From a virus: DNA of 64,000 nucleotides. Below are positions 1 to 64,000 of this stretch, in pieces (position 1 is the stretch's first letter; the number at the start of each line of letters is the position of its first letter). The notes beneath the pieces were generated by a model. That model made no database searches, had not been told where the DNA came from, and saw nothing but the letters and a program-made list of their open reading frames with translations. Made by a program: the position numbers and the translations under genes. The DNA lies in IMG/VR virus record IMGVR_UViG_3300042554_001073. The stretch is one strand, 5' to 3'.

Positions 1-3000
1 TTCTTCTAATGTTAAAAGGTCTAGCCTCTGTGATTCCAGTTCTACCACCATCCCGTGTCGCAGTAATACGATAATCTTGAGTCTCTGCCAGGTCAAGGAA
101 ATTCTGCCATCTAGCATCATCAATACAACTATCGGTTCCAGGAAGAACTCTACCAGTTGTTTTTGTGAAAGTTCTTGGATCTTTACCAATCGTAGCAGCA
201 GAGAAAATAAGAATTCTACCCGAAGAATCTATATAAAAATCTCCAACAGTTTCAAAAAGTCTCATAATAAGTTTTGTTTCTTGAGCATTATGCCCACCAA
301 GAGTAGCATCAACAACTGTTACGGATCCATCAGTATATCCTGATCCACCGCCTCCACCGCCTCCGTTGATACCACCATCACCACCAGTAACTCCATTTCC
401 CCCGACACCACCAGTAAACTGAGAATTTCCAGATGTTTGGTTTATGGAATATCCATCTTTAAATCCTCTAGAAATAGCAACACTATTCGAAACTTCTCTA
501 CCATCACTAAGTCTAAATTTCACTGTTCCTAAATCAGAACAAGCAGTTCTTCCCTGATCTCTCCAATAAACACCCTTTGTACAGGAAATTGTTCTTCCTC
601 CAGTTGTTCCTGTAGCTTTTGAATCTTCAGAATATATTAGAGTCGCACCAGAAGAAGATCCAAAAATACCATTACCACTCATTGTACCTAATGGTATGGC
701 AACTCCACCATTACCAGAATTCTTACCAAATCCATTTTCTCCAGAAACTCCAATACCACCACCTCTTCCACCATTTCCATTTGTTCCAGCAGATCCACCC
801 TGAGCCACACAAGCAATCAACTGTGCTTTTCTGTAGAGATACAGAGCGGTTTTTGTTTTTATTCCTTTTACGATATATTCATCTCCCTTTTTCATCGTAA
901 ATCTTATCTTAGAATATCCCCCTTCTCCTCCAAAATATACTTTAAGATCCGAACCCTTAGCACCAAACATTTCAAATTCGACAGTTACATCACGATCTTT
1001 TGCGTAGAAACAAATAGTATCCGAATCAAAATCATCAGATGTAATAGTATAATCCAAATTAGTCAAATCAAACTCACGAAGAGTTGCTGTAGTAGAATTT
1101 GAATCATATGCTTCAACTTCAATTACGGCACGACTTGTTGGTGCTACAACATCAAGTTGTGAAGTGTTTGTATAAACTGGAGAATTACACGCTGTTGGAT
1201 GTGTAATTTTAGATCTTACAAGACCTTTAGATACGCTTGAAAGAGAAATTTCAAGATTTGATGTTCTGGATCCTCTAACAAACGTAGAAACATCTACAGA
1301 TTGGGATTGTCCGCTTACAATAGAAGTTGCTGTTGGGGTAAAGTTTGATGTATATTTGGCAACACCTTTATAGATGTTAATATCTTGTAAATAAGCAAAG
1401 GGATAATAATATCCTCTATCGTGACGACCACCCCAATGTTCAACTCCAATATATCCAACGTTTAATCCACCAAATTTTTGAGTAGACCAGTTTGATACAG
1501 GTTGAGATAAAATTAGATTTCCATTGATAAAAAATTTGACTGATGTAGAATCTCTTGATACTGCCAAGTGATACCACTTACCAACCTCTATTGTCGATTG
1601 TCCTATGGTTCTATAAGTTGAATGGTCTGCCAAATAAAATGTAATAGCAGATGAATCTGATGTAGGAGTGCTTCTAGAATAAGCAAACCAAGTTCCACCA
1701 CCCCTGTTATTTTCTTGGAAATAAACTCCACCACCAGCATTAATAAGAACTTCATAACCACCAACACTACCAAACTGACCAGACTCAGTTCTAAGACCCT
1801 TTTGAAAATTTGTCCAAAGTTCTAAAGTGAAATCACCAGTTCCAAAATTAAAATCTTCACTTATAGGAAGATTAACATAGGAGTTACCATCAAAATATGC
1901 TGCTCCGCCATAAAACTTACCGGTTCCAGTTCTCCAACTTGGGGAAGTACCTAAAGTTGTTCCTGGTGTAATTGCTTTTTGGTTAGCAGATAAATCTGTT
2001 AAAGATAATTGACCAGTTCCATTATCCCATAGTGGGAGAGAAAGAACCAATCTTCTATCAACGATACCAACAGTAGATGGTATAAAATTGGAAGTATAAA
2101 CACTATTAGCATATATTTGGAAGTCTTGAATTCTCCCAACCATATTGTAAATATTTCCAGGTGTTCTGCCAATTTTTACATCAGTTGCTCTAATATTACT
2201 ATTAAAAACAGTACTTGCTACTTGTACACCATCAATAAACAATCTTAAAATAGAATCTTGTTTGGAAGATGTCTCTGGTGTTGTTCTTGTTACGGCAACG
2301 TGATGCCAAGTATTTAAATTAAACTGACCACCAGAAGCGATAATAGTAGTATTATAATAAACCTCAAGTTGTTCTGAACCAGGAGAACCACTCAATTGAG
2401 AAGTGCCATTCTTTCTTATAGATAATTGATTTTGTCCATAAGTTCCCGTGGAAAAAATATCATTGAATCCCGTATTTGTAAAATATACCCAAGATTCTAC
2501 GGTAAAGTCACCAGTACCAAAATTAAAATCGGATAAAGGTCTTAAATCAATAAAAGAATCTGAAGTAAAGTTAGCATATCCATTATAAAATTTACCTCCA
2601 GCACCAGAAGTCCAAGTAACACTAGTATTAGTTACTGTATTCGCAACATTTGTAAGGTCTTCCAGAACAAGACTTCCAGTATTCTTATCCCACAATGGAA
2701 GTCGTAATAATGCGTTGTATGGATAATCACTATTATTGTTTGGCACTGATATGGTGTTATCACCATCTATCAAGTCAACTTCATTTAACTGCCATTGATA
2801 CTCAACATCTCCCTGAGAAGGATCCCCTGTTGTTGCTTCAATAGAAAAACTAGCCAATGAACCTTGAGCAACTGTAGCGATGCCAGGACTTGGATGAGAA
2901 TTGATAATAATATCGGGAGATACACTTAATATCGCCGCATCAGAATCAATAGGATCATTAATAGCATTACCTGTTGATCTAGCAGTTCCAGCATTTACAT

Positions 3001-3367
3001 CAGAACCATCTGGTTGTGAGTACGCAGATGGAATATAATCAGCTCTTAAGAATACTCTAGACCCATTAAGTAAAATGGCACTAGAAATTCCAGATAGAGT
3101 TAAAGTTGTGGTAGCAGCACCGGTAATTGTTGTTCCATTTAAATCACCATCAATTAATACCTCATCATTTAAATACCAGTTATAAGAAATATAACCAGTA
3201 TTGGTAGCAGGATTTGCTGGATCTTGAGTCGGAAAAGTAGCAGTTGCTAAACCTACAAAGGTAGCGATGCCACTAGTACAGGATGATGCTGAATCTGGGT
3301 GCTGAACGAAAGATAGAACTGGACCGTTAAGATCCAGTGTTGTCTGCTTATTAATGAAACTAGGCAT
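1..3367 (-). CDS. Large virion/tail-fibre-type protein with two LamG (concanavalin-like) domains and a Gly-rich region; partial, runs off the window start
   Basis: Missing from the ORF track because its stop lies outside the window. ATG at 3367 reads MPSFINKQTTLDLNGPVLSFVQHP; sampled segments stay in frame down to base 1. LamG-type motifs FNFGTGDFTVESWVYF...WHHVAVTR and FNFGTGDFTLELW...WYHLAVSR; GGGGGGSGY near the end. Confidence 0.8.
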   Translation of the reverse strand, partial: MPSFINKQTTLDLNGPVLSFVQHPDSASSCTSGIATFVGLATATFPTQDPANPATNTGYISYNWYLNDEVLIDGDLNGTTITGAATTTLTLSGISSAILLNGSRVFLRADYIPSAYSQPDGSDVNAGTARSTGNAINDPIDSDAAILSVSPDIIINSHPSPGIATVAQGSLASFSIEATTGDPSQGDVEYQWQLNEVDLIDGDNTISVPNNNSDYPYNALLRLPLWDKNTGSLVLEDLTNVANTVTNTSVTWTSGAGGKFYNGYANFTSDSFIDLRPLSDFNFGTGDFTVESWVYFTNTGFNDIFSTGTYGQNQLSIRKNGTSQLSGSPGSEQLEVYYNTTIIASGGQFNLNTWHHVAVTRTTPETSSKQDSILRLFIDGVQVASTVFNSNIRATDVKIGRTPGNIYNMVGRIQDFQIYANSVYTSNFIPSTVGIVDRRLVLSLPLWDNGTGQLSLTDLSANQKAITPGTTLGTSPSWRTGTGKFYGGAAYFDGNSYVNLPISEDFNFGTGDFTLELWTNFQKGLRTESGQFGSVGGYEVLINAGGGVYFQENNRGGGTWFAYSRSTPTSDSSAITFYLADHSTYRTIGQSTIEVGKWYHLAVSRDSTSVKFFINGNLILSQPVSNWSTQKFGGLNVGYIGVEHWGGRHDRGYYYPFAYLQDINIYKGVAKYTSNFTPTATSIVSGQSQSVDVSTFVRGSRTSNLEISLSSVSKGLVRSKITHPTACNSPVYTNTSQLDVVAPTSRAVIEVEAYDSNSTTATLREFDLTNLDYTITSDDFDSDTICFYAKDRDVTVEFEMFGAKGSDLKVYFGGEGGYSKIRFTMKKGDEYIVKGIKTKTALYLYRKAQLIACVAQGGSAGTNGNGGRGGGIGVSGENGFGKNSGNGGVAIPLGTMSGNGIFGSSSGATLIYSEDSKATGTTGGRTISCTKGVYWRDQGRTACSDLGTVKFRLSDGREVSNSVAISRGFKDGYSINQTSGNSQFTGGVGGNGVTGGDGGINGGGGGGGSGYTDGSVTVVDATLGGHNAQETKLIMRLFETVGDFYIDSSGRILIFSAATIGKDPRTFTKTTGRVLPGTDSCIDDARWQNFLDLAETQDYRITATRDGGRTGITEARPFNIRR

Positions 3368-3378
3368 CTTTTATTACC

Positions 3379-6300
3379 TCAATCTACGAAGTTTTGACCG
3401 ACAACGATACCGTATATTCCTGTTCCTGGAGAGTAACTTGTGAGGGTGCTTCCGTTAAAGATTCTGAATGAATAGACATCACTACGATTTGCTGTTGTAG
3501 TAACTCCAGGTCTTACACCACCGCCAGGCCAACGAACTGGAATTGTTGTCAAACCAACGGTTCTAAAGTCATCAAGGTCAACGGTAAATCCGCCAGTAGA
3601 ACTTTGTAGAATCTTAATTGTAAACGATGAGGCATCAGTTGGTGGATTTAGTAATCTGAAGTAATCAACATTTTCATAAAGAGTAAGTTCAAAGGTTTGT
3701 GCCTCTGCCAGGTCAACAGTTACAACGTTTGTAGTGACTGTAAGAACTCCAACTGCTTCAGAATAAGTCTTAAGTCTAGTTAATCCATCAACATCTAACT
3801 TAGCTCTTGGAATAGTGGTTCCAATTCCAACATTAACGCCTGAAGTCATTAATACTGTAGATCCAGATCCAACAGCAATGTTAGTAGCAGTTACAATTCC
3901 TGCGTTAATTTGACCAGAAGAACTATTCAGTCTAAATCCAGTTGCCGTTATGATTCCCGAAACATAAACATTATTTGCTGTTATAAATCCAACAAATTTA
4001 GCAACATTGTGGACATACATATCAGTATTTCCAGTTCCAGGAGATCCAATCTCTAGATTATATGAAGGAACTGATGTACCAATACCAATTCTTGCGAATC
4101 CAGTGTTGTAATATCCACCTGTTGTTTGAGCCCATCCAGTAGCAGCAGCGTTTATTGCGGTTAGACCAGAACCATCACCAACAAATGTGCCTGCGAAACA
4201 AGTTCCAGCAATGTTTACACTACCTTCAACATTTAACTCAAAAGTATTTGCTGTAGTTCCGATACCAACACCAGTGTTATCAATACAGAAAGTTCCATCA
4301 TTTCTATTGGTGCTTAGTCCACTAATCTTTAACTTACAATCTAGTGGTGAGGTTGTACCAATTCCGACCTGATCAAAAATAGCAATGTTTGATAACTGCG
4401 AAGCACCAACTACACCGAAACGATACCAATCATTTTCTGTTGTATAAATCCAACCAACATAACCATTCTTTGATGGATTTTGATTATAAACAATATCGCC
4501 AGGGTTTCCTGCTACAGAAGGTGTAGCAATTCCAACAGTATATTTTCTGGAAACGGTGGCATCACCTTGAAGGTATAGAGAATTTGCTTCAAGTCCTTTT
4601 GTGGAAGTTGCTGTTACTTTGTTAGTAAAGATAACAGGACCATTGAATCTTGATGATGCGTTACCATCAGATCCACCATCAACTTGAATTGAACGAGCAA
4701 AGCTTCCTTCAAGTGGATTAACAATATTAATATTTGGAAGAACACCAATATCTTCTCCAGTCACTGTCTGAATAGGAGTATCAAAGATTTCCTCTTGACC
4801 AGTAACTGTGCTTAACTTTTTATTACCAGAGTATGAAATACCCTTATCGTTCATACCAGTATAAAAGTTGATTCCACCTTCTTTTCTGGTTGATTGGGCA
4901 AGAAGTTCTTCAGCACCAGATAGTTGTCTATCTTGTCTATCTGGAAGTGCTGTTGAATAGTTACCTGGTCCAAATCCAACATACTCAAATGTATGACCAG
5001 AAGCACGGGAAATAGAGTGTCTTCTTAACTCAACTGGATTTGGTTTGATCTTTCTTACAACAACACCATTTGCATGATTGATTGCTTTTGTTCCAAGAAC
5101 ACCACGGAAAACAGTAATAGAAGTTCCTGCTGTTATGTTATTCGGAATTGTAGTCTTAACTCTTACAATTTCATCGTCAATTGCCAGATAATCACCAATC
5201 TTAATATCAAGATTTTCTATACCTTGAATTGTAATTGTTTCTGTAGCAGCATCTGGTATTAGAGCAAATAATGTTGTCGTAATTCCAGCATAAGTTGGAA
5301 CCATTCTTCCGTTCAAGTTTTCATTATCAATGGTGATAACACCTTCATTTGAAGCAAATCCTTCACGATATCCATAAAGAGTTCCAGTTGCTGTTGGAGC
5401 AGAAGTTGCTGTTCCAATTCTAACTGTAAATGTGGTGAGTCCAACATTTTCAGTAACAACAAAGTCTCCATTGTACAGGGATTGATTTGCCCCACCAATT
5501 CTAATTCTGTTGTCTACTTTCAAACCGTGACGATTTTGTGTAGTTACAGTAGCAATGCCAGTGGTGTTATTATAATTTAAGGAAGTGATTCTTAATGTTT
5601 CGCCAGTCAGATAAACAAAAGACTCCGTAGTAACTGTTTGTCCAATTCCAGCAGTAGAACTCCAAGTAGAAATTCCAGATGATGATTCAGCAGTAAAACT
5701 CTTCGCTGCTCCAACAGGAATATCTGTTATTCTATAAAGATTATTAAAGGAGGAATAAACTTCAGAAGTTACCCCAGATACTCTTACACTATCACCTACG
5801 TTATTGTAGATTTGAGTAACTTGTACAACTGCTTGTGAATAACCAGATGTAGTAGCTACACCAACAACTGCTAAGGTATTGCCAATGCCATAAGCACTAC
5901 CACCATCCATAATGATGACATTGGTAATGTTACCAGAAGCATTAACTGAAAGTTTTGCTGTCGCGTGTTGACCAGTAACAGAACTTCCAATACTTACTAG
6001 TTGAGCATTGTATAAGTCTCCAGCAGTACCACCACCATAACCAGCACCACTATTTGCGATAGAGACTTTTGTAATACGATTTAATCCGTGGTCAATAGTC
6101 GTATAAACTTGATGAATTGTGGAACTAGTGGAAACAATGTTAGTTACACCAATACCAATATTAGAATCTAAGATGTTTTTATAAATTGTCTCTTTAGTAA
6201 TACTCTTGCGAACGTCATCTACAAGAACTTCGCCAATCAGAGATGATTGAGCAAAAGATTTTGATTCATCTGGATCTGAAACTGGATTATCTCTATCCAA

Positions 6301-9255
6301 CTGAGGATAAAGTTCTTTTACTGGTTGAGAGAATTTCTCTTCACCAAAATAATTAACACTTGGAGCATTGGAAGAGTTTACCAGAGTTAGATAGTAAACA
6401 CCATCTTGCTCACCAGAAACATATCTTTGTGCTTCTTCTTGTCTGTAGATGTAATAAACATTCTCATATCTCTTCCTCTTGAAATATGGGAGAGATGTTG
6501 TTCTCGTACTAGTGCTATTAGTAAATGTTCCAGGATTAGTGGAAAGACCTACACTAAACTCTTTGGCACTACTGATACCAGAAACAGAAAATGTTCCATT
6601 AAATCCAGTATTAATAGTTGCTGAAGTATTATTTGTACTAGCAACATTTAGAATTTCTACAGTAGATCCAACGGTAAGATCGTGAGGAAGTTCTGTACTA
6701 ATTTTTGCGTTGCTTCCATCCCAGGAAGCATTAGAAATAAATCTAAAGTTTCTCTGTTGAGTTACACTTGCTAAAGATCCGCTTCCAAAGTATGTTTGAA
6801 TTTCTCCTGCTGTAGATCCAATTGAAGTGTTAGATTCTTGAATAATAAATCCATCACTAGGTGGTCTAGCAACAGTTGTTGTTGTCTCCTTTGGAATTAC
6901 ATATCTTACTCTATAAATTCTATCAGTAGAATTTCTAGTGTCCTGTTTACGCTTAATATATGTTCTTGGAGTAGCTTCACCTAGAGCAGTTGATCCAATA
7001 GAAGTAATCGCATTGTAGATATTATTTTCAGTGCTAGCAGAAGATACGTTGACGTACCATTGCCCATTACCAAATTGAATTGGATGACCAATATCTCCAG
7101 AATTTTTATCAGAAACTCTACTTACAACTTTTAAGTTACCACCTTTAGTATTAAATTCAATGTTCTTAGCATTGATAGAAGAGTGAGTGAGAGCATCATT
7201 TAGAGTTTTGGCAACCTTAATTTGAGTTGTTCCAATTCCAACATCTCCAGCACTTGTAATAGCATAATAAATTTGATTGTTGAGAAGTCCATCAGGAATC
7301 TTACCAGTATCACTAAAGAATCTAATAGACTCTCCATTCGAGAATGTATGTCCACTTGGACTGAAGGTTAAAATATTATTTCCAGTATTGAATAAAACAT
7401 TGAAAGATTTTTCAGAGCTGGAATTGGATCCAGGCATTACAATTCTTGAAGAATATTCAGTTACACTTCCACCAGAAGAAACTAAAACATACAGTTGATC
7501 ATTGACTCTAGCACCAAATCTATAACCCTCAATTAAAGATTCTGGTGGAACATCTGGATTGGTTTGATTATAGAGGTAAAGATGACCAGTTGATCCATAT
7601 CCAATAGTCTGAGATACATCAATGGCATTAAATTCAATAGCAGTTTCTTCAATAGGAACTACTTTTGGTGGGATGATGTGAGTGATGTATCCCAAATCAT
7701 CTTGTGGGAAAGCATTTTTTCTAAATCCAGATGCTACTAGTGATCTTGCTCCAAAGTTAGAGTTGGAGTTGGTGATTGACATATCACCACCATTTTCAGT
7801 CACAAAATGTTCAGCATAACCAATCGCAAAAATTGATACGTTTTGAATAAACGCATCGTTTGCTGCTTTAATATGGAAGTTTCTCCACTCAGGTTTAAAT
7901 ATTGCTCGTGAATTATTACTTAAAGTTTCGTTACCAGGAACCGAACTATCTTCATATACACCAGTCGATTCATTGAACAGAACAAATGCTCTGTCATCTT
8001 TCTGAAGACCGATACCAGTGAACTGAGCAACAACTACGGACTTAAATCCAGATGCTTTGTCGCCATCAGCGAGCAAACCACACATTCCATAAACAGAACG
8101 TAAAGAAACGTTGAAAATGTATGGAGATGCTGAAGTTACAGTATCGGATTGTAGAGAAAGTCTTGCCCCATCAGTTGCTGGTAATGGAGATGCTGGAGCA
8201 GATTGAACCTGATACTTAATTTCAGTATCAGAAACCTTTTCATTTACAACAAACTGACCATTATAGATTGCTGGATCAGCAGTGATGCCCTCTACACGGA
8301 ATGGAGTATCAACATCCAATCCAGGAACTTCTGAATTTAAGGTAACCGTAATGATCGTACTGGAGGTTACTCCATCACCAGCCTTGATACTCGAAATTCC
8401 TACAGTTTGACCAGTAGATCCAACAATTCTATATTCATCAATCTTTGGTTGAATATCAAGACCCGATGAAGGATAGTCTGGCTCAATTGGACGACCAGAA
8501 GATTGTCCATAGGCAAGACCAACTTTCTCATAATACATATCCAAGTCAGTTCTTGTAGTTGAATATGTTTGGAAATCATCTTGAATTCTAACTGGATTTA
8601 CACCATCAGCATATTCAAAGCAAGTAAGTTTATGGTGTGAAAAATTAGGAACAAATAGGTTTGAAGTATAATCAATGTAGCACTGACCATTTGGGTCAGC
8701 ATCAAACATTGAGAACTGCCAAAAATAGCATCCACCAGTAATTTTGAATATTGCTGTTCTCTCAATATTCGCATTTATTGGATTTGGAACATATTTTGGA
8801 ATTATCTTAGTCTTACGCAAATCTAGTCCAATAATAGAAGTTCCTCTTGGAACAATTACACCACCACTAATACTGTTTAATTTATAAAGTTCATTTCCAG
8901 GTGTTGTTAAATCAAAATTAGAACTTAAATCAAAAGGAGGAAAATTATTTGAGGTAGTACCATCTCTCAATCTAAAATTGCCAGACCCATCAGGAATCCA
9001 TCCAGGTCTATTATCTACAATGTGGTCACCTGGATAAACGAGGATAGTTGTCTTACCAAATCTATCATTATTCAAACCTCTTTGATATGAGAATCTCGCA
9101 GACTCAATCAAAGCACGTTGAATTGTTTTAAATGGGCGTGTTAAAGAATTACCTTGATTCTCAATACTGTCTGTAGCGTCTAAGTCATTAGGATTAACGT
9201 AGAGAATCGTTCCTCTTGCTGACTTCAGAAAATTATCTAATCTGGAGAGACCCAT
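3379..9255 (-). CDS. 1958-aa virion structural protein (cyanophage fibre/baseplate-associated type)
   Basis: N-terminus GLSRLDNFLK...ILYVNPNDLDATDSIENQGNS recalled from T4-like cyanophage structural proteins; Thr/Gly/Ser-rich beta composition; repeated VGIGT motifs; ATAAATA upstream. Confidence 0.75.
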   Translation of the reverse strand: MGLSRLDNFLKSARGTILYVNPNDLDATDSIENQGNSLTRPFKTIQRALIESARFSYQRGLNNDRFGKTTILVYPGDHIVDNRPGWIPDGSGNFRLRDGTTSNNFPPFDLSSNFDLTTPGNELYKLNSISGGVIVPRGTSIIGLDLRKTKIIPKYVPNPINANIERTAIFKITGGCYFWQFSMFDADPNGQCYIDYTSNLFVPNFSHHKLTCFEYADGVNPVRIQDDFQTYSTTRTDLDMYYEKVGLAYGQSSGRPIEPDYPSSGLDIQPKIDEYRIVGSTGQTVGISSIKAGDGVTSSTIITVTLNSEVPGLDVDTPFRVEGITADPAIYNGQFVVNEKVSDTEIKYQVQSAPASPLPATDGARLSLQSDTVTSASPYIFNVSLRSVYGMCGLLADGDKASGFKSVVVAQFTGIGLQKDDRAFVLFNESTGVYEDSSVPGNETLSNNSRAIFKPEWRNFHIKAANDAFIQNVSIFAIGYAEHFVTENGGDMSITNSNSNFGARSLVASGFRKNAFPQDDLGYITHIIPPKVVPIEETAIEFNAIDVSQTIGYGSTGHLYLYNQTNPDVPPESLIEGYRFGARVNDQLYVLVSSGGSVTEYSSRIVMPGSNSSSEKSFNVLFNTGNNILTFSPSGHTFSNGESIRFFSDTGKIPDGLLNNQIYYAITSAGDVGIGTTQIKVAKTLNDALTHSSINAKNIEFNTKGGNLKVVSRVSDKNSGDIGHPIQFGNGQWYVNVSSASTENNIYNAITSIGSTALGEATPRTYIKRKQDTRNSTDRIYRVRYVIPKETTTTVARPPSDGFIIQESNTSIGSTAGEIQTYFGSGSLASVTQQRNFRFISNASWDGSNAKISTELPHDLTVGSTVEILNVASTNNTSATINTGFNGTFSVSGISSAKEFSVGLSTNPGTFTNSTSTRTTSLPYFKRKRYENVYYIYRQEEAQRYVSGEQDGVYYLTLVNSSNAPSVNYFGEEKFSQPVKELYPQLDRDNPVSDPDESKSFAQSSLIGEVLVDDVRKSITKETIYKNILDSNIGIGVTNIVSTSSTIHQVYTTIDHGLNRITKVSIANSGAGYGGGTAGDLYNAQLVSIGSSVTGQHATAKLSVNASGNITNVIIMDGGSAYGIGNTLAVVGVATTSGYSQAVVQVTQIYNNVGDSVRVSGVTSEVYSSFNNLYRITDIPVGAAKSFTAESSSGISTWSSTAGIGQTVTTESFVYLTGETLRITSLNYNNTTGIATVTTQNRHGLKVDNRIRIGGANQSLYNGDFVVTENVGLTTFTVRIGTATSAPTATGTLYGYREGFASNEGVITIDNENLNGRMVPTYAGITTTLFALIPDAATETITIQGIENLDIKIGDYLAIDDEIVRVKTTIPNNITAGTSITVFRGVLGTKAINHANGVVVRKIKPNPVELRRHSISRASGHTFEYVGFGPGNYSTALPDRQDRQLSGAEELLAQSTRKEGGINFYTGMNDKGISYSGNKKLSTVTGQEEIFDTPIQTVTGEDIGVLPNINIVNPLEGSFARSIQVDGGSDGNASSRFNGPVIFTNKVTATSTKGLEANSLYLQGDATVSRKYTVGIATPSVAGNPGDIVYNQNPSKNGYVGWIYTTENDWYRFGVVGASQLSNIAIFDQVGIGTTSPLDCKLKISGLSTNRNDGTFCIDNTGVGIGTTANTFELNVEGSVNIAGTCFAGTFVGDGSGLTAINAAATGWAQTTGGYYNTGFARIGIGTSVPSYNLEIGSPGTGNTDMYVHNVAKFVGFITANNVYVSGIITATGFRLNSSSGQINAGIVTATNIAVGSGSTVLMTSGVNVGIGTTIPRAKLDVDGLTRLKTYSEAVGVLTVTTNVVTVDLAEAQTFELTLYENVDYFRLLNPPTDASSFTIKILQSSTGGFTVDLDDFRTVGLTTIPVRWPGGGVRPGVTTTANRSDVYSFRIFNGSTLTSYSPGTGIYGIVVGQNFVD

Positions 9256-9286
9256 CTTATTAATGCTTATAGTTTCCGTTATGGAT

Positions 9287-9293
9287 TATTTAT
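9287..9293 (-). promoter_or_regulatory. T4-type late promoter
   Basis: ATAAATA 31 nt upstream of the 9255 start codon. Confidence 0.6.
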
Positions 9294-9297
9294 CATA

Positions 9298-9323
9298 CAA
9301 CAAAACCTTCCCGAAAGAAGGTT
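9298..9323 (-). terminator. Intrinsic terminator after the Mom-like gene
   Basis: AACCTTC-TTTCGG-GAAGGTT followed by TTGTT. Confidence 0.55.
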
Positions 9324-9371
9324 CTGAAGTCACACGGAAGGGGTTTGGTTTTTTGTATCGCCTTTAATATT

Positions 9372-9992
9372 TTACCACTTTTCCTCTTCCCATGTCAAGC
9401 GTTTTTTAAGTTCTTTATCAAATATCATTAAGTATCTATGTTTGCGACTACGCTCTCTCCATTCACCTTCCAATCCTTTGATGGGACCTCTCGAATGTTT
9501 TATATATGAACCATCTGGTTGCTTAATCCAGAAGTCAGATTTTTTATCAGTTAAGCCGTAGTAACCAAAATTAGAAGCTCTGTATATAGTTCCAGAGTGG
9601 TGATTAGCATCAGCGTAGCTAAGAATACAACGAACGCGGGCATCTTTTCTAAATCTCCTTATACAACGACTGACGAACCAAGATGTGATATTATACTCTT
9701 CTTTTTGTAAATCTGGATGAATACACAAACGCGAAAGTTCATATATTCCTTCTTGCTGATTTCTTTCTAAACCAAAAGCACCAACTGCTATTTCTGGGAC
9801 GGGGAGACCAGTAAAGATACAAGTACCCAAGCAACCACCAACGCGCAAAATATCAGAAACTGAGGATCTGAAAAGCCCATAATTGAAACCAGATTTAAAG
9901 TCTTTTGATTCGTCTTTAAGATAATGGTAGGTATAAAGAAGTTCTTTTATTTCTTCTTTACCTACTCTATCTATGTAAAAATCTGATTTCAT
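9372..9992 (-). CDS. Mom-like (GNAT-fold) DNA modification protein
   Basis: Motifs TYHYL, ELSRLCI, WFVSRCI, ILSYAD..HHSGTIYRASNF.YYG resemble the Mu Mom family. Confidence 0.7.
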   Translation of the reverse strand: MKSDFYIDRVGKEEIKELLYTYHYLKDESKDFKSGFNYGLFRSSVSDILRVGGCLGTCIFTGLPVPEIAVGAFGLERNQQEGIYELSRLCIHPDLQKEEYNITSWFVSRCIRRFRKDARVRCILSYADANHHSGTIYRASNFGYYGLTDKKSDFWIKQPDGSYIKHSRGPIKGLEGEWRERSRKHRYLMIFDKELKKRLTWEEEKW

Positions 9993-10002
9993 CTAAGTAT
10001 TT

Positions 10003-10176
10003 TTACTCACTTTGTGAGCATTCTAACATATATTCTACTGTGTTTGCTACATCATTCATCGCATCACGAAGAAATGGTTGTTGACCAGATTCTTGGCGAC
10101 TAATAGGACGACTATTATCAGTCAAAGTCCAACGCCACTGATTCATAGAATCACAATACCAGAGATTAATTTTCAT
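10003..10176 (-). CDS. Hypothetical protein (57 aa)
   Basis: MKINLWYCDSMNQWRWTLTD...; start moved to ATG 10176, which overlaps the stop of the upstream ORF. Confidence 0.55.
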   Translation of the reverse strand: MKINLWYCDSMNQWRWTLTDNSRPISRQESGQQPFLRDAMNDVANTVEYMLECSQSE

Positions 10177-10324
10177 GCTTGAAATGTTCCAATTCGACCC
10201 AGTTAAGAAGGGTTTGAAATGCTGTGATGGAAGCATCTGTGCAATTATCGTCCTTAAGTTTTTGAACATAATATTCAAGTGCTTCAATTGCCATTTGGCG
10301 GTCTTGTTGTGAAATAAGTGACAT
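10166..10324 (-). CDS. Hypothetical protein (52 aa)
   Basis: MSLISQQDRQMAIEALEYY...; the track start (10354) lies inside tRNA-Thr, so ATG 10324 is preferred. Confidence 0.55.
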   Translation of the reverse strand: MSLISQQDRQMAIEALEYYVQKLKDDNCTDASITAFQTLLNWVELEHFKHEN

Positions 10325-10344
10325 TGGAGTTATAAAGAACTCAG

Positions 10345-10418
10345 AGCCCCCCATCGGACTCGAACCGATGACCGCCGCTTTACAAAAGCGGTGCTCTATC
10401 CAACTGAGCTAGAGAGGC
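10345..10418 (-). tRNA. trnT: tRNA-Thr(UGU)
   Basis: GCCTCTC acceptor; D-arm AGCTCAGTTGGATAGAGC; anticodon arm CCGCT-TTTGTAA-AGCGG; T-arm ATCGG-TTCGAGT-CCGAT; no encoded CCA. Confidence 0.95.
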
Positions 10419-10420
10419 AT

Positions 10421-10690
10421 TTAATCAACAGGCAACATTTCTGGATTTTCTAAATCCAACTCATAAAGCAAAGGATGACATTCTTCTAACATAAGATAGT
10501 AAGAAGATTGATACAGGTCCTCGGGTTCAAAGCGTCTTTCGTTGTCTGCTAGTTTAATCAGATCCAAGTCAAATAAAGATTCGTCAGGGAGTTCATCAAA
10601 GGTAAAAGGAATAGAATTTATAAAGTACATCAAAACAATTTGTCTTCCGCGATTGTACCAGACATATGCGGCATCAATTCTGTACTTCAT
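10421..10690 (-). CDS. Hypothetical cyanophage protein
   Basis: 89-aa ORF with AGGA RBS and CTAAATA upstream, between the two tRNAs. Confidence 0.65.
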   Translation of the reverse strand: MKYRIDAAYVWYNRGRQIVLMYFINSIPFTFDELPDESLFDLDLIKLADNERRFEPEDLYQSSYYLMLEECHPLLYELDLENPEMLPVD

Positions 10691-10734
10691 AGTAATATTC
10701 CTATTACTTTTGAATATTTAGAGGATAAACCTCA

Positions 10735-10819
10735 TAGGGACGGGGGGACTTGAACCCCCACGGGCGTTATGCCCAACAGATTTTAAGTCTGGTGTGTCTA
10801 CCACTTCCACCACATCCCC
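10735..10819 (-). tRNA. trnL: tRNA-Leu(UAA)
   Basis: GGGGATG acceptor; anticodon arm CCAGA-CTTAAAA-TCTGT; long variable arm GGGCATAACGCCC; T-arm GGGGG-TTCAAGT-CCCCC. Confidence 0.95.
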
Positions 10820-10827
10820 AAAAAAAC

Positions 10828-11034
10828 TTACGCTTTGTAAGTGATAGGATTATACTTGAGGAACTCCCAGAATGTCAACTTCATTTCCTTTTGTGACATT
10901 CCGCAGTGTTTTGCTGCTTGGGGAAGATTCCATTTAGCACGAAACAAGTTCTCGTTTGCTTCCTTCACATTCTCTGGTGTGGTTTTTACTGGTTCTTGTT
11001 TCAGTGCTTTGTAGTTAATGCGATAAGGATTCAT
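10828..11034 (-). CDS. Hypothetical protein
   Basis: 68-aa ORF; WNLPQAAKHCGMS is a possible HTH segment. Confidence 0.6.
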   Translation of the reverse strand: MNPYRINYKALKQEPVKTTPENVKEANENLFRAKWNLPQAAKHCGMSQKEMKLTFWEFLKYNPITYKA

Positions 11035-11092
11035 TTGAAAAAAGTATCATGTGAGAAAATTTGCCGGGATTTTTTCCGACCAAAAATGGATC

Positions 11093-11275
11093 TTAAAGTG
11101 GATTTGCGTATGAGAGTGTCTCAGCATCCACTGTAGCACGAACAAAGTCTAAAACGTTCATAAACTCTTCCACGGTCTCACAGGTCACTTGCTTTTTCGA
11201 CCCTTCACTGGAGTACAGATACACTGTACGCTTTACGGGGTCCACCACGCAGCGTGAGAGGTACTCGTCTTGCAT
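11093..11275 (-). CDS. Hypothetical cyanophage protein
   Basis: 60-aa ORF directly downstream of a sigma70 promoter. Confidence 0.65.
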   Translation of the reverse strand: MQDEYLSRCVVDPVKRTVYLYSSEGSKKQVTCETVEEFMNVLDFVRATVDAETLSYANPL

Positions 11276-11300
11276 TCGGTCATCCGTTGATTACCCATGT

Positions 11301-11329
11301 ATCATAGCACGGTCAGGTGCCCATGTCAA
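11301..11329 (-). promoter_or_regulatory. Sigma70-type early promoter
   Basis: TTGACA-17 nt-TATGAT. Confidence 0.8.
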
Positions 11330-11335
11330 GGGTCT

Positions 11336-12010
11336 TCACAAATTGATATTGTATTCCTGGTTGTCGCCAGGATAATCATAGATTGACTGACCCTCATATT
11401 CAACAACCAATTTCTCACCATCATTTCTTTCTGCGTGAATTAAGAAATAACAATCAATCGCAGAAGCATTTCCCGATCTAATAACAACTCTTTTTCCCCA
11501 TTCAACAGCATCAACTATCAAATCTTGAGAGGATCCAATTTGAGTAAGAGTAACAGTTATAGTTTCTGGATCAATCAATCCTTCCCAATAACTAGGCAAA
11601 TTAATGATATTGTTAGCAGTCAGTCTACCTCTGTAGTAGACACCTGGTTCTGGACCTTCTAGACATACGTGGCGTAGTCTCCAACCATCTTTGTTTGGAT
11701 GAGGAATATCAAAATTCTTTTTACTGGATAATCTATGTCCAGCACCACGAACGTCGCCAGCAATATTAATTTCACCAGAACCAATAATACTTGAGTTTAC
11801 TTGGAGACTATCAATCTGCGCTGTCTGATGGTAATAAGGTCTACAAGCATCTGGCGGATAAGTTTTTTCATCCGCATTATTCTTAAAGATATATGAATAA
11901 AGTGTAGAAGGAACTCCCCAAGCTTGTCTATCAGTACAATCAGGTTCTCCGTTTTGTGGAATAAATTCTCCTGGAAATTCTGCGTCTGCTGGTTGTCCTG
12001 GTGTTGCCAT
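11336..12010 (-). CDS. Tail/baseplate-associated protein with a KNFDIPHP...EGPE C-terminal domain (paralog of 12729..13475)
   Basis: SKKNFDIPHPNKDGWRLRHVCLEGPEPGVYYRGR; start moved to ATG 12010 so it does not overlap the oxygenase gene. Confidence 0.6.
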   Translation of the reverse strand: MATPGQPADAEFPGEFIPQNGEPDCTDRQAWGVPSTLYSYIFKNNADEKTYPPDACRPYYHQTAQIDSLQVNSSIIGSGEINIAGDVRGAGHRLSSKKNFDIPHPNKDGWRLRHVCLEGPEPGVYYRGRLTANNIINLPSYWEGLIDPETITVTLTQIGSSQDLIVDAVEWGKRVVIRSGNASAIDCYFLIHAERNDGEKLVVEYEGQSIYDYPGDNQEYNINL

Positions 12011-12024
12011 TATTTTTTTCTCCT

Positions 12025-12708
12025 TTAGAAAGTTAACCAAAGATCTGGATGTGGTAAGGATTGATGATATAAGTTATATTCTGGTTTTAAACAGAGTTTT
12101 ACATCACCTGCGATTACATATCTATCTCCAACATTTTCTTTTTTTAAGGTTGAATGTTGAAGTTTACTTGGAAACATAACAACTGTCCCTTCTGTTGGAG
12201 TAATAGTATAGACATTACAGTTGTATCTATTATATTTCTTGATCATATTAAAGTTCTGACCAGTCTCAAAAAGAGCACCAGCAACTTCATTCATATTTTC
12301 CAAAGTATGAACACAGAACTTGTCAGAAGTTTGATCTGAAGAAAGATAATAGCAGAAAGAAATATCAGACCCATTGTGGGAATGCATATTAAGTTGTGGA
12401 ATGTTCTGATTATGATATCCTATCCAAGATTTGGTGAAGTTTATATTCAGTTTCTCATAATCAACTTCTAGCAAGTCAAGATATTTGCAAATACTTTTTT
12501 GAATTGCTTCAAAGATTGAACGATACTTGGGATTTAAATGAAGTGAGCACTTTCCAGAGTTTTCTGGGGTCTCGTGAACCCATTCACCATTTAAATCTGT
12601 CTTATACCATAGAGTTTTTAACTCATCAAGATGGTTTTTCTTAAACTCATTATGAATGTCTATTTCATCCTGAACAACGACAGTCGGAAAAACCTCATGT
12701 ACTTTCAT
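12025..12708 (-). CDS. 2OG-Fe(II) oxygenase superfamily protein
   Basis: KSW...NMHSHNGSDISFCYY and PTEGTVVMFPSKLQH...R facial-triad pattern. Confidence 0.75.
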   Translation of the reverse strand: MKVHEVFPTVVVQDEIDIHNEFKKNHLDELKTLWYKTDLNGEWVHETPENSGKCSLHLNPKYRSIFEAIQKSICKYLDLLEVDYEKLNINFTKSWIGYHNQNIPQLNMHSHNGSDISFCYYLSSDQTSDKFCVHTLENMNEVAGALFETGQNFNMIKKYNRYNCNVYTITPTEGTVVMFPSKLQHSTLKKENVGDRYVIAGDVKLCLKPEYNLYHQSLPHPDLWLTF

Positions 12709-12728
12709 AGTAAATGTATATTGGTATA

Positions 12729-13475
12729 TTACCTATTATCTCCTGGATAGTCGTCTGGTGTCAAGCCTTCGTACTCTGGAATATTTCTCTCACAGTCAAT
12801 TCTTTCTCCATAAATGTGGAAGAAGCAATCAATTGGCATTCCACCGTGAGATTGTAGATAAACTTTATCTTCATCAATACGCTTAACTATTACGTTTTGG
12901 TGAGAACCAACAGGCGTTAAGTTGACGGTGATAGTTGTCCAATCAACCAGATTTTTCCAATACAAAGGAAGATAAATCTCTTTCCTATTAGTCACTCTCC
13001 CTCTATAGTAAACATCTGCTGTAGGACCTTCTATACAGACATAACGAAGTCTCCAACCCTCTTTAGTTGGGTGCGGAATATCAAAGTTTTTCTTAGCAGA
13101 AAGTATGTGAGTATTACATAAAGATCTGACATCACCACCAGCAATAATGTCTCCACCAGTTTGTAATCTGAAGTTGACATCAAGATTTCCCATCACTGCA
13201 GCATTATCTGAAACACACAGTGCATATGGATTGCTTACAGGTTGACACAATGACCCAGGGGCAAAGGGAGGAACTACATCAGGATCACTATTTGTAAGTG
13301 GTCCAATCATTACGGTAGCATATGCGGTAGGAAAGTGAGTAGGATTTCCAAAAACTACTGGACCTTCAGCACACATCGACCCATTAATCTTTTTGTCACC
13401 TTCACCAATGGCGGGAGCAATACCAGTTCCAACTTTAAGTTGTCCACCCGTAGTTACATCAGGAAAATCAGCCAT
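12729..13475 (-). CDS. Tail/baseplate-associated protein (paralog of 11336..12010)
   Basis: AKKNFDIPHPTKEGWRLRYVCIEGPTADVYYRGR C-terminal domain. Confidence 0.6.
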   Translation of the reverse strand: MADFPDVTTGGQLKVGTGIAPAIGEGDKKINGSMCAEGPVVFGNPTHFPTAYATVMIGPLTNSDPDVVPPFAPGSLCQPVSNPYALCVSDNAAVMGNLDVNFRLQTGGDIIAGGDVRSLCNTHILSAKKNFDIPHPTKEGWRLRYVCIEGPTADVYYRGRVTNRKEIYLPLYWKNLVDWTTITVNLTPVGSHQNVIVKRIDEDKVYLQSHGGMPIDCFFHIYGERIDCERNIPEYEGLTPDDYPGDNR

Positions 13476-13486
13476 TTGTCAACTCC

Positions 13487-14242
13487 TTATACTTTATTGT
13501 TTTTTTCAACATCCCTCTTTCCTCCATTTTTAGCATCTTTTACAGCACAAGAATCATCAACTGCTTTGAATATAGAACCATAACATTTTAGAATACTGTT
13601 TGCTACGACTTCACCCGAACCAGAACTTACAATCTTATAAGTATTCTTGGCATTCATTAAAAGTTTTTTAGAGTTTGTTTCTATATTTTCAGAAGCAAAC
13701 ATTCTAATGTTTCCTTTACTACCTCCCTCACCCGTGGCAATCAACTCAATGTCTTTTGCCTCTAATCTAATCTTACCATTTGAAGCTACAATAAGTATAT
13801 TACCATTTTTTGCGTTAAATAGCAATGTATCTTGTGCTTCCTCATTCGTACTACCAGCTTCCATCTGGATGTTTCCAGGAGCTATAAGAGTAGTCCACCC
13901 CTTTCTTTGCCCATCTTTGTCCATAAAGATGGCGTGATTGGCATCAGATGTCTGAAGCATAACACCTGCCGTCACATCACCTTGTTTGTGAATACCTCCT
14001 AGGGTTAAAGAACCATGATCATTTCCATAACGAACCGCAGTATAGTTCTGTTTAGCAGTATCTGTTGGCAACCTTGACGAAGCAAACTCAGAAGCAGCAA
14101 CAACAATATTTCCAGCCGAATCTACTACATTACCAGCAGCGTCCAAAACGTTACCAGCATTTGCTAATAAACCAGCAATATCATCTGTTGAAAGAGCACC
14201 TTTTTTTACTCTATCATTATTACAATTTCTTGATACTGGCAT
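13487..14242 (-). CDS. Putative gp5 C-terminal-like (beta-helix spike) baseplate protein
   Basis: Repeating short beta-strands (GNIQMEAG, GNILIVASNGKIRLEAKDIELIATG, GNIRMFASENIET) and position downstream of gp5. Confidence 0.5.
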   Translation of the reverse strand: MPVSRNCNNDRVKKGALSTDDIAGLLANAGNVLDAAGNVVDSAGNIVVAASEFASSRLPTDTAKQNYTAVRYGNDHGSLTLGGIHKQGDVTAGVMLQTSDANHAIFMDKDGQRKGWTTLIAPGNIQMEAGSTNEEAQDTLLFNAKNGNILIVASNGKIRLEAKDIELIATGEGGSKGNIRMFASENIETNSKKLLMNAKNTYKIVSSGSGEVVANSILKCYGSIFKAVDDSCAVKDAKNGGKRDVEKNNKV

Positions 14243-14277
14243 GAGTACAAATTATTTTGTATTACTATTTAATAACC

Positions 14278-17200
14278 CTAGATGAGAGTATCTGGAGTTC
14301 CTGGGAGATTGAGTCTTGGATTGTTACTATTAGTGTCAGTACCCTGACGTAGGATAGCAGAAGGTCTGGTAACAACCTGAGCATCGATGCTCTCTTGTAG
14401 GGTATCGTATACCTGAACAAGTTCTCCTGGAGTTTCATAGAAACCAGCATAACGAACACCATCTTTATAAAAGACAGCGCCAAAGTATGCTCTCCCATCA
14501 ACATATCCAGTTTGTTTGAGACCAACCAAGTCAGTAACTTGAATTAGTTTCGCAGGATCAGCAACGATTGGGTCTCTGACAACTTCAAATTGTGGTCTAA
14601 ATCTAGCATTTATTCCAGTATCTGTCACCATTGAAATATCTGGATAAGATGTAAATCCTAGACCAGGATCTAATACATTTACACTTCTAATTCTACCAAA
14701 ACTATCACAATCATAACTTAATACGGCACCATTGCTTGGAGTTATTTGTATCTCATCAACTCCACAATTGTGATTTATACCAGGATTTTCTACAACAACA
14801 GATTTTAATCTCAAAGTAACTGGATACGTAATCGCAGAAGCATCCGCTGGAGGAACATTATTTGGAAGTGATGGATTACCATTTCCTGGGTCATCAACAA
14901 TAACCTCTGTTACTACACCTTTACCACGTATTATCTTAGGACATGGAGGTGGTACAAGAATAGCAGATATGCCAACTGGGTTAGTTGTCCATGGTTTAGA
15001 TAATCCGGTTGGTTGACTTATTGGAACAGTGATTATGGCATTGAAAACAATTGGATTAGTATCAAAAGTGCTTCTATTATTTCCAGGAATATTGTAAATT
15101 TCCATTTCAACCTTTCTCTTTCCTCTAGAGACATTGAAATTAAAAGTTCTCACACCTTCAAATACTTTCGCCACTCCAACTTCAACTCCATCGACTCTTA
15201 CTATAACATAATCATCGGCTTCTGCTCTTAGAGTATATTGACCATCAACAGGAAAATCAACATTGTCCCAGGTCAAAATCCAAGTTCTATCCATATTATT
15301 AGCACGATAATCTTCATCACCATTAAAAGCAGGAGTTAGAAATGGGCCAAGAGTTCCATTTCTATAACTAGCAAGAACGGGTCCGTTATATGTAACTCCA
15401 TCCTTTACTAATGGTCCCGTATTTCTCACAGAATCTATCGTATATTTACATGTTGCTTCATTTTTTCCATCTTTAAAATCAAAAAATCTTCCCCGAGAAG
15501 CAGCACATATTATATCTGTCCAATCATTATCTGTCGATTCTTCTGCTTCCAAAACAGAATCTCTACTTCTAAGTCTAAGTCCTCTTTTACTTTCTGGACT
15601 TTTAATAGTAACAGTATATACTTTTCCGATTTCTACAGATCTTTTAAGTTTTTCATTTATTTGATTACCTTTATAAGTTTTTGAAAGATTAATATCCAAA
15701 TCTGGTATTGAAATAGAGTTGGAAAAATCGGCACCAGAAGAAATATTAAATTTTACATCAACTTTTTGAGCTATTGGTGTGGCAGGTAACCAATCTCCAG
15801 TATCAAGAACTTTTTTATCAACTCTCTCAAAGGTCTCTGTTTTTTCATTTTCAACTTCAACATCAATGGTATGCATTCCCTTAGTCAAAAATACCTTTGT
15901 TGTCTGAGGGTTTTCTACTCTAAATCCATCAAGACCTTTTTTTCCAACTGTTCTTCCTCTAAAACTAACTCCACCACCTCTCGCTATTTCCTTTCCATCA
16001 ATAAGAATTCTACCTCCATTATCAACAGTTCCCCTTAGAGCGTAGAATCCATCATAAGGAATATCCAAGTTCCAAGAATTTTTATATACGACTCCTCCTC
16101 CATCAGATCCTTTTTGCGATAAAGGTAAAACTGGAGATATGGCATAACGATTCATAAACTTACTCCATGCTTCCCCAAATCTTACTGGATACCACTTTTC
16201 ATTTGAACCAGGAGATCTAGTAGACCAGATTGGATTTCTGGGACATCTACCTTCCTGTTCTATTACTGGTTCTTGGGGAATGGGTGGAAGAGGGGCATCA
16301 ATACACATCGAAATTCCCATTGGATTTTGAATCCAAGATCTTTTGGAAATTACCTCCTGCTCTGTAAAGGAAGTTTCTATATTAATAGAAAGAGCCATTG
16401 GATTGATTCCCTTCATATCAATAAATCCAAATTGACCATCTGGGTTTTGTTCCAAATCAGCAATGATTTTATACTTTCCCCTATTAAATGCTCTCGTTTC
16501 TATACTTTTTTCATTTTTCTGACCTGTAGAAGTAAATCCTCTCTTAGAAATAGTAACTTCAGTACCGGGTCCCTGAAAAGTTAGATTGACGTTATCATCT
16601 ACATCCAATTCTATAACATAATTTCCATCAATTGGAAAATCAACATTGTCCCAAACTATTCTATGAGTTCCAGCATATGGATTATCTTGTAATTGAACTG
16701 TGGTATCAAATGGACAAACACCATACTCATTTAGGAATCCACCTCTACTATAAACATTCGTTCTCCAAAGTTTTCTATCTGCTTTAGTAATATAATCTAC
16801 TGTATTAAAAACTCTTCTTACTTGTTGAGATTGTGTTGAAGATTTAGAAGAATTATCTTTCTCACTAACTAAAAAACTTAAGTCATACGTGCTTCTATTA
16901 CTTCCTTTCGCTTTTCTCTTATTTGAGCTAGTAAAAGTTCCGGATCCAGCAGTTATCTGTATGTCATCATTATCATTTGCTGATGCTATGTAGTCAGCAA
17001 ATATTTTATTGGAAGTTCCAACTCCACCCTCTTTATTCTTTTTATTCTGTATCAGTCCCTGTTCTACATTTCCTCTAGTTGAAGTTGCTACAACTTTATA
17101 TTTTATGTTTGGTTTTACACTAATAGTATCTTTTCTAGTCTCTTTTCCTCTAGAAACTCCTCTAATAGTAAATGAATCAGATCCATCTTCAGCGGTGAAG

Positions 17201-18375
17201 AAGAAAGAAAATCCTCTTGTCGATTTTCCTTCACCATAAACACTAAAGTCTACATTTACTCTTCCAGTCTTTGATTCTTGCGTAATTACTTTTTCTAAGA
17301 ATGGAATATTATACAGGTCAACCCTAATTCTATGAACTCCTTCGTTAACAACTTTTTTTATTTTATCTGGCGGTTCATCTCCAAACTTAGACGTTTGAAA
17401 CAGAAGTTGGTTATCAAGAAATATTTTTGCGATATTATCAGCCATTGCTTTAAAGACATATTCACCTTCATAAGGAAACTCTTTTTCCCACTCAAATGTA
17501 AAAGTAATTCCAGCATAGTCAGTTCCTGGTACATTTGATGGTGGAGTAGGTGATATAGCATGGGAGTTCATGAAATCTCCCCAACTAAAAAATGTAACAT
17601 CATGCTTAACTCTAGATGTTCTTGTCAGAGATGTTACTGCTAATGGAGTTTCTGTTCTAGTTGACCACCAACATCTGATTATATTTTCAGCAGTACTAAC
17701 TCTTGTTCCACCACGAAGAGACTCCAAGAATTTTTGATACTCTTGTATCTCACGACGAATTGGATCCTTTGAAAAATTAGCGTAAAGAGTTGGATCCCAT
17801 TCACCCACGTCATTTCCATCAGGAGAATATACTCTTCCAAATCCAGCATCAGTTAATGGGGAAATGTCATATTCTTCAAAATCATCTTCTTGATCATAAA
17901 ACTCTACTGTCTCAACAATTTCTCCTAGAACAGAGCGAACAACAGTTCCTGCTCCTATACCACAGTTATCTTTTACTTGAGTTATTGGTGGATACTGGTA
18001 TCCAAATCCACCGGAAACCAAGTCAACAGCAAGAAGAGATCCATCTTCCCCTATGATGGGATTTCCTTTTGCTCCTATTCCACCACCACCATAAAAATAT
18101 ACTTTTGTTGGACCACAATCAGATTCAAGTTCTATACCAGGACAATCTTTTGAACTCTGTGGAAGAAGATCATCTGGATTTAGATTGTTTACTTCATTTA
18201 TATTGAGATATTTAATTTCATCCCTTGTTCTAAAAATAAATTGAGTTCCTGGGTTTCTTCTAGCATAATCATTTGCCTGAGCAACTGTAACACCGTCAAC
18301 AAAACCCCTCTCCGTTGAAATATATCCAACTCGAACATCATTTTTTGTTGCTGGTCCAAATATATTAAACGACAT
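14278..18375 (-). CDS. 1365-aa virion structural protein with four PA14-like repeats
   Basis: Four copies of W...[FI]P..G.Y......D[DN]: WEKEFPYEGEYVFKAMADN, WDNVDFPIDGNYVIELDVDD, WNLDIPYDGFYALRGTVDN, WDNVDFPVDGQYTLRAEADD. Confidence 0.65.
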   Translation of the reverse strand: MSFNIFGPATKNDVRVGYISTERGFVDGVTVAQANDYARRNPGTQFIFRTRDEIKYLNINEVNNLNPDDLLPQSSKDCPGIELESDCGPTKVYFYGGGGIGAKGNPIIGEDGSLLAVDLVSGGFGYQYPPITQVKDNCGIGAGTVVRSVLGEIVETVEFYDQEDDFEEYDISPLTDAGFGRVYSPDGNDVGEWDPTLYANFSKDPIRREIQEYQKFLESLRGGTRVSTAENIIRCWWSTRTETPLAVTSLTRTSRVKHDVTFFSWGDFMNSHAISPTPPSNVPGTDYAGITFTFEWEKEFPYEGEYVFKAMADNIAKIFLDNQLLFQTSKFGDEPPDKIKKVVNEGVHRIRVDLYNIPFLEKVITQESKTGRVNVDFSVYGEGKSTRGFSFFFTAEDGSDSFTIRGVSRGKETRKDTISVKPNIKYKVVATSTRGNVEQGLIQNKKNKEGGVGTSNKIFADYIASANDNDDIQITAGSGTFTSSNKRKAKGSNRSTYDLSFLVSEKDNSSKSSTQSQQVRRVFNTVDYITKADRKLWRTNVYSRGGFLNEYGVCPFDTTVQLQDNPYAGTHRIVWDNVDFPIDGNYVIELDVDDNVNLTFQGPGTEVTISKRGFTSTGQKNEKSIETRAFNRGKYKIIADLEQNPDGQFGFIDMKGINPMALSINIETSFTEQEVISKRSWIQNPMGISMCIDAPLPPIPQEPVIEQEGRCPRNPIWSTRSPGSNEKWYPVRFGEAWSKFMNRYAISPVLPLSQKGSDGGGVVYKNSWNLDIPYDGFYALRGTVDNGGRILIDGKEIARGGGVSFRGRTVGKKGLDGFRVENPQTTKVFLTKGMHTIDVEVENEKTETFERVDKKVLDTGDWLPATPIAQKVDVKFNISSGADFSNSISIPDLDINLSKTYKGNQINEKLKRSVEIGKVYTVTIKSPESKRGLRLRSRDSVLEAEESTDNDWTDIICAASRGRFFDFKDGKNEATCKYTIDSVRNTGPLVKDGVTYNGPVLASYRNGTLGPFLTPAFNGDEDYRANNMDRTWILTWDNVDFPVDGQYTLRAEADDYVIVRVDGVEVGVAKVFEGVRTFNFNVSRGKRKVEMEIYNIPGNNRSTFDTNPIVFNAIITVPISQPTGLSKPWTTNPVGISAILVPPPCPKIIRGKGVVTEVIVDDPGNGNPSLPNNVPPADASAITYPVTLRLKSVVVENPGINHNCGVDEIQITPSNGAVLSYDCDSFGRIRSVNVLDPGLGFTSYPDISMVTDTGINARFRPQFEVVRDPIVADPAKLIQVTDLVGLKQTGYVDGRAYFGAVFYKDGVRYAGFYETPGELVQVYDTLQESIDAQVVTRPSAILRQGTDTNSNNPRLNLPGTPDTLI

Positions 18376-18411
18376 GCTTTCTATATTTCTTGTGCTTGCT
18401 TGTCATAAGGA

Positions 18412-18418
18412 TATTTAT
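18412..18418 (-). promoter_or_regulatory. T4-type late promoter
   Basis: ATAAATA overlapping the gp5 stop, upstream of the 18375 start. Confidence 0.55.
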
Positions 18419-19953
18419 TATGCTATTCCAGATACTGAGGAAACTACTTGATTGCTCGTTCTAGCATCACTTAAAACAACATTTTGTGTTGCTTTAGTTG
18501 GCTCAGCATAAGGAACATCTCTTACCGCTTGTACTGAAGATTGTTTCTGCGCTGCGTTATCAACTGCTGCTGCGCTTGGTTGTTCAGCATCTGGAGCTGC
18601 TTCACCACCTCTAGCAAGAGTGTAATAATCCGAGACCGCAATATTGGGCTTCAGTTCACATCCAAAAATATTGAGAGATAGATTAACAAAAGACAATGCT
18701 GATGTTAGACTTCCATCTATACCACCAATCAAAGAAGTAATATCTGCTAAAGAATCAGAAACTCCTGCAAGTTGACTTTCAATGTCTCCCAAGAAAGCAT
18801 TGATATTATTCAACAACGCATTATTAGCATCATCAATATCACTCTTACTATAAGAAACAACTTGTCCTATAATGTCTTCAGCGTAACATATTGGGACGTT
18901 AGGAGTCTTCTCACAAGAATCCAATCCAGCAGCTCCCGCCTCTTGTAATTCTTTAGGTTTGAATAATTCATCTAAAATTCCTCTTACCAAATCACAAAGT
19001 CCTTCAGTAATTTTATTGTATAGGCACAAAATTAATTCTGTTAATATCTCCTTAATATCACCAAACAAATATCTGTAAGTTGATGGAATAGCAGAAACAA
19101 CTTTTGAGAGTTCTTTATTAAGTAACTTCATAACATATTCCATAACTTTATCAAATAGAATTTTCATATATCTTGCTATTTGACAAGCAGCATCGGAGAC
19201 AAGTTTCTCTAAATCAGTAATTACATTAGAAACAGCATCAATATAACTTGTGATAGCATTCAGATACTTATTAATCTTTTGAGTTAAGTTATCAAGAACT
19301 GTTTGAATTGCTTTTGTCGCAGAACCAACAGTATCATCTGGTTTAAGTAAAGGAATTTTTTCTTGAAGTTTATCTTCTCTCTTCACATCTCCAGAAGTAG
19401 TTTGGTGAACAGCATCTGGATTCTCTTTTGTTGGTGTCTTTCCTTCAGATACTACTAGACCTTCATCAGGAGCAGTTTCTTTTGTTGTTCCAGTCTTTGG
19501 TTCTTTTGTTTCAGCGTATCCACTCTGTGGAGTAAAGTTTTTTCCTTTATTAAATCCAGTTTTTGTTTCAAGTTCTGTTTGAGCATTGTTTCCAAGAACT
19601 CCCATAATAACAGGAACTTGTTGGTCTTTATCATCAAGAAAGAATCCGAATACAAAGTTTCCTTGACGAAGGTTTGGCGTTTGAGATGCTCCAGTTTGAC
19701 CACCACCAGCAGTGATGGGATACATCACTTGTGCCCAAGGAAGATCTTCAGAGGTTAGAGGTTCTTCCTCTTGGTCATGAAGTCCAATGATCCTAACTTT
19801 ATATCTTCTTCCCCAACCAGGGATAGCATTTTTATCTTCAAATTTTCCAGGAACAACATTATCTCTCCAAGTGGAATCGTCAGCAATCTGACCAATCCAC
19901 CAGTTGAAATTTGCTCCTAAAAATCCAGGATTAAAAAGAGATCCACCTTCCAT
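18418..19953 (-). CDS. gp5: Baseplate hub protein gp5 (OB-fold N-terminus, no lysozyme domain)
   Basis: WWIGQI...RYKVRIIGLH...LPWAQVMYP...GNFVFGFFLD..QQVPVIMG is the T4 gp5 N-terminal OB-fold signature. Confidence 0.85.
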   Translation of the reverse strand: MEGGSLFNPGFLGANFNWWIGQIADDSTWRDNVVPGKFEDKNAIPGWGRRYKVRIIGLHDQEEEPLTSEDLPWAQVMYPITAGGGQTGASQTPNLRQGNFVFGFFLDDKDQQVPVIMGVLGNNAQTELETKTGFNKGKNFTPQSGYAETKEPKTGTTKETAPDEGLVVSEGKTPTKENPDAVHQTTSGDVKREDKLQEKIPLLKPDDTVGSATKAIQTVLDNLTQKINKYLNAITSYIDAVSNVITDLEKLVSDAACQIARYMKILFDKVMEYVMKLLNKELSKVVSAIPSTYRYLFGDIKEILTELILCLYNKITEGLCDLVRGILDELFKPKELQEAGAAGLDSCEKTPNVPICYAEDIIGQVVSYSKSDIDDANNALLNNINAFLGDIESQLAGVSDSLADITSLIGGIDGSLTSALSFVNLSLNIFGCELKPNIAVSDYYTLARGGEAAPDAEQPSAAAVDNAAQKQSSVQAVRDVPYAEPTKATQNVVLSDARTSNQVVSSVSGIA

Positions 19954-19959
19954 TACTTA

Positions 19960-20178
19960 TTAGTCTTCATAAATTTTACATTCAGCAGCATCTGGATTTT
20001 CATCACAGAACATTTCAAATGCTGTGGGGTCATGGTCTTCATCGGGATGATTTACTTTATACTTTTCTAGATGTTCTAGTTCATCCTCAATATGTCTTCT
20101 CTGCTGCGGAGAAAGAGTTGGATTTTCTAATATATCTTTATCGTCGTTGATATGTTGTTGTAGAGTTCTGTCTGTCAT
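19960..20178 (-). CDS. cp12: CP12 Calvin-cycle regulator, cyanophage type
   Basis: C-terminal DPTAFEMFCDENPDAAECKIYED (C-x8-C CP12 motif); lacks the N-terminal Cys pair, as phage CP12s do. Confidence 0.88.
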   Translation of the reverse strand: MTDRTLQQHINDDKDILENPTLSPQQRRHIEDELEHLEKYKVNHPDEDHDPTAFEMFCDENPDAAECKIYED

Positions 20179-21515
20179 TTTAGTGATTTTCCTGAAGTGT
20201 GATTTCCAGTTCTACCAAAAGAGTCTCTAACTAAATTTAACTTTGTGTATGTTTCTTTTGGCGAAATGTAATGACATAAATCCGCTATAATATATAGACC
20301 ACCATTTTCTTTACTTACGTTTTTTGTTTCTGGTGCTAGTTCTGGAACATCGAGAAAAATAACATCCCCAGCGTGTAATGAAAAATCTCCAACAATAGTA
20401 ATAGTACACTTAGAAGCAAACAATTGATTATATCTCATACTTGATTGATTTAAAATATTTTTAGAGTCAAAGTTTTGCTTTTTAGATTTTTGAATTTGTT
20501 GTTTAGTGGATCCATCAGGTAAAGACCCCTTATCAACAAGCATATACTGTGTTCTAGAAAATTCTTTGTTTCTACCAGGTATGTCAAATTCTGGGTTTAG
20601 TTTAGGAAGCTCTTTACCAGCAAGTTTTAATTTTTCTTCTTCCTCTTTAGCATTTGGGGTTATAACTTCGTAATAACAATTAAAAGGATCGAAGAGTATT
20701 GTTCTTGTAGAATAGGCACCCATTTTCAGTTTTTCCTGAACATCTACTCTATTATCTTTCGCATAATCTAAAACCTTAGCATCATATCCAGCAGGAATGT
20801 TATCTCCTCCACTATCAGGCGTTTGGTTGAATATAAAGGACTTTTTCTTTTCTTGAGAAAGAAGTCCATCAATAGACTTGAACTTAAATCCCTCAGAAGT
20901 TTCAAAGAAAAAATATCCAGCACTTACACCAAGTTTCTGATTCTCTGCGGAAACCGCTTTCTTCGACAACCAGTTCATCGCATAACACGCTTTCCAGTTG
21001 TTTCCTATAAAATTATATTCTCCAATAGTTTCTTCAACATCAATTTCCTTTTCAGTAGCAAGAAAATTTGAGTTAGTAAAAATATCTCTTATATGGTCTG
21101 AAATTTTTCCAGTAAATTTAGTATTTAATCTAATCTTCTCATTTAAAATAGATTCCTTTGAAGATAAATCCAATTGAACCATAGATTTTGTAGTATCATC
21201 AGACAATGGAGTTACTTTGTTCACATACAAAGTAAGGTTTAAATTCTGTTCATTGTTATCTCTAAACTTAATTGTCACATTTTCTTCGCCAACAATCGGC
21301 AATCCTTCAAGTGCTGTTTTATTATCAACTGAATTACCAGTATCAGCAAATGTGACAGTTGCTTTTATAGTATCATTCAAAATGCTTTCATAATATAATA
21401 AACGAATAGTTCCACCAGAGACATCAACAGTTTTTGTCGTACTTTTATTGGAAGTGATTATTATTCCATCAATAAAAGAAGCTTCTGCACTTTTTGTTGT
21501 GATCTGATTTGCCAT
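20175..21515 (-). CDS. Putative baseplate hub protein (gp27/VgrG-like)
   Basis: YESIL...ATVTFADTG, YFFFETSEGFKFKSIDGL, TITIVGDFSLHAGDVIFL, GLYIIADLCH pattern; location in the baseplate module. Confidence 0.6.
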   Translation of the reverse strand: MANQITTKSAEASFIDGIIITSNKSTTKTVDVSGGTIRLLYYESILNDTIKATVTFADTGNSVDNKTALEGLPIVGEENVTIKFRDNNEQNLNLTLYVNKVTPLSDDTTKSMVQLDLSSKESILNEKIRLNTKFTGKISDHIRDIFTNSNFLATEKEIDVEETIGEYNFIGNNWKACYAMNWLSKKAVSAENQKLGVSAGYFFFETSEGFKFKSIDGLLSQEKKKSFIFNQTPDSGGDNIPAGYDAKVLDYAKDNRVDVQEKLKMGAYSTRTILFDPFNCYYEVITPNAKEEEEKLKLAGKELPKLNPEFDIPGRNKEFSRTQYMLVDKGSLPDGSTKQQIQKSKKQNFDSKNILNQSSMRYNQLFASKCTITIVGDFSLHAGDVIFLDVPELAPETKNVSKENGGLYIIADLCHYISPKETYTKLNLVRDSFGRTGNHTSGKSLK

Positions 21516-21537
21516 TTTTATTACCTCTTACTTCTAT

Positions 21538-24500
21538 TTACCCACCTTGATGTAGTATCTCAAATGGATCACTTCCATCACCAACCGGTATGAATGCAAC
21601 TCTATCCGAAGAAGAATCATAACTAGAATCCATCTCACCCACACCTGGAGTTGGGATATATATTGTTTGTGGAGCAAGATCATAATATGAAGCATACTGC
21701 TGAATTACTTTCATTACACTCCTTTCATCTTTTGCCTCATTGATAGCAAGGAGCATCGGTTTCGCTTTTGTTATACTACTATCATTATCAATAACAATCT
21801 CCATCCCTTCTTCACCAACCATAGCAAGGTGTGGATATGGTAAAGTTTCTCCACCTTCTTGATATGCAACGTGAACATGATTACCATGCCCAGATGGTTC
21901 ATTTTTTCCATGAAGAAGTTGAACAGGTGTAACGCCTTTCATTCTATTAAATTCTGATATTACTTTCAATATTGGACCCTGCTCGTAAGTGTAAGCACCA
22001 ATATCAAGTGCTCTACCTTGATAATGTAGAGAACCAGAGCTATGCCCAGAGCTTAAACTATATGGAGGATGCTCCGGATGACGATGAACCACAGAAAAGT
22101 CTGGTCCCTGTCTTAGTTTCTTTTTAACATATCTTCCTAGTTCACCTGCAATTTTACTTCCAGCAGAACCATACCCTTTACCCAAAGGTTGTTGACCAGA
22201 TGGTCCGGCACCACCCATAACAACAACATCACCAAGCTGGGGAACTTTTGCTGGTCCTGGATTTTTTGCTCCATATGCTTTTGCCGCTGGACCAACAAAC
22301 CATCCAAAAAAGTTATTTGGCGCATTTTCCTTTCTTCTAATATCTCCAGGTCCTGGTTGATTACTACCGCCCATAAAATCAGTTCGCCCACCAATAAATT
22401 TTCTCGCTTCCGCCTGATATTTTGAATTTTTTAAAGCAGCTGCTGTTTTTTGCAAATCTGATTGCGAAATTCCGGTAGCTATTGATGCGGTCTTAAGATC
22501 TTTAATAGAATGCCACTCTGGATTTGGTACTCCAGTTTTACCTCTTTTTGGATACTTCCAAGTTGGTTCATACTGACCTTGCCTCAAAACTATTTCTTTA
22601 ATAGTCTTTCCACCATATATTCCAGAAGCGACCCTGTTGTAAATTGATTGAGCAACATCAGCAGATCCTTGAGGATCAGAATCTTCCATTCTTGCTATTG
22701 CAACAAGAGTCCAAAAATCAGCGTTGCCTCCAGTAACTGTTGCTCCATCAGGACTAATACCTAAACTAGGATCAGAACCTTCAGTATCTTTATATTTTTC
22801 AGAAGTTTCTGGTTTTTCTTTTTTTGCATTTTCACGTATCATTCTCAAAGTTTTTTGAGCGTTACTCTCAATCTCTCCTTGAAAAGTTTTCGCAACCCAG
22901 TTACTAATATCACCACCAGTTTCTGCCGCAGACAAAACATCAGGATCTACAAGACCACCCTCAGCGAATGCAGCAACAACTCCGCCCTTTAATTGCTTAT
23001 CCTGTATTCCTTTAGTAATCAACATATTAATTCCAAGACCAACATTCTCATAATCTCTTTGAGATGGTTTTTGTCCAAGTGTTATTTTGGATGTAATCGA
23101 AAGAATTGGTCCAAAGTAATCAGTTTTTCCTAAATCTTCCCCAGCAGTTTTAACTACACCAAAAGGATTGACAGCATCCACTACTTTTTTTACTGCCTTA
23201 AATGGATTTGGAAATATTCCAAATATCTTATCTTCTCCACCAACATCAGCACCTGGTTTGATTTCAACCTCTCCAGGTTTTCTAGGAACCACTCTCTTAT
23301 ACTTTCCTTTTGTACCCTTGCTTATAGTTCTTCTTGCTCGGGATACTCTCTTTCCACCTCTCGTTATTCCACCACTTCTATATGCATATGGTTTACCTGT
23401 ATTAGGATCTCTATCAAATAAACCCATCTTTTTGAGTCCCGCATCAGCTAAATTATATGCTGCAGTTCCAGCAAGAGAAGAAGCAGCAAATCCAGCAACA
23501 GCAAGACCAATAGCAGCAGGTAACCCAACACCAGTTATTCCAAGTGCGGCGGCAGCACCAAGAGTAGCAGCATAGGCACCCATTCCAGCGACAACACCAG
23601 AAACAGCACTCAAGAGAGTTCTTAATCCATCTTTTCCTCTTCCTTGAGATACTAACATTCCAGAACTTATCAAATCTGGAATCAAGAATACCAATCCTAA
23701 CAATCCACCTCTAGCCTTCACTCCTCTTGGTACTTTGATTTTAGGGCCTGCAGGTTTTCCACCTTGACCAGTAGTAACAGTTGGTCTTTGGCGAAGAGGA
23801 TTTCTTATATCTGGTCTTCCAGCAGCACCACCTCCAGATGTAGTTACTTGTGGTCTTCCTCCTCTTCCAGGTCCAGGTCTTCCACCTCTTTGAGGTCCAG
23901 TCCCTCCACTATCACCACCTTGAGTTGCAAGAACAGTAGCAGCAATGATAGCGGTTTCAACTAATGTTCCAACTGCTCCAGTAAATCCATCAAAGACTTT
24001 AGCAAAATTTTCACCACCAATGCTCTTCATCATACCACGGGTAAAGTCAATCGCTTTATATCCCCAATCAACAAAAGTAACTAAACCATTTAATAGTTTT
24101 CCACCTACATCAATAATGAAGTCTGCAGCAGACCCAAGAAACTTTACGATTGGTTTTATTTTTGGTAGATAATCAACTAACCTTACAGCAAAATATCCAA
24201 GAATAACATTTCCAATAAAGTTCTTTACCCAATCAAGAAATCCCATTCTAGGAATTTTTGGCATCTTGATTGGTCCCTTTTCTGCTTGAGGTTTTGTTTC
24301 TAGTTTTTCTTCTTGCTTTTCTCTTCTCTTTCCACTCTCTTGTCTTTTCTTAGTATCAAGAGATTTTTTTTCTGCGGCAAGAGTTCCTTTTAATATGTTC
24401 TCAATTTTAATAACATTAACTTTAATACCTTCAATATTTTTTATTGATTTTTTAGAAAGAACAATATTAGTAGGACCACCTCCAACCATTTTTTTCTGGA

Positions 24501-24585
24501 GTTCTTCTTTCATAGCAAGTCTTCCACCATAACGTCTATGGAGTTCTGATGGTCTGTTTAGGAGTTTATCTGAGGTGATTGCCAT
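21538..24585 (-). CDS. Tape-measure/gp29-like protein with SleB-like and M15-like peptidoglycan hydrolase domains
   Basis: Coiled-coil and Ala/Gly-rich N-half; LVAIARMED...VAQSIYNRV...GQYEP (cell-wall hydrolase 2/SleB-like); SLHYQGRALDI...HVH (H-x6-D...H Zn-peptidase motif). Confidence 0.65.
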   Translation of the reverse strand: MAITSDKLLNRPSELHRRYGGRLAMKEELQKKMVGGGPTNIVLSKKSIKNIEGIKVNVIKIENILKGTLAAEKKSLDTKKRQESGKRREKQEEKLETKPQAEKGPIKMPKIPRMGFLDWVKNFIGNVILGYFAVRLVDYLPKIKPIVKFLGSAADFIIDVGGKLLNGLVTFVDWGYKAIDFTRGMMKSIGGENFAKVFDGFTGAVGTLVETAIIAATVLATQGGDSGGTGPQRGGRPGPGRGGRPQVTTSGGGAAGRPDIRNPLRQRPTVTTGQGGKPAGPKIKVPRGVKARGGLLGLVFLIPDLISSGMLVSQGRGKDGLRTLLSAVSGVVAGMGAYAATLGAAAALGITGVGLPAAIGLAVAGFAASSLAGTAAYNLADAGLKKMGLFDRDPNTGKPYAYRSGGITRGGKRVSRARRTISKGTKGKYKRVVPRKPGEVEIKPGADVGGEDKIFGIFPNPFKAVKKVVDAVNPFGVVKTAGEDLGKTDYFGPILSITSKITLGQKPSQRDYENVGLGINMLITKGIQDKQLKGGVVAAFAEGGLVDPDVLSAAETGGDISNWVAKTFQGEIESNAQKTLRMIRENAKKEKPETSEKYKDTEGSDPSLGISPDGATVTGGNADFWTLVAIARMEDSDPQGSADVAQSIYNRVASGIYGGKTIKEIVLRQGQYEPTWKYPKRGKTGVPNPEWHSIKDLKTASIATGISQSDLQKTAAALKNSKYQAEARKFIGGRTDFMGGSNQPGPGDIRRKENAPNNFFGWFVGPAAKAYGAKNPGPAKVPQLGDVVVMGGAGPSGQQPLGKGYGSAGSKIAGELGRYVKKKLRQGPDFSVVHRHPEHPPYSLSSGHSSGSLHYQGRALDIGAYTYEQGPILKVISEFNRMKGVTPVQLLHGKNEPSGHGNHVHVAYQEGGETLPYPHLAMVGEEGMEIVIDNDSSITKAKPMLLAINEAKDERSVMKVIQQYASYYDLAPQTIYIPTPGVGEMDSSYDSSSDRVAFIPVGDGSDPFEILHQGG

Positions 24586-24589
24586 CTTC

Positions 24590-27211
24590 TTATATTCTTA
24601 TTCCTAAAATGTTAATCTTTGGTCTAGAATTATTAGAAGCATTGAAGTTTGGAGTTTTTGTTGAAGACCTTTGACCGCCACGATTTTTCTTTGATGATGC
24701 AGATGGCACAGGTGGTCCATAAACTACTTTTGGTTTTGGCGCTGTTGGTGGTTGAACGGGTTTTACTCCAGCATTTTTTGGTCTAGCAAATCTAGATTTG
24801 TATGGACCAGATTGTTTTCTTCTGGGATCATTAGCACCATACATTGAAACTGATGCTGGAGTGGCTTTTGGTTTTCCTGTTTTGGGGTCAATATTTTTAA
24901 CAGAACCAACTTCAATTTCAGATCCAAGAGCTCTTTGATTCATCCAACCAATATCCTGAGCAAATTTTCCAGCCATCGAAGCAATATTATATAATCCTTG
25001 CCCAATATCACCCCTCTTTATAGACTCCATCGATTTTTTAGCATATACACCGACAGGTTCATTAAAATTATATACATCATTAGTAACTATCTTATCTCCT
25101 TTTTGTGTTCCAGACCATCTACCAAAAGTGGAATTAAAGAATTTTCCTCCGCCAAATCCACTAGCACCTCCCAAAGATTTAAGGTCATCAGTATACTGAC
25201 CAGAACCCTGTCCAGAAACTCTATTCCATTCCATAGACATTTTTCCATCAGCACCAACTCTTAAACCATTTGCTGATGCTGTTCTATCAATCATCTCTTG
25301 TCTTGCTTTATCAACAGACTCATTACTTAATATTTTAAGTGGTCTTCCTAATGGACCGAGCATAGCTTTAAGATATGTAAATGATGTCATACCAAAAGCA
25401 TTTCCTGTTGGGATTGGAATCAATCCCTTATTCATCGTGTCTTTTAAAAATCCTTTAGGCAAACTTTGTATCCAAGCATCATATTTACTAATCGCCTCTT
25501 GACTTTTCCTTTCATTATTTTCTGCCATCATCTTATATTTTTTACTTGTTCCCAATTTACTAACAGAGTCAGAAGCATTTCTAGCAACTTCTTTAACAGT
25601 ATTGAAGTTGCTTTGCAAAGAAGTCAAAGCTTGATTTCCAAGATTTGAAAGGTCATTTTGTGCTCCACCACGGGTGAGATATCCATGCATCTCTGCCCCC
25701 TTATTCATAAATCCACTATAAGCACTAGAAGAAGATTTTGATATTGCATTCTGAACTGAAATACCTGCTTGTTTTGCTAGACTACTTGCCCATCTGTGTT
25801 GGGGAGCAAGTCCTTTTAAAATTTCATTAATATAATATTGAGAATTGCTACCAATACCACCCATCAAAGAACTTGGTATGGAATTTTCAGATTTTTCCCC
25901 ATCAAAAGAGTTTCTACTTCTAGGTTCTGATGCTGATGTACCAGAAATATATCCACCGGCAGATGCGTATGCTGTTCCACCAACGATCTTTGGTTTATTA
26001 GTTCCTCCTCCAGCAGCGTTCATCGCTTCCAGAGTATCAACTCCATACTTCTGAACAGCACCTGCAGACATAACAAATTCACCATCAGAAAGCATTGCTG
26101 GAATCTTATCATCCTTTGGTCCACCAGGTCCATTTATAAGACCATTTGATCCACCCATAGCTCCACCAAGAAGCATACCAAGAGGTCCAAAAGATGATCC
26201 AATTCCGGCGCCCTTTAACATTCCTTTAAAGTTAAATCCACCACCACTAAAGGAAGGTAATTTTGGTACTACATATCCACCACCAGATAACTTTTGAGTT
26301 GGTTCCTGACCACCTTTAAGCGTATTGCTTAAAGCCATTGTGCCAGCAATAGTAACTCCAGCTTCTAATCCAGCAGAAAGAACTTTGCCCCTTCTACCTC
26401 CCAGAAAACTAGCAACTCTACCTGCCCTTCCAATACCCGCTCTAGCTGCCAAACCAGCAACAGCAGCACCAAGTCTAACGGTGCTTTTTATAACAAGAGA
26501 TATTAATCCCCTAGCAAACTTACCAAATGATGTACCAAATACAATATAGAGAGATAGAAGAGTTGGTCCCCAGTCACTAAAGAAACGTATGATTGATTTT
26601 AACTTAGTTTGATTTTTCTTATCTCCCATCCATTCTACAATTTTATATACTATCCTTCCTAGAATGACAGTTCCTATAAAATCAAATATTCTATCAAGAA
26701 GACTTTTAACAGGTGCTATAACTTTTTCTGCAGTTTTAGCAATCCCTTTAAATACTTTTTCTAACTTACTTTCAGCAAGTCCTCTTTTCTCTTGCTCTGC
26801 TCTTTTTCTTTCATAAGCAGCAGTATCATCAGCAAGTTTTTTTCTTCCTGCAAATATCTCCGCAATAGAATTTACAGATTTTGCAATCGCAGAAATATTA
26901 TCTTCTACTTTTGAAGTAGAACTTCCAGGCAATTTTGCCCCAATATTTTCACCGCTTATTCTTTTGCTCTGAGATTGTGAAAGATTTTTAAGAATAGATA
27001 TCTTTCTAGAGTTGTTATTGACGGATTTTTCTAAGTCAATAAAGCGGACTGCAAGTTTTCTTGTATGTCCAGCAAGAGAACTCAAAGTTTTATGTATATT
27101 CGCAATGCTTTTTGATGAATCAAAAGAGCTTCCTCTCTTAAAACTTTCAGCAGAGATGACAGTCTTCTTAAGTTGTTTATCTAAATCTGTTACGTCTTTA
27201 GAAGTGGGCAT
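24590..27211 (-). CDS. Tape-measure/hub-like protein
   Basis: Coiled-coil N-terminus similar in layout to 21538..24585; GPGGPKDDKIPAMLSDGEFVM motif typical of tape-measure C-terminal regions. Confidence 0.6.
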   Translation of the reverse strand: MPTSKDVTDLDKQLKKTVISAESFKRGSSFDSSKSIANIHKTLSSLAGHTRKLAVRFIDLEKSVNNNSRKISILKNLSQSQSKRISGENIGAKLPGSSTSKVEDNISAIAKSVNSIAEIFAGRKKLADDTAAYERKRAEQEKRGLAESKLEKVFKGIAKTAEKVIAPVKSLLDRIFDFIGTVILGRIVYKIVEWMGDKKNQTKLKSIIRFFSDWGPTLLSLYIVFGTSFGKFARGLISLVIKSTVRLGAAVAGLAARAGIGRAGRVASFLGGRRGKVLSAGLEAGVTIAGTMALSNTLKGGQEPTQKLSGGGYVVPKLPSFSGGGFNFKGMLKGAGIGSSFGPLGMLLGGAMGGSNGLINGPGGPKDDKIPAMLSDGEFVMSAGAVQKYGVDTLEAMNAAGGGTNKPKIVGGTAYASAGGYISGTSASEPRSRNSFDGEKSENSIPSSLMGGIGSNSQYYINEILKGLAPQHRWASSLAKQAGISVQNAISKSSSSAYSGFMNKGAEMHGYLTRGGAQNDLSNLGNQALTSLQSNFNTVKEVARNASDSVSKLGTSKKYKMMAENNERKSQEAISKYDAWIQSLPKGFLKDTMNKGLIPIPTGNAFGMTSFTYLKAMLGPLGRPLKILSNESVDKARQEMIDRTASANGLRVGADGKMSMEWNRVSGQGSGQYTDDLKSLGGASGFGGGKFFNSTFGRWSGTQKGDKIVTNDVYNFNEPVGVYAKKSMESIKRGDIGQGLYNIASMAGKFAQDIGWMNQRALGSEIEVGSVKNIDPKTGKPKATPASVSMYGANDPRRKQSGPYKSRFARPKNAGVKPVQPPTAPKPKVVYGPPVPSASSKKNRGGQRSSTKTPNFNASNNSRPKINILGIRI

Positions 27212-27386
27212 TACTCATCTGCTGCTGTTGTTTTAATTTCTCTTCTTCAAGATGCTGTTGTAATAATCCAACATAAATGTCCCTTTCCCAAGGTATCCAA
27301 TTTTCAATCTCTGTTAATGAATATTTATGGTACTGCATTAATGAGAAATTTAAACGAAAATAATTCTCAAGGTCCATATGGACCAT
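27198..27386 (-). CDS. gp51: gp51-like baseplate hub assembly protein (short; may be made as a frameshift fusion to gp26)
   Basis: NFSLMQYHKYSLTEIENWIPWERDIY motif; lies in the -1 frame of gp26. Confidence 0.8.
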   Translation of the reverse strand: MVHMDLENYFRLNFSLMQYHKYSLTEIENWIPWERDIYVGLLQQHLEEEKLKQQQQMSNAHF

Positions 27387-27401
27387 TGCTACGCGAAAAA
27401 A
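27368..27401 (-). other. Candidate -1 ribosomal frameshift signal (gp26 to gp51)
   Basis: T_TTT_TTC at 27401-27395, then 6 nt, then hairpin CAA(T)GGTCC-ATAT-GGACCTTG; the -1 frame is open into gp51. Confidence 0.6.
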
Positions 27402-28108
27402 GACGCTAACCCTTCTAGAACCACTTCACTTTCAACTTTAGTTTTGGGGTTAGTAACCTTAATGATGTGCGAAAGTTTTGGCATTGTATCAAAGAACTTT
27501 TCAATGTCTTTGAATTGGGAAGAATTCATAGACTCCAGGAAGTCAGAAAGCTCCTTCTTTGTAACATCAGACGTTGACCAAACTTCATCTTCTGTATAAA
27601 TTTTATCAATACAAGATCCAATCAAATCAAATGACTGATCCATCGCATTCTTATTATCAAAATCAAAATTGCTCTTGATGAACTGGTCCAATGATGGATA
27701 CTTCATTTCCATCATGATATTTTGATCAACCTTAATTCTATTAGAGTGTTCTTCGTTCTTTTGAACTTGAATATCATCCAGATTAATTTTTACAGCAACC
27801 TGAGTTTCTTCATCATCTGGACAAATAACATTTACCTCAAGTTCTTCCCCAACAGACTTACCACGGATATTGAGGAACAAATATTCAATATCAAAAGTTG
27901 GCAGAGATTCTACTTTTATATTTTTTGTAATGATACAGTTTTTAATAACTGTTTTGATAGCGGTTGTAATTTGCTTTGTATCTTCACTCTCCAAAGCGAT
28001 TACAAGAAGTTTTTCTTCTTTAACTAGAAAAGGTCTATATTGAATTGTCTCTCCTGTTGATGGCAATTCAAGTTCATAAGTTGGTGTAGAAATCTTTGGT
28101 AAAGGCAT
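27389..28108 (-). CDS. gp26: Baseplate hub assembly protein gp26
   Basis: MPLPKISTPTYELELPSTG..IQYRPFLVKEEKLL...TFDIEYLFLNIRGKSVGE. Confidence 0.88.
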   Translation of the reverse strand: MPLPKISTPTYELELPSTGETIQYRPFLVKEEKLLVIALESEDTKQITTAIKTVIKNCIITKNIKVESLPTFDIEYLFLNIRGKSVGEELEVNVICPDDEETQVAVKINLDDIQVQKNEEHSNRIKVDQNIMMEMKYPSLDQFIKSNFDFDNKNAMDQSFDLIGSCIDKIYTEDEVWSTSDVTKKELSDFLESMNSSQFKDIEKFFDTMPKLSHIIKVTNPKTKVESEVVLEGLASFFA

Positions 28109-28137
28109 AATGTCCTATAAAATTTTTCAGGTGTGAT

Positions 28138-28144
28138 TATTTAT
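28138..28144 (-). promoter_or_regulatory. T4-type late promoter for the gp26 operon
   Basis: ATAAATA 29 nt upstream of the gp26 ATG. Confidence 0.6.
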
Positions 28145-28179
28145 GGTGGATGGACAGATGGAGAGGTGTCCACTAGACC

Positions 28180-28208
28180 ATGACATGAGCGAAAATCTGT
28201 CGTATAAT
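28180..28208 (+). promoter_or_regulatory. Sigma70-type promoter
   Basis: ATGACA-17 nt-TATAAT followed by a GAGGT RBS. Confidence 0.65.
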
Positions 28209-28230
28209 AAAGAGGTAAGAAAACAAATCA

Positions 28231-28467
28231 ATGCGTCGGTTATTTTTCAGTCTGGTCTTTCTTTATGGTGCTGGTCTTTCCATCTACTTTGGAGGATGGG
28301 GAATCAGAGATATGGAAGCACTGGAGAAAGCAGTAGCAGTAGGTGCTAGACACGAAGAAATTAGGCATCGTATGAACGTTGCTGCAGAAGGTAACTGGTT
28401 CCTACTAGCAAATCTAATTGCTGTTACAGGTGCTCTTGGAACCATCGGGACCAAAAAAGATGATTAA
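28231..28467 (+). CDS. Small membrane protein with two hydrophobic segments
   Basis: Segments LFFSLVFLYGAGLSIYFGGW and WFLLANLIAVTGALGTIG; has its own promoter and RBS. Confidence 0.7.
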   Translation: MRRLFFSLVFLYGAGLSIYFGGWGIRDMEALEKAVAVGARHEEIRHRMNVAAEGNWFLLANLIAVTGALGTIGTKKDD

Positions 28468-28597
28468 TATACTAAAAAAACTATTCTTTGCCTACTGCAT
28501 AATAGTCTGTTCAGTTTTTGGTATTGGTTATATATTTACAGGTCTAGCAACTCTAGGTCTCATTCCCCCACCACCAACTGACTGGAAAGATAATTGA
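28460..28597 (+). CDS. Small membrane protein (45 aa)
   Basis: Hand-translated MINILKKLFFAYCIIVCSVFGIGYIFTGLATLGLIPPPPTDWKDN; overlaps the upstream stop and ends at a terminator. Confidence 0.6.
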   Translation: MINILKKLFFAYCIIVCSVFGIGYIFTGLATLGLIPPPPTDWKDN

Positions 28598-28620
28598 GGG
28601 TCATTAAGACCCTCTTTTTT
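28596..28620 (+). terminator. Intrinsic terminator
   Basis: GAGGGTC-ATTAA-GACCCTC-TTTTTT. Confidence 0.8.
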
Positions 28621-29515
28621 ATGCTAAGAGGTTTGCTCCTAATGTTCCCTCAGCACCTCTACCTAATTGGTCTCTAACACCAAATTGGTCCAATGTAGGA
28701 TTTCCAATATTGAGAAAGTCGTTATTGACTCCAGTTCTAGGTGTTCCTTGTGGTCCTTCAACTCCAAATTGTGGATTTAAGAAATAACTCGGAGCACTAT
28801 TAAAAGAAGCTTGCTCAATAGGAGTTATATTTTGAGTTCCACTTTCCTGTCGTTGAGGAGGATCTTGTACTTTATTAAGAATATATCGAATATATGTCAT
28901 AGAAACCATACACTTCAATAATGAAGATGATTCATAAGAAACTGGCATTGAAGAAACACTAATTGGATAAGTTTTTATGAAATCATATTGTAAAGTACTA
29001 GCAAGATTTCCTTTTGCTCCAAGTGTGCTTTTTTCAAATTTAATTACAGATAACTTATTTGCTCTATAGTCATCCACATATTGGAATCTATAAAAATAAT
29101 TTTCATCTCTTGAAGTAATATTTCCCTTTTCCTGTTGTGGTGTATCAGATGCTTCTTGTGCTATGTATTTAATCCATGTTTCAAACACTCTTATAGGAAG
29201 ATAATTTTCCGCATCAACATAGAAAGTTAAATCAATTCTATCATCATATACTCTTCGATATGCGTGCCTTTCCGTTACTCCTGTATAGTCATTTGTCAAC
29301 TCCAATGTTGCTAGATTGGATCCAGGTAAAGATGCTTCAGAACATAATAAGTTTAGTTTATCAAAATTAACAGAATTAATTTGAATACCATTTTGATTTA
29401 AATATCCACCACTTGTCAATTTTTGTGGAAGAGAAAGTTCTATCTCAAAGTGAGAAGTAGTTGCTGGATGTAGCAACGCAGATTTAATTTGTGAAACGCT
29501 CCTTGAGGTAGGCAT
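28619..29515 (-). CDS. Tail-tube-fold protein (gp54-like baseplate-tube initiator)
   Basis: LLCSEASLPG..LAT...YRRVYDD.IDLTFYVD...TYPISVSSMPVSY is a gp19/gp54 tube-fold pattern. Confidence 0.65.
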   Translation of the reverse strand: MPTSRSVSQIKSALLHPATTSHFEIELSLPQKLTSGGYLNQNGIQINSVNFDKLNLLCSEASLPGSNLATLELTNDYTGVTERHAYRRVYDDRIDLTFYVDAENYLPIRVFETWIKYIAQEASDTPQQEKGNITSRDENYFYRFQYVDDYRANKLSVIKFEKSTLGAKGNLASTLQYDFIKTYPISVSSMPVSYESSSLLKCMVSMTYIRYILNKVQDPPQRQESGTQNITPIEQASFNSAPSYFLNPQFGVEGPQGTPRTGVNNDFLNIGNPTLDQFGVRDQLGRGAEGTLGANLLA

Positions 29516-29516
29516 C

Positions 29517-29524
29517 TATAAATA
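29517..29524 (+). promoter_or_regulatory. T4-type late promoter
   Basis: Exact TATAAATA upstream of gp4. Confidence 0.7.
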
Positions 29525-29547
29525 CTTTTTGACCTTATATATTATGT

Positions 29548-29991
29548 ATGGCAGAAAGTATCAAAAGCAAATACAAACCATCTTTCCCACAAAAATATAA
29601 AGGAGATCCCAATAATATTATTTGTCGTAGTAGTTGGGAAAGAATTTTTTGTAGGTACTGTGACTTAAATGAAAGTATACTTGAATGGGGAAGTGAAGAA
29701 TTTTATATACCATATATCTCTCCTGTAGATAAAAGAGTTCATAAGTACTATCCAGACTTTATTATAAAGGTGAAAGAGAGCACTGGTAAGATAAAAACAT
29801 ATGTTATCGAAGTTAAACCAGAAAAACAAACAAGACCTCCTATAAAAAAATCAAGAGCAACAAAATCCTATATTCACGAATGCGTGACTTATGAAGTAAA
29901 TCAAGCAAAGTGGAAAGCAGCAAAAGAATTCTGTGCTGATAGACTGATAGAGTTTAAAGTTATTACAGAAAACGAACTAGGTATCAAGTAA
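29548..29991 (+). CDS. gp4: Head completion protein gp4
   Basis: KYKGDPNNIICRSSWE...WGSEE..IPY.SP.D...H.YYPDF...EVKP...NQAKWKAA. Confidence 0.9.
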   Translation: MAESIKSKYKPSFPQKYKGDPNNIICRSSWERIFCRYCDLNESILEWGSEEFYIPYISPVDKRVHKYYPDFIIKVKESTGKIKTYVIEVKPEKQTRPPIKKSRATKSYIHECVTYEVNQAKWKAAKEFCADRLIEFKVITENELGIK

Positions 29992-30380
29992 TGGCAGAAG
30001 GTTTCGGTCAGTACAAAGGAACAGGAACTGCAAGAACAAGAGAACTTTTAAAAAAAGTTGAACAATCTGGAACATTTGATCCAGAAGATATTATGATGAT
30101 GATTATGGAAATATTCAAAGAAGAAGTTTTATATCCAGAACCAGGTAAGTTTTATACATTTTTATACAAACCAAAGACACCAAATATAGAATATGATCAA
30201 CATCCACTCATTGCTTGTACATCGTTAGAGAGATGGGGATTTAAAGGCATCAATTTTCACTGGAGAGAAGGTAGACAATATACTTGGGAAGAGGTTGTAG
30301 GAAAACTACACGTCGTAAAATACAATGAGCTTGATGAGTTACTTTCTCTGCAGTATGGAAAGTTCCGTCTAAATAAATAA
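29991..30380 (+). CDS. gp2: DNA end protector gp2-like
   Basis: PGKFYTFLYKPKT...YDQHPLI...GINFHW resembles T4 gp2; sits next to gp4. Confidence 0.65.
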   Translation: MAEGFGQYKGTGTARTRELLKKVEQSGTFDPEDIMMMIMEIFKEEVLYPEPGKFYTFLYKPKTPNIEYDQHPLIACTSLERWGFKGINFHWREGRQYTWEEVVGKLHVVKYNELDELLSLQYGKFRLNK

Positions 30381-30394
30381 AAACCTATTGTCTA

Positions 30395-31690
30395 ATGGCA
30401 ACATACGGAGAACCTGGCAAAAATCCATATTCAATAAAGGGTATAGGCGGAGTCTTATCCAATGTGGTGAATGCTGAAACTGGAGTTACGCAGGTTTATA
30501 GACAAGGTGCTCTTAATAGATATCAAAGTTTAGGTACTTATAATCCACAAACAAAAAAATTTACTCCAGATTCAAGTTTATCTGAAAATGAAAAAACAGT
30601 TTTTTCATCACCAGAATCAATAAATTCTGTTAAAAATTCCGCAGAGATTACTGCTAAAAAGTCTCAAATAGATTCGGGAATAACACCCGATTCTGCGGAT
30701 AAAAGATCAAAGGAATTATTAAATACAGGAAAAGCAACTACACCTCCACAGGCAGGAGATGGATCAACCCCATCTACACCACCAGAAACGGGAAAAGAAT
30801 TAACTGGAACAAAAACATCAGGGTTTGGTAATTTCATCTATCCAGAAGGTTTGGGGTCAACAAAACAAGATGTGATTAAATTTACAATGTTAGAATACCA
30901 ACCATCTGGAGTTGGAGCAGTTGGTCAACAAGGTGGTCAGAAGACACTTGGTTTTGGAAATAAAAGAGGAAGTGATAAAGATTGGAGTAAAGACAGAAAA
31001 ATAGCAGGAACCGTAACTCTTCCTATTCCATCGGGAATTTCTGATACAAATGCTGCTGATTGGGGACAAAATAGTATGAATGCTCTGGAAGCAGCACTTG
31101 CTGGAGCAGCTTATGAAGCTATTACAGAAGGAATAGGTAGTGGAATTTCTCAGTTAGGATTATCTGCCGAAGCAGCAGCAGGTGAAGAAAATACAAAAAA
31201 AGCCATTGGATCTGCTTTTGCTGCTGCCGCTATGGGAGGAAGTCAATCAGCACTTTTATCAAGAGCAGAAGGTGTAGTAATAAATCCAAATATGGAATTG
31301 CTGTTCAATGGTCCACAACTTAGACCATTTACATTTACCTTCAAAATGTCTGCTAGGAGTAAAACTGAAGCGCAGCAAATAATAAAAATTATAAATTTCT
31401 TTAAAAGAGGAATGTCTCCCATTAAAACAGAATCTACATTATTTCTAAAAGCACCTAATACATTCAAAATACAATACTTACACCTAGGACAAAGTGGAAA
31501 TGATCATCCATACATAGGTAGGATTAAAGAATGTGCACTGCAAACGGTAACTGTAAACTATACTCCGGAAGGACAATATGCTACTTTCTATGACGGAGTT
31601 CTAGTTTCATACGAAATGTCCATGCAGTTTCAAGAACTCGAACCCATATTCAATAGTGATTATGATGGTTTAGAAGGAATAGGTTACTAA
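30395..31690 (+). CDS. gp48: Baseplate tail tube cap gp48
   Basis: VTLPIP..ISD...W, NPNMELLFNGPQLRPFTFTFKM, P..FKIQY, YTPEG.Y...YEMSMQFQELEPI. Confidence 0.85.
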   Translation: MATYGEPGKNPYSIKGIGGVLSNVVNAETGVTQVYRQGALNRYQSLGTYNPQTKKFTPDSSLSENEKTVFSSPESINSVKNSAEITAKKSQIDSGITPDSADKRSKELLNTGKATTPPQAGDGSTPSTPPETGKELTGTKTSGFGNFIYPEGLGSTKQDVIKFTMLEYQPSGVGAVGQQGGQKTLGFGNKRGSDKDWSKDRKIAGTVTLPIPSGISDTNAADWGQNSMNALEAALAGAAYEAITEGIGSGISQLGLSAEAAAGEENTKKAIGSAFAAAAMGGSQSALLSRAEGVVINPNMELLFNGPQLRPFTFTFKMSARSKTEAQQIIKIINFFKRGMSPIKTESTLFLKAPNTFKIQYLHLGQSGNDHPYIGRIKECALQTVTVNYTPEGQYATFYDGVLVSYEMSMQFQELEPIFNSDYDGLEGIGY

Positions 31691-31691
31691 G

Positions 31692-32360
31692 ATGTCAAAT
31701 TACTTCAGACAAGTTCCAAATCTAGAATACGTAAATAGATTACCCAATGCGAAAATTGGGGATTATGCTCTTGTAAAAAATTTATTTAAAAGAGGTAAAC
31801 TCCGCGAAGATATTTTTGAAAATCTATCATTCTTCACTAAGTATCAAATAGAAGGTGATGACAGACCAGATAATGTGGCATTTAAAGTATATAATGATTC
31901 TAATTTAGATTGGGTAGTTCTCATTTGTAATAACATATTGAATATTCAAACAGAATGGCCATTACCCCAAAATGATTTTGACGGAATTCTTTTAGAAAAA
32001 TATGGTGATTATGATACTTTGTATAATGGAGTTCATCACTACGAAACAACAGAAGTAACTAATAGTCAAGGTGTGGTTATTATCCCAGCAGGTCTTCAAG
32101 TCCAATCAGATTATACATTAACTTATTATGATTATTTTGCTGATAGTTTAGTAACTGTAAATGATGCTGTAATACCAGTCACTAATTACGAATACGAAGA
32201 AGGTGTCGAAAACGATAAAAGAAATATTTTCATTCTTAAACAAGAATACTTGAATGTTGTTCAAGATGATATGGAAGAAATTATGACATATAGAAAAGGT
32301 TCCACTCAATATAAGAGCGGAACCGTGAAGACTGGAGAAAATATTAGACTTTATGAGTGA
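31692..32360 (+). CDS. gp53: Baseplate wedge protein gp53
   Basis: MSNYF...Y.I..DDRPDNVAFKVY....LDWVVL..NNI.N...EWP (LysM-like gp53 signature). Confidence 0.85.
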   Translation: MSNYFRQVPNLEYVNRLPNAKIGDYALVKNLFKRGKLREDIFENLSFFTKYQIEGDDRPDNVAFKVYNDSNLDWVVLICNNILNIQTEWPLPQNDFDGILLEKYGDYDTLYNGVHHYETTEVTNSQGVVIIPAGLQVQSDYTLTYYDYFADSLVTVNDAVIPVTNYEYEEGVENDKRNIFILKQEYLNVVQDDMEEIMTYRKGSTQYKSGTVKTGENIRLYE

Positions 32361-33278
32361 TCACTCTTCAGCAAGACGCTGGAAGTAAGAGAGAGCATCA
32401 TCTTCATCTTCGTCATTAGAGGAAGCACTTACTTGGGGAAGTTCAGGTTCGGGACGACGTGAAGTAAAGTCGGGAGTATAACTACCACGATCATTATCTT
32501 CATTATCAACCTCTTCATCCAGACGAGGACGAGGAGCATTCTTTTGACCCAGAACATACTTGAGACGCTTCTCAAGATCTTCATAAGACTTGAACTGGTC
32601 AGGAGCAGTTACTGCTGCTAGAGAGTATTGCTTCTTCCACACTGCCTCCAGAGCATCATCATCATCCAGTAGAGGGGAGACACGATCAAACTCAGACTTA
32701 TCATAGTTCCAGTAACCATCCTTTTTCACCAGTTTGAGTTTGAAGTTAGCACCTTGCCAGAAGTCAAAAGGATTGATAGGAGTTTCATCCTCAAACTCAG
32801 GTTGCATTGCTTCCATAATCTTGTCGAAGATTTTCTTACCATACTTAAATAGGAAGACACGACCTTCATTAGCAGGATTCGCAGGATCCTTCACCACATA
32901 GATGTTGGAGTAGTAAGACAGTTTACGCTTCTGCTTACGAACAGTTTCTTTATCTTTATCACTACCACTGTTCCACAGTTCGCGGTTGTGCTCGGACACA
33001 GGATCTTTCTGACCAAGAGTAGTCAGAGAGTTCTCGATGTACCAACCACCAGGACCTTGGAAGGCATGAGTATAGAGTTTTGCCCAGGGAAGTTCTTCAC
33101 CTTCAGGGGCAGGGAGGAAACGGATAACTGCGTAACCATTACCAGTCTTATCCATTTCGGGTTTCCAGAGACGCTCATCAGCGCCACCAGAAGTTGTGCT
33201 CATCTTCTCTACTTCCTTTACCAGTTTGGAAGTCAGTGAACCAAGAGAAGATTGTTTTTTAAGGTCAGCAAAAGACAT
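32361..33278 (-). CDS. gp32: Single-stranded DNA-binding protein gp32
   Basis: DERLWKP..DKTGNGYAVIRFLP, GPGGWYIENSLTTLG..DPV, acidic C-tail; start moved to ATG 33278 (GAGG RBS). Confidence 0.93.
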   Translation of the reverse strand: MSFADLKKQSSLGSLTSKLVKEVEKMSTTSGGADERLWKPEMDKTGNGYAVIRFLPAPEGEELPWAKLYTHAFQGPGGWYIENSLTTLGQKDPVSEHNRELWNSGSDKDKETVRKQKRKLSYYSNIYVVKDPANPANEGRVFLFKYGKKIFDKIMEAMQPEFEDETPINPFDFWQGANFKLKLVKKDGYWNYDKSEFDRVSPLLDDDDALEAVWKKQYSLAAVTAPDQFKSYEDLEKRLKYVLGQKNAPRPRLDEEVDNEDNDRGSYTPDFTSRRPEPELPQVSASSNDEDEDDALSYFQRLAEE

Positions 33279-33324
33279 TAGGATTACCTCGGATTGTACG
33301 GATTTGGCTTGTGTGTACTTCGTT

Positions 33325-33353
33325 ATTCTACAGGTCGGAACCTGTTTTGTCAA
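33325..33353 (-). promoter_or_regulatory. Sigma70-type promoter for gp32
   Basis: TTGACA-17 nt-TAGAAT. Confidence 0.75.
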
Positions 33354-33672
33354 TCTGCTGCTTCATCACATCCAACATACTGGACATATTGTTGAAGATC
33401 ACATTCATATCGACATTTGATGGAAGACCCATCATCGAAGCAGACTCAGCAATGCGTTCTTTCATTTTAATCGCTTCTGGGTCATCAGATAGACTCAGGC
33501 GAGTATAAAGAACTTTTTGTTTGTCAAGAAGTTTTTCTAGAAGTTTAACATGCTCTAGTTTTTCTTCTCTTGTCATAGTGGGAAACTTAAAGACGTTTTT
33601 ATAAACATCTTCCTGCATTTCACCAATTTCAGTCATCTCTGCGCGGACAACTTCAGAACTGAAGAAACTCAT
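33328..33672 (-). CDS. Conserved hypothetical protein (DUF1825-like)
   Basis: MSFFSSEVV...KQKVLYTRLSLSDDPEA; family name recalled, not searched. Confidence 0.55.
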   Translation of the reverse strand: MSFFSSEVVRAEMTEIGEMQEDVYKNVFKFPTMTREEKLEHVKLLEKLLDKQKVLYTRLSLSDDPEAIKMKERIAESASMMGLPSNVDMNVIFNNMSSMLDVMKQQIDKTGSDL

Positions 33673-34265
33673 TTTTCTCCTAGAATAATTTCCTTTAATA
33701 GTTTGCGATAACGCTGTACATCAATATTTAGGAATGGACTATACTTTTTCAATTTTCGACTGACGGATTCCCACACTGGATCTTGAAGTTTCTTATCAAA
33801 ATCTTTCCCGAACAGGAATATCTTATCATAAATGACTAGTGTTTCGGGGCTAATTTTCCCGCTCAGGAATTTTTTAAGAATGGGTGGATGACCCTTTGAA
33901 CAATCAAAAATATCATCTACCTTCTGGTTTTCAAATAAACTTTGCGTTTCCTCCTTGAAAACATATGAAAGTGATTGATTTCTTTTCTTCCATTCTTCAT
34001 ATCTACCTTCACCTTCTCTCATCATTTCACCAATCCAAAGTTTATTGGGATCAGTACAGGTGATGAAGTTAGATACAAAGAACTCAACTATTTCTTGGTC
34101 AGTCTTTTGTCGTGAAACTTTCTCAAACCAAAAACGATCTTTACGTTTGTAGAAAGATTGTACAGTCGCACGACTCTTACCACAATACTTGTGATAATCA
34201 TAACTGTCTTTAGTAAAGTGATTTTTTAAAGACAGATAACAACGATAAGCATCAACAGGCATCAT
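33669..34265 (-). CDS. gp59: Helicase loader gp59
   Basis: AYRCYLSLKNHF...YDYHKY.GK.RA...SFYKRKDRFWFEK. Confidence 0.85.
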   Translation of the reverse strand: MMPVDAYRCYLSLKNHFTKDSYDYHKYCGKSRATVQSFYKRKDRFWFEKVSRQKTDQEIVEFFVSNFITCTDPNKLWIGEMMREGEGRYEEWKKRNQSLSYVFKEETQSLFENQKVDDIFDCSKGHPPILKKFLSGKISPETLVIYDKIFLFGKDFDKKLQDPVWESVSRKLKKYSPFLNIDVQRYRKLLKEIILGEK

Positions 34266-34268
34266 TCA

Positions 34269-34526
34269 TCAAAGTGGTAATCTTGCTCTCGAACTCCTCT
34301 TGAGAAAGTTTAGTTCCATTGCTTCGTACTTAATCTTTTCCTTTAGAGGTTTCGAAATAAGTTTGGGAACAGATTCTACATCGATATTGTTTTGCTCACA
34401 GAAGTGAACGATAGCATCAATGTAGTTCATTTCTGGATTTGTTTGTACTAGAGATTCAATCTCTTGAGCAAATCGAGATGGGCAAAAGAATTTACTTTCT
34501 AGAACTTTTTCTAATTCATTCTCCAT
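34269..34526 (-). CDS. gp33: Late transcription co-activator gp33
   Basis: YIDAIVHFCEQNNIDVESVPKLISKPLKEKIKYEA..LNFL; start moved to ATG 34526. Confidence 0.88.
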   Translation of the reverse strand: MENELEKVLESKFFCPSRFAQEIESLVQTNPEMNYIDAIVHFCEQNNIDVESVPKLISKPLKEKIKYEAMELNFLKRSSRARLPL

Positions 34527-35196
34527 CTGACCTAATATTGTGATGTACAAATTCTTTAATGTAGCGAACTAATAGTTTAATATAGTCCCCTTTGTTTCTT
34601 TTGTCAAATACTTTGACTTCTCCTCCAGGAGTAACCATTAGGGTGATAAGTTTTTTAACTACTTTGCCAGTTAGTTCGTAATACGCAGCAGCATAAAATG
34701 TTTCTTGAACAAAATAGTTTTCAATCCACTCTTCGGGTTTAATCTTGTCTGATGTTTTAAAGTCAATGACTGCGAGTTCGCCGTCATATTCGGCAATACA
34801 ATCAACTCTACCAGCCAATCCAAGATATTCTGAATAGAGCGTTCTTTCGATTGCGTGTATGTTATTTATCTTATCAAGTTCTGGTTTAAGGTGATAGAAC
34901 ATAAACTTTGTCAGGGGTTGATAATCATCCCAGTTTAGTTCTTTGTTTTCCAGATAATCCTGACAGACTTGGTGAAAGTCAGTACCCCGCGCTGTTGCTC
35001 TCTTTGTGATACGATTTGCTTCTTCAAGACCAACACGCTCTCGCCACTTCACAAAGATTTGACGATTGTAGAATGAAGTTACAGACGTAATAGAAGGCAC
35101 CCAATCTCCACTTGGAAGTTCGTAGAGACGGATGCTTTCTGTTGTTTTACACTCTAATTCAATGTCACCTAAAAAATTATGATGAATAAAACTCAT
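34516..35196 (-). CDS. PD-(D/E)XK exonuclease (Cas4/RecB-like)
   Basis: PSITSV, RGTDFH, AGRVDCIAEYDGELAVIDFKTS, Q...YA..Y. Confidence 0.85.
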   Translation of the reverse strand: MSFIHHNFLGDIELECKTTESIRLYELPSGDWVPSITSVTSFYNRQIFVKWRERVGLEEANRITKRATARGTDFHQVCQDYLENKELNWDDYQPLTKFMFYHLKPELDKINNIHAIERTLYSEYLGLAGRVDCIAEYDGELAVIDFKTSDKIKPEEWIENYFVQETFYAAAYYELTGKVVKKLITLMVTPGGEVKVFDKRNKGDYIKLLVRYIKEFVHHNIRSDGE

Positions 35197-35948
35197 AAAC
35201 CAACTTCCATTTTCGCAAGGATGTATTCTTTCACCAATCCAGAGCGAACAATATCTTCAACTCCAAATTCAATAATATCAATTGAAGGCATGATACGAAG
35301 AACTTTCATGAAGTCTATGATTCCATTCTTTTCATTCGTCTTCAGAAGATCACTTTGAGTAGCATCACCACAGAACATAATCTTACTGTTCTCACCTACA
35401 CGAGTAATTATACTATCAAGTTCGTGATAATTCAAGTTTTGAAATTCATCAACAATAATAATAGCATTGTCAAGAGTTGTACCACGAATAAAAGACGTAC
35501 TCCAAAAACTGATTGTACCTTGAGTTTTGAGATTACCATAGAGCATTTCAAAGTCTGCTTCAGATGGTAACTCAAACATATACTTTACCATGTTCTTATA
35601 TGGAATCTGATAAAGAGAGGATTTATCCTCATGATCACCTGGAAGAAAACCAATCTCCCGAGTTGCCACAAGGGAACGTACAATATAAATTTTTTCGTAA
35701 GGAGTTTTTTCGTCAAGTACATCTCTTAAAGCATTATAAAGAGTGATAAAAGTTTTTCCAGTACCAGCACAACCATAAGCTACAAGGTTTTGATCTAGTT
35801 TATAGCAACGGAATAGTTCCTCTTGATTTTCAGTAAGAGGTTCTATAGTCCTCATCAAATCTGTATTGAGTGGTTTTTTCCTTTTCATTTGCTTATTGCT
35901 CATTCCAAAAGGAACAGGAGATTTTGGAGAATTTCTTTTTGCTGGCAT
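35193..35948 (-). CDS. phoH: PhoH-family ATPase
   Basis: GCAGTGKT Walker A; GFLPG; FIRGTTL; IIVDEFQN; GDATQSDL. Confidence 0.93.
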   Translation of the reverse strand: MPAKRNSPKSPVPFGMSNKQMKRKKPLNTDLMRTIEPLTENQEELFRCYKLDQNLVAYGCAGTGKTFITLYNALRDVLDEKTPYEKIYIVRSLVATREIGFLPGDHEDKSSLYQIPYKNMVKYMFELPSEADFEMLYGNLKTQGTISFWSTSFIRGTTLDNAIIIVDEFQNLNYHELDSIITRVGENSKIMFCGDATQSDLLKTNEKNGIIDFMKVLRIMPSIDIIEFGVEDIVRSGLVKEYILAKMEVGL

Positions 35949-35956
35949 GACTTAAA

Positions 35957-36205
35957 TTAAATTGGTTTAACATTAGATCCGGGAACTTTTGATACTCTAT
36001 GAAGAACATCATTCCATCCAGGTTTACTTTTAACTAACCTGTCGTAGATTTCTCCAACTTCTCCAGACCCAGGACAAGTGGAGGGATCACTCCAATCTCT
36101 ATCCCAATCTGGATTGTCCTCTTTCCACTGATCCCAATCATGAACACTTAAAGTAACTTCTTTTTGTTCGCCAGTTTGTTTATTAATAACAGGATACGTT
36201 GCCAA
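35957..36205 (-). CDS. Conserved hypothetical protein (FmdB-like)
   Basis: MATYPVINKQTGE... and C-terminal GWNDVL..V.KVPGS, usually found beside phoH in T4-like cyanophages. Confidence 0.6.
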   Translation of the reverse strand: MATYPVINKQTGEQKEVTLSVHDWDQWKEDNPDWDRDWSDPSTCPGSGEVGEIYDRLVKSKPGWNDVLHRVSKVPGSNVKPI

Positions 36206-36234
36206 ATTTAATCCTCCATTTTATATGTCAATAT

Positions 36235-36924
36235 TTATTCGATAGTGATAGAAGGGGGATCAATACATTCTGAACATCCTTCACGAGTCCAACCAAGTGC
36301 TTCAGATACCGCAGGGAACTGACAGGTAAAGATACAACGTACCAGTTCAGCAATCTCCATATGTTCCTTCTGTGTACCGTGTGCTGAACGCAAATCAATG
36401 TAGTGGATCCAAGAACGCACAGAGCCTGTCATATAGAGGCGTGTAGGGGTCGCTAGAGGCAGTACGAACCTGGCACACTCCTTTGCCACTCCAGCGTCTA
36501 GAAGGCGCTTGTAGATGCGTAAAGATTGCTCAAAATGAACACGAATGTCCTCACTCAAAACTAGGTTGAGATATGCGGGAATGTCATCAATACTATTCTG
36601 ACGATTCTTATCATCCTGACGACGAAGTTCAGGAAGAGGAATTGATTTACCAAGAAGAGTACTGTCAGCATAACGCTGCGAAAATTCTTGATATGTAAAA
36701 CTTCTATGGCGAAGAATCTGGGCTGCAATACCACGAGTAGTATTAATCTCTACAGTCATTGTTGCTTGCTCAAAGATGCTCCAGTGTTGATGCTGGATAC
36801 AATACTTTAGAAGTCCAGAGAACTTTTCATTCTCTTGATTAGCAGGATTACTTACCCGAGCACAATATGCCATGTGCTTCTCTGCATCGGGTGTAACACT
36901 GATGAGTTTTACTTCTGGTTTCAT
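36235..36924 (-). CDS. thyX: Flavin-dependent thymidylate synthase
   Basis: HWSIFE, QILRHRSFTYQEFSQRY (RHRx7S motif), ECARFVLP; start uncertain (36924 or slightly upstream). Confidence 0.93.
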   Translation of the reverse strand: MKPEVKLISVTPDAEKHMAYCARVSNPANQENEKFSGLLKYCIQHQHWSIFEQATMTVEINTTRGIAAQILRHRSFTYQEFSQRYADSTLLGKSIPLPELRRQDDKNRQNSIDDIPAYLNLVLSEDIRVHFEQSLRIYKRLLDAGVAKECARFVLPLATPTRLYMTGSVRSWIHYIDLRSAHGTQKEHMEIAELVRCIFTCQFPAVSEALGWTREGCSECIDPPSITIE

Positions 36925-36937
36925 ATACTCAAACTCA

Positions 36938-37117
36938 TCAATCTGGGTATCCATCGTCATCTCCGTCATAAAATACTTCGTCGTAATCAGCAATGTGTCG
37001 TGAAATCTCTTCGTAGTTCATCTTATACGAATCTACATCAGAATAAACTTCTGACTTTAGACATTCTACCAGAGACTCAAGGTTTTTGACAATCAGCTTA
37101 AGCTTTTCTCTATCCAT
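36938..37117 (-). CDS. Hypothetical protein (59 aa)
   Basis: MDREKLKLIVKNLESLVECLKSEVYSD...; start moved to ATG 37117, downstream of the promoter at 37140-37168. Confidence 0.65.
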   Translation of the reverse strand: MDREKLKLIVKNLESLVECLKSEVYSDVDSYKMNYEEISRHIADYDEVFYDGDDDGYPD

Positions 37118-37139
37118 CTTTATCAACCTCAACAAAGGT

Positions 37140-37177
37140 ATTATACACAAAAAAAGAGGGGTCGTCAAGACCCCTCT
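37140..37177 (-). promoter_or_regulatory. Terminator hairpin fused with a sigma70 promoter
   Basis: AGAGGGGTC-TTGAC-GACCCCTCT-TTTTTT, and within it TTGACG-17 nt-TATAAT. Confidence 0.75.
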
Positions 37178-37320
37178 GATTTAAACATTTCTTCAAACCA
37201 TTCCACAAGATGAATGCGATAACAAGACCAATAACGACATCCACGATATGTTAAAAGATAACAAGCTGGACCTCTACTGTCCTTGTCAGCATCATCATAG
37301 TGATAATGGTAATTTTCCAT
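37165..37320 (-). CDS. Micro-ORF 4 (51 aa), LTYRG motif
   Basis: Hand-translated MENYHYHYDDADKDSRGPACYLLTYRGCRYWSCYRIHLVEWFEEMFKSEGS; TAATG overlap with the upstream ORF. Confidence 0.55.
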   Translation of the reverse strand: MENYHYHYDDADKDSRGPACYLLTYRGCRYWSCYRIHLVEWFEEMFKSEGS

Positions 37321-37397
37321 TACTTATTCAGCAATAGAACTTCAAAATAAATTAGATAAATGAATGCTGTTGATGCGCCCATAATAGCCGCAATCAT
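37320..37397 (-). CDS. Micro-ORF 3 (25 aa, hydrophobic)
   Basis: MIAAIMGASTAFIYLIYFEVLLLNK; its stop overlaps the next ATG (alternative GTG start at 37406). Confidence 0.5.
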   Translation of the reverse strand: MIAAIMGASTAFIYLIYFEVLLLNK

Positions 37398-37402
37398 AGC
37401 AA

Positions 37403-37501
37403 TCACTTACCTGCTCCTGCGTTTGCAAGCAGTGCTTGATGACGACGTTGCTCTTTCTGCTTTTGCTCTTTAATGAGTTGAAGCACATTGAGTTTCTTCA
37501 T
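37403..37501 (-). CDS. Micro-ORF 2 (32 aa, basic, helical)
   Basis: MKKLNVLQLIKEQKQKEQRRHQALLANAGAGK; TGATG overlap and GGAGG RBS. Confidence 0.65.
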   Translation of the reverse strand: MKKLNVLQLIKEQKQKEQRRHQALLANAGAGK

Positions 37502-37638
37502 CACTTATGTCCCTCCTTTACAAAACGAACACCGCGATAGTTTTCGTTGTACTGTTGGGGTTGCTGTGCCATTTGCTGTTGATACTCCAGACGCTTCTGG
37601 GTATCATACTCGATGCCACGATATACTACTTTAGACAT
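37501..37638 (-). CDS. DUF4278-like small protein (45 aa)
   Basis: MSKVVYRGIEYDTQKRLEYQQQMAQQPQQYNENYRGVRFVKEGHK with two YRG(I/V).(Y/F) motifs; AAGGAG RBS. Confidence 0.75.
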   Translation of the reverse strand: MSKVVYRGIEYDTQKRLEYQQQMAQQPQQYNENYRGVRFVKEGHK

Positions 37639-37671
37639 TAGGTTTTCTCCTTAGTTTTTTAGGTTAAAGAG

Positions 37672-37765
37672 CGTTCCTTCAGTCGGCTTTTGCGTTCGCT
37701 ATTTGCGAATAGCGAATGAACGATCCGTTCCGAGTCGGCTTACTTCCGTCCCATAGGGATGAACG
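37672..37765 (-). ncRNA. Tandem glnA-type (glutamine) riboswitch aptamers
   Basis: Aptamer 1 (37765-37726): CGTTC-A-TCCC TAT GGGA-CGGAAGTA-AG CCGA CT-CG-GAACG. Aptamer 2 (37722-37672): CGTTC-A-TTCGCTATT CGCA AATAGCGAA-CGCAAA-AG CCGA CT-GAAG-GAACG. Confidence 0.72.
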
Positions 37766-37772
37766 TGAGGTC

Positions 37773-37801
37773 ATTATAGACCTATTCATCCTATATAGCA
37801 A
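37773..37801 (-). promoter_or_regulatory. Sigma70-type promoter of the riboswitch operon
   Basis: TTGCTA-17 nt-TATAAT; predicted +1 near 37766, immediately before aptamer 1. Confidence 0.7.
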
Positions 37802-37809
37802 TTTTCTTT

Positions 37810-37825
37810 TGTAATTTGTGATACA
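37810..37825. promoter_or_regulatory. NtcA-binding box
   Basis: TGTA-TCACAAAT-TACA, an exact match to the extended GTA-N8-TAC consensus. Confidence 0.6.
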
Positions 37826-37838
37826 ATTTTATACAATC

Positions 37839-38042
37839 TTAATCTTTGTTCTTCCTATCGTACTGATGCCACTTACACCATCCATCAGGTGATATCTTAC
37901 CACTCACTGCTGTACAAGCATTTGGTGGTCTCCACATATTACAATTGGAGCACTTTTCGTTACCTTTTGGTTCGTTAATATAACCCGCAGTCTTCTTTGA
38001 AGACTTTTCTTCTTCGGATAAAAAATCTTTAAAACTTTTCAT
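37839..38042 (-). CDS. HiPIP-like [4Fe-4S] protein (67 aa)
   Basis: AGY..EPKG.EKCSNCNMWRPPNACTAVSGKISPDGWC gives C-x2-C-x8-C-x12-C ending in GWC; start moved to ATG 38042 (TGATG overlap). Confidence 0.75.
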   Translation of the reverse strand: MKSFKDFLSEEEKSSKKTAGYINEPKGNEKCSNCNMWRPPNACTAVSGKISPDGWCKWHQYDRKNKD

Positions 38043-38359
38043 CAGTCTCTTTGTCTCCAATCTTCTGGTTTATCTCCAGTGAAGAAATCAATAATATCAT
38101 CAGCACCATTAAACCCTGTTCTATGATTTGAGGGATCGGGATCTCCCAAGTCAAGAGCATTCATAAATCCATCTAGACTATCTTCAGTCATATCAGGATT
38201 AGCAGCACGGCGTCTTGCTTGTCTTAAAATAGTAGCAGCAGAGCGATTGGACTTTGCCAACTTCTCTGCCCATATCATATCACTTAACTCTACGGATTCG
38301 CCTTTTACAATACGCTCACAGATTGCTTCAAGGCGCAAACGATATTGAGTAGAGAGCAT
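38042..38359 (-). CDS. Conserved hypothetical cyanophage protein
   Basis: MLSTQYRLRLEAIC..I; GGAG RBS and ATAAATA upstream. Confidence 0.65.
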   Translation of the reverse strand: MLSTQYRLRLEAICERIVKGESVELSDMIWAEKLAKSNRSAATILRQARRRAANPDMTEDSLDGFMNALDLGDPDPSNHRTGFNGADDIIDFFTGDKPEDWRQRD

Positions 38360-38379
38360 AGTCTTCTCCAGATATAGTG

Positions 38380-38386
38380 TATTTAT
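38380..38386 (-). promoter_or_regulatory. T4-type late promoter
   Basis: ATAAATA 20 nt upstream of the 38359 start. Confidence 0.6.
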
Positions 38387-38713
38387 CTAACGCTCAATGT
38401 AACTGAGTGTGTGTTCTGTAGCATAAAGTTGTTGAATGATGATATCACAACCAATCTTAGGGTTACAATCACCACAAGTATAAACGTCTACAGCAGCCTT
38501 ACCTTCCTCAGGCCAAGTGTGAATACTAATGTGACTTTCTGAAAGCAAACAGACTACAGTAACTCCTTGTGGTTCAAACTTCTTTGAGATGGTTTGAACC
38601 ACAGTAGCACCACTAGCAACTGCTGCATTCTCTAGTAGGTCCACAAGACAACGCTCGTCGTCCAAAAGGACAAACGAGCATCCATACAGATTAAGAAGAT
38701 AATGCTTTCCCAT
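38387..38713 (-). CDS. speD: S-adenosylmethionine decarboxylase proenzyme
   Basis: GKH....LYGC, KFEPQGVT...LLSESHISIHTWPE (E-S self-cleavage site), DVYTCG. Confidence 0.93.
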   Translation of the reverse strand: MGKHYLLNLYGCSFVLLDDERCLVDLLENAAVASGATVVQTISKKFEPQGVTVVCLLSESHISIHTWPEEGKAAVDVYTCGDCNPKIGCDIIIQQLYATEHTLSYIER

Positions 38714-38931
38714 TATTCAATTGCTTCGGGGTCTATCCCATATTCGTTGAGTAGTTTATCTATCTTTGTTTGTTGACCCGAAAGTTTTTCAATTTCAAAA
38801 ATAGATGATTTTTGATACTTTTTAATTTTTTTATATTCTTTGATCAATTTATTAACTTCTCTATTTTTAATATAAAGACGAAACTCTTTATCGTCAGCGG
38901 ATTTAGCAAAACCCTTAAAACCTTCACTCAT
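38713..38931 (-). CDS. Hypothetical protein
   Basis: 72-aa ORF coupled to its neighbours. Confidence 0.55.
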   Translation of the reverse strand: MSEGFKGFAKSADDKEFRLYIKNREVNKLIKEYKKIKKYQKSSIFEIEKLSGQQTKIDKLLNEYGIDPEAIE

Positions 38932-39281
38932 CTCTTTTTCTTTTTCTCAGGTTGTTTATATCCCCAAAGTTTAGGGTTCACTCTACCATATCCAAAATCA
39001 ATTTTTTGAACTGCTCCTGGACCATACTTATCATAATACATGTCAAATAGATTTACTCTTTTTGTACATCGAGTCAAATCAATATGAGTTTCACCATCGG
39101 CAATATACCAAATTAAGTATGCGTCACTTGGAAATGAAGAATCTTTTGCTTTAGTGAGAGTTGTTTTTTCTAGAAGAATTTCACATCCATATTCATGTGG
39201 CAGAACAAGTTTTTGATTTTCTGAGTATTCTGCCATTTTTACATCTTCTCCAACAACTACTGTCATGAGCGACCACCCCAC
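38928..39281 (-). CDS. Conserved hypothetical protein
   Basis: Ends IDFGYGRVNPKLWGY; true start probably ATG 39266. Confidence 0.6.
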   Translation of the reverse strand: MGWSLMTVVVGEDVKMAEYSENQKLVLPHEYGCEILLEKTTLTKAKDSSFPSDAYLIWYIADGETHIDLTRCTKRVNLFDMYYDKYGPGAVQKIDFGYGRVNPKLWGYKQPEKKKKR

Positions 39282-39844
39282 TGAATGTCGGGATATGCCT
39301 CTTTAACATTTTCCAAACTTATTTTGTATTTATTGTTCAAAATTTTATCTTTTGTAAGAATTAATACTTCTGCTTCTCTTGGATGTAAACCTTGAAGTAA
39401 ATTAATGAACATCATCTCACGACGAATCGTGCTCAGCGTATTATTTCCACCTTTAACATAATGATATAGATTTTGATACTCTCTGCGAAGAGAAGTGCGA
39501 CCCCTACCATTTAAGTCTTGTCCTGTCGCAGACTCCCCACCAGCAGCCTCTTTTGCTAGATTCTCTGATAAAGTTCCAGAGTAAACAGATTGCTCATCAG
39601 CACTTGCATAAGGAACATCTCCCTCAGGAAGAAGACTGATAACGGTGTCATCAAAGTTCCAAATAAAAATGGTCTTCAGAGAATCATGCTCATAAGTTTT
39701 TAGAACTTCAACTTTCTTAGCGTTGCTTCTTTGTTTAGAAGCAAGTTCTAAAATTTCAAAAACAAAAGGATTTGTAGGAAGAGTTTCGATTGGTTTTTCA
39801 GTCGTCGTCTTCTTCGTCTTCGTCGTAGTCGTAGTCATTTTCAA
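39263..39844 (-). CDS. Conserved hypothetical T4-like phage protein
   Basis: WNFDD.V.S.LP.G.VPY...LRREY..LY.YVKGG...RRE.MFI.LL.GLHP.EAEVL. Confidence 0.7.
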   Translation of the reverse strand: MKMTTTTTKTKKTTTEKPIETLPTNPFVFEILELASKQRSNAKKVEVLKTYEHDSLKTIFIWNFDDTVISLLPEGDVPYASADEQSVYSGTLSENLAKEAAGGESATGQDLNGRGRTSLRREYQNLYHYVKGGNNTLSTIRREMMFINLLQGLHPREAEVLILTKDKILNNKYKISLENVKEAYPDIQWGGRS

Positions 39845-40022
39845 ATCTCACTGCTAAAATTTCGTCTGGTATTACATTCCCATTAACATCAAACATCTCT
39901 GGGTGTGTATAAACTGGTTGAGTTTGGTAGAAGTGTTCTTTTGCCAACCATCCTACTACTCCTCCTACAAAAAAGAACATGATTGAGACCAATGTTCCTA
40001 TGGTTAGAGTTACTGCTAGCAT
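39798..40022 (-). CDS. Hypothetical protein with an N-terminal TM helix
   Basis: Hydrophobic N-terminus; HPEMFD.NG...PDE..AVRF motif. Confidence 0.6.
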   Translation of the reverse strand: MLAVTLTIGTLVSIMFFFVGGVVGWLAKEHFYQTQPVYTHPEMFDVNGNVIPDEILAVRFENDYDYDEDEEDDD

Positions 40023-40041
40023 TTGTCTTCTCCAGAGAGTT

Positions 40042-40266
40042 TTATTTTTTCCTTATGTCGAAGTGAAAGTCGATAAAGAAATGGAACTCTCTGCGGAAGA
40101 GAGAGATCATTTTACCAAACTTCACTTGAAAAGTTTTTGGTTTTTCTGATCTTCTCCTCCTATTGCGTAGTAATAACTCAACACCCCTGTTGATTTGGGG
40201 TTCTGATTTATTTAGTTTGCTTTTTGCGTCGCCCTGGTCTTTTGTCATAACTGTACTTTTGGGCAT
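40042..40266 (-). CDS. Hypothetical basic protein
   Basis: INRGVELLLRNRRR...FQVKFGK; start may lie further downstream. Confidence 0.5.
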   Translation of the reverse strand: MPKSTVMTKDQGDAKSKLNKSEPQINRGVELLLRNRRRRSEKPKTFQVKFGKMISLFRREFHFFIDFHFDIRKK

Positions 40267-40567
40267 CCTCTAATATTCCATGAAGGTAATTTCTAATTTT
40301 TCTTGCTTGTGGCTTTGGAATATGCCCATATCCTTCACGAAGTTGTTTATGAACTTCATCGGAACCACCCTCAAGATAATCATCAAGGTCTGTTACTAAA
40401 CTACTAATTTCGTTAGCCGTTGCGCTTTGAATAAATTCATCAACCTCAATTTTCTTTGTTCCACGAATTTTTAGATAATCATAAAACTTCAACACAAATT
40501 GTCCATTAAAAGCATAATCAATTGCTTTCTCAACATCATTGTAAACTTCGTGAAAATTGTTATCCAT
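40208..40567 (-). CDS. Conserved hypothetical protein
   Basis: YLEGG.D..HKQLREGYGHIPKPQARKI motif; TAATG overlap with glutaredoxin. Confidence 0.65.
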   Translation of the reverse strand: MDNNFHEVYNDVEKAIDYAFNGQFVLKFYDYLKIRGTKKIEVDEFIQSATANEISSLVTDLDDYLEGGSDEVHKQLREGYGHIPKPQARKIRNYLHGILEDAQKYSYDKRPGRRKKQTK

Positions 40568-40803
40568 TAAACTAGGTTTTGCTCCTTAAGATATTGAACG
40601 GTATCTGTACAACCTCCAATATGTTTTTCGTCTACAATCACTTGAGGGAATGTAGAGCCAGTTCCAAATTCTGCATAGAATTCTTCACGACTAAAATCCA
40701 CACCAAGTTTATAAACTACGTGCTGTAGTTCTGCTAACTCTAGCACCTGTTGAACCTTTGTGCAATATGGGCAACCGTCTTTCGAATAAACTGTAAACTT
40801 CAT
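40567..40803 (-). CDS. nrdC: Glutaredoxin
   Basis: CPYC active site; TFPQV; IGGCTD. Confidence 0.9.
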   Translation of the reverse strand: MKFTVYSKDGCPYCTKVQQVLELAELQHVVYKLGVDFSREEFYAEFGTGSTFPQVIVDEKHIGGCTDTVQYLKEQNLV

Positions 40804-40823
40804 AATTGTTATAAAACTGAAAG

Positions 40824-41108
40824 TTATTTAGCGTTAACTGGAATTCCTTGACCTTCAGGAAGCCATACCTGTTGTTGAAGTTCTATTGGTGGTAGTTCTT
40901 CTTTTGCTGCTGGCAAACCTTGTTGTCCTGGAAGTTGTTTGTCTGTTGTTGATGTGACTGTAATCACTTGGTCCATAATAAACTTTTGCTTTCGATAAGT
41001 TCTCTTATCAGGAGCAAAACTAACCATCAACAGTGCGTCATATTCTTCACCACAGTGAGCGATTACCCTACCTGTGGTTTTGTCTGTCACCACCCAATAA
41101 TCATACAT
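40824..41108 (-). CDS. Hypothetical protein
   Basis: 94-aa ORF in an overlapping gene series. Confidence 0.55.
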   Translation of the reverse strand: MYDYWVVTDKTTGRVIAHCGEEYDALLMVSFAPDKRTYRKQKFIMDQVITVTSTTDKQLPGQQGLPAAKEELPPIELQQQVWLPEGQGIPVNAK

Positions 41109-41220
41109 TCTTTTTCTTATGGCTCTTTGTATTATAGGTTTCTTTTGCTGGTCTGTAAAGGTTTGGAAAAGTATCTCTAATAATTTCTGCGAGTTTGTAA
41201 GGTGTCTCAGAAGTAATCAT
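41101..41220 (-). CDS. Hypothetical protein (39 aa)
   Basis: Hand-translated MITSETPYKLAEIIRDTFPNLYRPAKETYNTKSHKKKNV; fills the gap between neighbours. Confidence 0.5.
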   Translation of the reverse strand: MITSETPYKLAEIIRDTFPNLYRPAKETYNTKSHKKKNV

Positions 41221-41221
41221 T

Positions 41222-41383
41222 TCAATATCTTGAGGGTGTGTAGTCAAGGTCTCCGAGGATATCTTCTAGCATTGTACCATACTCTTTGAATCTTTTGTCA
41301 CCAGCAATAAAACATCTTTGACGCATCCATACAGCATCCGCCAGAAGTTTTACCTGGTCTTCTGTGAGTGTTAAGGTTTTCAT
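41222..41383 (-). CDS. Hypothetical protein (53 aa)
   Basis: Hand-translated MKTLTLTEDQVKLLADAVWMRQRCFIAGDKRFKEYG...; GAGG RBS. Confidence 0.55.
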   Translation of the reverse strand: MKTLTLTEDQVKLLADAVWMRQRCFIAGDKRFKEYGTMLEDILGDLDYTPSRY

Positions 41384-41416
41384 TTATAAAAAGCAACCTC
41401 TTTATGTATAAAATCG

Positions 41417-41788
41417 CTAGTATCTAATATTTTTCCTTGGACGATAAGCAAAAAGATTGGTTGGTTTGGGTGGTTTCATCCACTCTTCTATGATGTAAAA
41501 CTTTTCTTCACAATAAAAATCTTGCTGAACATACCACAACTTCCAATGGTCATGTCCTTTAGATTGATTACAAGACTTACAGCAACATACAACATTCCTT
41601 GTAATATCCAATCCACCTTTTGATTGTGGAATAACATGGTCCAGAGTCAAATCTTCCTCCGAACCACAGTAAGCACATTTATGGTCCCAACTTTCTTTTA
41701 TTTGTTTTCTCCATAATCGTTTTGCTTCTGATTGACTTGTTGCGTGTAGATTGAACAAGTATTCTTCAGGCGATTGGAGAGGTCCCAT
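41417..41788 (-). CDS. Free-standing HNH endonuclease
   Basis: CAYCG...LTLDHVIPQSKGG....NVVCCCKSCNQSKG. Confidence 0.88.
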   Translation of the reverse strand: MGPLQSPEEYLFNLHATSQSEAKRLWRKQIKESWDHKCAYCGSEEDLTLDHVIPQSKGGLDITRNVVCCCKSCNQSKGHDHWKLWYVQQDFYCEEKFYIIEEWMKPPKPTNLFAYRPRKNIRY

Positions 41789-41819
41789 AAGTGCTTGCGA
41801 CTTGTAGGTATTTATTTTG

Positions 41820-41900
41820 TCAATAATGATAGTGGTCTGTCAAAGACATGAAGAACATAAACAACCCGAAGAAGATGAAGAAAAGAAGAATTCCAAGCAT
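41820..41900 (-). CDS. Micro membrane peptide (26 aa)
   Basis: MLGILLFFIFFGLFMFFMSLTDHYHY, directly after the psbD terminator. Confidence 0.4.
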   Translation of the reverse strand: MLGILLFFIFFGLFMFFMSLTDHYHY

Positions 41901-41927
41901 AAAAAAAGGAGTTCAGAGAACTCCTTC
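41901..41927 (-). terminator. Intrinsic terminator after psbD
   Basis: AAGGAGTTC-TCT-GAACTCCTT-TTTTT. Confidence 0.8.
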
Positions 41928-41936
41928 TATTTATTT

Positions 41937-42998
41937 TTAGAGTGCGTTGCCTCGCGGTAGAACTTCCTCTGGGAACACAAAGTTCTCATGAGGTTGGTCT
42001 ACTGGAGCCATCCAAGCACGAAGACCTTCATTCAGAAGAATGTTTTTCGTGTAGAAAGTTTCAAATTCTGGGTCTTCCGCAGCACGAATCTCTTGAGATA
42101 CAAAGTCGTAAGCACGAAGATTAAGAGCAAGTCCAATGATACCGATACTAGAGGTCCATAGACCCATGACGGGAACAAAGAGCATAAAGAAATGAAGCCA
42201 ACGCTTGTTACTAAAAGCAATACCGAAAATCTGTGACCAGTAACGGTTAGCAGTAACCATCGAGTAAGTTTCCTCCTCTTGCGTTGGTTCAAAAGCCTTA
42301 AAGGTATTTGCCTGTTCTCCATCTTCATAGAGAGTATTCTCCACAGTAGCACCGTGAATAGCACATAGCAGAGCACCGCCTAGAATACCTGCTACACCCA
42401 TCATATGAAAGGGGTTGAGCGTCCAATTGTGAAAACCCTGAAGAAACAGAAGGAATCTGAAGATTGCTGCTACACCGAAGGATGGAGCGAAGAACCAACT
42501 GGATTGACCCAACGGATACATCAGGAAGACACTGACAAATACAGCGATGGGACCAGAGAATGCGATTGCGTTATAAGGACGGATTCCGACCAATCTAGCA
42601 ATCTCAAACTGGCGAAGCATGAAACCAATCAGGCTGAAAGCGCCGTGTAGTGCCACAAAAGTCCAGAGTCCCCCAAGTTGGACCCAGCGGACGAAATCTC
42701 CCTGAGCTTCAGGACCCCATAGGAGTAAGAGAGAATGTCCGAGAGCATCAGCAGGAGTAGAAACAGCAGCAGTAAGAAAGTTACACCCCTCCAAATATGA
42801 ACTCGCAATGCCGTGGGTGTACCAACTGGTAGCAAAGGTGGTTCCTGTAAGCCAACCGCCAAGAGCGAGATAAGCTGTAGGGAAAAGGAGAAGGCCAGAC
42901 CAACCGACAAAAACAAACCTATCACGCTTAAGCCAATCATCGAGAACATCAAACCACCCCCTTTGTGTAATTGGTTGTTGTAACGTAGATGAAACCAT
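41937..42998 (-). CDS. psbD: Photosystem II D2 protein
   Basis: [14 protein letters not shown]...[15 protein letters not shown]...[10 protein letters not shown]. Confidence 0.99.
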
Positions 42999-43001
42999 AG
43001 T

Positions 43002-43184
43002 TTACTTTACCTTATCGTAGATTGTAGTGTCACCATAATCGCGGTGAATTTTATATCCAACCACAGCACCTTTGGTATTCATTAGTGCTGGCATAAAAAC
43101 AATAGTGAAGAATACTGCTGGAGCTCCAATAAACAAAACAGCGACGATCACATAATAAGTCAGCAGTTCAGCAATGTCAGGCAT
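43002..43184 (-). CDS. Small membrane protein between psbA and psbD
   Basis: 60 aa with a long hydrophobic N-half; ends 3 nt before the psbD start. Confidence 0.6.
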   Translation of the reverse strand: MPDIAELLTYYVIVAVLFIGAPAVFFTIVFMPALMNTKGAVVGYKIHRDYGDTTIYDKVK

Positions 43185-43207
43185 AATAAAACTTTACATT
43201 AATGTGG

Positions 43208-43232
43208 AAAAGAAAAGGGGTCCGAAGACCCC
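43208..43232 (-). terminator. Intrinsic terminator after psbA
   Basis: GGGGTC-TTCG-GACCCC-TTTTCTTTT. Confidence 0.85.
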
Positions 43233-43254
43233 GAAGGATTTAGTTGTAACTAAC

Positions 43255-44334
43255 TCAACCGATTGCTGGAGCAGTGAGAGCAACAGGAGTTGACTCAGCA
43301 GCAGCAAGGTCAAGAGGGAAATTGTGTGCGTTCCTTTCGTGCATTACCTCCATCCCAAGACCAGCACGATTCAGAACATCTGCCCAGGTGTTGAGCACAC
43401 GACCTTGTGAGTCGATGATGGACTGGTTGAAGTTGAAACCGTTGAGGTTGAATGCCATGGTGCTAACACCAAGAGCAGTGAACCAGATGCCAACTACAGG
43501 CCAAGCAGCAAGGAAGAAGTGGAGTGAACGAGAGTTGTTGAACGATGCGTATTGGAAGATAAGACGACCAAAGTAACCGTGAGCAGCAACAATGTTATAA
43601 GTCTCTTCTTCTTGACCGAACTTGTAACCATAATTCTGCGACTCGTTCTCAGTGGTTTCACGAACCAGAGAAGAAGTTACCAGCGAACCGTGCATCGCAC
43701 TAAACAGAGAACCACCGAAGACACCAGCAACACCAAGCATATGGAAGGGGTGCATCAGGATGTTGTGCTCTGCCTGGAACACAAGCATATAGTTAAAAGT
43801 ACCAGAGATACCAAGAGGCATCGCATCAGAGAAAGAACCTTGACCGAAAGGATAGACCAGGAACACTGCGCTAGCAGCAGCAACAGGTGCGCTGTAAGCA
43901 ACGCAGATCCAAGGACGCATACCTAGACGGTAAGAAAGTTCCCACTCACGTCCCATGTAAGCGTAGATACCAATCAGGAAGTGAAACACAACCAATTGGA
44001 AAGGTCCACCATTGTAGAGCCACTCATCCAGAGAAGCAGCTTCCCAGATAGGGTAAAAGTGCAGTCCAATAGCATTGGATGAAGGAATAACAGCACCAGA
44101 GATGATGTTGTTTCCGTACATTAGAGAACCAGCAACTGGTTCACGGATGCCGTCGATGTCCACAGGAGGAGCAGCGACGAAAGCAACAATAAAACAAATG
44201 GTGGCAGCAAGTAGGCAAGGAATCATCAGAGTTCCAAACCAGCCGACATAAAGACGGTTGTTTGTTGATGTCACCCACTGGGCAAACTGTTCCCAAGTAT
44301 TCGATTGTCGTTGTTGTGAAAGTGTAGCAGTCAT
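43255..44334 (-). CDS. psbA: Photosystem II D1 protein (intron-less, E130 form)
   Basis: NRLYVGWFG...[17 protein letters not shown]...[13 protein letters not shown]; uninterrupted ORF. Confidence 0.99.
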
Positions 44335-44377
44335 TTGTCGTTAAAGGGTAAGTAAAAAGTCCAGGGGGAACTGGATG

Positions 44378-44452
44378 TTACGTTATTCCCCACACCACCC
44401 TCCAGTGTGGGTATGAGAGACGTAATTTATACTCCCCATAGGTCTCGGTTAA
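44378..44452 (-). ncRNA. Structured psbA 5' leader, PhotoRC-II-like
   Basis: ACCGAGAC...GTCTCTCATA hairpin, then CCCACAC-TGGAGGGTG-GTGTGGG-GAATAA. Resemblance to PhotoRC-II is from memory. Confidence 0.55.
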
Positions 44453-44506
44453 TGGGAGTCGCAAAGATTAAAGAACTGTTACATTCCTTAACCTGTTGAT
44501 GTATTT

Positions 44507-44535
44507 ATCATAGCATTGTTTTGAAACCCTGTCAA
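44507..44535 (-). promoter_or_regulatory. psbA promoter (sigma70 with an overlapping late element)
   Basis: TTGACA-17 nt-TATGAT, with the -10 running into ATAAATA. Confidence 0.8.
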
Positions 44536-44562
44536 TAGGACCAGTTTACCAACCGACCTTTT

Positions 44563-44570
44563 TATAAATA
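44563..44570 (+). promoter_or_regulatory. T4-type late promoter
   Basis: Exact TATAAATA upstream of 44612. Confidence 0.7.
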
Positions 44571-44611
44571 AACGACAAAAAATCTAAATACTTAAAACTG
44601 CTTCTCCCTAT

Positions 44612-44803
44612 ATGCCAAGGGAATGGAACACTCCTAAAAGAGAACCTTGGAATGCACCGATACATAATATTCTAAAAGCAATAGACAATCACACTCAAGA
44701 ATACTTCAAGAGTGGTGATATGTGGCATCTACAAAAAGCAGAAAACTTAAGACAATATCTTGACGAACTAAAGACCTGGATACATAAACAAGAAGGAAGA
44801 TGA
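44612..44803 (+). CDS. Conserved hypothetical cyanophage protein
   Basis: MPREWNTPKREPWNAPIH..LKAIDNH. Confidence 0.7.
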   Translation: MPREWNTPKREPWNAPIHNILKAIDNHTQEYFKSGDMWHLQKAENLRQYLDELKTWIHKQEGR

Positions 44804-44970
44804 AATCAGCACTTCTCATTGGACTCGTGATTATGAGACTCATAACCAATGAGGGATTTTTTAATGAAAATAGAAGACCACAACCAAAACGACAACCAGC
44901 AGAAGTCATTAGATTCATTAGAAGACCTGCCAAAAGAGGTAGGAAAAAATCGTGGTTCTATTCTGAATAA
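44800..44970 (+). CDS. Hypothetical protein (56 aa; hydrophobic N-terminus, basic tail)
   Basis: Hand-translated MKSALLIGLVIMRLITNEGFFNENRRPQPKRQPAEVIRFIRRPAKRGRKKSWFYSE; ATGA overlap with the upstream stop. Confidence 0.55.
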   Translation: MKSALLIGLVIMRLITNEGFFNENRRPQPKRQPAEVIRFIRRPAKRGRKKSWFYSE

Positions 44971-45190
44971 ACTTATCTTTTTTGTCTGTTGTTCCGTAAT
45001 TGGATTTGTTGGTATTAACTTTATTGCTTGTAACTTTATGGTTCCTGGAACCATCAATAGAGCAAATGTAAAAGGAGAATTAAAAAACCCTCCTCCTTTA
45101 GATTGTAAAGAATCCGAAAGAAGAGGATATGAAACTTTACTGACAATCTTAACTACAGTAATTGCGTTAAGAACCAAGTTAGAAGATTAA
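44849..45190 (+). CDS. Putative membrane protein
   Basis: TM segment LIFFVCCSVIGFVGINFIAC and hydrophobic C-terminus LLTILTTVIAL; start uncertain. Confidence 0.55.
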   Translation: MRDFLMKIEDHNQNDNQQKSLDSLEDLPKEVGKNRGSILNKLIFFVCCSVIGFVGINFIACNFMVPGTINRANVKGELKNPPPLDCKESERRGYETLLTILTTVIALRTKLED

Positions 45191-45678
45191 GAACTCCAAA
45201 GTTTACCCTCAGCAGTTCTTCTACGAGCAAGTCCTTTCTCTACATTAGTTCCAGGATTGCGATAAAGATATAAAGCATCAGGAACTTTTGACCATTCCTT
45301 ATTTTTTAGGCATTTAGTAATAGTATTAAAGCCAGAACCACCGTAAAAACTGGCACCAAGATTATAAGCGAAGCTGAGCAGAGCGCCTCTTTGTCCATCT
45401 GTCATTTCTCCCCAATAAGGAATTCTCTGAAGTGATGGAAGAAATCTTTGCTCAAGATCAAACATTAATAGTTTGTCAGCATAATCCTGTGTAATCTTTC
45501 TTCCAAGTTTAAATGGTTGACCATTAAAATCTTTAGTGCTACCCCACCCAATAGTGATAGGAAGTCCACCAGTCAATGGGTCAGGATAAGCATTTAAGTG
45601 ACATCCCTCAAACTCCTTAATTAAATCAACACCACATTGAGGGATTTTAGATTGTGGCGTCGATTCTACTTTTTTACG
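45187..45678 (-). CDS. GH24 (phage lysozyme) domain with no start codon of its own
   Basis: The open frame extends upstream of the track's TTG (45576): LIKEFEGCHLNAYPDPLTGGLPITIGWG holds the catalytic E-x8-D and T; also ALLSFAYNLG and GLARRRTAEG. The frame opens after a TGA at 45681-45679 and has no ATG/GTG/TTG before the Glu. Confidence 0.85.
   Translation of the reverse strand, partial: RKKVESTPQSKIPQCGVDLIKEFEGCHLNAYPDPLTGGLPITIGWGSTKDFNGQPFKLGRKITQDYADKLLMFDLEQRFLPSLQRIPYWGEMTDGQRGALLSFAYNLGASFYGGSGFNTITKCLKNKEWSKVPDALYLYRNPGTNVEKGLARRRTAEGKLWSS
45603..45675 (-). other. -1 programmed ribosomal frameshift signal (A_AAA_AAG plus H-type pseudoknot)
   Basis: Heptamer 45675-45669; 5-nt spacer; S1 TCGACGCCACA/TGTGGTGTTGA (11 bp, 2 G-U); S2 ATCCCTCAA/TTGAGGGAT (9 bp, perfect). 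Confidence 0.82.
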
Positions 45679-46364
45679 TCAAAGATTCTTCCCCAACCAT
45701 CATTGCCTTTGGGGCACCATCTACGTGCTAATTCACTACGTTTATAAACAGCACCTTTACCATTATTTACAGATCCAGTATAACCATCATTCAACGAACC
45801 ATAAGGATCATTGACAACATAATCGCCTGATGGGGTCTTACCAATCACAACTACCATATGCCCACCTGTGGGGTTAGATAGAGGACCGCGATGAAGAATA
45901 CCAATAACAACAGGTCTACCAGCGGCAAGCTCTCTATCAAGATCAGCAAAAGAAAGGCTATAAGAAAAACTGGATTTAATACCGTATGACGCAAGAACCT
46001 TGGTCTGAACCAAGTGATCAGTTGTGTCACCGATTGAGAAAACTTTTTGTACATAGGCGTCATCGCCCTTAGGTCCTTTTAGTGTACCAGGTTTGAAATA
46101 CTCAAGACACATAGCACAAGCAGAAGAGTTACAGGTTCTGTTAGCGTCTCTGTAATTATCTGTCTGTGGATAAAAAGGAACTTGTAAAATACTTGATTGA
46201 GGTTTGTCCTCTTTTGTTCTAAAAATTCTTACCCAATTAGCATCATCCTGTACTAATTCTTGAGCTTTCAGAAGCAAATCTTTTTCAAGTTGCTCTACTG
46301 CCACAACGTGTTTTGGATTTTTTTCGTCGTAGAATTTAAAGAAGTTATGAAGATCTATGAGCAT
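45666..46364 (-). CDS. Peptidase C39-like protein (putative endolysin N-terminal part)
   Basis: LQVPFYPQTDNY...TCNSSACAM (Cys), GGHMVVVIG (His), VNDPYG (Asp); start moved to ATG 46364 because a late promoter lies at 46388-46394. Confidence 0.8.
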   Translation of the reverse strand: MLIDLHNFFKFYDEKNPKHVVAVEQLEKDLLLKAQELVQDDANWVRIFRTKEDKPQSSILQVPFYPQTDNYRDANRTCNSSACAMCLEYFKPGTLKGPKGDDAYVQKVFSIGDTTDHLVQTKVLASYGIKSSFSYSLSFADLDRELAAGRPVVIGILHRGPLSNPTGGHMVVVIGKTPSGDYVVNDPYGSLNDGYTGSVNNGKGAVYKRSELARRWCPKGNDGWGRIFDVKK

Positions 46365-46387
46365 TATACTATCCAAACCCTGCACTA

Positions 46388-46394
46388 TATTTAT
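46388..46394 (-). promoter_or_regulatory. T4-type late promoter of the lysis locus
   Basis: ATAAATA immediately after the peroxiredoxin terminator. Confidence 0.7.
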
Positions 46395-46395
46395 T

Positions 46396-46423
46396 AAAAA
46401 AAGGAGGGTTTTATCCCTCCTTT
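46396..46423 (-). terminator. Intrinsic terminator
   Basis: AAGGAGGG-ATAAAA-CCCTCCTT-TTTTT. Confidence 0.85.
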
Positions 46424-46425
46424 AC

Positions 46426-46953
46426 TCATACTGTTACTGTTTCACGAACAGTAGATTTCACATATTCTAGAACATTTTCCGGAGTAGTCTGCTCATAAGG
46501 GTCGGTGGTGGCATTGTCCCGTTGCCCATCTTCAACGAATAGTTTTTCGATGATTCCGTTATCCACGACCGCAGCATAACGCCAAGACCTATCACCGAAA
46601 CCAAGGTTGGACTTATTGACAAGCATTCCCATAGAACGTGTGAAGTAAGCATTGCCATCTGGAATGAGTTGGACATTCTTGATGTTTTGATCTTGTGACC
46701 AAGCATTCATCACAAACCCATCATTAACAGAGATGCAGTAAATAGCGTCGATGCCACTACCAATAAAGTCTTCATATTTCTCTTCGAATCCAGGTAGCTG
46801 ATAGGCACTGCAAGTAGGAGTGAAAGCACCAGGCAGGCTAAAAATGACAACACGCTTCCCATCGAAAAGTTCAGATGATGTACGATTTACAAATTCTCCG
46901 TTCTCACGAAACACAAATTCTACTTGGGGAACTTGATATCCTTCTTTACGCAT
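46426..46953 (-). CDS. Peroxiredoxin (Prx5/type II-like)
   Basis: FSLPGAFTPTCS...SVNDGFVMNAW...DGN..FT..MGM...RSWRYA; start ATG 46953 with GGAGG RBS. Confidence 0.9.
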   Translation of the reverse strand: MRKEGYQVPQVEFVFRENGEFVNRTSSELFDGKRVVIFSLPGAFTPTCSAYQLPGFEEKYEDFIGSGIDAIYCISVNDGFVMNAWSQDQNIKNVQLIPDGNAYFTRSMGMLVNKSNLGFGDRSWRYAAVVDNGIIEKLFVEDGQRDNATTDPYEQTTPENVLEYVKSTVRETVTV

Positions 46954-47003
46954 AGTAACCTCCATATTAGTATTTTTCCTTTTAAAAATATTGAACATAA
47001 TTA

Positions 47004-47147
47004 TTAATCAAAAACAGCAGTAACTCCCATTACTTTGGCATTTGGATTTCGTGCAAGTGCAGTTTCTCTAGCATCTTTATAATCTCTTGCCTCTACAGTT
47101 TCGTAGAAGACCTTTCCTGCCACATACAACTGCACTTTACACTTCAT
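47004..47147 (-). CDS. Hypothetical protein (47 aa)
   Basis: Hand-translated MKCKVQLYVAGKVFYETVEARDYKDARETALARNPNAKVMGVTAVFD. Confidence 0.6.
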   Translation of the reverse strand: MKCKVQLYVAGKVFYETVEARDYKDARETALARNPNAKVMGVTAVFD

Positions 47148-47148
47148 C

Positions 47149-47256
47149 TCACCAAATACCAGGGATGATTTGTCCAGTCAGGGCATAAGAACCCATTGCG
47201 GCAACGATACCAATCATCGCTGCCCAACCATTAATACGTTCTGCGCGTTCGTTCAT
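47149..47256 (-). CDS. hli: High-light-inducible protein (35 aa)
   Basis: [35 protein letters not shown] carries the AE.xNG.xAMxG chlorophyll-binding motif; missing from the ORF track. Confidence 0.92.
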   Translation of the reverse strand: MNERAERINGWAAMIGIVAAMGSYALTGQIIPGIW

Positions 47257-47546
47257 TTGTTTTCTCCTTGATAAGGGTGTTTTTGTTTTAGTTCAGGATT
47301 GGGTTGAGAAGGAACCACTGGGTTCCTTGACTTGTTTTTAATGATGATGAAAGCATCATTTTGATAGGTTACAGTTCCAAATGGTTTTGCCCATTTTGGA
47401 TTTGCGTTTGGACTAGTAGCAGTTCCTGTTACTGCCACACCACCAATCTCAACTGATAGTTCATCGTTACGATCCCATCCAAGAGTTTCAAGAGCAATAG
47501 CAAATTGCCCTAACATAGCAACAGATGATGGTTTAATTTCTGTCAC
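47253..47546 (-). CDS. Hypothetical protein
   Basis: 97-aa ORF overlapping petF and hli. Confidence 0.6.
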
Positions 47547-47836
47547 AGGTTCTCTTCCTGCTCAGTTAGGATCACACAATCGCTAGTCGGATATGCCACA
47601 CAAGTGAGGATAAATCCTTCAGCAACTTGGTCATCATCAAGGAATGATTGCTCACTGTTGTCAACCGTTCCACTAATCAGTTTTCCAGCACAGGAAGAAC
47701 AAGCTCCAGCACGGCAAGAATAAAGCATGTCGAGACCTGCTTCTTCTGCTGCTTCTAGAATGTACTGGTCATCAGCACACTCAATAGTAGTTTCAGTACC
47801 GTTAGGAGATTGAAGAGTAATGTTAAAAGTAGTCAT
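47543..47836 (-). CDS. petF: Plant-type [2Fe-2S] ferredoxin
   Basis: [11 protein letters not shown]...[13 protein letters not shown]. Confidence 0.96.
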
Positions 47837-47922
47837 TAGTAAGTGTCACAGAGTTTTTCAACAGATGCTGCCAACAAAACGAAGAAGGCAACTGATGTTA
47901 TTGTAAACAAGAGTGAAGTCAT
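47836..47922 (-). CDS. Micro membrane protein (28 aa)
   Basis: [28 protein letters not shown]; TAATG overlap with petF. Confidence 0.55.
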
Positions 47923-47931
47923 TGTCAAGTA

Positions 47932-48141
47932 TCAAACTACTCCAAAGAAGAGGTTGCCAGTGAGAGCATAAGAAATAGCCCCAGCAACAATACCGACCAT
48001 AGCCCAGCGTCCATTCATTTTCTCCGCTTTTTCAGCATAGGGTTCGATGCCATAACGCTCAAGGTCTTCCTTGGTCATGTACATAGAGGGTTCTTTGGCA
48101 AACATATTCATTTGCCCGAACTCGTTTTTAGTTACAGTCAT
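47932..48141 (-). CDS. hli: High-light-inducible protein
   Basis: AEKMNGRWAMVGIVAG..SYALTG. Confidence 0.92.
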   Translation of the reverse strand: MTVTKNEFGQMNMFAKEPSMYMTKEDLERYGIEPYAEKAEKMNGRWAMVGIVAGAISYALTGNLFFGVV

Positions 48142-48167
48142 TTCGCTTTATTACGAATTGTTACACA

Positions 48168-48205
48168 ATTATATAGCAAAAAGAAAGGGATGTCAAGCAT
48201 CCCTT
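48168..48205 (-). promoter_or_regulatory. pstS terminator fused with the hli/petF operon promoter
   Basis: AAGGGATG-CTTGA-CATCCCTT-TCTTTTT, and within it TTGACA-17 nt-TATAAT. Confidence 0.78.
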
Positions 48206-48221
48206 AAGGTTTTATTTGGAT

Positions 48222-49187
48222 TTACTGACCGATTCGGTTTACGGCAAGTCGTGCTCGATTAAGAATAGATCCACTCAGAGGAACATATCCAAGGTCATCG
48301 GCAATTGATTGTGCCTTTGAACTCAGAGCATAGTTGAGTGCGTTACGAATAGCAGTGGTGTTAGAACCATTACCTGTACGATAAGCAAGAATCCAAGTCA
48401 GAGTTGAGATTGGATATGCATTTGCGCCAGCAGGATTTGGATTCTCGCCAGCAAGGTTTGAATCCAGTTTAATACCATTCAGAGCGGCAGAACCAGCAGC
48501 AGCGGTAGGAAGAACAAACTTACCTGCTTTATTTTGGAGTGCTGCTGCTTGAAGTTTATTTGCTTTCACAAATCCAGTGTTCACATAACCAATTGCCCCA
48601 TTGCTTTGACGGATGCGACCAGCAACACCCTCATTACCCTTAGCACCTACACCAGTAGGCCACTTAACAGACTTAGCAGCACCAGCAGTCCAACCACCAA
48701 ATGCTTTCAATGAGTTAGTGAAGGCATATGTAGTTCCAGAACCATCAGAACGATGAACAACCATCATAGGACCAGCAGCACATCCAACTTGCTTCCAGTT
48801 GTTAATACGACCAGCAAAGATATCAACTGCTTGCTTCTGAGTGAGTTTCAGGTTACATCCAGGTTTGTTATAAGCAATAGCGATTGTACCACCAACCATA
48901 GGAATTTGGACGACACCGCGCTTTACTTTGGCGGAGTCTGCTGCGCTGATTGCTTCGTCACTTGCTCCGAAGTTAACTGTTCCCGCAATGAATTGACGAA
49001 CACCAGCACCAGAACCAACGGACTGATAATTAACCCTATTCCCAGTAGCTCGTGCATAGTCAGCAAACCATCGTTGATAAATTGGGGCAGGGAAAGTAGC
49101 GCCTGCACCATTAATAGTGGGTCCAGCAAGAGCAGCAGCAGGAGCAGCGGCAACTAGACCAACAGCAAAAATATTTTTCAGTTTCAT
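48222..49187 (-). CDS. pstS: Phosphate ABC transporter substrate-binding protein
   Basis: INGAGATFPAPIY...NYQSVGSGAG...FGASD...HRSDGSGTT; signal peptide present. Confidence 0.96.
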   Translation of the reverse strand: MKLKNIFAVGLVAAAPAAALAGPTINGAGATFPAPIYQRWFADYARATGNRVNYQSVGSGAGVRQFIAGTVNFGASDEAISAADSAKVKRGVVQIPMVGGTIAIAYNKPGCNLKLTQKQAVDIFAGRINNWKQVGCAAGPMMVVHRSDGSGTTYAFTNSLKAFGGWTAGAAKSVKWPTGVGAKGNEGVAGRIRQSNGAIGYVNTGFVKANKLQAAALQNKAGKFVLPTAAAGSAALNGIKLDSNLAGENPNPAGANAYPISTLTWILAYRTGNGSNTTAIRNALNYALSSKAQSIADDLGYVPLSGSILNRARLAVNRIGQ

Positions 49188-49222
49188 AAAAAGTTTTTAG
49201 AAGTGAATTGACTTCGTAATCA

Positions 49223-49267
49223 ATAATAATGGAAGGAAACCTTAAAGTCCACTAAGGTTTGGTTAAG
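49223..49267 (-). promoter_or_regulatory. Putative pho box plus -10 element of pstS
   Basis: CTTAACCA, CTTAGTGG, TTTAAGGT repeats at 11- and 10-nt spacing (consensus YTTAAYYW), then TATTAT 10 nt downstream; no TTGACA. Confidence 0.5.
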
Positions 49268-49282
49268 GTTTTGATTACCTAA

Positions 49283-49312
49283 TAAAAAACCACCCCAGAA
49301 AGGGGTGGCTTC
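49283..49312 (-). terminator. Intrinsic terminator after the porin gene
   Basis: AGCCACCCC-TTTCT-GGGGTGGTT-TTTTATT. Confidence 0.8.
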
Positions 49313-49333
49313 ACTCAAGTTATGAGTATGTTA

Positions 49334-50803
49334 TCAGAACTTGAACGTCGTCTGGATTACGCCACCCCAGTTAGAGGAGTTGCCAGCAAGACGCTGATTG
49401 TCACTACCGTAGATGATAGCAGGAGTGACGCTGATGTTGTCAGACACTTGGTACTTGTAGAAGATTTCAAGCATCGTGGACTTCTCAAGGTTAGAACCAG
49501 TAGGAGCTTGACCGATAGCAACGCCAGCAGAGTTGCCGTCAACAAACACATCATCCCAAGTCAGACCAGCAAACCAGGATTGACTGTTGGTAGCAGCACT
49601 AGGAGTACCACTCACAGTGTTCCAGCCATAACCACCAGAGATGGAAGGAACCCAACCAGATTCAGTGGGTTGCCAGTATGCGTTGATAGCATAACCGTTA
49701 GAAGTTTGACCAGGAACCAGAGTACCAGAAGCACCATTCAGACCGTTGTAGGTACGAACACGGGTGCCTTCAGTACCATAACGATAACCAAAAGCAGCAC
49801 CCCAGTTATCACCACGATAACCGATTTGAGCCAGAGTGTTGAGAGCACCAGAACGGTCAAACTCACCAGTAGAACTATCGTTACCATTTTGAGCAACGTA
49901 GTTTACACCAGCAACAAGACCTTTCTTACCATACTGGATACCAAAACCAGAACCAGTTGCCTTGTTATACACACCAGGAGCACCTGCTACTTGGAAGAAG
50001 TCAAGAATGTTTGACTTATAAGCAGTAGGAATCCAAGCGATTTCTGTGTTACGAACCAGAGCACCAGCAGTAAGAGTGGTGCTACCGTTGAACATAGGGA
50101 ACTGATAGAACAGACGGTCGATAACTACGTTGTTACCAACTTCGCTGGAAGTATCATCTGCTTTATCCAGTTTGAAGATAGACGAGCTGGAACCGAAAGG
50201 ATTGCTGCTGAAGTTAGCAGAACGAAGACGGGTACGCAGAAGGTCCTTACCAGTGAACGAGGTATCAAGGTTCAGACGCAGATCGTAGTTAAATGCTGTA
50301 CGAGTTACATCGCCACCTTTGGTTTGATAGTTATCAACACCACCGATTACGAAGTTTGCTTCACCACGAAGTTTGGTTGTGGTGGAGAACTGAGTTGCTT
50401 CAAGTTCAGCAACTTGTGCTTCCAGACCATCTACACGACCCTTGAGAACTGCGAGTTCAGCGCCAAATTCATTCAGAAGTGCTTTCAGTTCATCAGTAAC
50501 TTCAGTTACACGATCCAGGCAAGCATTCAGAAGTGCCGCTGCTTCATAACGGGTCATAGCACGACCACCACGGAAGGTGCCGTTAGGATAACCAGCAACG
50601 CAACCATAACGCTCTACGAGGTTAGAGAGTGCCTGATATGCCCAATCAGTAGGTTGAACATCAGAAAATTGAGTGACGCTTGTGACCTGCTCAGAGGAGG
50701 TATATTGGTTGACTGCTGCCATGTTAAGGTCTGCGGCATTCGCAGCAACAGGAGCAACCATACCCAGAGCAACAGGTGCAAGCATCAGTTGTTTGAGTTT
50801 CAT
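49334..50803 (-). CDS. som: Cyanobacterial outer-membrane porin (Som/OprB-type, SLH domain)
   Basis: FSDVQPTDWAYQALSNLVERYGCVAGYPNGTF.G....TRYEAAALLNACL (SLH), coiled coil, QFSTTTKLRGE, C-terminal TTFKF. Confidence 0.93.
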   Translation of the reverse strand: MKLKQLMLAPVALGMVAPVAANAADLNMAAVNQYTSSEQVTSVTQFSDVQPTDWAYQALSNLVERYGCVAGYPNGTFRGGRAMTRYEAAALLNACLDRVTEVTDELKALLNEFGAELAVLKGRVDGLEAQVAELEATQFSTTTKLRGEANFVIGGVDNYQTKGGDVTRTAFNYDLRLNLDTSFTGKDLLRTRLRSANFSSNPFGSSSSIFKLDKADDTSSEVGNNVVIDRLFYQFPMFNGSTTLTAGALVRNTEIAWIPTAYKSNILDFFQVAGAPGVYNKATGSGFGIQYGKKGLVAGVNYVAQNGNDSSTGEFDRSGALNTLAQIGYRGDNWGAAFGYRYGTEGTRVRTYNGLNGASGTLVPGQTSNGYAINAYWQPTESGWVPSISGGYGWNTVSGTPSAATNSQSWFAGLTWDDVFVDGNSAGVAIGQAPTGSNLEKSTMLEIFYKYQVSDNISVTPAIIYGSDNQRLAGNSSNWGGVIQTTFKF

Positions 50804-50872
50804 AAAAGTGTTTTAGTACTAAACGACATTTAGATTATTAAGAATTACAACAGAATTCTTAAGTACTTATTT

Positions 50873-50901
50873 AGTTTACTACGAACCTTTAACCTTGTCA
50901 A
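50873..50901 (-). promoter_or_regulatory. Porin promoter
   Basis: TTGACA-17 nt-TAAACT, with the -10 overlapping CTAAATA. Confidence 0.65.
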
Positions 50902-51701
50902 GAGTTTTGCTGTTGGGTAAAAGAACTTTCTGTTACTCTTCCAAGATATGGATCATAGTTCATATAATCTTTGATATCAATCTGAGCTCCATTTTGCTGC
51001 CAGAAATTTGATAGGGCATCATAATTTCCTTTATGAAAAGCATCAATGTGTTCAGGATGGATAGATGAACCAAGTTCAATTCTGTAAAGAAGAAGAGGAA
51101 TGCTATAAGTGTTTCCCGAATTGTAAATCAAATCATCTGCTACTGGTCTTGGTTTTACACCATTATCCAGTCTATATTTTTCATCACCTTTGACATGATA
51201 CTTAAGTAGTTTTTTAGCATGGTGTCTAGTGATTAGATAACAAGCGGTAGAAAAATCATTCACAAATCTCTTGTGAAGTTTTACATGAATATCTCCAGTA
51301 CAGATAATGGCAATCTGAACTACATCCCAATCATATGGAATATGTGAGTAGAAATCTTGCCAGGTAAAGTTCCAATACTTTACCAAATCTAAGTTACAAT
51401 CATCCTCCATGATGATAGCATAAGAACTATCAGAGTTTTCATACCAATATTTGATTGCTTTAAGATGTGACGTAATACATCCGATTTCGCCAGATGACAT
51501 CATTTCAGGATAACGACCAGTAATGATATCACTCAAATCATCATCTCTACCATCATAAGCAGAGATTCGTGTATAGTTTTCAATCTCCCAATACTTAAAT
51601 TGAGATTCCATATAATCCCTTCTTTCAATCTGCTCATCAAGATTGATGTAGTATATCGGACCAATATTTTTAAGTTTGAAAGTTGATTTGTTCTTATCCA
51701 T
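50898..51701 (-). CDS. Glycosyltransferase family 25
   Basis: YINLD...RR, RISAYDG, GEIGC..SH, IMEDD, STACYLI. Confidence 0.85.
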   Translation of the reverse strand: MDKNKSTFKLKNIGPIYYINLDEQIERRDYMESQFKYWEIENYTRISAYDGRDDDLSDIITGRYPEMMSSGEIGCITSHLKAIKYWYENSDSSYAIIMEDDCNLDLVKYWNFTWQDFYSHIPYDWDVVQIAIICTGDIHVKLHKRFVNDFSTACYLITRHHAKKLLKYHVKGDEKYRLDNGVKPRPVADDLIYNSGNTYSIPLLLYRIELGSSIHPEHIDAFHKGNYDALSNFWQQNGAQIDIKDYMNYDPYLGRVTESSFTQQQNS

Positions 51702-52527
51702 TATACTTTTTAAGATAGTCCTGTTTTGAATAATACTCTAATAGTTGCTCTCTATTCATCTGCTGTATTTTTTCCCACTCTTCCATATTAGAAGACATGT
51801 ATGGATTATTGAACCAAGAGTTTTCTCCCCTCGAATGCTCTAGATGATAGACATAATTATTGATTCTACCAACATTATATCCCAGAGTTACAAATCTGTA
51901 AAATCTTTCTTTATCTTCTGGAGCGTATGCTTTAAAGTTTTCATTTTCCATTCCACCATCAATGTAGACTTGGCGGTTAAAGAACTGAACCCAACCAAAA
52001 TCTGATGTATGAACATTCGAATGTTTCTCAAGATAATCAAAGTCTCCAGTTTGTAAAAACTGAGAAACTACTTCATCAGTCGCATTAACTTGTTTCTGAT
52101 ACATTCCTTGCCCATAAGGATATATTACATCATGAGTGTGATGAAGGATTGATTGATATGCTTCGTGATAAGAATCTAACGGAAGTAATACATCACAATC
52201 ATAGTTAACTACTATTTCTGTATCAGTAGAAATGATCATTTCATTTAGAACCTTTTGGCGATGAAATAATGGTTCATCACTTTTTTCAAAGATATGTTGA
52301 ACATCTACATCAACTTCCAAAATATCTTTAAGGATAGGAAGAGCATCTCTTATAAAGATTGACTCTGAATCAACTTCTTTGATTATAATATTTGTATTAA
52401 AGTTTTCAAGAAGAAACGCTGTGGATGTAATAACATTTCGCAGTCTATCTGGAGATTCAATGCGAATTGGAATGATAAAGGTAGCTTTAGATAAATCAAT
52501 TCTAGAATCCATCACAAAACAATCCAA
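51694..52527 (-). CDS. Glycosyltransferase (GT2/GT7-like)
   Basis: FIIPIRI...DRLRN, NYDCD (DxD), GGMENENF..Y..EDKE, YHLEH. Confidence 0.75.
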   Translation of the reverse strand: MDCFVMDSRIDLSKATFIIPIRIESPDRLRNVITSTAFLLENFNTNIIIKEVDSESIFIRDALPILKDILEVDVDVQHIFEKSDEPLFHRQKVLNEMIISTDTEIVVNYDCDVLLPLDSYHEAYQSILHHTHDVIYPYGQGMYQKQVNATDEVVSQFLQTGDFDYLEKHSNVHTSDFGWVQFFNRQVYIDGGMENENFKAYAPEDKERFYRFVTLGYNVGRINNYVYHLEHSRGENSWFNNPYMSSNMEEWEKIQQMNREQLLEYYSKQDYLKKYNG

Positions 52528-53360
52528 TCAGAACAATATAGGTCTTTCGTATCTTTGTCAGCATAGGCAGGACCAAACCACATTTTTGGAGCAATCACTT
52601 TCTTATTTGGGTTAGATTGTAACCATGCTCCCCACCAACTCATAGAACTATTGGCAATGATGGCATGTGAACAAAGTGACATCAAACAAAGATCCGTATA
52701 GGGTAAAAAGGATCCATCATCATACTTATACTGAGGTTCCGAAATAAAAAATCTGTCACCAGAGAAAAACTCCTGCTCTTTAACCCAATCAACAGAATCA
52801 GAAAATACAACTACAGGTTGATTTTCATCAAACTCATGTAGTGCCTTTTCATAATATTCCAATGACTGAACTGGATGTTGGTCAGAACAATTTACATATG
52901 CCCATTTAAATCCTCTTGGGTCTACAAGATTTGGATCTCCACGGCGAACATGAAGCATAATGGGTTCTTGACCATCAAACTGTTCTATAAACTCTTTACA
53001 AGGTTCTAAATGCTCATCCAAAAAAGTGAAGTCCTGTCGGATGATATCTGAAATATGCTTGAAATATTTTTCAGACTGAAAAAATCCATAGAGACTTACG
53101 TTGTCGGGACAAGTCTCAAATAGATTTTCGTCAAAATGGAAATGCCCCTCTTGGACATAATTTTCACCTTCAATGTATCCCACAGGAATGTGATCGAATT
53201 TGAAGCATTCGTGAAGACTATAGTTCTCGATTCCTTTATTTTCTGGTGAAGGAATTGTAATGTCATACTGATGTTTTGCTGCGATTCCACGTAGGGCAGC
53301 AAACTCAAACATTTGATTTCCAAGACGACCAAGATGACCTAGATGATTAAAACCTATCAT
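52512..53360 (-). CDS. Glycosyltransferase family 11 (alpha-1,2-fucosyltransferase-like)
   Basis: GRLGNQMF, GFFQSEKYF, HVRRGD, IIANSSMSWWGAWL. Confidence 0.88.
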   Translation of the reverse strand: MIGFNHLGHLGRLGNQMFEFAALRGIAAKHQYDITIPSPENKGIENYSLHECFKFDHIPVGYIEGENYVQEGHFHFDENLFETCPDNVSLYGFFQSEKYFKHISDIIRQDFTFLDEHLEPCKEFIEQFDGQEPIMLHVRRGDPNLVDPRGFKWAYVNCSDQHPVQSLEYYEKALHEFDENQPVVVFSDSVDWVKEQEFFSGDRFFISEPQYKYDDGSFLPYTDLCLMSLCSHAIIANSSMSWWGAWLQSNPNKKVIAPKMWFGPAYADKDTKDLYCSDWIVL

Positions 53361-54226
53361 AAGAATTTCAAAAGATTATTTACTCGATTGATGAAGGTAT
53401 GATTTTCTTTAACGTAACTCATTGCCTCTTTCATATTTACACTCTGATTAATCTCCGCTTCCAGAAGATTTTGATATAGTGTTTGTGGGGTTCCACCAAA
53501 AACAACATAATCACCAAGAGCACGTTTTACTAATGGTGAGTTGGTTCCAGTGATTCTACCATAACTAATATTCTTCCACATCCTACATGGAACATATCCA
53601 TGCTGAAGATGAAAATCGCTTCTAAAATCTGGACATAAAAAAGACTCTCTAATGAGATTCCGATTTTCTTCATCACTGGCATTCTGCGTATAAACCATAA
53701 ACTCAACGCCATGATTCTTACTTATGATATTAGCAAACTCCTGTGCCCACCAAGGACCTTGTTCATACAACATTGCGACATAATGTAGTTTTTTTGCTTT
53801 AGGATTAAATACTACATAATCATCAACATCAATCTCACTTGGAAGAAGATCGGTTCCCCATGGTTGATATAATGTTCTAGTTTGACTATCCCAATATGTA
53901 AGATCGGAAATCTTTTCATGGACTTCCTCTCTTGGTAGATAGTTTCCCAGTTTTAAAATATTCTCATAAGGTATTCCTTTTTCAACAAGTTCGCCCTCAG
54001 GAAAATGATGTGTAATATACTTACAATCTTTTCTTATTGGCAGACCTCTCTTTACAGAATCTTCAACAAAAATTAAAGAGTTTGATACATCAACGGAATC
54101 TACATCAGTTGTATCAACCCAATAAGTTTCCCACCCAAGTTCCTTAAAAGCCCTATAGTATCCATTCTGAACATAACTATGAGTCGATGTATGTAACTTA
54201 TGTGCCCAGATTATTACTTTGTTCAT
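53357..54226 (-). CDS. Putative glycosyltransferase (CgeB/GT-B-like)
   Basis: Context plus C-terminal CRMWKNISYG...HTFINRV pattern. Confidence 0.5.
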   Translation of the reverse strand: MNKVIIWAHKLHTSTHSYVQNGYYRAFKELGWETYWVDTTDVDSVDVSNSLIFVEDSVKRGLPIRKDCKYITHHFPEGELVEKGIPYENILKLGNYLPREEVHEKISDLTYWDSQTRTLYQPWGTDLLPSEIDVDDYVVFNPKAKKLHYVAMLYEQGPWWAQEFANIISKNHGVEFMVYTQNASDEENRNLIRESFLCPDFRSDFHLQHGYVPCRMWKNISYGRITGTNSPLVKRALGDYVVFGGTPQTLYQNLLEAEINQSVNMKEAMSYVKENHTFINRVNNLLKFL

Positions 54227-54969
54227 TCAGAATATTCCCAAGTATCAAAAAAATCTTTATGCTTTTCTTCAAGATATTCTAACTCACTTTGAATAAACTG
54301 CCAAGAGGTTCCGTCACCCTCAATAACAATATCATAATTTATTTTTGAAGTTGCGTTATTGGGATGTTGTCTACCTGTTGTCAGAACATCATTTATAATA
54401 AGAGGCATACCATGTCTCATACGAAGACGATGATACCACTCATGATCCATACTTAGAGATACGTTTGTATCAAAATATTCAATATCCCGATTTCTAATCG
54501 TAATATTTGTAGGACAACCCAAAAGATTATTACCAACTAAAAGATGTTCGGGATATTGAGGAACTCTAGTATCAAAGTAATTAACAGAATCATAAGTATG
54601 ATTAAAAGAATTGACCAACCAATACTTATCACTATTATCCAAGGAGTCTACAATAATTTTAAAAGCGTCTTTAGAATAAAGAAAATCATCACAATGTAAG
54701 ATTTTAATATACTCTCCCTTACACAAATCCATTACAAAATTTGAATTGGCAGACATGCCAATGTACTCAAGATTCTTTTTATAGACAATATTAAATTTAT
54801 CTTCATAAGTCTTACACAATGTTTCTGCCAAATCATTTTTTGAGTTGTCAGAAATAACAACCTCATAATCGGTAAAAGTTTGTTCTAGTATACTATCGAG
54901 ACATTGTTTTAAATAAGACAAATCTCTTTCATCTTTAATATAAGTTGGTATGGCAACAGAGATTTTCAT
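54223..54969 (-). CDS. Glycosyltransferase family 2
   Basis: ISVAIPTY, CLDSILEQT..DYEVVISDN, GEYIKILHCDD. Confidence 0.88.
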   Translation of the reverse strand: MKISVAIPTYIKDERDLSYLKQCLDSILEQTFTDYEVVISDNSKNDLAETLCKTYEDKFNIVYKKNLEYIGMSANSNFVMDLCKGEYIKILHCDDFLYSKDAFKIIVDSLDNSDKYWLVNSFNHTYDSVNYFDTRVPQYPEHLLVGNNLLGCPTNITIRNRDIEYFDTNVSLSMDHEWYHRLRMRHGMPLIINDVLTTGRQHPNNATSKINYDIVIEGDGTSWQFIQSELEYLEEKHKDFFDTWEYSE

Positions 54970-55757
54970 AGTAAAGTCCAGTGAGGTAAGTAAAGATCTT
55001 GTGTTGATAAGTGAGAACCACCAGAAGAATACCAGTTCTTAGGAGCAACGACATTCTTAGAATCTGCTAACCATGCTCCCCACCAACTAAATGAACTGTT
55101 GGCAATGATATGATGAGTACACATAGTCATCAAACAAAGGTCCATAAGATTATTGCCAGTTTCAGAAACTAAAAATCTATCTGGTTTAAACAAGTCCTGC
55201 TGCTTACACCAGTCAGTATCATCAGAAAAGATGAGAACTGGAAGACTGCTATCAAATTGTTCCAGTGCTTTTTGGTAGTATTCAAAACTACATTGTCCGT
55301 GAAAAGAGAAATGTTCTGGTTTCAAGTAGTCAGTTCTTCTTACATGTAGAGATATGACTTCATCAAACTCAAATGCTTCTTTGCATGGATTCCAAATTTC
55401 ATCCACAAAAGCGAAGTCTTCACGAATCTGATTTTCAATATTCTTAAAGTATTTTTCTGACTGAAAATATCCGTACAGACTTACATTATCTGGGCAGTTA
55501 TCTACAAAGTCCTGAGAGTAAACATGAGAACAGTTATCAGGTTCTTTATAATAATCTCCCTCAATGTATCCAATATGCGCTACACTAGGTAATTTGAATG
55601 CTTCAAATAATTGATGTTCATTCCACTGATCTCTAAAGTCTGAAGGAGGAATGGTAAACTCATAACCATTGCTAGCAGCAATACCTCTTGTGGCAGCATA
55701 CTGAAACATCTGATTGGCAAGTCTACCATTCTTCCCCAGGTGATTGTATCCAATCAT
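54966..55757 (-). CDS. Glycosyltransferase family 11
   Basis: GRLANQMFQYA, HVRRTDY, IIANSSFSWWGAWL. Confidence 0.88.
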   Translation of the reverse strand: MIGYNHLGKNGRLANQMFQYAATRGIAASNGYEFTIPPSDFRDQWNEHQLFEAFKLPSVAHIGYIEGDYYKEPDNCSHVYSQDFVDNCPDNVSLYGYFQSEKYFKNIENQIREDFAFVDEIWNPCKEAFEFDEVISLHVRRTDYLKPEHFSFHGQCSFEYYQKALEQFDSSLPVLIFSDDTDWCKQQDLFKPDRFLVSETGNNLMDLCLMTMCTHHIIANSSFSWWGAWLADSKNVVAPKNWYSSGGSHLSTQDLYLPHWTLL

Positions 55758-55758
55758 A

Positions 55759-56466
55759 TTATTCTCCTAATTCAACTCCAGGGGGAAGTCTAAAATGAAA
55801 TCCGAAGGGCATAATACCTTCACACTCAGGAACTCTAACTTCCTGAGAAAATCTAACAGCAACTTCTACTGGAGCATATTTACATCCCTGCTCTAAGAAT
55901 ATGTGTCGATTATGTACACATACATTACCATCCTCGTGGTAATTTACAACTCCTTCTGGCATCCAATAGAAGTCGCTATTGTTTGTTTCCCAAGGAACTT
56001 CAACCTTATTTGGAACATCAAGAAACTTTTTACTTCTCAAAGAAAATCCACCATTACCAACTCGATGATGATTACCAAAAGGATCGATATAAGCGTCTTC
56101 AGCGTATGGCCAAGGAGCACCAATGTAATCATAATTCAACCAATCATTATCCCATTTTTCTGGGAACAAGACAAATCCATCTTGTTGAACTAATAGGCAA
56201 TGAGATGTATCTACATGTTCTCCGAGTTTATAGACAACATAATAGTTGTAATCATTATAACTACTGATTTCAATCTTTGGTTCTTCCAATAAGATACCAT
56301 CGTCCTTGAGAGAATCTTGGTATTGTTCTATATTTTCTGGTGTTGTTATTATCTTAACACTACCATAACTAATACCATTCATACTTGTGTAAACTGCTTG
56401 AATGGTTTCTTCTATTCTATCAGTAGTATCAATTGATATTAAGGTTACTCTATTTAAATCAATCAT
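55759..56466 (-). CDS. DUF5672-like, glycosyltransferase-associated protein
   Basis: LLVQQDGF...YDYIGAPW...VGNGGFSLRS...ED; family name recalled; start moved to ATG 56466. Confidence 0.7.
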   Translation of the reverse strand: MIDLNRVTLISIDTTDRIEETIQAVYTSMNGISYGSVKIITTPENIEQYQDSLKDDGILLEEPKIEISSYNDYNYYVVYKLGEHVDTSHCLLVQQDGFVLFPEKWDNDWLNYDYIGAPWPYAEDAYIDPFGNHHRVGNGGFSLRSKKFLDVPNKVEVPWETNNSDFYWMPEGVVNYHEDGNVCVHNRHIFLEQGCKYAPVEVAVRFSQEVRVPECEGIMPFGFHFRLPPGVELGE

Positions 56467-57760
56467 TAGTAAAGGATTCAACAGTTTTGTCAATATAATC
56501 AATCATCTTTTGATTGATAGTGGGAGAGCATCCAAGGAAGAACACTTTGTCTAGAACTTGGTTTGCTTCTGGATATTTAGTGGCATCATCAAGATGACTA
56601 TATCCAGGATGAAGGAGAATATTACCAGCAAAGTAATTTCTAGTTTGGATTTTATTCTTCTCCAAATAAGCAACCAAAGATCTCTTTAGATTTTTATCAT
56701 CGCAAATAATGGGAACTCCAAACCAACTAGTTTCTGCTCCTTCTCTTTCATTAACAACTCTTACTCCAGGAATTTTTTCTACTATTTCCTGAATGGCATT
56801 TTTATTACTTCTACGAATGTTATGAATTTCCTCAAACTTCAAGAGTTGAACTGAACCAACTGCTCCTTGCATATCCAATGGTTTGAGATTGTATCCCATG
56901 TTAGAAAAGACATACTTATGGTCAACAACATCATCATAACTCTCCAACCAAGTATCAAATCTTTTCCCACATACACCATTCGAAAGAAGATTTTGCTGAC
57001 CTACACAATAACAACCTCTACCCCACCAGGCAAAACTGCGGGCAAGGTCAACAATACCTTTTTCATTGGAAGAAACCATTCCACCTTCAATAGTACAAAT
57101 ATGGTGGGCAGGATAGAAAGAACAAGAAGCAGCAATAGCATGGTCCGTAAGATAGTTTCCATACCACTTGCTACCTAGACTATCACAGTTGTCAGCAATA
57201 ATGGCGATACTATTACGTCTACACAAATCAACAAACTTGTTAATGTCATATGGATTGCCAAGAACAGGCGACGAAATAGCAGCAACAGTTCTGTCAGTAA
57301 TCTTATCTGCGATTTGATCAATATCCCAGTTCAAGTCTTCCCAAACAATGTCAACAAAAACTGGTTTTAGACCACATTGAACAATAGGTGCTACAGTTGT
57401 AGCAAACCCACAAGCACAAACAATAATCTCATCACCATCTTTCCACCCAAAATATTTTTTAAGGGCAGCAAACATTACAAGGTTGGCAGAACTTCCAGAG
57501 TTCACCATCACTGAATGTTTGAAGTTAAATTTGTTTGAGAACTCATGTTCAAACTTATTAACCTTTTCTCCAGAAGAAAGCCACTTTCCTTTTAGAACAG
57601 AATGAATAAGTTCTCTTGCTTCTAGATCATCCCAGTATGGTCCAGAATAATAGACACTATCTTTTCCCGCAACGAATTCTTTTTTATTGGCAATGAATGG
57701 AAAGATATCTCCATCCATTTCTTTTGCGGACTCTATGAATTTGTCAATCAGTTGGTACAT
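56459..57760 (-). CDS. rfbH: RfbH/DdhC-like NDP-4-keto-6-deoxyhexose 3-dehydrase (PLP/PMP-dependent)
   Basis: VNSGSSANL, DNCDSLG, SFYPAHH (His at the usual Lys position), WGRGCYC...CGKRF, DHKY....GYNLK. Confidence 0.8.
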   Translation of the reverse strand: MYQLIDKFIESAKEMDGDIFPFIANKKEFVAGKDSVYYSGPYWDDLEARELIHSVLKGKWLSSGEKVNKFEHEFSNKFNFKHSVMVNSGSSANLVMFAALKKYFGWKDGDEIIVCACGFATTVAPIVQCGLKPVFVDIVWEDLNWDIDQIADKITDRTVAAISSPVLGNPYDINKFVDLCRRNSIAIIADNCDSLGSKWYGNYLTDHAIAASCSFYPAHHICTIEGGMVSSNEKGIVDLARSFAWWGRGCYCVGQQNLLSNGVCGKRFDTWLESYDDVVDHKYVFSNMGYNLKPLDMQGAVGSVQLLKFEEIHNIRRSNKNAIQEIVEKIPGVRVVNEREGAETSWFGVPIICDDKNLKRSLVAYLEKNKIQTRNYFAGNILLHPGYSHLDDATKYPEANQVLDKVFFLGCSPTINQKMIDYIDKTVESFTND

Positions 57761-58575
57761 AATTCTTCAATGATTTTTTCGATGGAGGTTGTTTGCTCAA
57801 ATCCAAGATTCTTTAACTTAGTGGTATCAAACCAAAAATCTTTTGTTTGTACTAGTTTGTGAAACTCAGGTGCTTCTTTATACTTTACTTGAGATGAAGA
57901 GTTTAGATACTCCTTTGCTGTATTGATTATATCACCAATTGTGGTTGGTTGTCCACTACCGACATTATAAATCTCATTTATATTTCCAGTATCACATATA
58001 AGTTTTATTGCTCTACACACATCATCGACATGCATTACATCTCTTATTGGAGTGCCATCATCATACAAATAAACATCTTCATTATTTTTCAATAGACTTA
58101 CCATATAACTTAAAGCATTCTTTTTTGAAGATGCTTTACCGTCACCAACACCAAGCACATTACAAAGTCTTATTATCCTATACTTTACATTATAAGTTTT
58201 ACAAAAGGAGATTAGTAAATCTTCCGCTGCTTTTTTTGTAATTGAATAAAATCCTGTTGGGGAGCAGGAGTATTCTTCTTTTGCTGGTAATTGAGTTTCC
58301 CCGTAAACAAACCAAGAACTAATAAAATTGAAAGTGATGTTAGAATCTCTACAAAAATCCAAAACTTCACAAAGAACCTTGAGGTTGGTTTCGACATCTA
58401 GAGTGATATTTGAATGAACATTATAATTGTCTACTGTTGAAATCAAATATAAAATATTTTTTGTTCTTGGTTTCCTTTCCTCTCTATTTTGCCTCAAAAC
58501 AAAATCTGGGTAGAGATTACAAAATCTACTACCCACAAATCCAGAAGCACCATATACACTAATCATTTCTTCCAA
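57748..58575 (-). CDS. NAD-dependent epimerase/dehydratase
   Basis: GASGFVG, YSITK (YxxxK), RLCNVLG. Confidence 0.85.
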   Translation of the reverse strand: MEEMISVYGASGFVGSRFCNLYPDFVLRQNREERKPRTKNILYLISTVDNYNVHSNITLDVETNLKVLCEVLDFCRDSNITFNFISSWFVYGETQLPAKEEYSCSPTGFYSITKKAAEDLLISFCKTYNVKYRIIRLCNVLGVGDGKASSKKNALSYMVSLLKNNEDVYLYDDGTPIRDVMHVDDVCRAIKLICDTGNINEIYNVGSGQPTTIGDIINTAKEYLNSSSQVKYKEAPEFHKLVQTKDFWFDTTKLKNLGFEQTTSIEKIIEELCTN

Positions 58576-59555
58576 TAATCGTAAATATTTTTTTCTACCT
58601 CATACTCCATAACCTTCACTTTTCGGTTTGGTTGTTTCATTGCCCAAACAAACATCGATTTAATCAACTCTTCAAGATTGGTTTCATCTCTAAAGTCCAG
58701 AATAGTTTTTGCTTTTGTATGATCGCAGTATGCGTGTTTAACTTCATGCCTTGGTTCACCATGCTCTATTGGAACTTCATATCCATACTTCTTCCCAATC
58801 TTCTGAACAACTTCAGCAACTTCATTAAGAGTGAAGTATTTGTCCGCACCAATATTGAATATTTCCCCATCATAATCCGTAAGAAGTTTATCAAATGGTT
58901 CCATATAATATTTAATATCAGAGAAAGCACGAGTCTGTTCTCCATCACCATAAACTAAAATAGGTTCTCCATTCAGAGTTTTGCGAATAAAAATGCCGAT
59001 TACATTGCGATACTTGTCCCAAATGTTTTGATAAATGCCAAGAACGTTATGAGGACGAACAATATTATAACGAAGTCCAAACTGCTCATGAGCGAGTTTC
59101 AAATCACATTCAACAGCATACTTTGCCACACCATAAGGATCCACTGGTTGTGGGCGCTTATCTTCGGTAAATGGAGGTTCTTGTTCTCCATATACTGCCA
59201 TACTTGAAGTAAAGATAAACTTCGTATCGTAATTGATACACTCATTGATTAGGTTGGCAGAACAAATAAGATTGTTTCTATAGTTAAAATTACGAATAAA
59301 GGGGGATAATCCTTCCGCAGCATATGCAGCAAAATGAAGAAGAACATCTGGATTATGTTCTTCAAAAAGTTCAGATACTTTTTTTCTTCGCTCCAAATCA
59401 AATTTAACAAAAGTAAATTTTTCTGCTTTAGGAACAAAAGCTTTATATCCACCCGACAGATCATCAATACCAATCACCTCATGCCCATTGGCTAGGAGAT
59501 GTCGTGTATAGTTTGCGCCAAGTAGTCCAGCGCATCCAGTAACAAATATCTTCAT
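58563..59555 (-). CDS. NAD-dependent epimerase/dehydratase (GalE-like)
   Basis: TGCAGLLG, SSMAVYG, PYGVAK, GDGEQTRAF. Confidence 0.9.
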   Translation of the reverse strand: MKIFVTGCAGLLGANYTRHLLANGHEVIGIDDLSGGYKAFVPKAEKFTFVKFDLERRKKVSELFEEHNPDVLLHFAAYAAEGLSPFIRNFNYRNNLICSANLINECINYDTKFIFTSSMAVYGEQEPPFTEDKRPQPVDPYGVAKYAVECDLKLAHEQFGLRYNIVRPHNVLGIYQNIWDKYRNVIGIFIRKTLNGEPILVYGDGEQTRAFSDIKYYMEPFDKLLTDYDGEIFNIGADKYFTLNEVAEVVQKIGKKYGYEVPIEHGEPRHEVKHAYCDHTKAKTILDFRDETNLEELIKSMFVWAMKQPNRKVKVMEYEVEKNIYDYWKK

Positions 59556-59560
59556 AACTT

Positions 59561-60169
59561 TTACTTTGATAAAATGAAAAATCCATTTCCATATGGATAC
59601 TGATCAATCCATTTTTGTTTGATTGATCCAAGAGAATAAGAAAATCTTTCCAGTCTAAATCCCTGAGACTCAAAAAGATTTATCCACCATTCTTCATCTT
59701 TTTTAGTGACATGAGTGATATCAACTTCATACTCTCTGATTCTAAACCTATCATCATCTCCCAAGGGAACAACAAAGAAAAACTGCGATGCTTTTCTTTT
59801 TAGAGTTTGAAGAACATCTGGTAAGTCAACCTCTTCAACATGCTCAAGAACATCTTTACAAATCAATAGATCATAATGATTATCATTTGGTAGAGAAACA
59901 TAATCTCTAACATTTGGATGACAGTTTTCTACAGCATATTCACTAATGTCCTCACCATAAGCATCACATCCAATAATACGAAGAGCATTAACTAGAAAAC
60001 CTTTAGCACATCCATAATCAACACAACTTTTAAAAGCAAAAGTGTTTTGAATATCTAATGCTTCTGGAATAGACCTAGTAGGTTCCCACTTGTAGTTTTC
60101 ATATCCAGAGATGTGTTTTCTAACACCATCTTCATAATAGTCTTTAGTGAAAAGATGCATATCAAGCAA
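59561..60169 (-). CDS. Class I SAM-dependent methyltransferase
   Basis: VDYGCAKG, GEDISEYA, DVLEHV; start uncertain. Confidence 0.8.
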   Translation of the reverse strand: MLDMHLFTKDYYEDGVRKHISGYENYKWEPTRSIPEALDIQNTFAFKSCVDYGCAKGFLVNALRIIGCDAYGEDISEYAVENCHPNVRDYVSLPNDNHYDLLICKDVLEHVEEVDLPDVLQTLKRKASQFFFVVPLGDDDRFRIREYEVDITHVTKKDEEWWINLFESQGFRLERFSYSLGSIKQKWIDQYPYGNGFFILSK

Positions 60170-61295
60170 AGTCATTATGTTCAGTTTCAGTAAGAATATC
60201 GTCAATCAGTTCATTTTGGATAGCGTACTTACAGTAGTGGCAAGCATGATGTCTAAGAGTTGGTGGCTTATTATAGAATTCTTCTATACCATCAATATCA
60301 CAAACAGCAAACTGAGACTCTGGAACGTAGTTATAGTTATTTTCAATAGACAACTCAGCGGAAGGACATGCATAAATGTACCCATCGGTGAATAGAAATG
60401 GTTTAACCATGTGCATATAGCAGTGGTCATTTCTACGTTCACCTTTAAAGTTAAAGTCTGACAGGAAAGCATACTTTAACTTCCTACCACGATCCTGTTC
60501 GTAGTGCTCAATTACTCCACGAATAGTTTCAATGTCCTTCTCAGTTTCTTTTACATCCTTAATGGCATTAAAAGCGATACGACAAGGAATACCGTTCTCC
60601 TCTACCCAGTCTAACATACGAATGAAGTTTTCGGTAGTCTGGAACTTCTGAGATAGAACTCTCTTATTCTTTACATCAGTCCAATCGCCAGTGATGTTAG
60701 GGTTCTTAGATGTTTCTAGGTTTTCATCCCAAACATAAGCAGCAGATGGTTTACAATTAGTTCCCTCAAATACACTTAGGTCATACTCATAACCTTCATA
60801 GAAACCATACATACCAAGACGAACCCAATCAAATAGTTCTACAATATCTTTTTTGATTGGACGATCTGCCCCAAAGCGAGCACCATTTGTACAAATACCT
60901 AGACTAAATCCAAGGTCTTTGGCATATCTTACAATCTTTTTAAAGTCTGGGTGTATACTTGGTTCCCCACCACCAGTAAACTCAACACCAGTTACTCCAA
61001 TCTTTTTGAAACTATCAAGTGCTTGAAGAACTTTTTCTGTTGGGAGTTTCTCAGAGATGTCTCTGTTAGCAAAGCAACAGAACGAGCAAGTAAGATTGCA
61101 AGCATTCGTCAAGGAAATATGTGCCATCACAGGTGATGGTGGTTTTCCTTGTTGAAGTCCTTCTAGTTTATCTAAATGCTTGAGAAGTTTTGTTGCGTTA
61201 CTACTAAAACTTCTTCCTTGAACTGCGTCATCTTTTTTGACGAAAGTTCCATCATCATTAAAAATATTTGTACCCTTATATGGCAAGACAGTCAT
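60162..61295 (-). CDS. Radical SAM protein with a C-terminal Cys cluster
   Basis: CNLTCSFC (CxxxCxxC), FTGGGEP, CTNG, C...DGYIYAC...CHYC. Confidence 0.88.
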   Translation of the reverse strand: MTVLPYKGTNIFNDDGTFVKKDDAVQGRSFSSNATKLLKHLDKLEGLQQGKPPSPVMAHISLTNACNLTCSFCCFANRDISEKLPTEKVLQALDSFKKIGVTGVEFTGGGEPSIHPDFKKIVRYAKDLGFSLGICTNGARFGADRPIKKDIVELFDWVRLGMYGFYEGYEYDLSVFEGTNCKPSAAYVWDENLETSKNPNITGDWTDVKNKRVLSQKFQTTENFIRMLDWVEENGIPCRIAFNAIKDVKETEKDIETIRGVIEHYEQDRGRKLKYAFLSDFNFKGERRNDHCYMHMVKPFLFTDGYIYACPSAELSIENNYNYVPESQFAVCDIDGIEEFYNKPPTLRHHACHYCKYAIQNELIDDILTETEHNDFA

Positions 61296-61325
61296 TTGTC
61301 AGTCTCCATGATGTTTTTCGCTGAG

Positions 61326-62072
61326 TTATTTATGGTCATGTATATAATCCCTTTCTACTAAGTTTTCATTCCAAATCAAGTAAAACATTCTTTCCATAAT
61401 ATGTGCCTCAGCACAAGTTGGATCGTGTGGAGGAACTGGTTTATAGTTTAGAACACTTTTTAGTTTTTCGTACAAATGTTTACTATACTTTAGAATATTC
61501 TCTTTGGGAACCGCAAAGTTTGAAGCAGGAATGAATTCTATTGTATCTGTTTTTGGTGGGTTAATAAAACACCAATCAAGAAGTTCATGATGACTTGAAA
61601 AGAATCTATCTTCCAAATCATTGTTGTAAGAATAATTACACCAAGCAACTGGTTGAATAAGTCTTCCATTCTGAAGAGTTTCAAGAGGAGTATAGTTTGT
61701 ATGACTATGATCTCCAACCAATAGTTTCTTGTCAACCCAAATACTAAACAACTCAGTTGTATCTAATGCTTGAAAAAACCTTTCCTTTGTTGTGTAGTAG
61801 TTTTCACCTCTAGAAAAAAGATTGCCCTTAACAAAGATCGAAACATCTGGAAGACAATCATAGTTATCTATTATGAAGTTCAATATATCATACTGATTGG
61901 CACCAAAGTTTGGAGACTTTGTTACTTTTCCAAGATGACTATAATCAACTTCAACATCACTTTTATCATAGATGAATGTATTTTCAGAAGAGAATCCATA
62001 AGGATGAGTTTCTTTCAACCATTCTAGATCCCAGTTGTAGTTAGAAACTACTAATGATTTACTATACGTCAT
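61326..62072 (-). CDS. DUF3431-like protein
   Basis: VVSNYNWDLEW, IYDK, FIIDNYDCLP...FVKG, FAVPKENI, HIMER; family name recalled. Confidence 0.6.
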   Translation of the reverse strand: MTYSKSLVVSNYNWDLEWLKETHPYGFSSENTFIYDKSDVEVDYSHLGKVTKSPNFGANQYDILNFIIDNYDCLPDVSIFVKGNLFSRGENYYTTKERFFQALDTTELFSIWVDKKLLVGDHSHTNYTPLETLQNGRLIQPVAWCNYSYNNDLEDRFFSSHHELLDWCFINPPKTDTIEFIPASNFAVPKENILKYSKHLYEKLKSVLNYKPVPPHDPTCAEAHIMERMFYLIWNENLVERDYIHDHK

Positions 62073-63022
62073 TTGTTTCCAGGAAATGGACCTTCACCTT
62101 TTAGGAAAAATCTTTCTTGTTTGAATCTTTCATTATAAAGATTATTCCTTAAACTATATTCTTCATACTCTTTCCAACACTCATCATAAGAAAAAAGATT
62201 TCCTTCTCTATCTTGATACATCCACCCACTATAAATGTTTTGTGGCATGGACCAATATCCATCAGAAACATTATGTCTTGCCCAATATTTTGGAGCAATT
62301 ATATTTTCAATAGTGTCACTAGTGAATACTGGGAAGAATGAGAAACTAGAGTTAGAAAGAATTACATGCTTAGAATTCTTAATTATAGCATAGTCCTTAT
62401 CAACAGTAAAATGATAAGCAGGTATTTCTGGGAGAATAGACTTAGACGCTTCTACATCATCAGTAATTGATACAAATCTCATATTTGGATTTATTTTAAC
62501 CATATTGTTCATGGCATTAATCCAATAGTCTCTGACTAAGAAGAGTACTGGATCATTCCTATACTCACCACCACGAACATTTAAGACACAAACATCATCA
62601 TCAATATATTCATAAGTATCATACTCTTCTTTTACTTTAAGCCACTGTTTTACAAGTTCCTTGTTGTGAATAAAATATCTTTCATCCTGCATATTACCAA
62701 ACATCAATGTGTTGTCTGGAACAGCAACAAGATTCTCATCAAACTTACTGATATGACATCCGTGTGTGCTATCGTGCCAACACGTTTGTAGGAACAATCT
62801 GGTATCTTTTTCATGATAGATATCCAATCCATCAGGAACAGGAGACCCATAATCAAGATCCATCCAATAGAATCCATTCTGATTGTATCGTTTATCTCCA
62901 GACCACCCAGTATCTTTTATTCCAAACTCAAGTCCCCTATCATGAGCGATTGACCTTGTTGTAACATAGCAAAATAGTTGGTTTCCTATTCCCTGACCAT
63001 TTAAAATTTCAGTAGCTAGCAT
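62069..63022 (-). CDS. Glycosyltransferase family 11-like (divergent)
   Basis: GQGIGNQLF, NVRGGEY, ILSNSSFS...APKYW. Confidence 0.7.
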   Translation of the reverse strand: MLATEILNGQGIGNQLFCYVTTRSIAHDRGLEFGIKDTGWSGDKRYNQNGFYWMDLDYGSPVPDGLDIYHEKDTRLFLQTCWHDSTHGCHISKFDENLVAVPDNTLMFGNMQDERYFIHNKELVKQWLKVKEEYDTYEYIDDDVCVLNVRGGEYRNDPVLFLVRDYWINAMNNMVKINPNMRFVSITDDVEASKSILPEIPAYHFTVDKDYAIIKNSKHVILSNSSFSFFPVFTSDTIENIIAPKYWARHNVSDGYWSMPQNIYSGWMYQDREGNLFSYDECWKEYEEYSLRNNLYNERFKQERFFLKGEGPFPGNK

Positions 63023-63026
63023 AGTA

Positions 63027-63908
63027 TCAATATTCTTTGATTAGATTAGCGTACTTATCCAAGTTGTCAAGGATGTATTGGGGGAAAGAATCGTCCATAG
63101 GGAATACTTTATAAGAAGCATATTCTCTACCAAGAGGATCAATATTGTCCTTTACTTTAGATACATTATTTTTAATAGCATCATTGTTCATTTCGGGATG
63201 TGATGAACACTCACACTTTTTAATCAGTCTTTCCTCAACAGTCAGTCCTTCACTACCAACATAACTCCAATGCCATCCACCAGGGAATATCCTAGAGTTC
63301 TTTTCATTTTCATGTTTAGACCTAAGTTGAGATAGTTCATATTTGTCAAGGATAGGTTTCCCAAATACCTTTGTTCCCAACCATCTTGGTCTGTCATTTC
63401 CATAATCAAAGTCTGGGGTCATTGCTCTGAGGATTCCAGTAACTTCAATCAAGTTCAAATAACTAATACAATTTTCCTGAGCAAAGTGATAGATTACATC
63501 TGTCTCAAAAAAAGACTTAAGTTCTGCTACAGCATCTGGATTTGGAACTTCATCAAGATCACCCCAAATGATAGCGTCCTCATCACCAACGTGCTTCAGA
63601 AGAAGTTCTTTTATAGTATCCTTCTGATAAGCGTCTCTCTGTTGTGCTTCAATCTGAGTCCCATACTTTCTACCATATTCTGATAGAAGAGATTTATCAG
63701 CGTCCTCAACAACATTATGAATTATCTTATGATTAAACTTTTCAAACTTATCTTTATTCTCTTGATAGTAGAGAATTTTATCATTACCTTGAAAATCTTT
63801 TGTTCCCTCACTCAGAACAAAAAAGTCTACATAAGGGTCAAGTAAATTCAATCTGATTTCAAGCAGATCTACTTCATTAAAAAATGGAAATACATCAAAT
63901 ACTTTCAT
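63027..63908 (-). CDS. Glycosyltransferase family 17 (GnT-III-like)
   Basis: DVFPFFNEVDLLEIRL..L...VDFFVLSE, QRD, GDLDEVP, GGWHWS. Confidence 0.85.
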   Translation of the reverse strand: MKVFDVFPFFNEVDLLEIRLNLLDPYVDFFVLSEGTKDFQGNDKILYYQENKDKFEKFNHKIIHNVVEDADKSLLSEYGRKYGTQIEAQQRDAYQKDTIKELLLKHVGDEDAIIWGDLDEVPNPDAVAELKSFFETDVIYHFAQENCISYLNLIEVTGILRAMTPDFDYGNDRPRWLGTKVFGKPILDKYELSQLRSKHENEKNSRIFPGGWHWSYVGSEGLTVEERLIKKCECSSHPEMNNDAIKNNVSKVKDNIDPLGREYASYKVFPMDDSFPQYILDNLDKYANLIKEY

Positions 63909-64000
63909 AGTCCTTCCTCATAGCATTAAAAACTTTAGCAATACCCTGGTCAATAGTAGTTTTTGGAGTCCACCATTTAGTAATAAAGGTGTCTGCCATA
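63895..64000 (-). CDS. C-terminal fragment of a probable NAD-dependent epimerase
   Basis: ...WWTPKTTIDQGIAKVFNAMRKDYESI*; the W.P...I..GI ending is typical of extended SDRs; the gene enters from the window edge. Confidence 0.45.
   Translation of the reverse strand, partial: MADTFITKWWTPKTTIDQGIAKVFNAMRKDYESI

Follow-up and report, generated by a model that had tools for sequence, protein, structure and literature searches.

A likely programmed -1 frameshift linking peptidase and lysozyme frames in a cyanophage lysin gene

The closest described systems

In E. coli, the dnaX gene yields two products (tau and gamma) in a set ratio by way of the slippery heptamer A_AAA_AAG, a sole tRNA-Lys(UUU) and a 3' stem-loop a few nucleotides downstream (PMC5009743); the presence of this single tRNA-Lys species makes A_AAA_AAG highly shift-prone in that organism (PMC5009743). 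Here we describe a putative lysin locus of a T4-like cyanophage, in IMG/VR virus record IMGVR_UViG_3300042554_001073, that is predicted to be alike in these respects; the window, as we use the term, is the whole 64,000-nucleotide stretch of this DNA that was analysed. The two systems differ in that shifting yields the shorter protein in dnaX and would yield the longer one in the lysin, and in gene class (replication clamp loader versus cell-wall hydrolase). In addition, dnaX relies on a Shine-Dalgarno-like stimulator upstream.

Insertion sequences of the IS3 family (IS911, IS150, IS3) make OrfA and OrfAB by frameshifting. As is predicted for the present locus, their zero-frame product ends soon after A_AAA_AAG, a catalytic domain lacking a start codon is added by -1 fusion, and a hairpin or pseudoknot lies just downstream; they differ in serving transposition rather than lysis, and in a second ORF that usually overlaps the first more extensively. 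The family is also mentioned, in general terms, in PMC5009743. Tail chaperones of the lambda G/GT type likewise rely on a conserved late-gene -1 shift to make a short and a C-terminally extended protein, but they do so at G_GGA_AAG, usually without a 3' structure, and are structural chaperones rather than enzymes. Some endolysins (Lys170, CTP1L, Ms6 LysA) give two products by internal translation initiation, so that, as predicted here, a long and a short polypeptide from one lysin gene share a domain; their short form is C-terminal, whereas the cyanophage short form would be N-terminal and made by termination, with the long form recoded.

Alteromonas virus vB_AspP-H4/4 provides the nearest published case, a predicted -1 frameshift leading from the endolysin into an internal virion protein (genes 39/40; PMC5658483). 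Like the present locus, it has a slippery-sequence shift predicted to begin in an endolysin gene; unlike it, the downstream frame encodes an internal virion protein and not a second wall-degrading enzyme. That virus is a podovirus, and its frameshift is predicted in a single line of a genome announcement, with no comparative support reported. In the literature searched we found no published account of a frameshift-made lysin from S-PM2 or any other cyanophage, which agrees with a first-pass annotation of the window, made by a model from the letters, that knew of no frameshift-controlled cyanophage endolysin. The frameshift mechanism itself is already known; what is new is the class of gene, a cell-wall hydrolase.

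The two reading frames and their junction

We re-read the anatomy of the junction base by base; all coordinates are on the minus strand. The peptidase ORF occupies the zero frame at 45666..46364 (232 aa plus stop), and its 3' end reads ...GGA AGA ATC TTT GAC GTA AAA AAG TAG. The heptamer A_AAA_AAG (45669..45675) lies in the zero-frame X_XXY_YYZ register and is abutted by the zero-frame stop TAG (45666..45668). The -1 frame (45187..45678), which encodes a linker and a GH24 (Phage_lysozyme) domain, is open from 45678, 3 nt ahead of the heptamer, to its own stop at 45189-45187; a TGA at 45679..45681 shuts it upstream and marks the 5' boundary of the shift window. Because this TGA and the zero-frame stop bound the overlap of the frames, the heptamer falls inside an obligatory shift window of 10 nt. 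The lysozyme frame has no initiation codon of its own: there is no ATG, GTG or TTG between the TGA and the catalytic Glu codon (45609-45607), and the earliest such codon is a TTG at 45576. The first-pass annotation had claimed a GAC GTA AAA AAG TAG ending, a -1 lysozyme without a start before its catalytic Glu, and a shift window of about four codons containing A_AAA_AAG. These observations were upheld on re-reading, with the heptamer in the correct register. The predicted products are a peptidase of 232 aa and a peptidase-lysozyme of 392 aa, with a predicted trans-frame junction of ..IFDVKKVESTPQSK.. and a linker reading ..FDVKK-VESTPQSK...

Both halves have clear homologues. The upstream ORF matches Peptidase_C39_2 (Pfam PF13529, E 7e-14; 53 bits against a cut-off of 24), and residues C77/C82, H168 and D185 are invariant in the alignment (A2). 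The -1 frame matches Phage_lysozyme (Pfam PF00959, E 4e-21; 76 bits against a cut-off of 22.3) and conserves EFEG...YPD...TIGWG, with the GH24 catalytic positions E, D and T present. The identities proposed in the first-pass annotation, a C39-like peptidase and a GH24 lysozyme, held by Pfam, and its product lengths of 232 and 392 aa are right. A single family, phrog_3617, covers the two halves colinearly (positions 1-235 the peptidase ORF, 242-405 the lysozyme frame). In Foldseek searches the lysozyme half matches GH24 endolysins and P22/T4 lysozyme, and the peptidase half resembles, less strongly, a C39-like peptidase (3erv), Alr0975 and staphopain (papain-like / C39-like fold). An AlphaFold model of a natural fusion from a relative (L070), with a moderate mean pLDDT of 67 and a disordered linker, was used for fold assignment only. 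The peptidase is assigned as C39-like from its HMM match, its Cys/His residues and its fold, and the bond that it cleaves is not identified.

The peptidase ORF is headed by an N-terminal domain of about 55 aa and unknown function (IDLHNFFKFYDEKNPKH...W..I.R; 46200..46364), for which no Pfam family was matched. This domain is 56% identical (E = 1e-17) to the N-terminus of a stand-alone lysozyme in a related locus (L004:1440-2108), and in DSL-LC02/LC03 the separately encoded lysozyme also begins with it. The N-extension of another type of lysozyme (L083) showed no BLAST similarity to it.

Upstream, 23 nt 5' of the peptidase ATG, a T4-type late promoter motif, AATAAATA (46388..46395), immediately follows an intrinsic terminator hairpin; among 97 distinct upstream regions from relatives, 36 have NATAAATA 21-25 nt 5' of the ATG. 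The motif of the late promoter that the first-pass annotation had placed here is therefore present; its activity is inferred.

A complete Synechococcus genome (43 tRNAs) and a Cyanobium draft (39 tRNAs) each carry one tRNA-Lys(UUU) and no tRNA-Lys with a CUU anticodon, and the window itself contains no tRNA-Lys. A tRNA set of this kind favours slippage on AAG. These two genomes are picocyanobacteria, and the true host of this phage has not been established.

Heptamers, start codons and RNA structure in related loci

Among about 190 related loci we identified 78 distinct -1 junctions. A slippery heptamer is in frame at 65 of them (62 A_AAA_AAG, two U_UUU_UUU and one A_AAA_AAA), and in 46 of these 65 the stop abuts the heptamer. 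Fifty-three of the heptamer junctions have no start codon at the stop, while heptamer-less junctions all have an ATG or GTG overlapping it (12/12). At 29 junctions, this locus included, no ATG, GTG or TTG occurs anywhere before the Glu codon. The combination of A6 and a stop was recovered at 102 loci, which come from many independent metagenome assemblies, and also in the isolates S-PM2 and S-SRM01. Independent assemblies show the whole arrangement at 53 distinct start-less junctions, so it is not a product of chance. The relatives are not phylogenetically independent, and fewer independent events took place than these counts suggest. At 24 of the 53 start-less junctions the linker contains a GTG or TTG in frame, and at those 24 weak independent initiation remains a possibility.

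The Lys-Lys pair at the A_AAA_AAG junctions is encoded AAA AAG in every case (62/62), and the codon 5' of the heptamer always ends in A (GCA, GTA, ACA, GAA) while coding variously for Ala, Val, Thr or Glu. This indicates selection at the nucleotide level, as the AAA AAG codons and the final A of the preceding codon are fixed while the amino acid encoded by that codon varies. A further conserved sequence, GGGG(A/T)AG, lies 12-14 nt upstream and codes for the invariant GWGR motif; its conservation is uninformative with respect to a Shine-Dalgarno-like stimulator, because the sequence is fixed by the protein motif.

Every one of the 53 start-less junctions has an uninterrupted helix of 7-16 bp that begins 2-8 nt beyond the heptamer. 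The arms of these helices have 42 different sequences, which fall into at least three unrelated sequence families. Over the 60 nt 3' of the heptamer, start-less junctions have a mean dG of -16.1 (z -3.5), compared with -9.7 (z -0.9) for junctions with both a heptamer and their own start, -6.7 (z -0.3) for junctions without a heptamer, and -11.8 (z -0.7) for in-frame fusions without an A run. The downstream helix is thus conserved as structure and not as sequence, and the control classes have no comparable structure. The 12 junctions that combine a heptamer with an ATGA-type start have weak structure, and relatives of theirs are losing the heptamer (L162, L155); for these reasons the heptamer alone is not proof of frameshifting.

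At this locus the helix, S1, has 14 bp (45666-45653 with 45636-45623; feature 45623..45666), with a minimum free energy (MFE) of -18 kcal/mol and z = -2.3 relative to dinucleotide shuffles. In the 17 lineage members 99% of its cells are paired, and four pairs show compensatory double changes. In this lineage the MFE fold leaves just 2 nt between the heptamer and the base of the helix, which makes the effective spacer uncertain. A candidate pseudoknot stem, S2 (45603..45645), would join 9 bp between the S1 loop (45645-45637) and the codons for F-E-G-C (45611-45603). In aligned lineage members S2 is 97% paired, with changes of the wobble type only, and its 3'-arm third-codon positions vary in 4 of 51 cells, whereas the unpaired third positions that flank it vary in 23 of 85. 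Across 19 lineage members the loop-to-downstream duplex has an energy of -9 to -15.5 kcal/mol with z of -1.4 to -4.2 relative to shuffled loops in 18, the exception being one locus (L051). Outside this hairpin lineage such pairing is absent (z about 0) except in two loci (L030, L104). S2 is confined to this lineage, and an H-type pseudoknot is plausible here but unproven.

The first-pass annotation had described an H-type pseudoknot with an S1 of 11 bp (45663-45653 with 45636-45626) and a perfect S2 of 9 bp. The shorter S1 held, including two G-U pairs, and the MFE fold extends it to 14 bp; the S2 pairing also held and is compatible with a pseudoknot without demonstrating one. Covariation in homologues, which the annotation had proposed as a check, took the form of compensatory changes in S1 and of wobble-type changes only in S2. 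Its reading was to be refuted if homologues lacked the heptamer and the pseudoknot; this was not borne out for the heptamer and S1, and S2 is lineage-limited.

In a marine clade (ACG-2014f and IMG/VR relatives) peptidase, linker and lysozyme form one ORF. These marine proteins (phrog_3617) resemble the present locus in having the N-terminal domain, the C39-like peptidase and GH24, with a homologous linker, ..FDAKVE.. compared with ..FDVKK|VE.. here; they differ in that there is no recoding and only the fusion is made, the heptamer being found only in the ACG-2014f group and none having a stable structure. The other in-frame loci have GAA AAG AAG, CAG AAG and similar codons in place of the heptamer. 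We considered whether the in-frame ACG-2014f gene keeps A_AAA_AAG and a hairpin in order to slip into a truncated peptidase, and rejected this idea because the heptamer is limited to one tight clade and the structure is at background level. In two lineages A7 replaces A6, and the in-frame reading there, ..D[VI]KKVE.., matches the predicted trans-frame junction exactly; one of the two lineages was recovered in four separate assemblies.

S-CAM7 and two relatives, which nest inside the in-frame clade, have GT_T_TTT_TTT, which precedes the A_AAA_AAG position by a few codons and is followed 5 nt downstream by a 13-bp hairpin. S-CAM7 came to this start-less arrangement independently, with U_UUU_UUU. 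In current annotation S-PM2 has a 72-aa 'putative lysin' and S-CAM7 a 90-aa 'lysin', both without the catalytic Glu; the expectation of the first-pass annotation that standard annotation would give a truncated, Glu-less lysozyme thus held for these two phages.

The frameshift reading and its rivals

We consider it most probable that the locus is a late-expressed cyanophage lysin gene with a built-in cassette for programmed -1 ribosomal frameshifting, although no protein or RNA data are available. This interpretation is supported by the conserved heptamer, the start-less lysozyme, the covarying helix and the natural fusions with the predicted junction. Under it, ribosomes would translate the N-terminal domain and the C39-like peptidase and reach A_AAA_AAG with tRNA-Lys(UUU) occupying both the P and the A site, where the 14-bp helix just downstream, possibly as part of an H-type pseudoknot in this lineage, would hold them. 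The majority would terminate at the adjoining TAG and release the 232-aa peptidase, and a fraction would slip back one base and read through the short linker into the GH24 lysozyme, giving the 392-aa two-enzyme protein. The anatomy of the sequence, its conservation and covariation, the homology of both halves and the single-ORF fusion in relatives are shown; it is inferred that the ribosome slips, how efficiently it does so, that expression is late and that the products serve as the endolysin. Production of the trans-frame protein has only indirect support, from the natural A7 and marine in-frame fusions. The fixed ratio and separate roles that the first-pass annotation had proposed for the two products likewise remain inference, without protein or RNA data.

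The strongest rival retains the -1 frameshift but takes the 14-bp hairpin as its only stimulator, S2 being a by-product of the K-I-P-Q and F-E-G-C motifs. In its favour, the start-less junctions of hairpin families 2 and 3 and S-CAM7 do without loop-to-downstream pairing (apart from the two exceptions above), S2 shows no compensatory double change and has four unpaired cells, and both of its arms sit in amino-acid-constrained codons. Against it, S2 has nine perfect pairs here and the low z-scores seen in 18 of 19 lineage members, 13 of 13 single-side changes retain a wobble pair, GAG encodes the Glu in all 17 aligned members but GAA predominates in other lineages, and the third positions of the 3' arm vary less than those flanking it. 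On balance the evidence tips slightly against the hairpin-only version. Transcriptional slippage, by which the polymerase would add an A in A6 (or a U in the U8 of S-CAM7) and bring the fusion into frame with no ribosomal shift, is far less probable. The shift sites are indeed homopolymer runs, the genomic A7 variants show that the state with one more A is viable, the U8 of S-CAM7 comes closer to the slippage-site type, and bacteria with two tRNA-Lys species make their dnaX products in this manner (PMC5009743). An A6 run is short for efficient slippage, judging by the E. coli and Thermus cases, and the hairpins known to stimulate slippage are located upstream, within the nascent RNA. We took as the criterion for a slippage site a long homopolymer (typically 9 or more), with an upstream nascent-RNA hairpin where slippage is stimulated. 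The present site does not fit this description: the run is A6 followed by G, and the structure lies downstream at the distance of a ribosomal stimulator. Tandem tRNA slippage is instead indicated by the G that ends A_AAA_AAG and by the strict register, and the hosts checked carry tRNA-Lys(UUU) as their sole tRNA-Lys.

We give slightly less credence still to two separate proteins, with the lysozyme made from a non-canonical or linker GTG/TTG start or by termination-reinitiation and the heptamer being merely a Lys-Lys tail. The 24 start-less junctions with a linker GTG or TTG favour this reading, as do the relatives with an ATGA overlap, which clearly make a stand-alone lysozyme. It is opposed by the 29 junctions, among them this locus, without any candidate start before Glu, and many of the linker TTG/GTG codons lie only about five codons before Glu and code for a conserved Leu or Val; it also leaves unexplained the choice of AAA AAG, the preceding NNA codon and the presence of structure only where a start is absent. 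A homopolymer error in sequencing or assembly, or a decaying pseudogene, can be set aside almost entirely. The frame difference does sit in an A run, and A7 versions exist; against this, many independent assemblies, accounting for the 102 loci, agree with the isolates S-PM2 and S-SRM01 in having A6 with its stop, the catalytic residues are retained in both domains, whose HMM scores are strong, and the structure and heptamer are under selection.

Beyond the programmed frameshift itself, a bolder reading, which we regard as unlikely, is that recoding at the junction serves as an evolvable dial for the stoichiometry of cyanophage lysins. In such a scheme recoding would have arisen at least twice (A_AAA_AAG and U_UUU_UUU) and been kept through swapping of junction modules, and a change of one base would flip the default, A7 variants giving the fusion by default and slipping to make the truncated form. 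Through their shared N-terminal domain the two forms might co-assemble into a mixed-subunit lysin, although we claim no binding, and the timing or strength of lysis might follow the translational state of the cell (tRNA-Lys modification, nutrient status) by way of shift efficiency.

Little is understood about the genes by which T4-like cyanophages lyse their hosts. If the frameshift interpretation is correct, the lysin fragments of S-PM2 and S-CAM7 are explained, dozens of genomes as well as metagenome contigs need re-annotation, and cell-wall hydrolases join the gene classes under -1 frameshift control. The literature searched described no frameshifting test system for cyanobacteria, and the cassette could provide a compact one. 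The case is clean and widespread, and in-frame, split and reversed versions of both enzymes could serve as natural controls on why a phage should need peptidase and peptidase-muramidase in a set ratio; in S-CREM1 the two enzymes are found in reversed order.

Organization of the lysin locus

The window derives from a T4-like cyanophage, the nearest isolates being Kyanoviridae (e.g. S-SRM01 and S-PM2, ~72% DNA identity). Its lysin locus occupies the minus strand between psbA (43255-44334) and a peroxiredoxin gene (46426-46998). Directly 3' of the latter is an intrinsic-terminator-like hairpin (GGAGGG-ATAAAA-CCCTCC, then T7; 46396-46423, minus strand), followed immediately by a late-promoter motif (AATAAATA; 46395-46388, minus strand) located 23 nt before the ATG of a 232-aa ORF (46364-45666, minus strand). 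The motif is compatible with an endolysin as well as a virion-associated hydrolase, and does not decide between these roles. Residues 60-188 of the ORF, counted from its ATG, match Peptidase_C39_2 (Pfam, 7e-14); the first ~55 residues have no family match in Pfam.

This peptidase ORF ends GAC GTA AAA AAG TAG. The -1 frame is closed upstream by a TGA (45681-79, minus strand), then remains open to 45187; a Phage_lysozyme/GH24 domain (4e-21) is encoded there in full, including EFEG...YPD...TIGWG. The window's -1 frame contains no ATG, GTG or TTG from this TGA up to the codon for the catalytic Glu (45609-07); the first start taken by an ORF finder, a TTG at 45576, would yield a Glu-less fragment. 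The first-pass annotation had read the locus as a pseudoknot-stimulated -1 frameshift at A_AAA_AAG (45675-45669), giving a 232-aa peptidase and a ~392-aa peptidase-lysozyme; its sequence statements, both stems and product sizes included, all held on checking.

In E. coli, A_AAA_AAG is strongly shift-prone because a lone tRNA-Lys(UUU) reads AAG weakly (PMC5009743). Extraction of all tRNA genes yielded one tRNA-Lys(UUU) among the 43 tRNAs of a complete marine Synechococcus genome and one among the 39 of a freshwater Cyanobium draft, with no tRNA-Lys(CUU) in either. The window itself encodes only tRNA-Thr(UGU) (10344-10418) and tRNA-Leu(UAA) (10734-10820), both on the minus strand.

Heptamers, start codons and RNA structure at related junctions

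Eight annotated phage records, together with three scans of IMG/VR, supplied ~190 related loci, which we sorted by the frame relation between peptidase and lysozyme. At 78 distinct junctions the -1 frame is the one that encodes the lysozyme, and 65 of these have an in-register slippery heptamer inside a short overlap (62 A_AAA_AAG, two U_UUU_UUU and one A_AAA_AAA). A start codon is absent at the stop in 53 of these 65, and 29 of the 53 have no ATG, GTG or TTG anywhere ahead of the Glu codon. At all 12 heptamer-free -1 junctions the peptidase stop shares bases with an ATG or GTG (ATGA type), which gives the lysozyme there its own start. Thus, over the 78 -1 junctions, absence of a start coincides with presence of a heptamer without exception. 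The Lys-Lys codons are AAA AAG in 62/62 A_AAA_AAG junctions, and the preceding codon is GCA, GTA, ACA or GAA, specifying four amino acids but always ending in A; this indicates that selection at the junction acts on nucleotides rather than on protein. The S-PM2 junction is arranged likewise (GCA AAA AAG TAA); this arrangement, and the U_UUU_UUU version in S-CAM7, account for the 'lysin' fragments of 72 aa and 90 aa, respectively, annotated in these phages. One group of loci (L001, L029, L052, L060 and others) keep A_AAA_AAG but have gained an ATG or GTG over the stop and have weak downstream structure, and near relatives (L162, L155) already have a changed heptamer (GCA GCA AAG; A_AAA_AAA). 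This group may represent a cassette in decay once the lysozyme had gained its own start.

The 70 nt 3' of the window's heptamer form a 14-bp helix (-18 kcal/mol, z = -2.3), and an uninterrupted helix of 7-16 bp starting 2-8 nt past the heptamer is found at all 53 start-less junctions. These helices have 42 different arm sequences in at least three unrelated families: that of the window (GAATCGACGCCACA / TGTGGTGTTGATTT), a second (GCCAACTAA / TTAGTTGGC) and that of S-PM2 (CTCTACTCC / GGAGTAGAG); the S-CAM7 arms are GTAGAACC / GGTTCTAC. Over the 60 nt after the heptamer, mean dG is -16.1 kcal/mol (z -3.5) for start-less junctions, -9.7 (z -0.9) for those with a heptamer and their own start, -6.7 (z -0.3) for those without a heptamer and -11.8 (z -0.7) for in-frame fusions without an A run. 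Downstream structure is thus specific to the junctions that need it.

Within the window's hairpin family (17-sequence alignment), this helix, S1, is 99% paired and shows compensatory double changes at four pairs. The candidate pseudoknot stem S2 (45645-37/45611-03) joins the S1 loop to the F-E-G-C codons by nine perfect pairs in the window. Among aligned family members it is 97% paired and wobble-compatible in 13/13 single-side changes, and its duplex energy beats shuffled loops in 18/19 tested members (z -1.4 to -4.2); outside the family only L030 and L104 do likewise. The Glu codon is GAG in 17/17 aligned members and mostly GAA in other families, and third positions vary in 4/51 cells of the S2 3' arm versus 23/85 in adjoining unpaired positions. 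Against the pseudoknot, both S2 arms lie inside conserved peptide motifs and a simple hairpin suffices in other lineages. Thus S1 held with covariation, and S2 pairing is present without any double compensatory change in the 17-sequence alignment; we consider the case for a real pseudoknot in the window's lineage evenly balanced. The main frameshift conclusion does not depend on it.

Alternative explanations and precedents

A sequencing error at the junction can be all but ruled out, as A6 is present in 102 loci. Independent initiation of the lysozyme is very improbable: it fails at the 29 junctions without any candidate start, and would leave the nucleotide-level constraints unexplained. Transcriptional slippage would yield the same protein and cannot be excluded without cDNA data; it is nevertheless unlikely, being a poor match to a 6-nt run with a terminal G, a strict heptamer register and a structure lying downstream.

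Frameshifting of the dnaX/IS3 type is a textbook mechanism, and the cyanophage lysin junction is most probably a case of the same type. In the literature searched we found no published description of -1 frameshifting in the peptidase-lysozyme gene class; the mechanism is known, and the gene class under its control appears to be new. The closest precedent comes from an Alteromonas podovirus, for which a single line of text predicts a -1 frameshift out of the endolysin gene and into an internal virion protein gene.

Natural fusions and evolution of the junction

In a marine clade (ACG-2014f and IMG/VR relatives), one ~405-aa ORF encodes N-domain, peptidase, linker and lysozyme; S-CREM1 carries the two enzymes in reverse order in one ORF, and phrog_3617 spans both halves (peptidase at positions 1-235, lysozyme at 242-405). 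Two lineages within the frameshift clade have A7 in place of A6 (L070/L071/L151/L152, ~2690-2720, and L087/L136), one of them in four separate assemblies. They read ..FD[VI]KKVE.. in frame, exactly the predicted trans-frame junction, and keep the hairpin. The one-ORF relatives, phrog_3617 and the A7 lineages support, if indirectly, the predicted peptidase-lysozyme fusion as a real protein. A -1 slip on A_AAA_AAA would terminate after ~12 codons, and A7 phages may still make both size classes, the fusion then being the default product. In an AlphaFold model of moderate quality, the natural fusion has two domains separated by a disordered linker and matches GH24 endolysins and papain-like/C39-like peptidases.

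The stand-alone 223-aa lysozyme of DSL-LC02/LC03 (L004:1440-2111, L007:1383-2051) opens with the peptidase's own N-terminal domain of ~50 aa (MARIDLHNFFKFYDEKNPNH...), 56% identical to the peptidase's copy (E = 1e-17). This domain, of unknown function, is therefore present twice where the two enzymes are split. Possibly it serves both enzymes, frameshifting being one way of giving it to the lysozyme.

Compared with the marine linker ..FDAKVE.. (GCG AAA GTA GAA), the window (GTA AAA AAG TAG AA) has two more A's; by our inference, a single 2-nt expansion could have created heptamer, stop and -1 offset together. The S-CAM7 group (L006 1290-1345 in S-CAM7; L089, L090) is nested within the marine in-frame clade (peptidase tree, SH-aLRT 100 for the marine clade) and has as its shift site a U run (GT_T_TTT_TTT) that falls on ..VFF.. 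codons and precedes the A_AAA_AAG position by a few codons; a stop follows 6 nt on, and a 13-bp hairpin lies 5 nt downstream. The frameshift arrangement has therefore had at least two origins. Hairpin families are dispersed across the peptidase tree, and different linker/hairpin/lysozyme modules follow near-identical peptidases (e.g. L033 vs L039). This indicates that modules were exchanged at the junction without loss of the cassette; the junction probably acts as a recombination point. In the phage collection searched, the C39-like peptidase family was confined to cyanophages (106 records), spanning myo-, podo- and siphoviruses, including S-CBP1-4, S-CBS1/2 and PSS2, and is often annotated just 'lysozyme'.

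Converging on the lysozyme stop is a 113-aa ORF (44849-45190, plus strand) that contains a single hydrophobic segment (ILNKLIFFVCCSVIGFVGINFIACNFMV) and whose C-terminal sequence ..NPPPLDCKESERRGYETLL.. is conserved. A PHROG search gave no match; a membrane or lysis-associated protein is conceivable. S-PM2 has a highly conserved counterpart of the ORF in the corresponding position (L002 1772-2122, minus strand), and in both phages the complementary strand has an open frame across this stretch as well.
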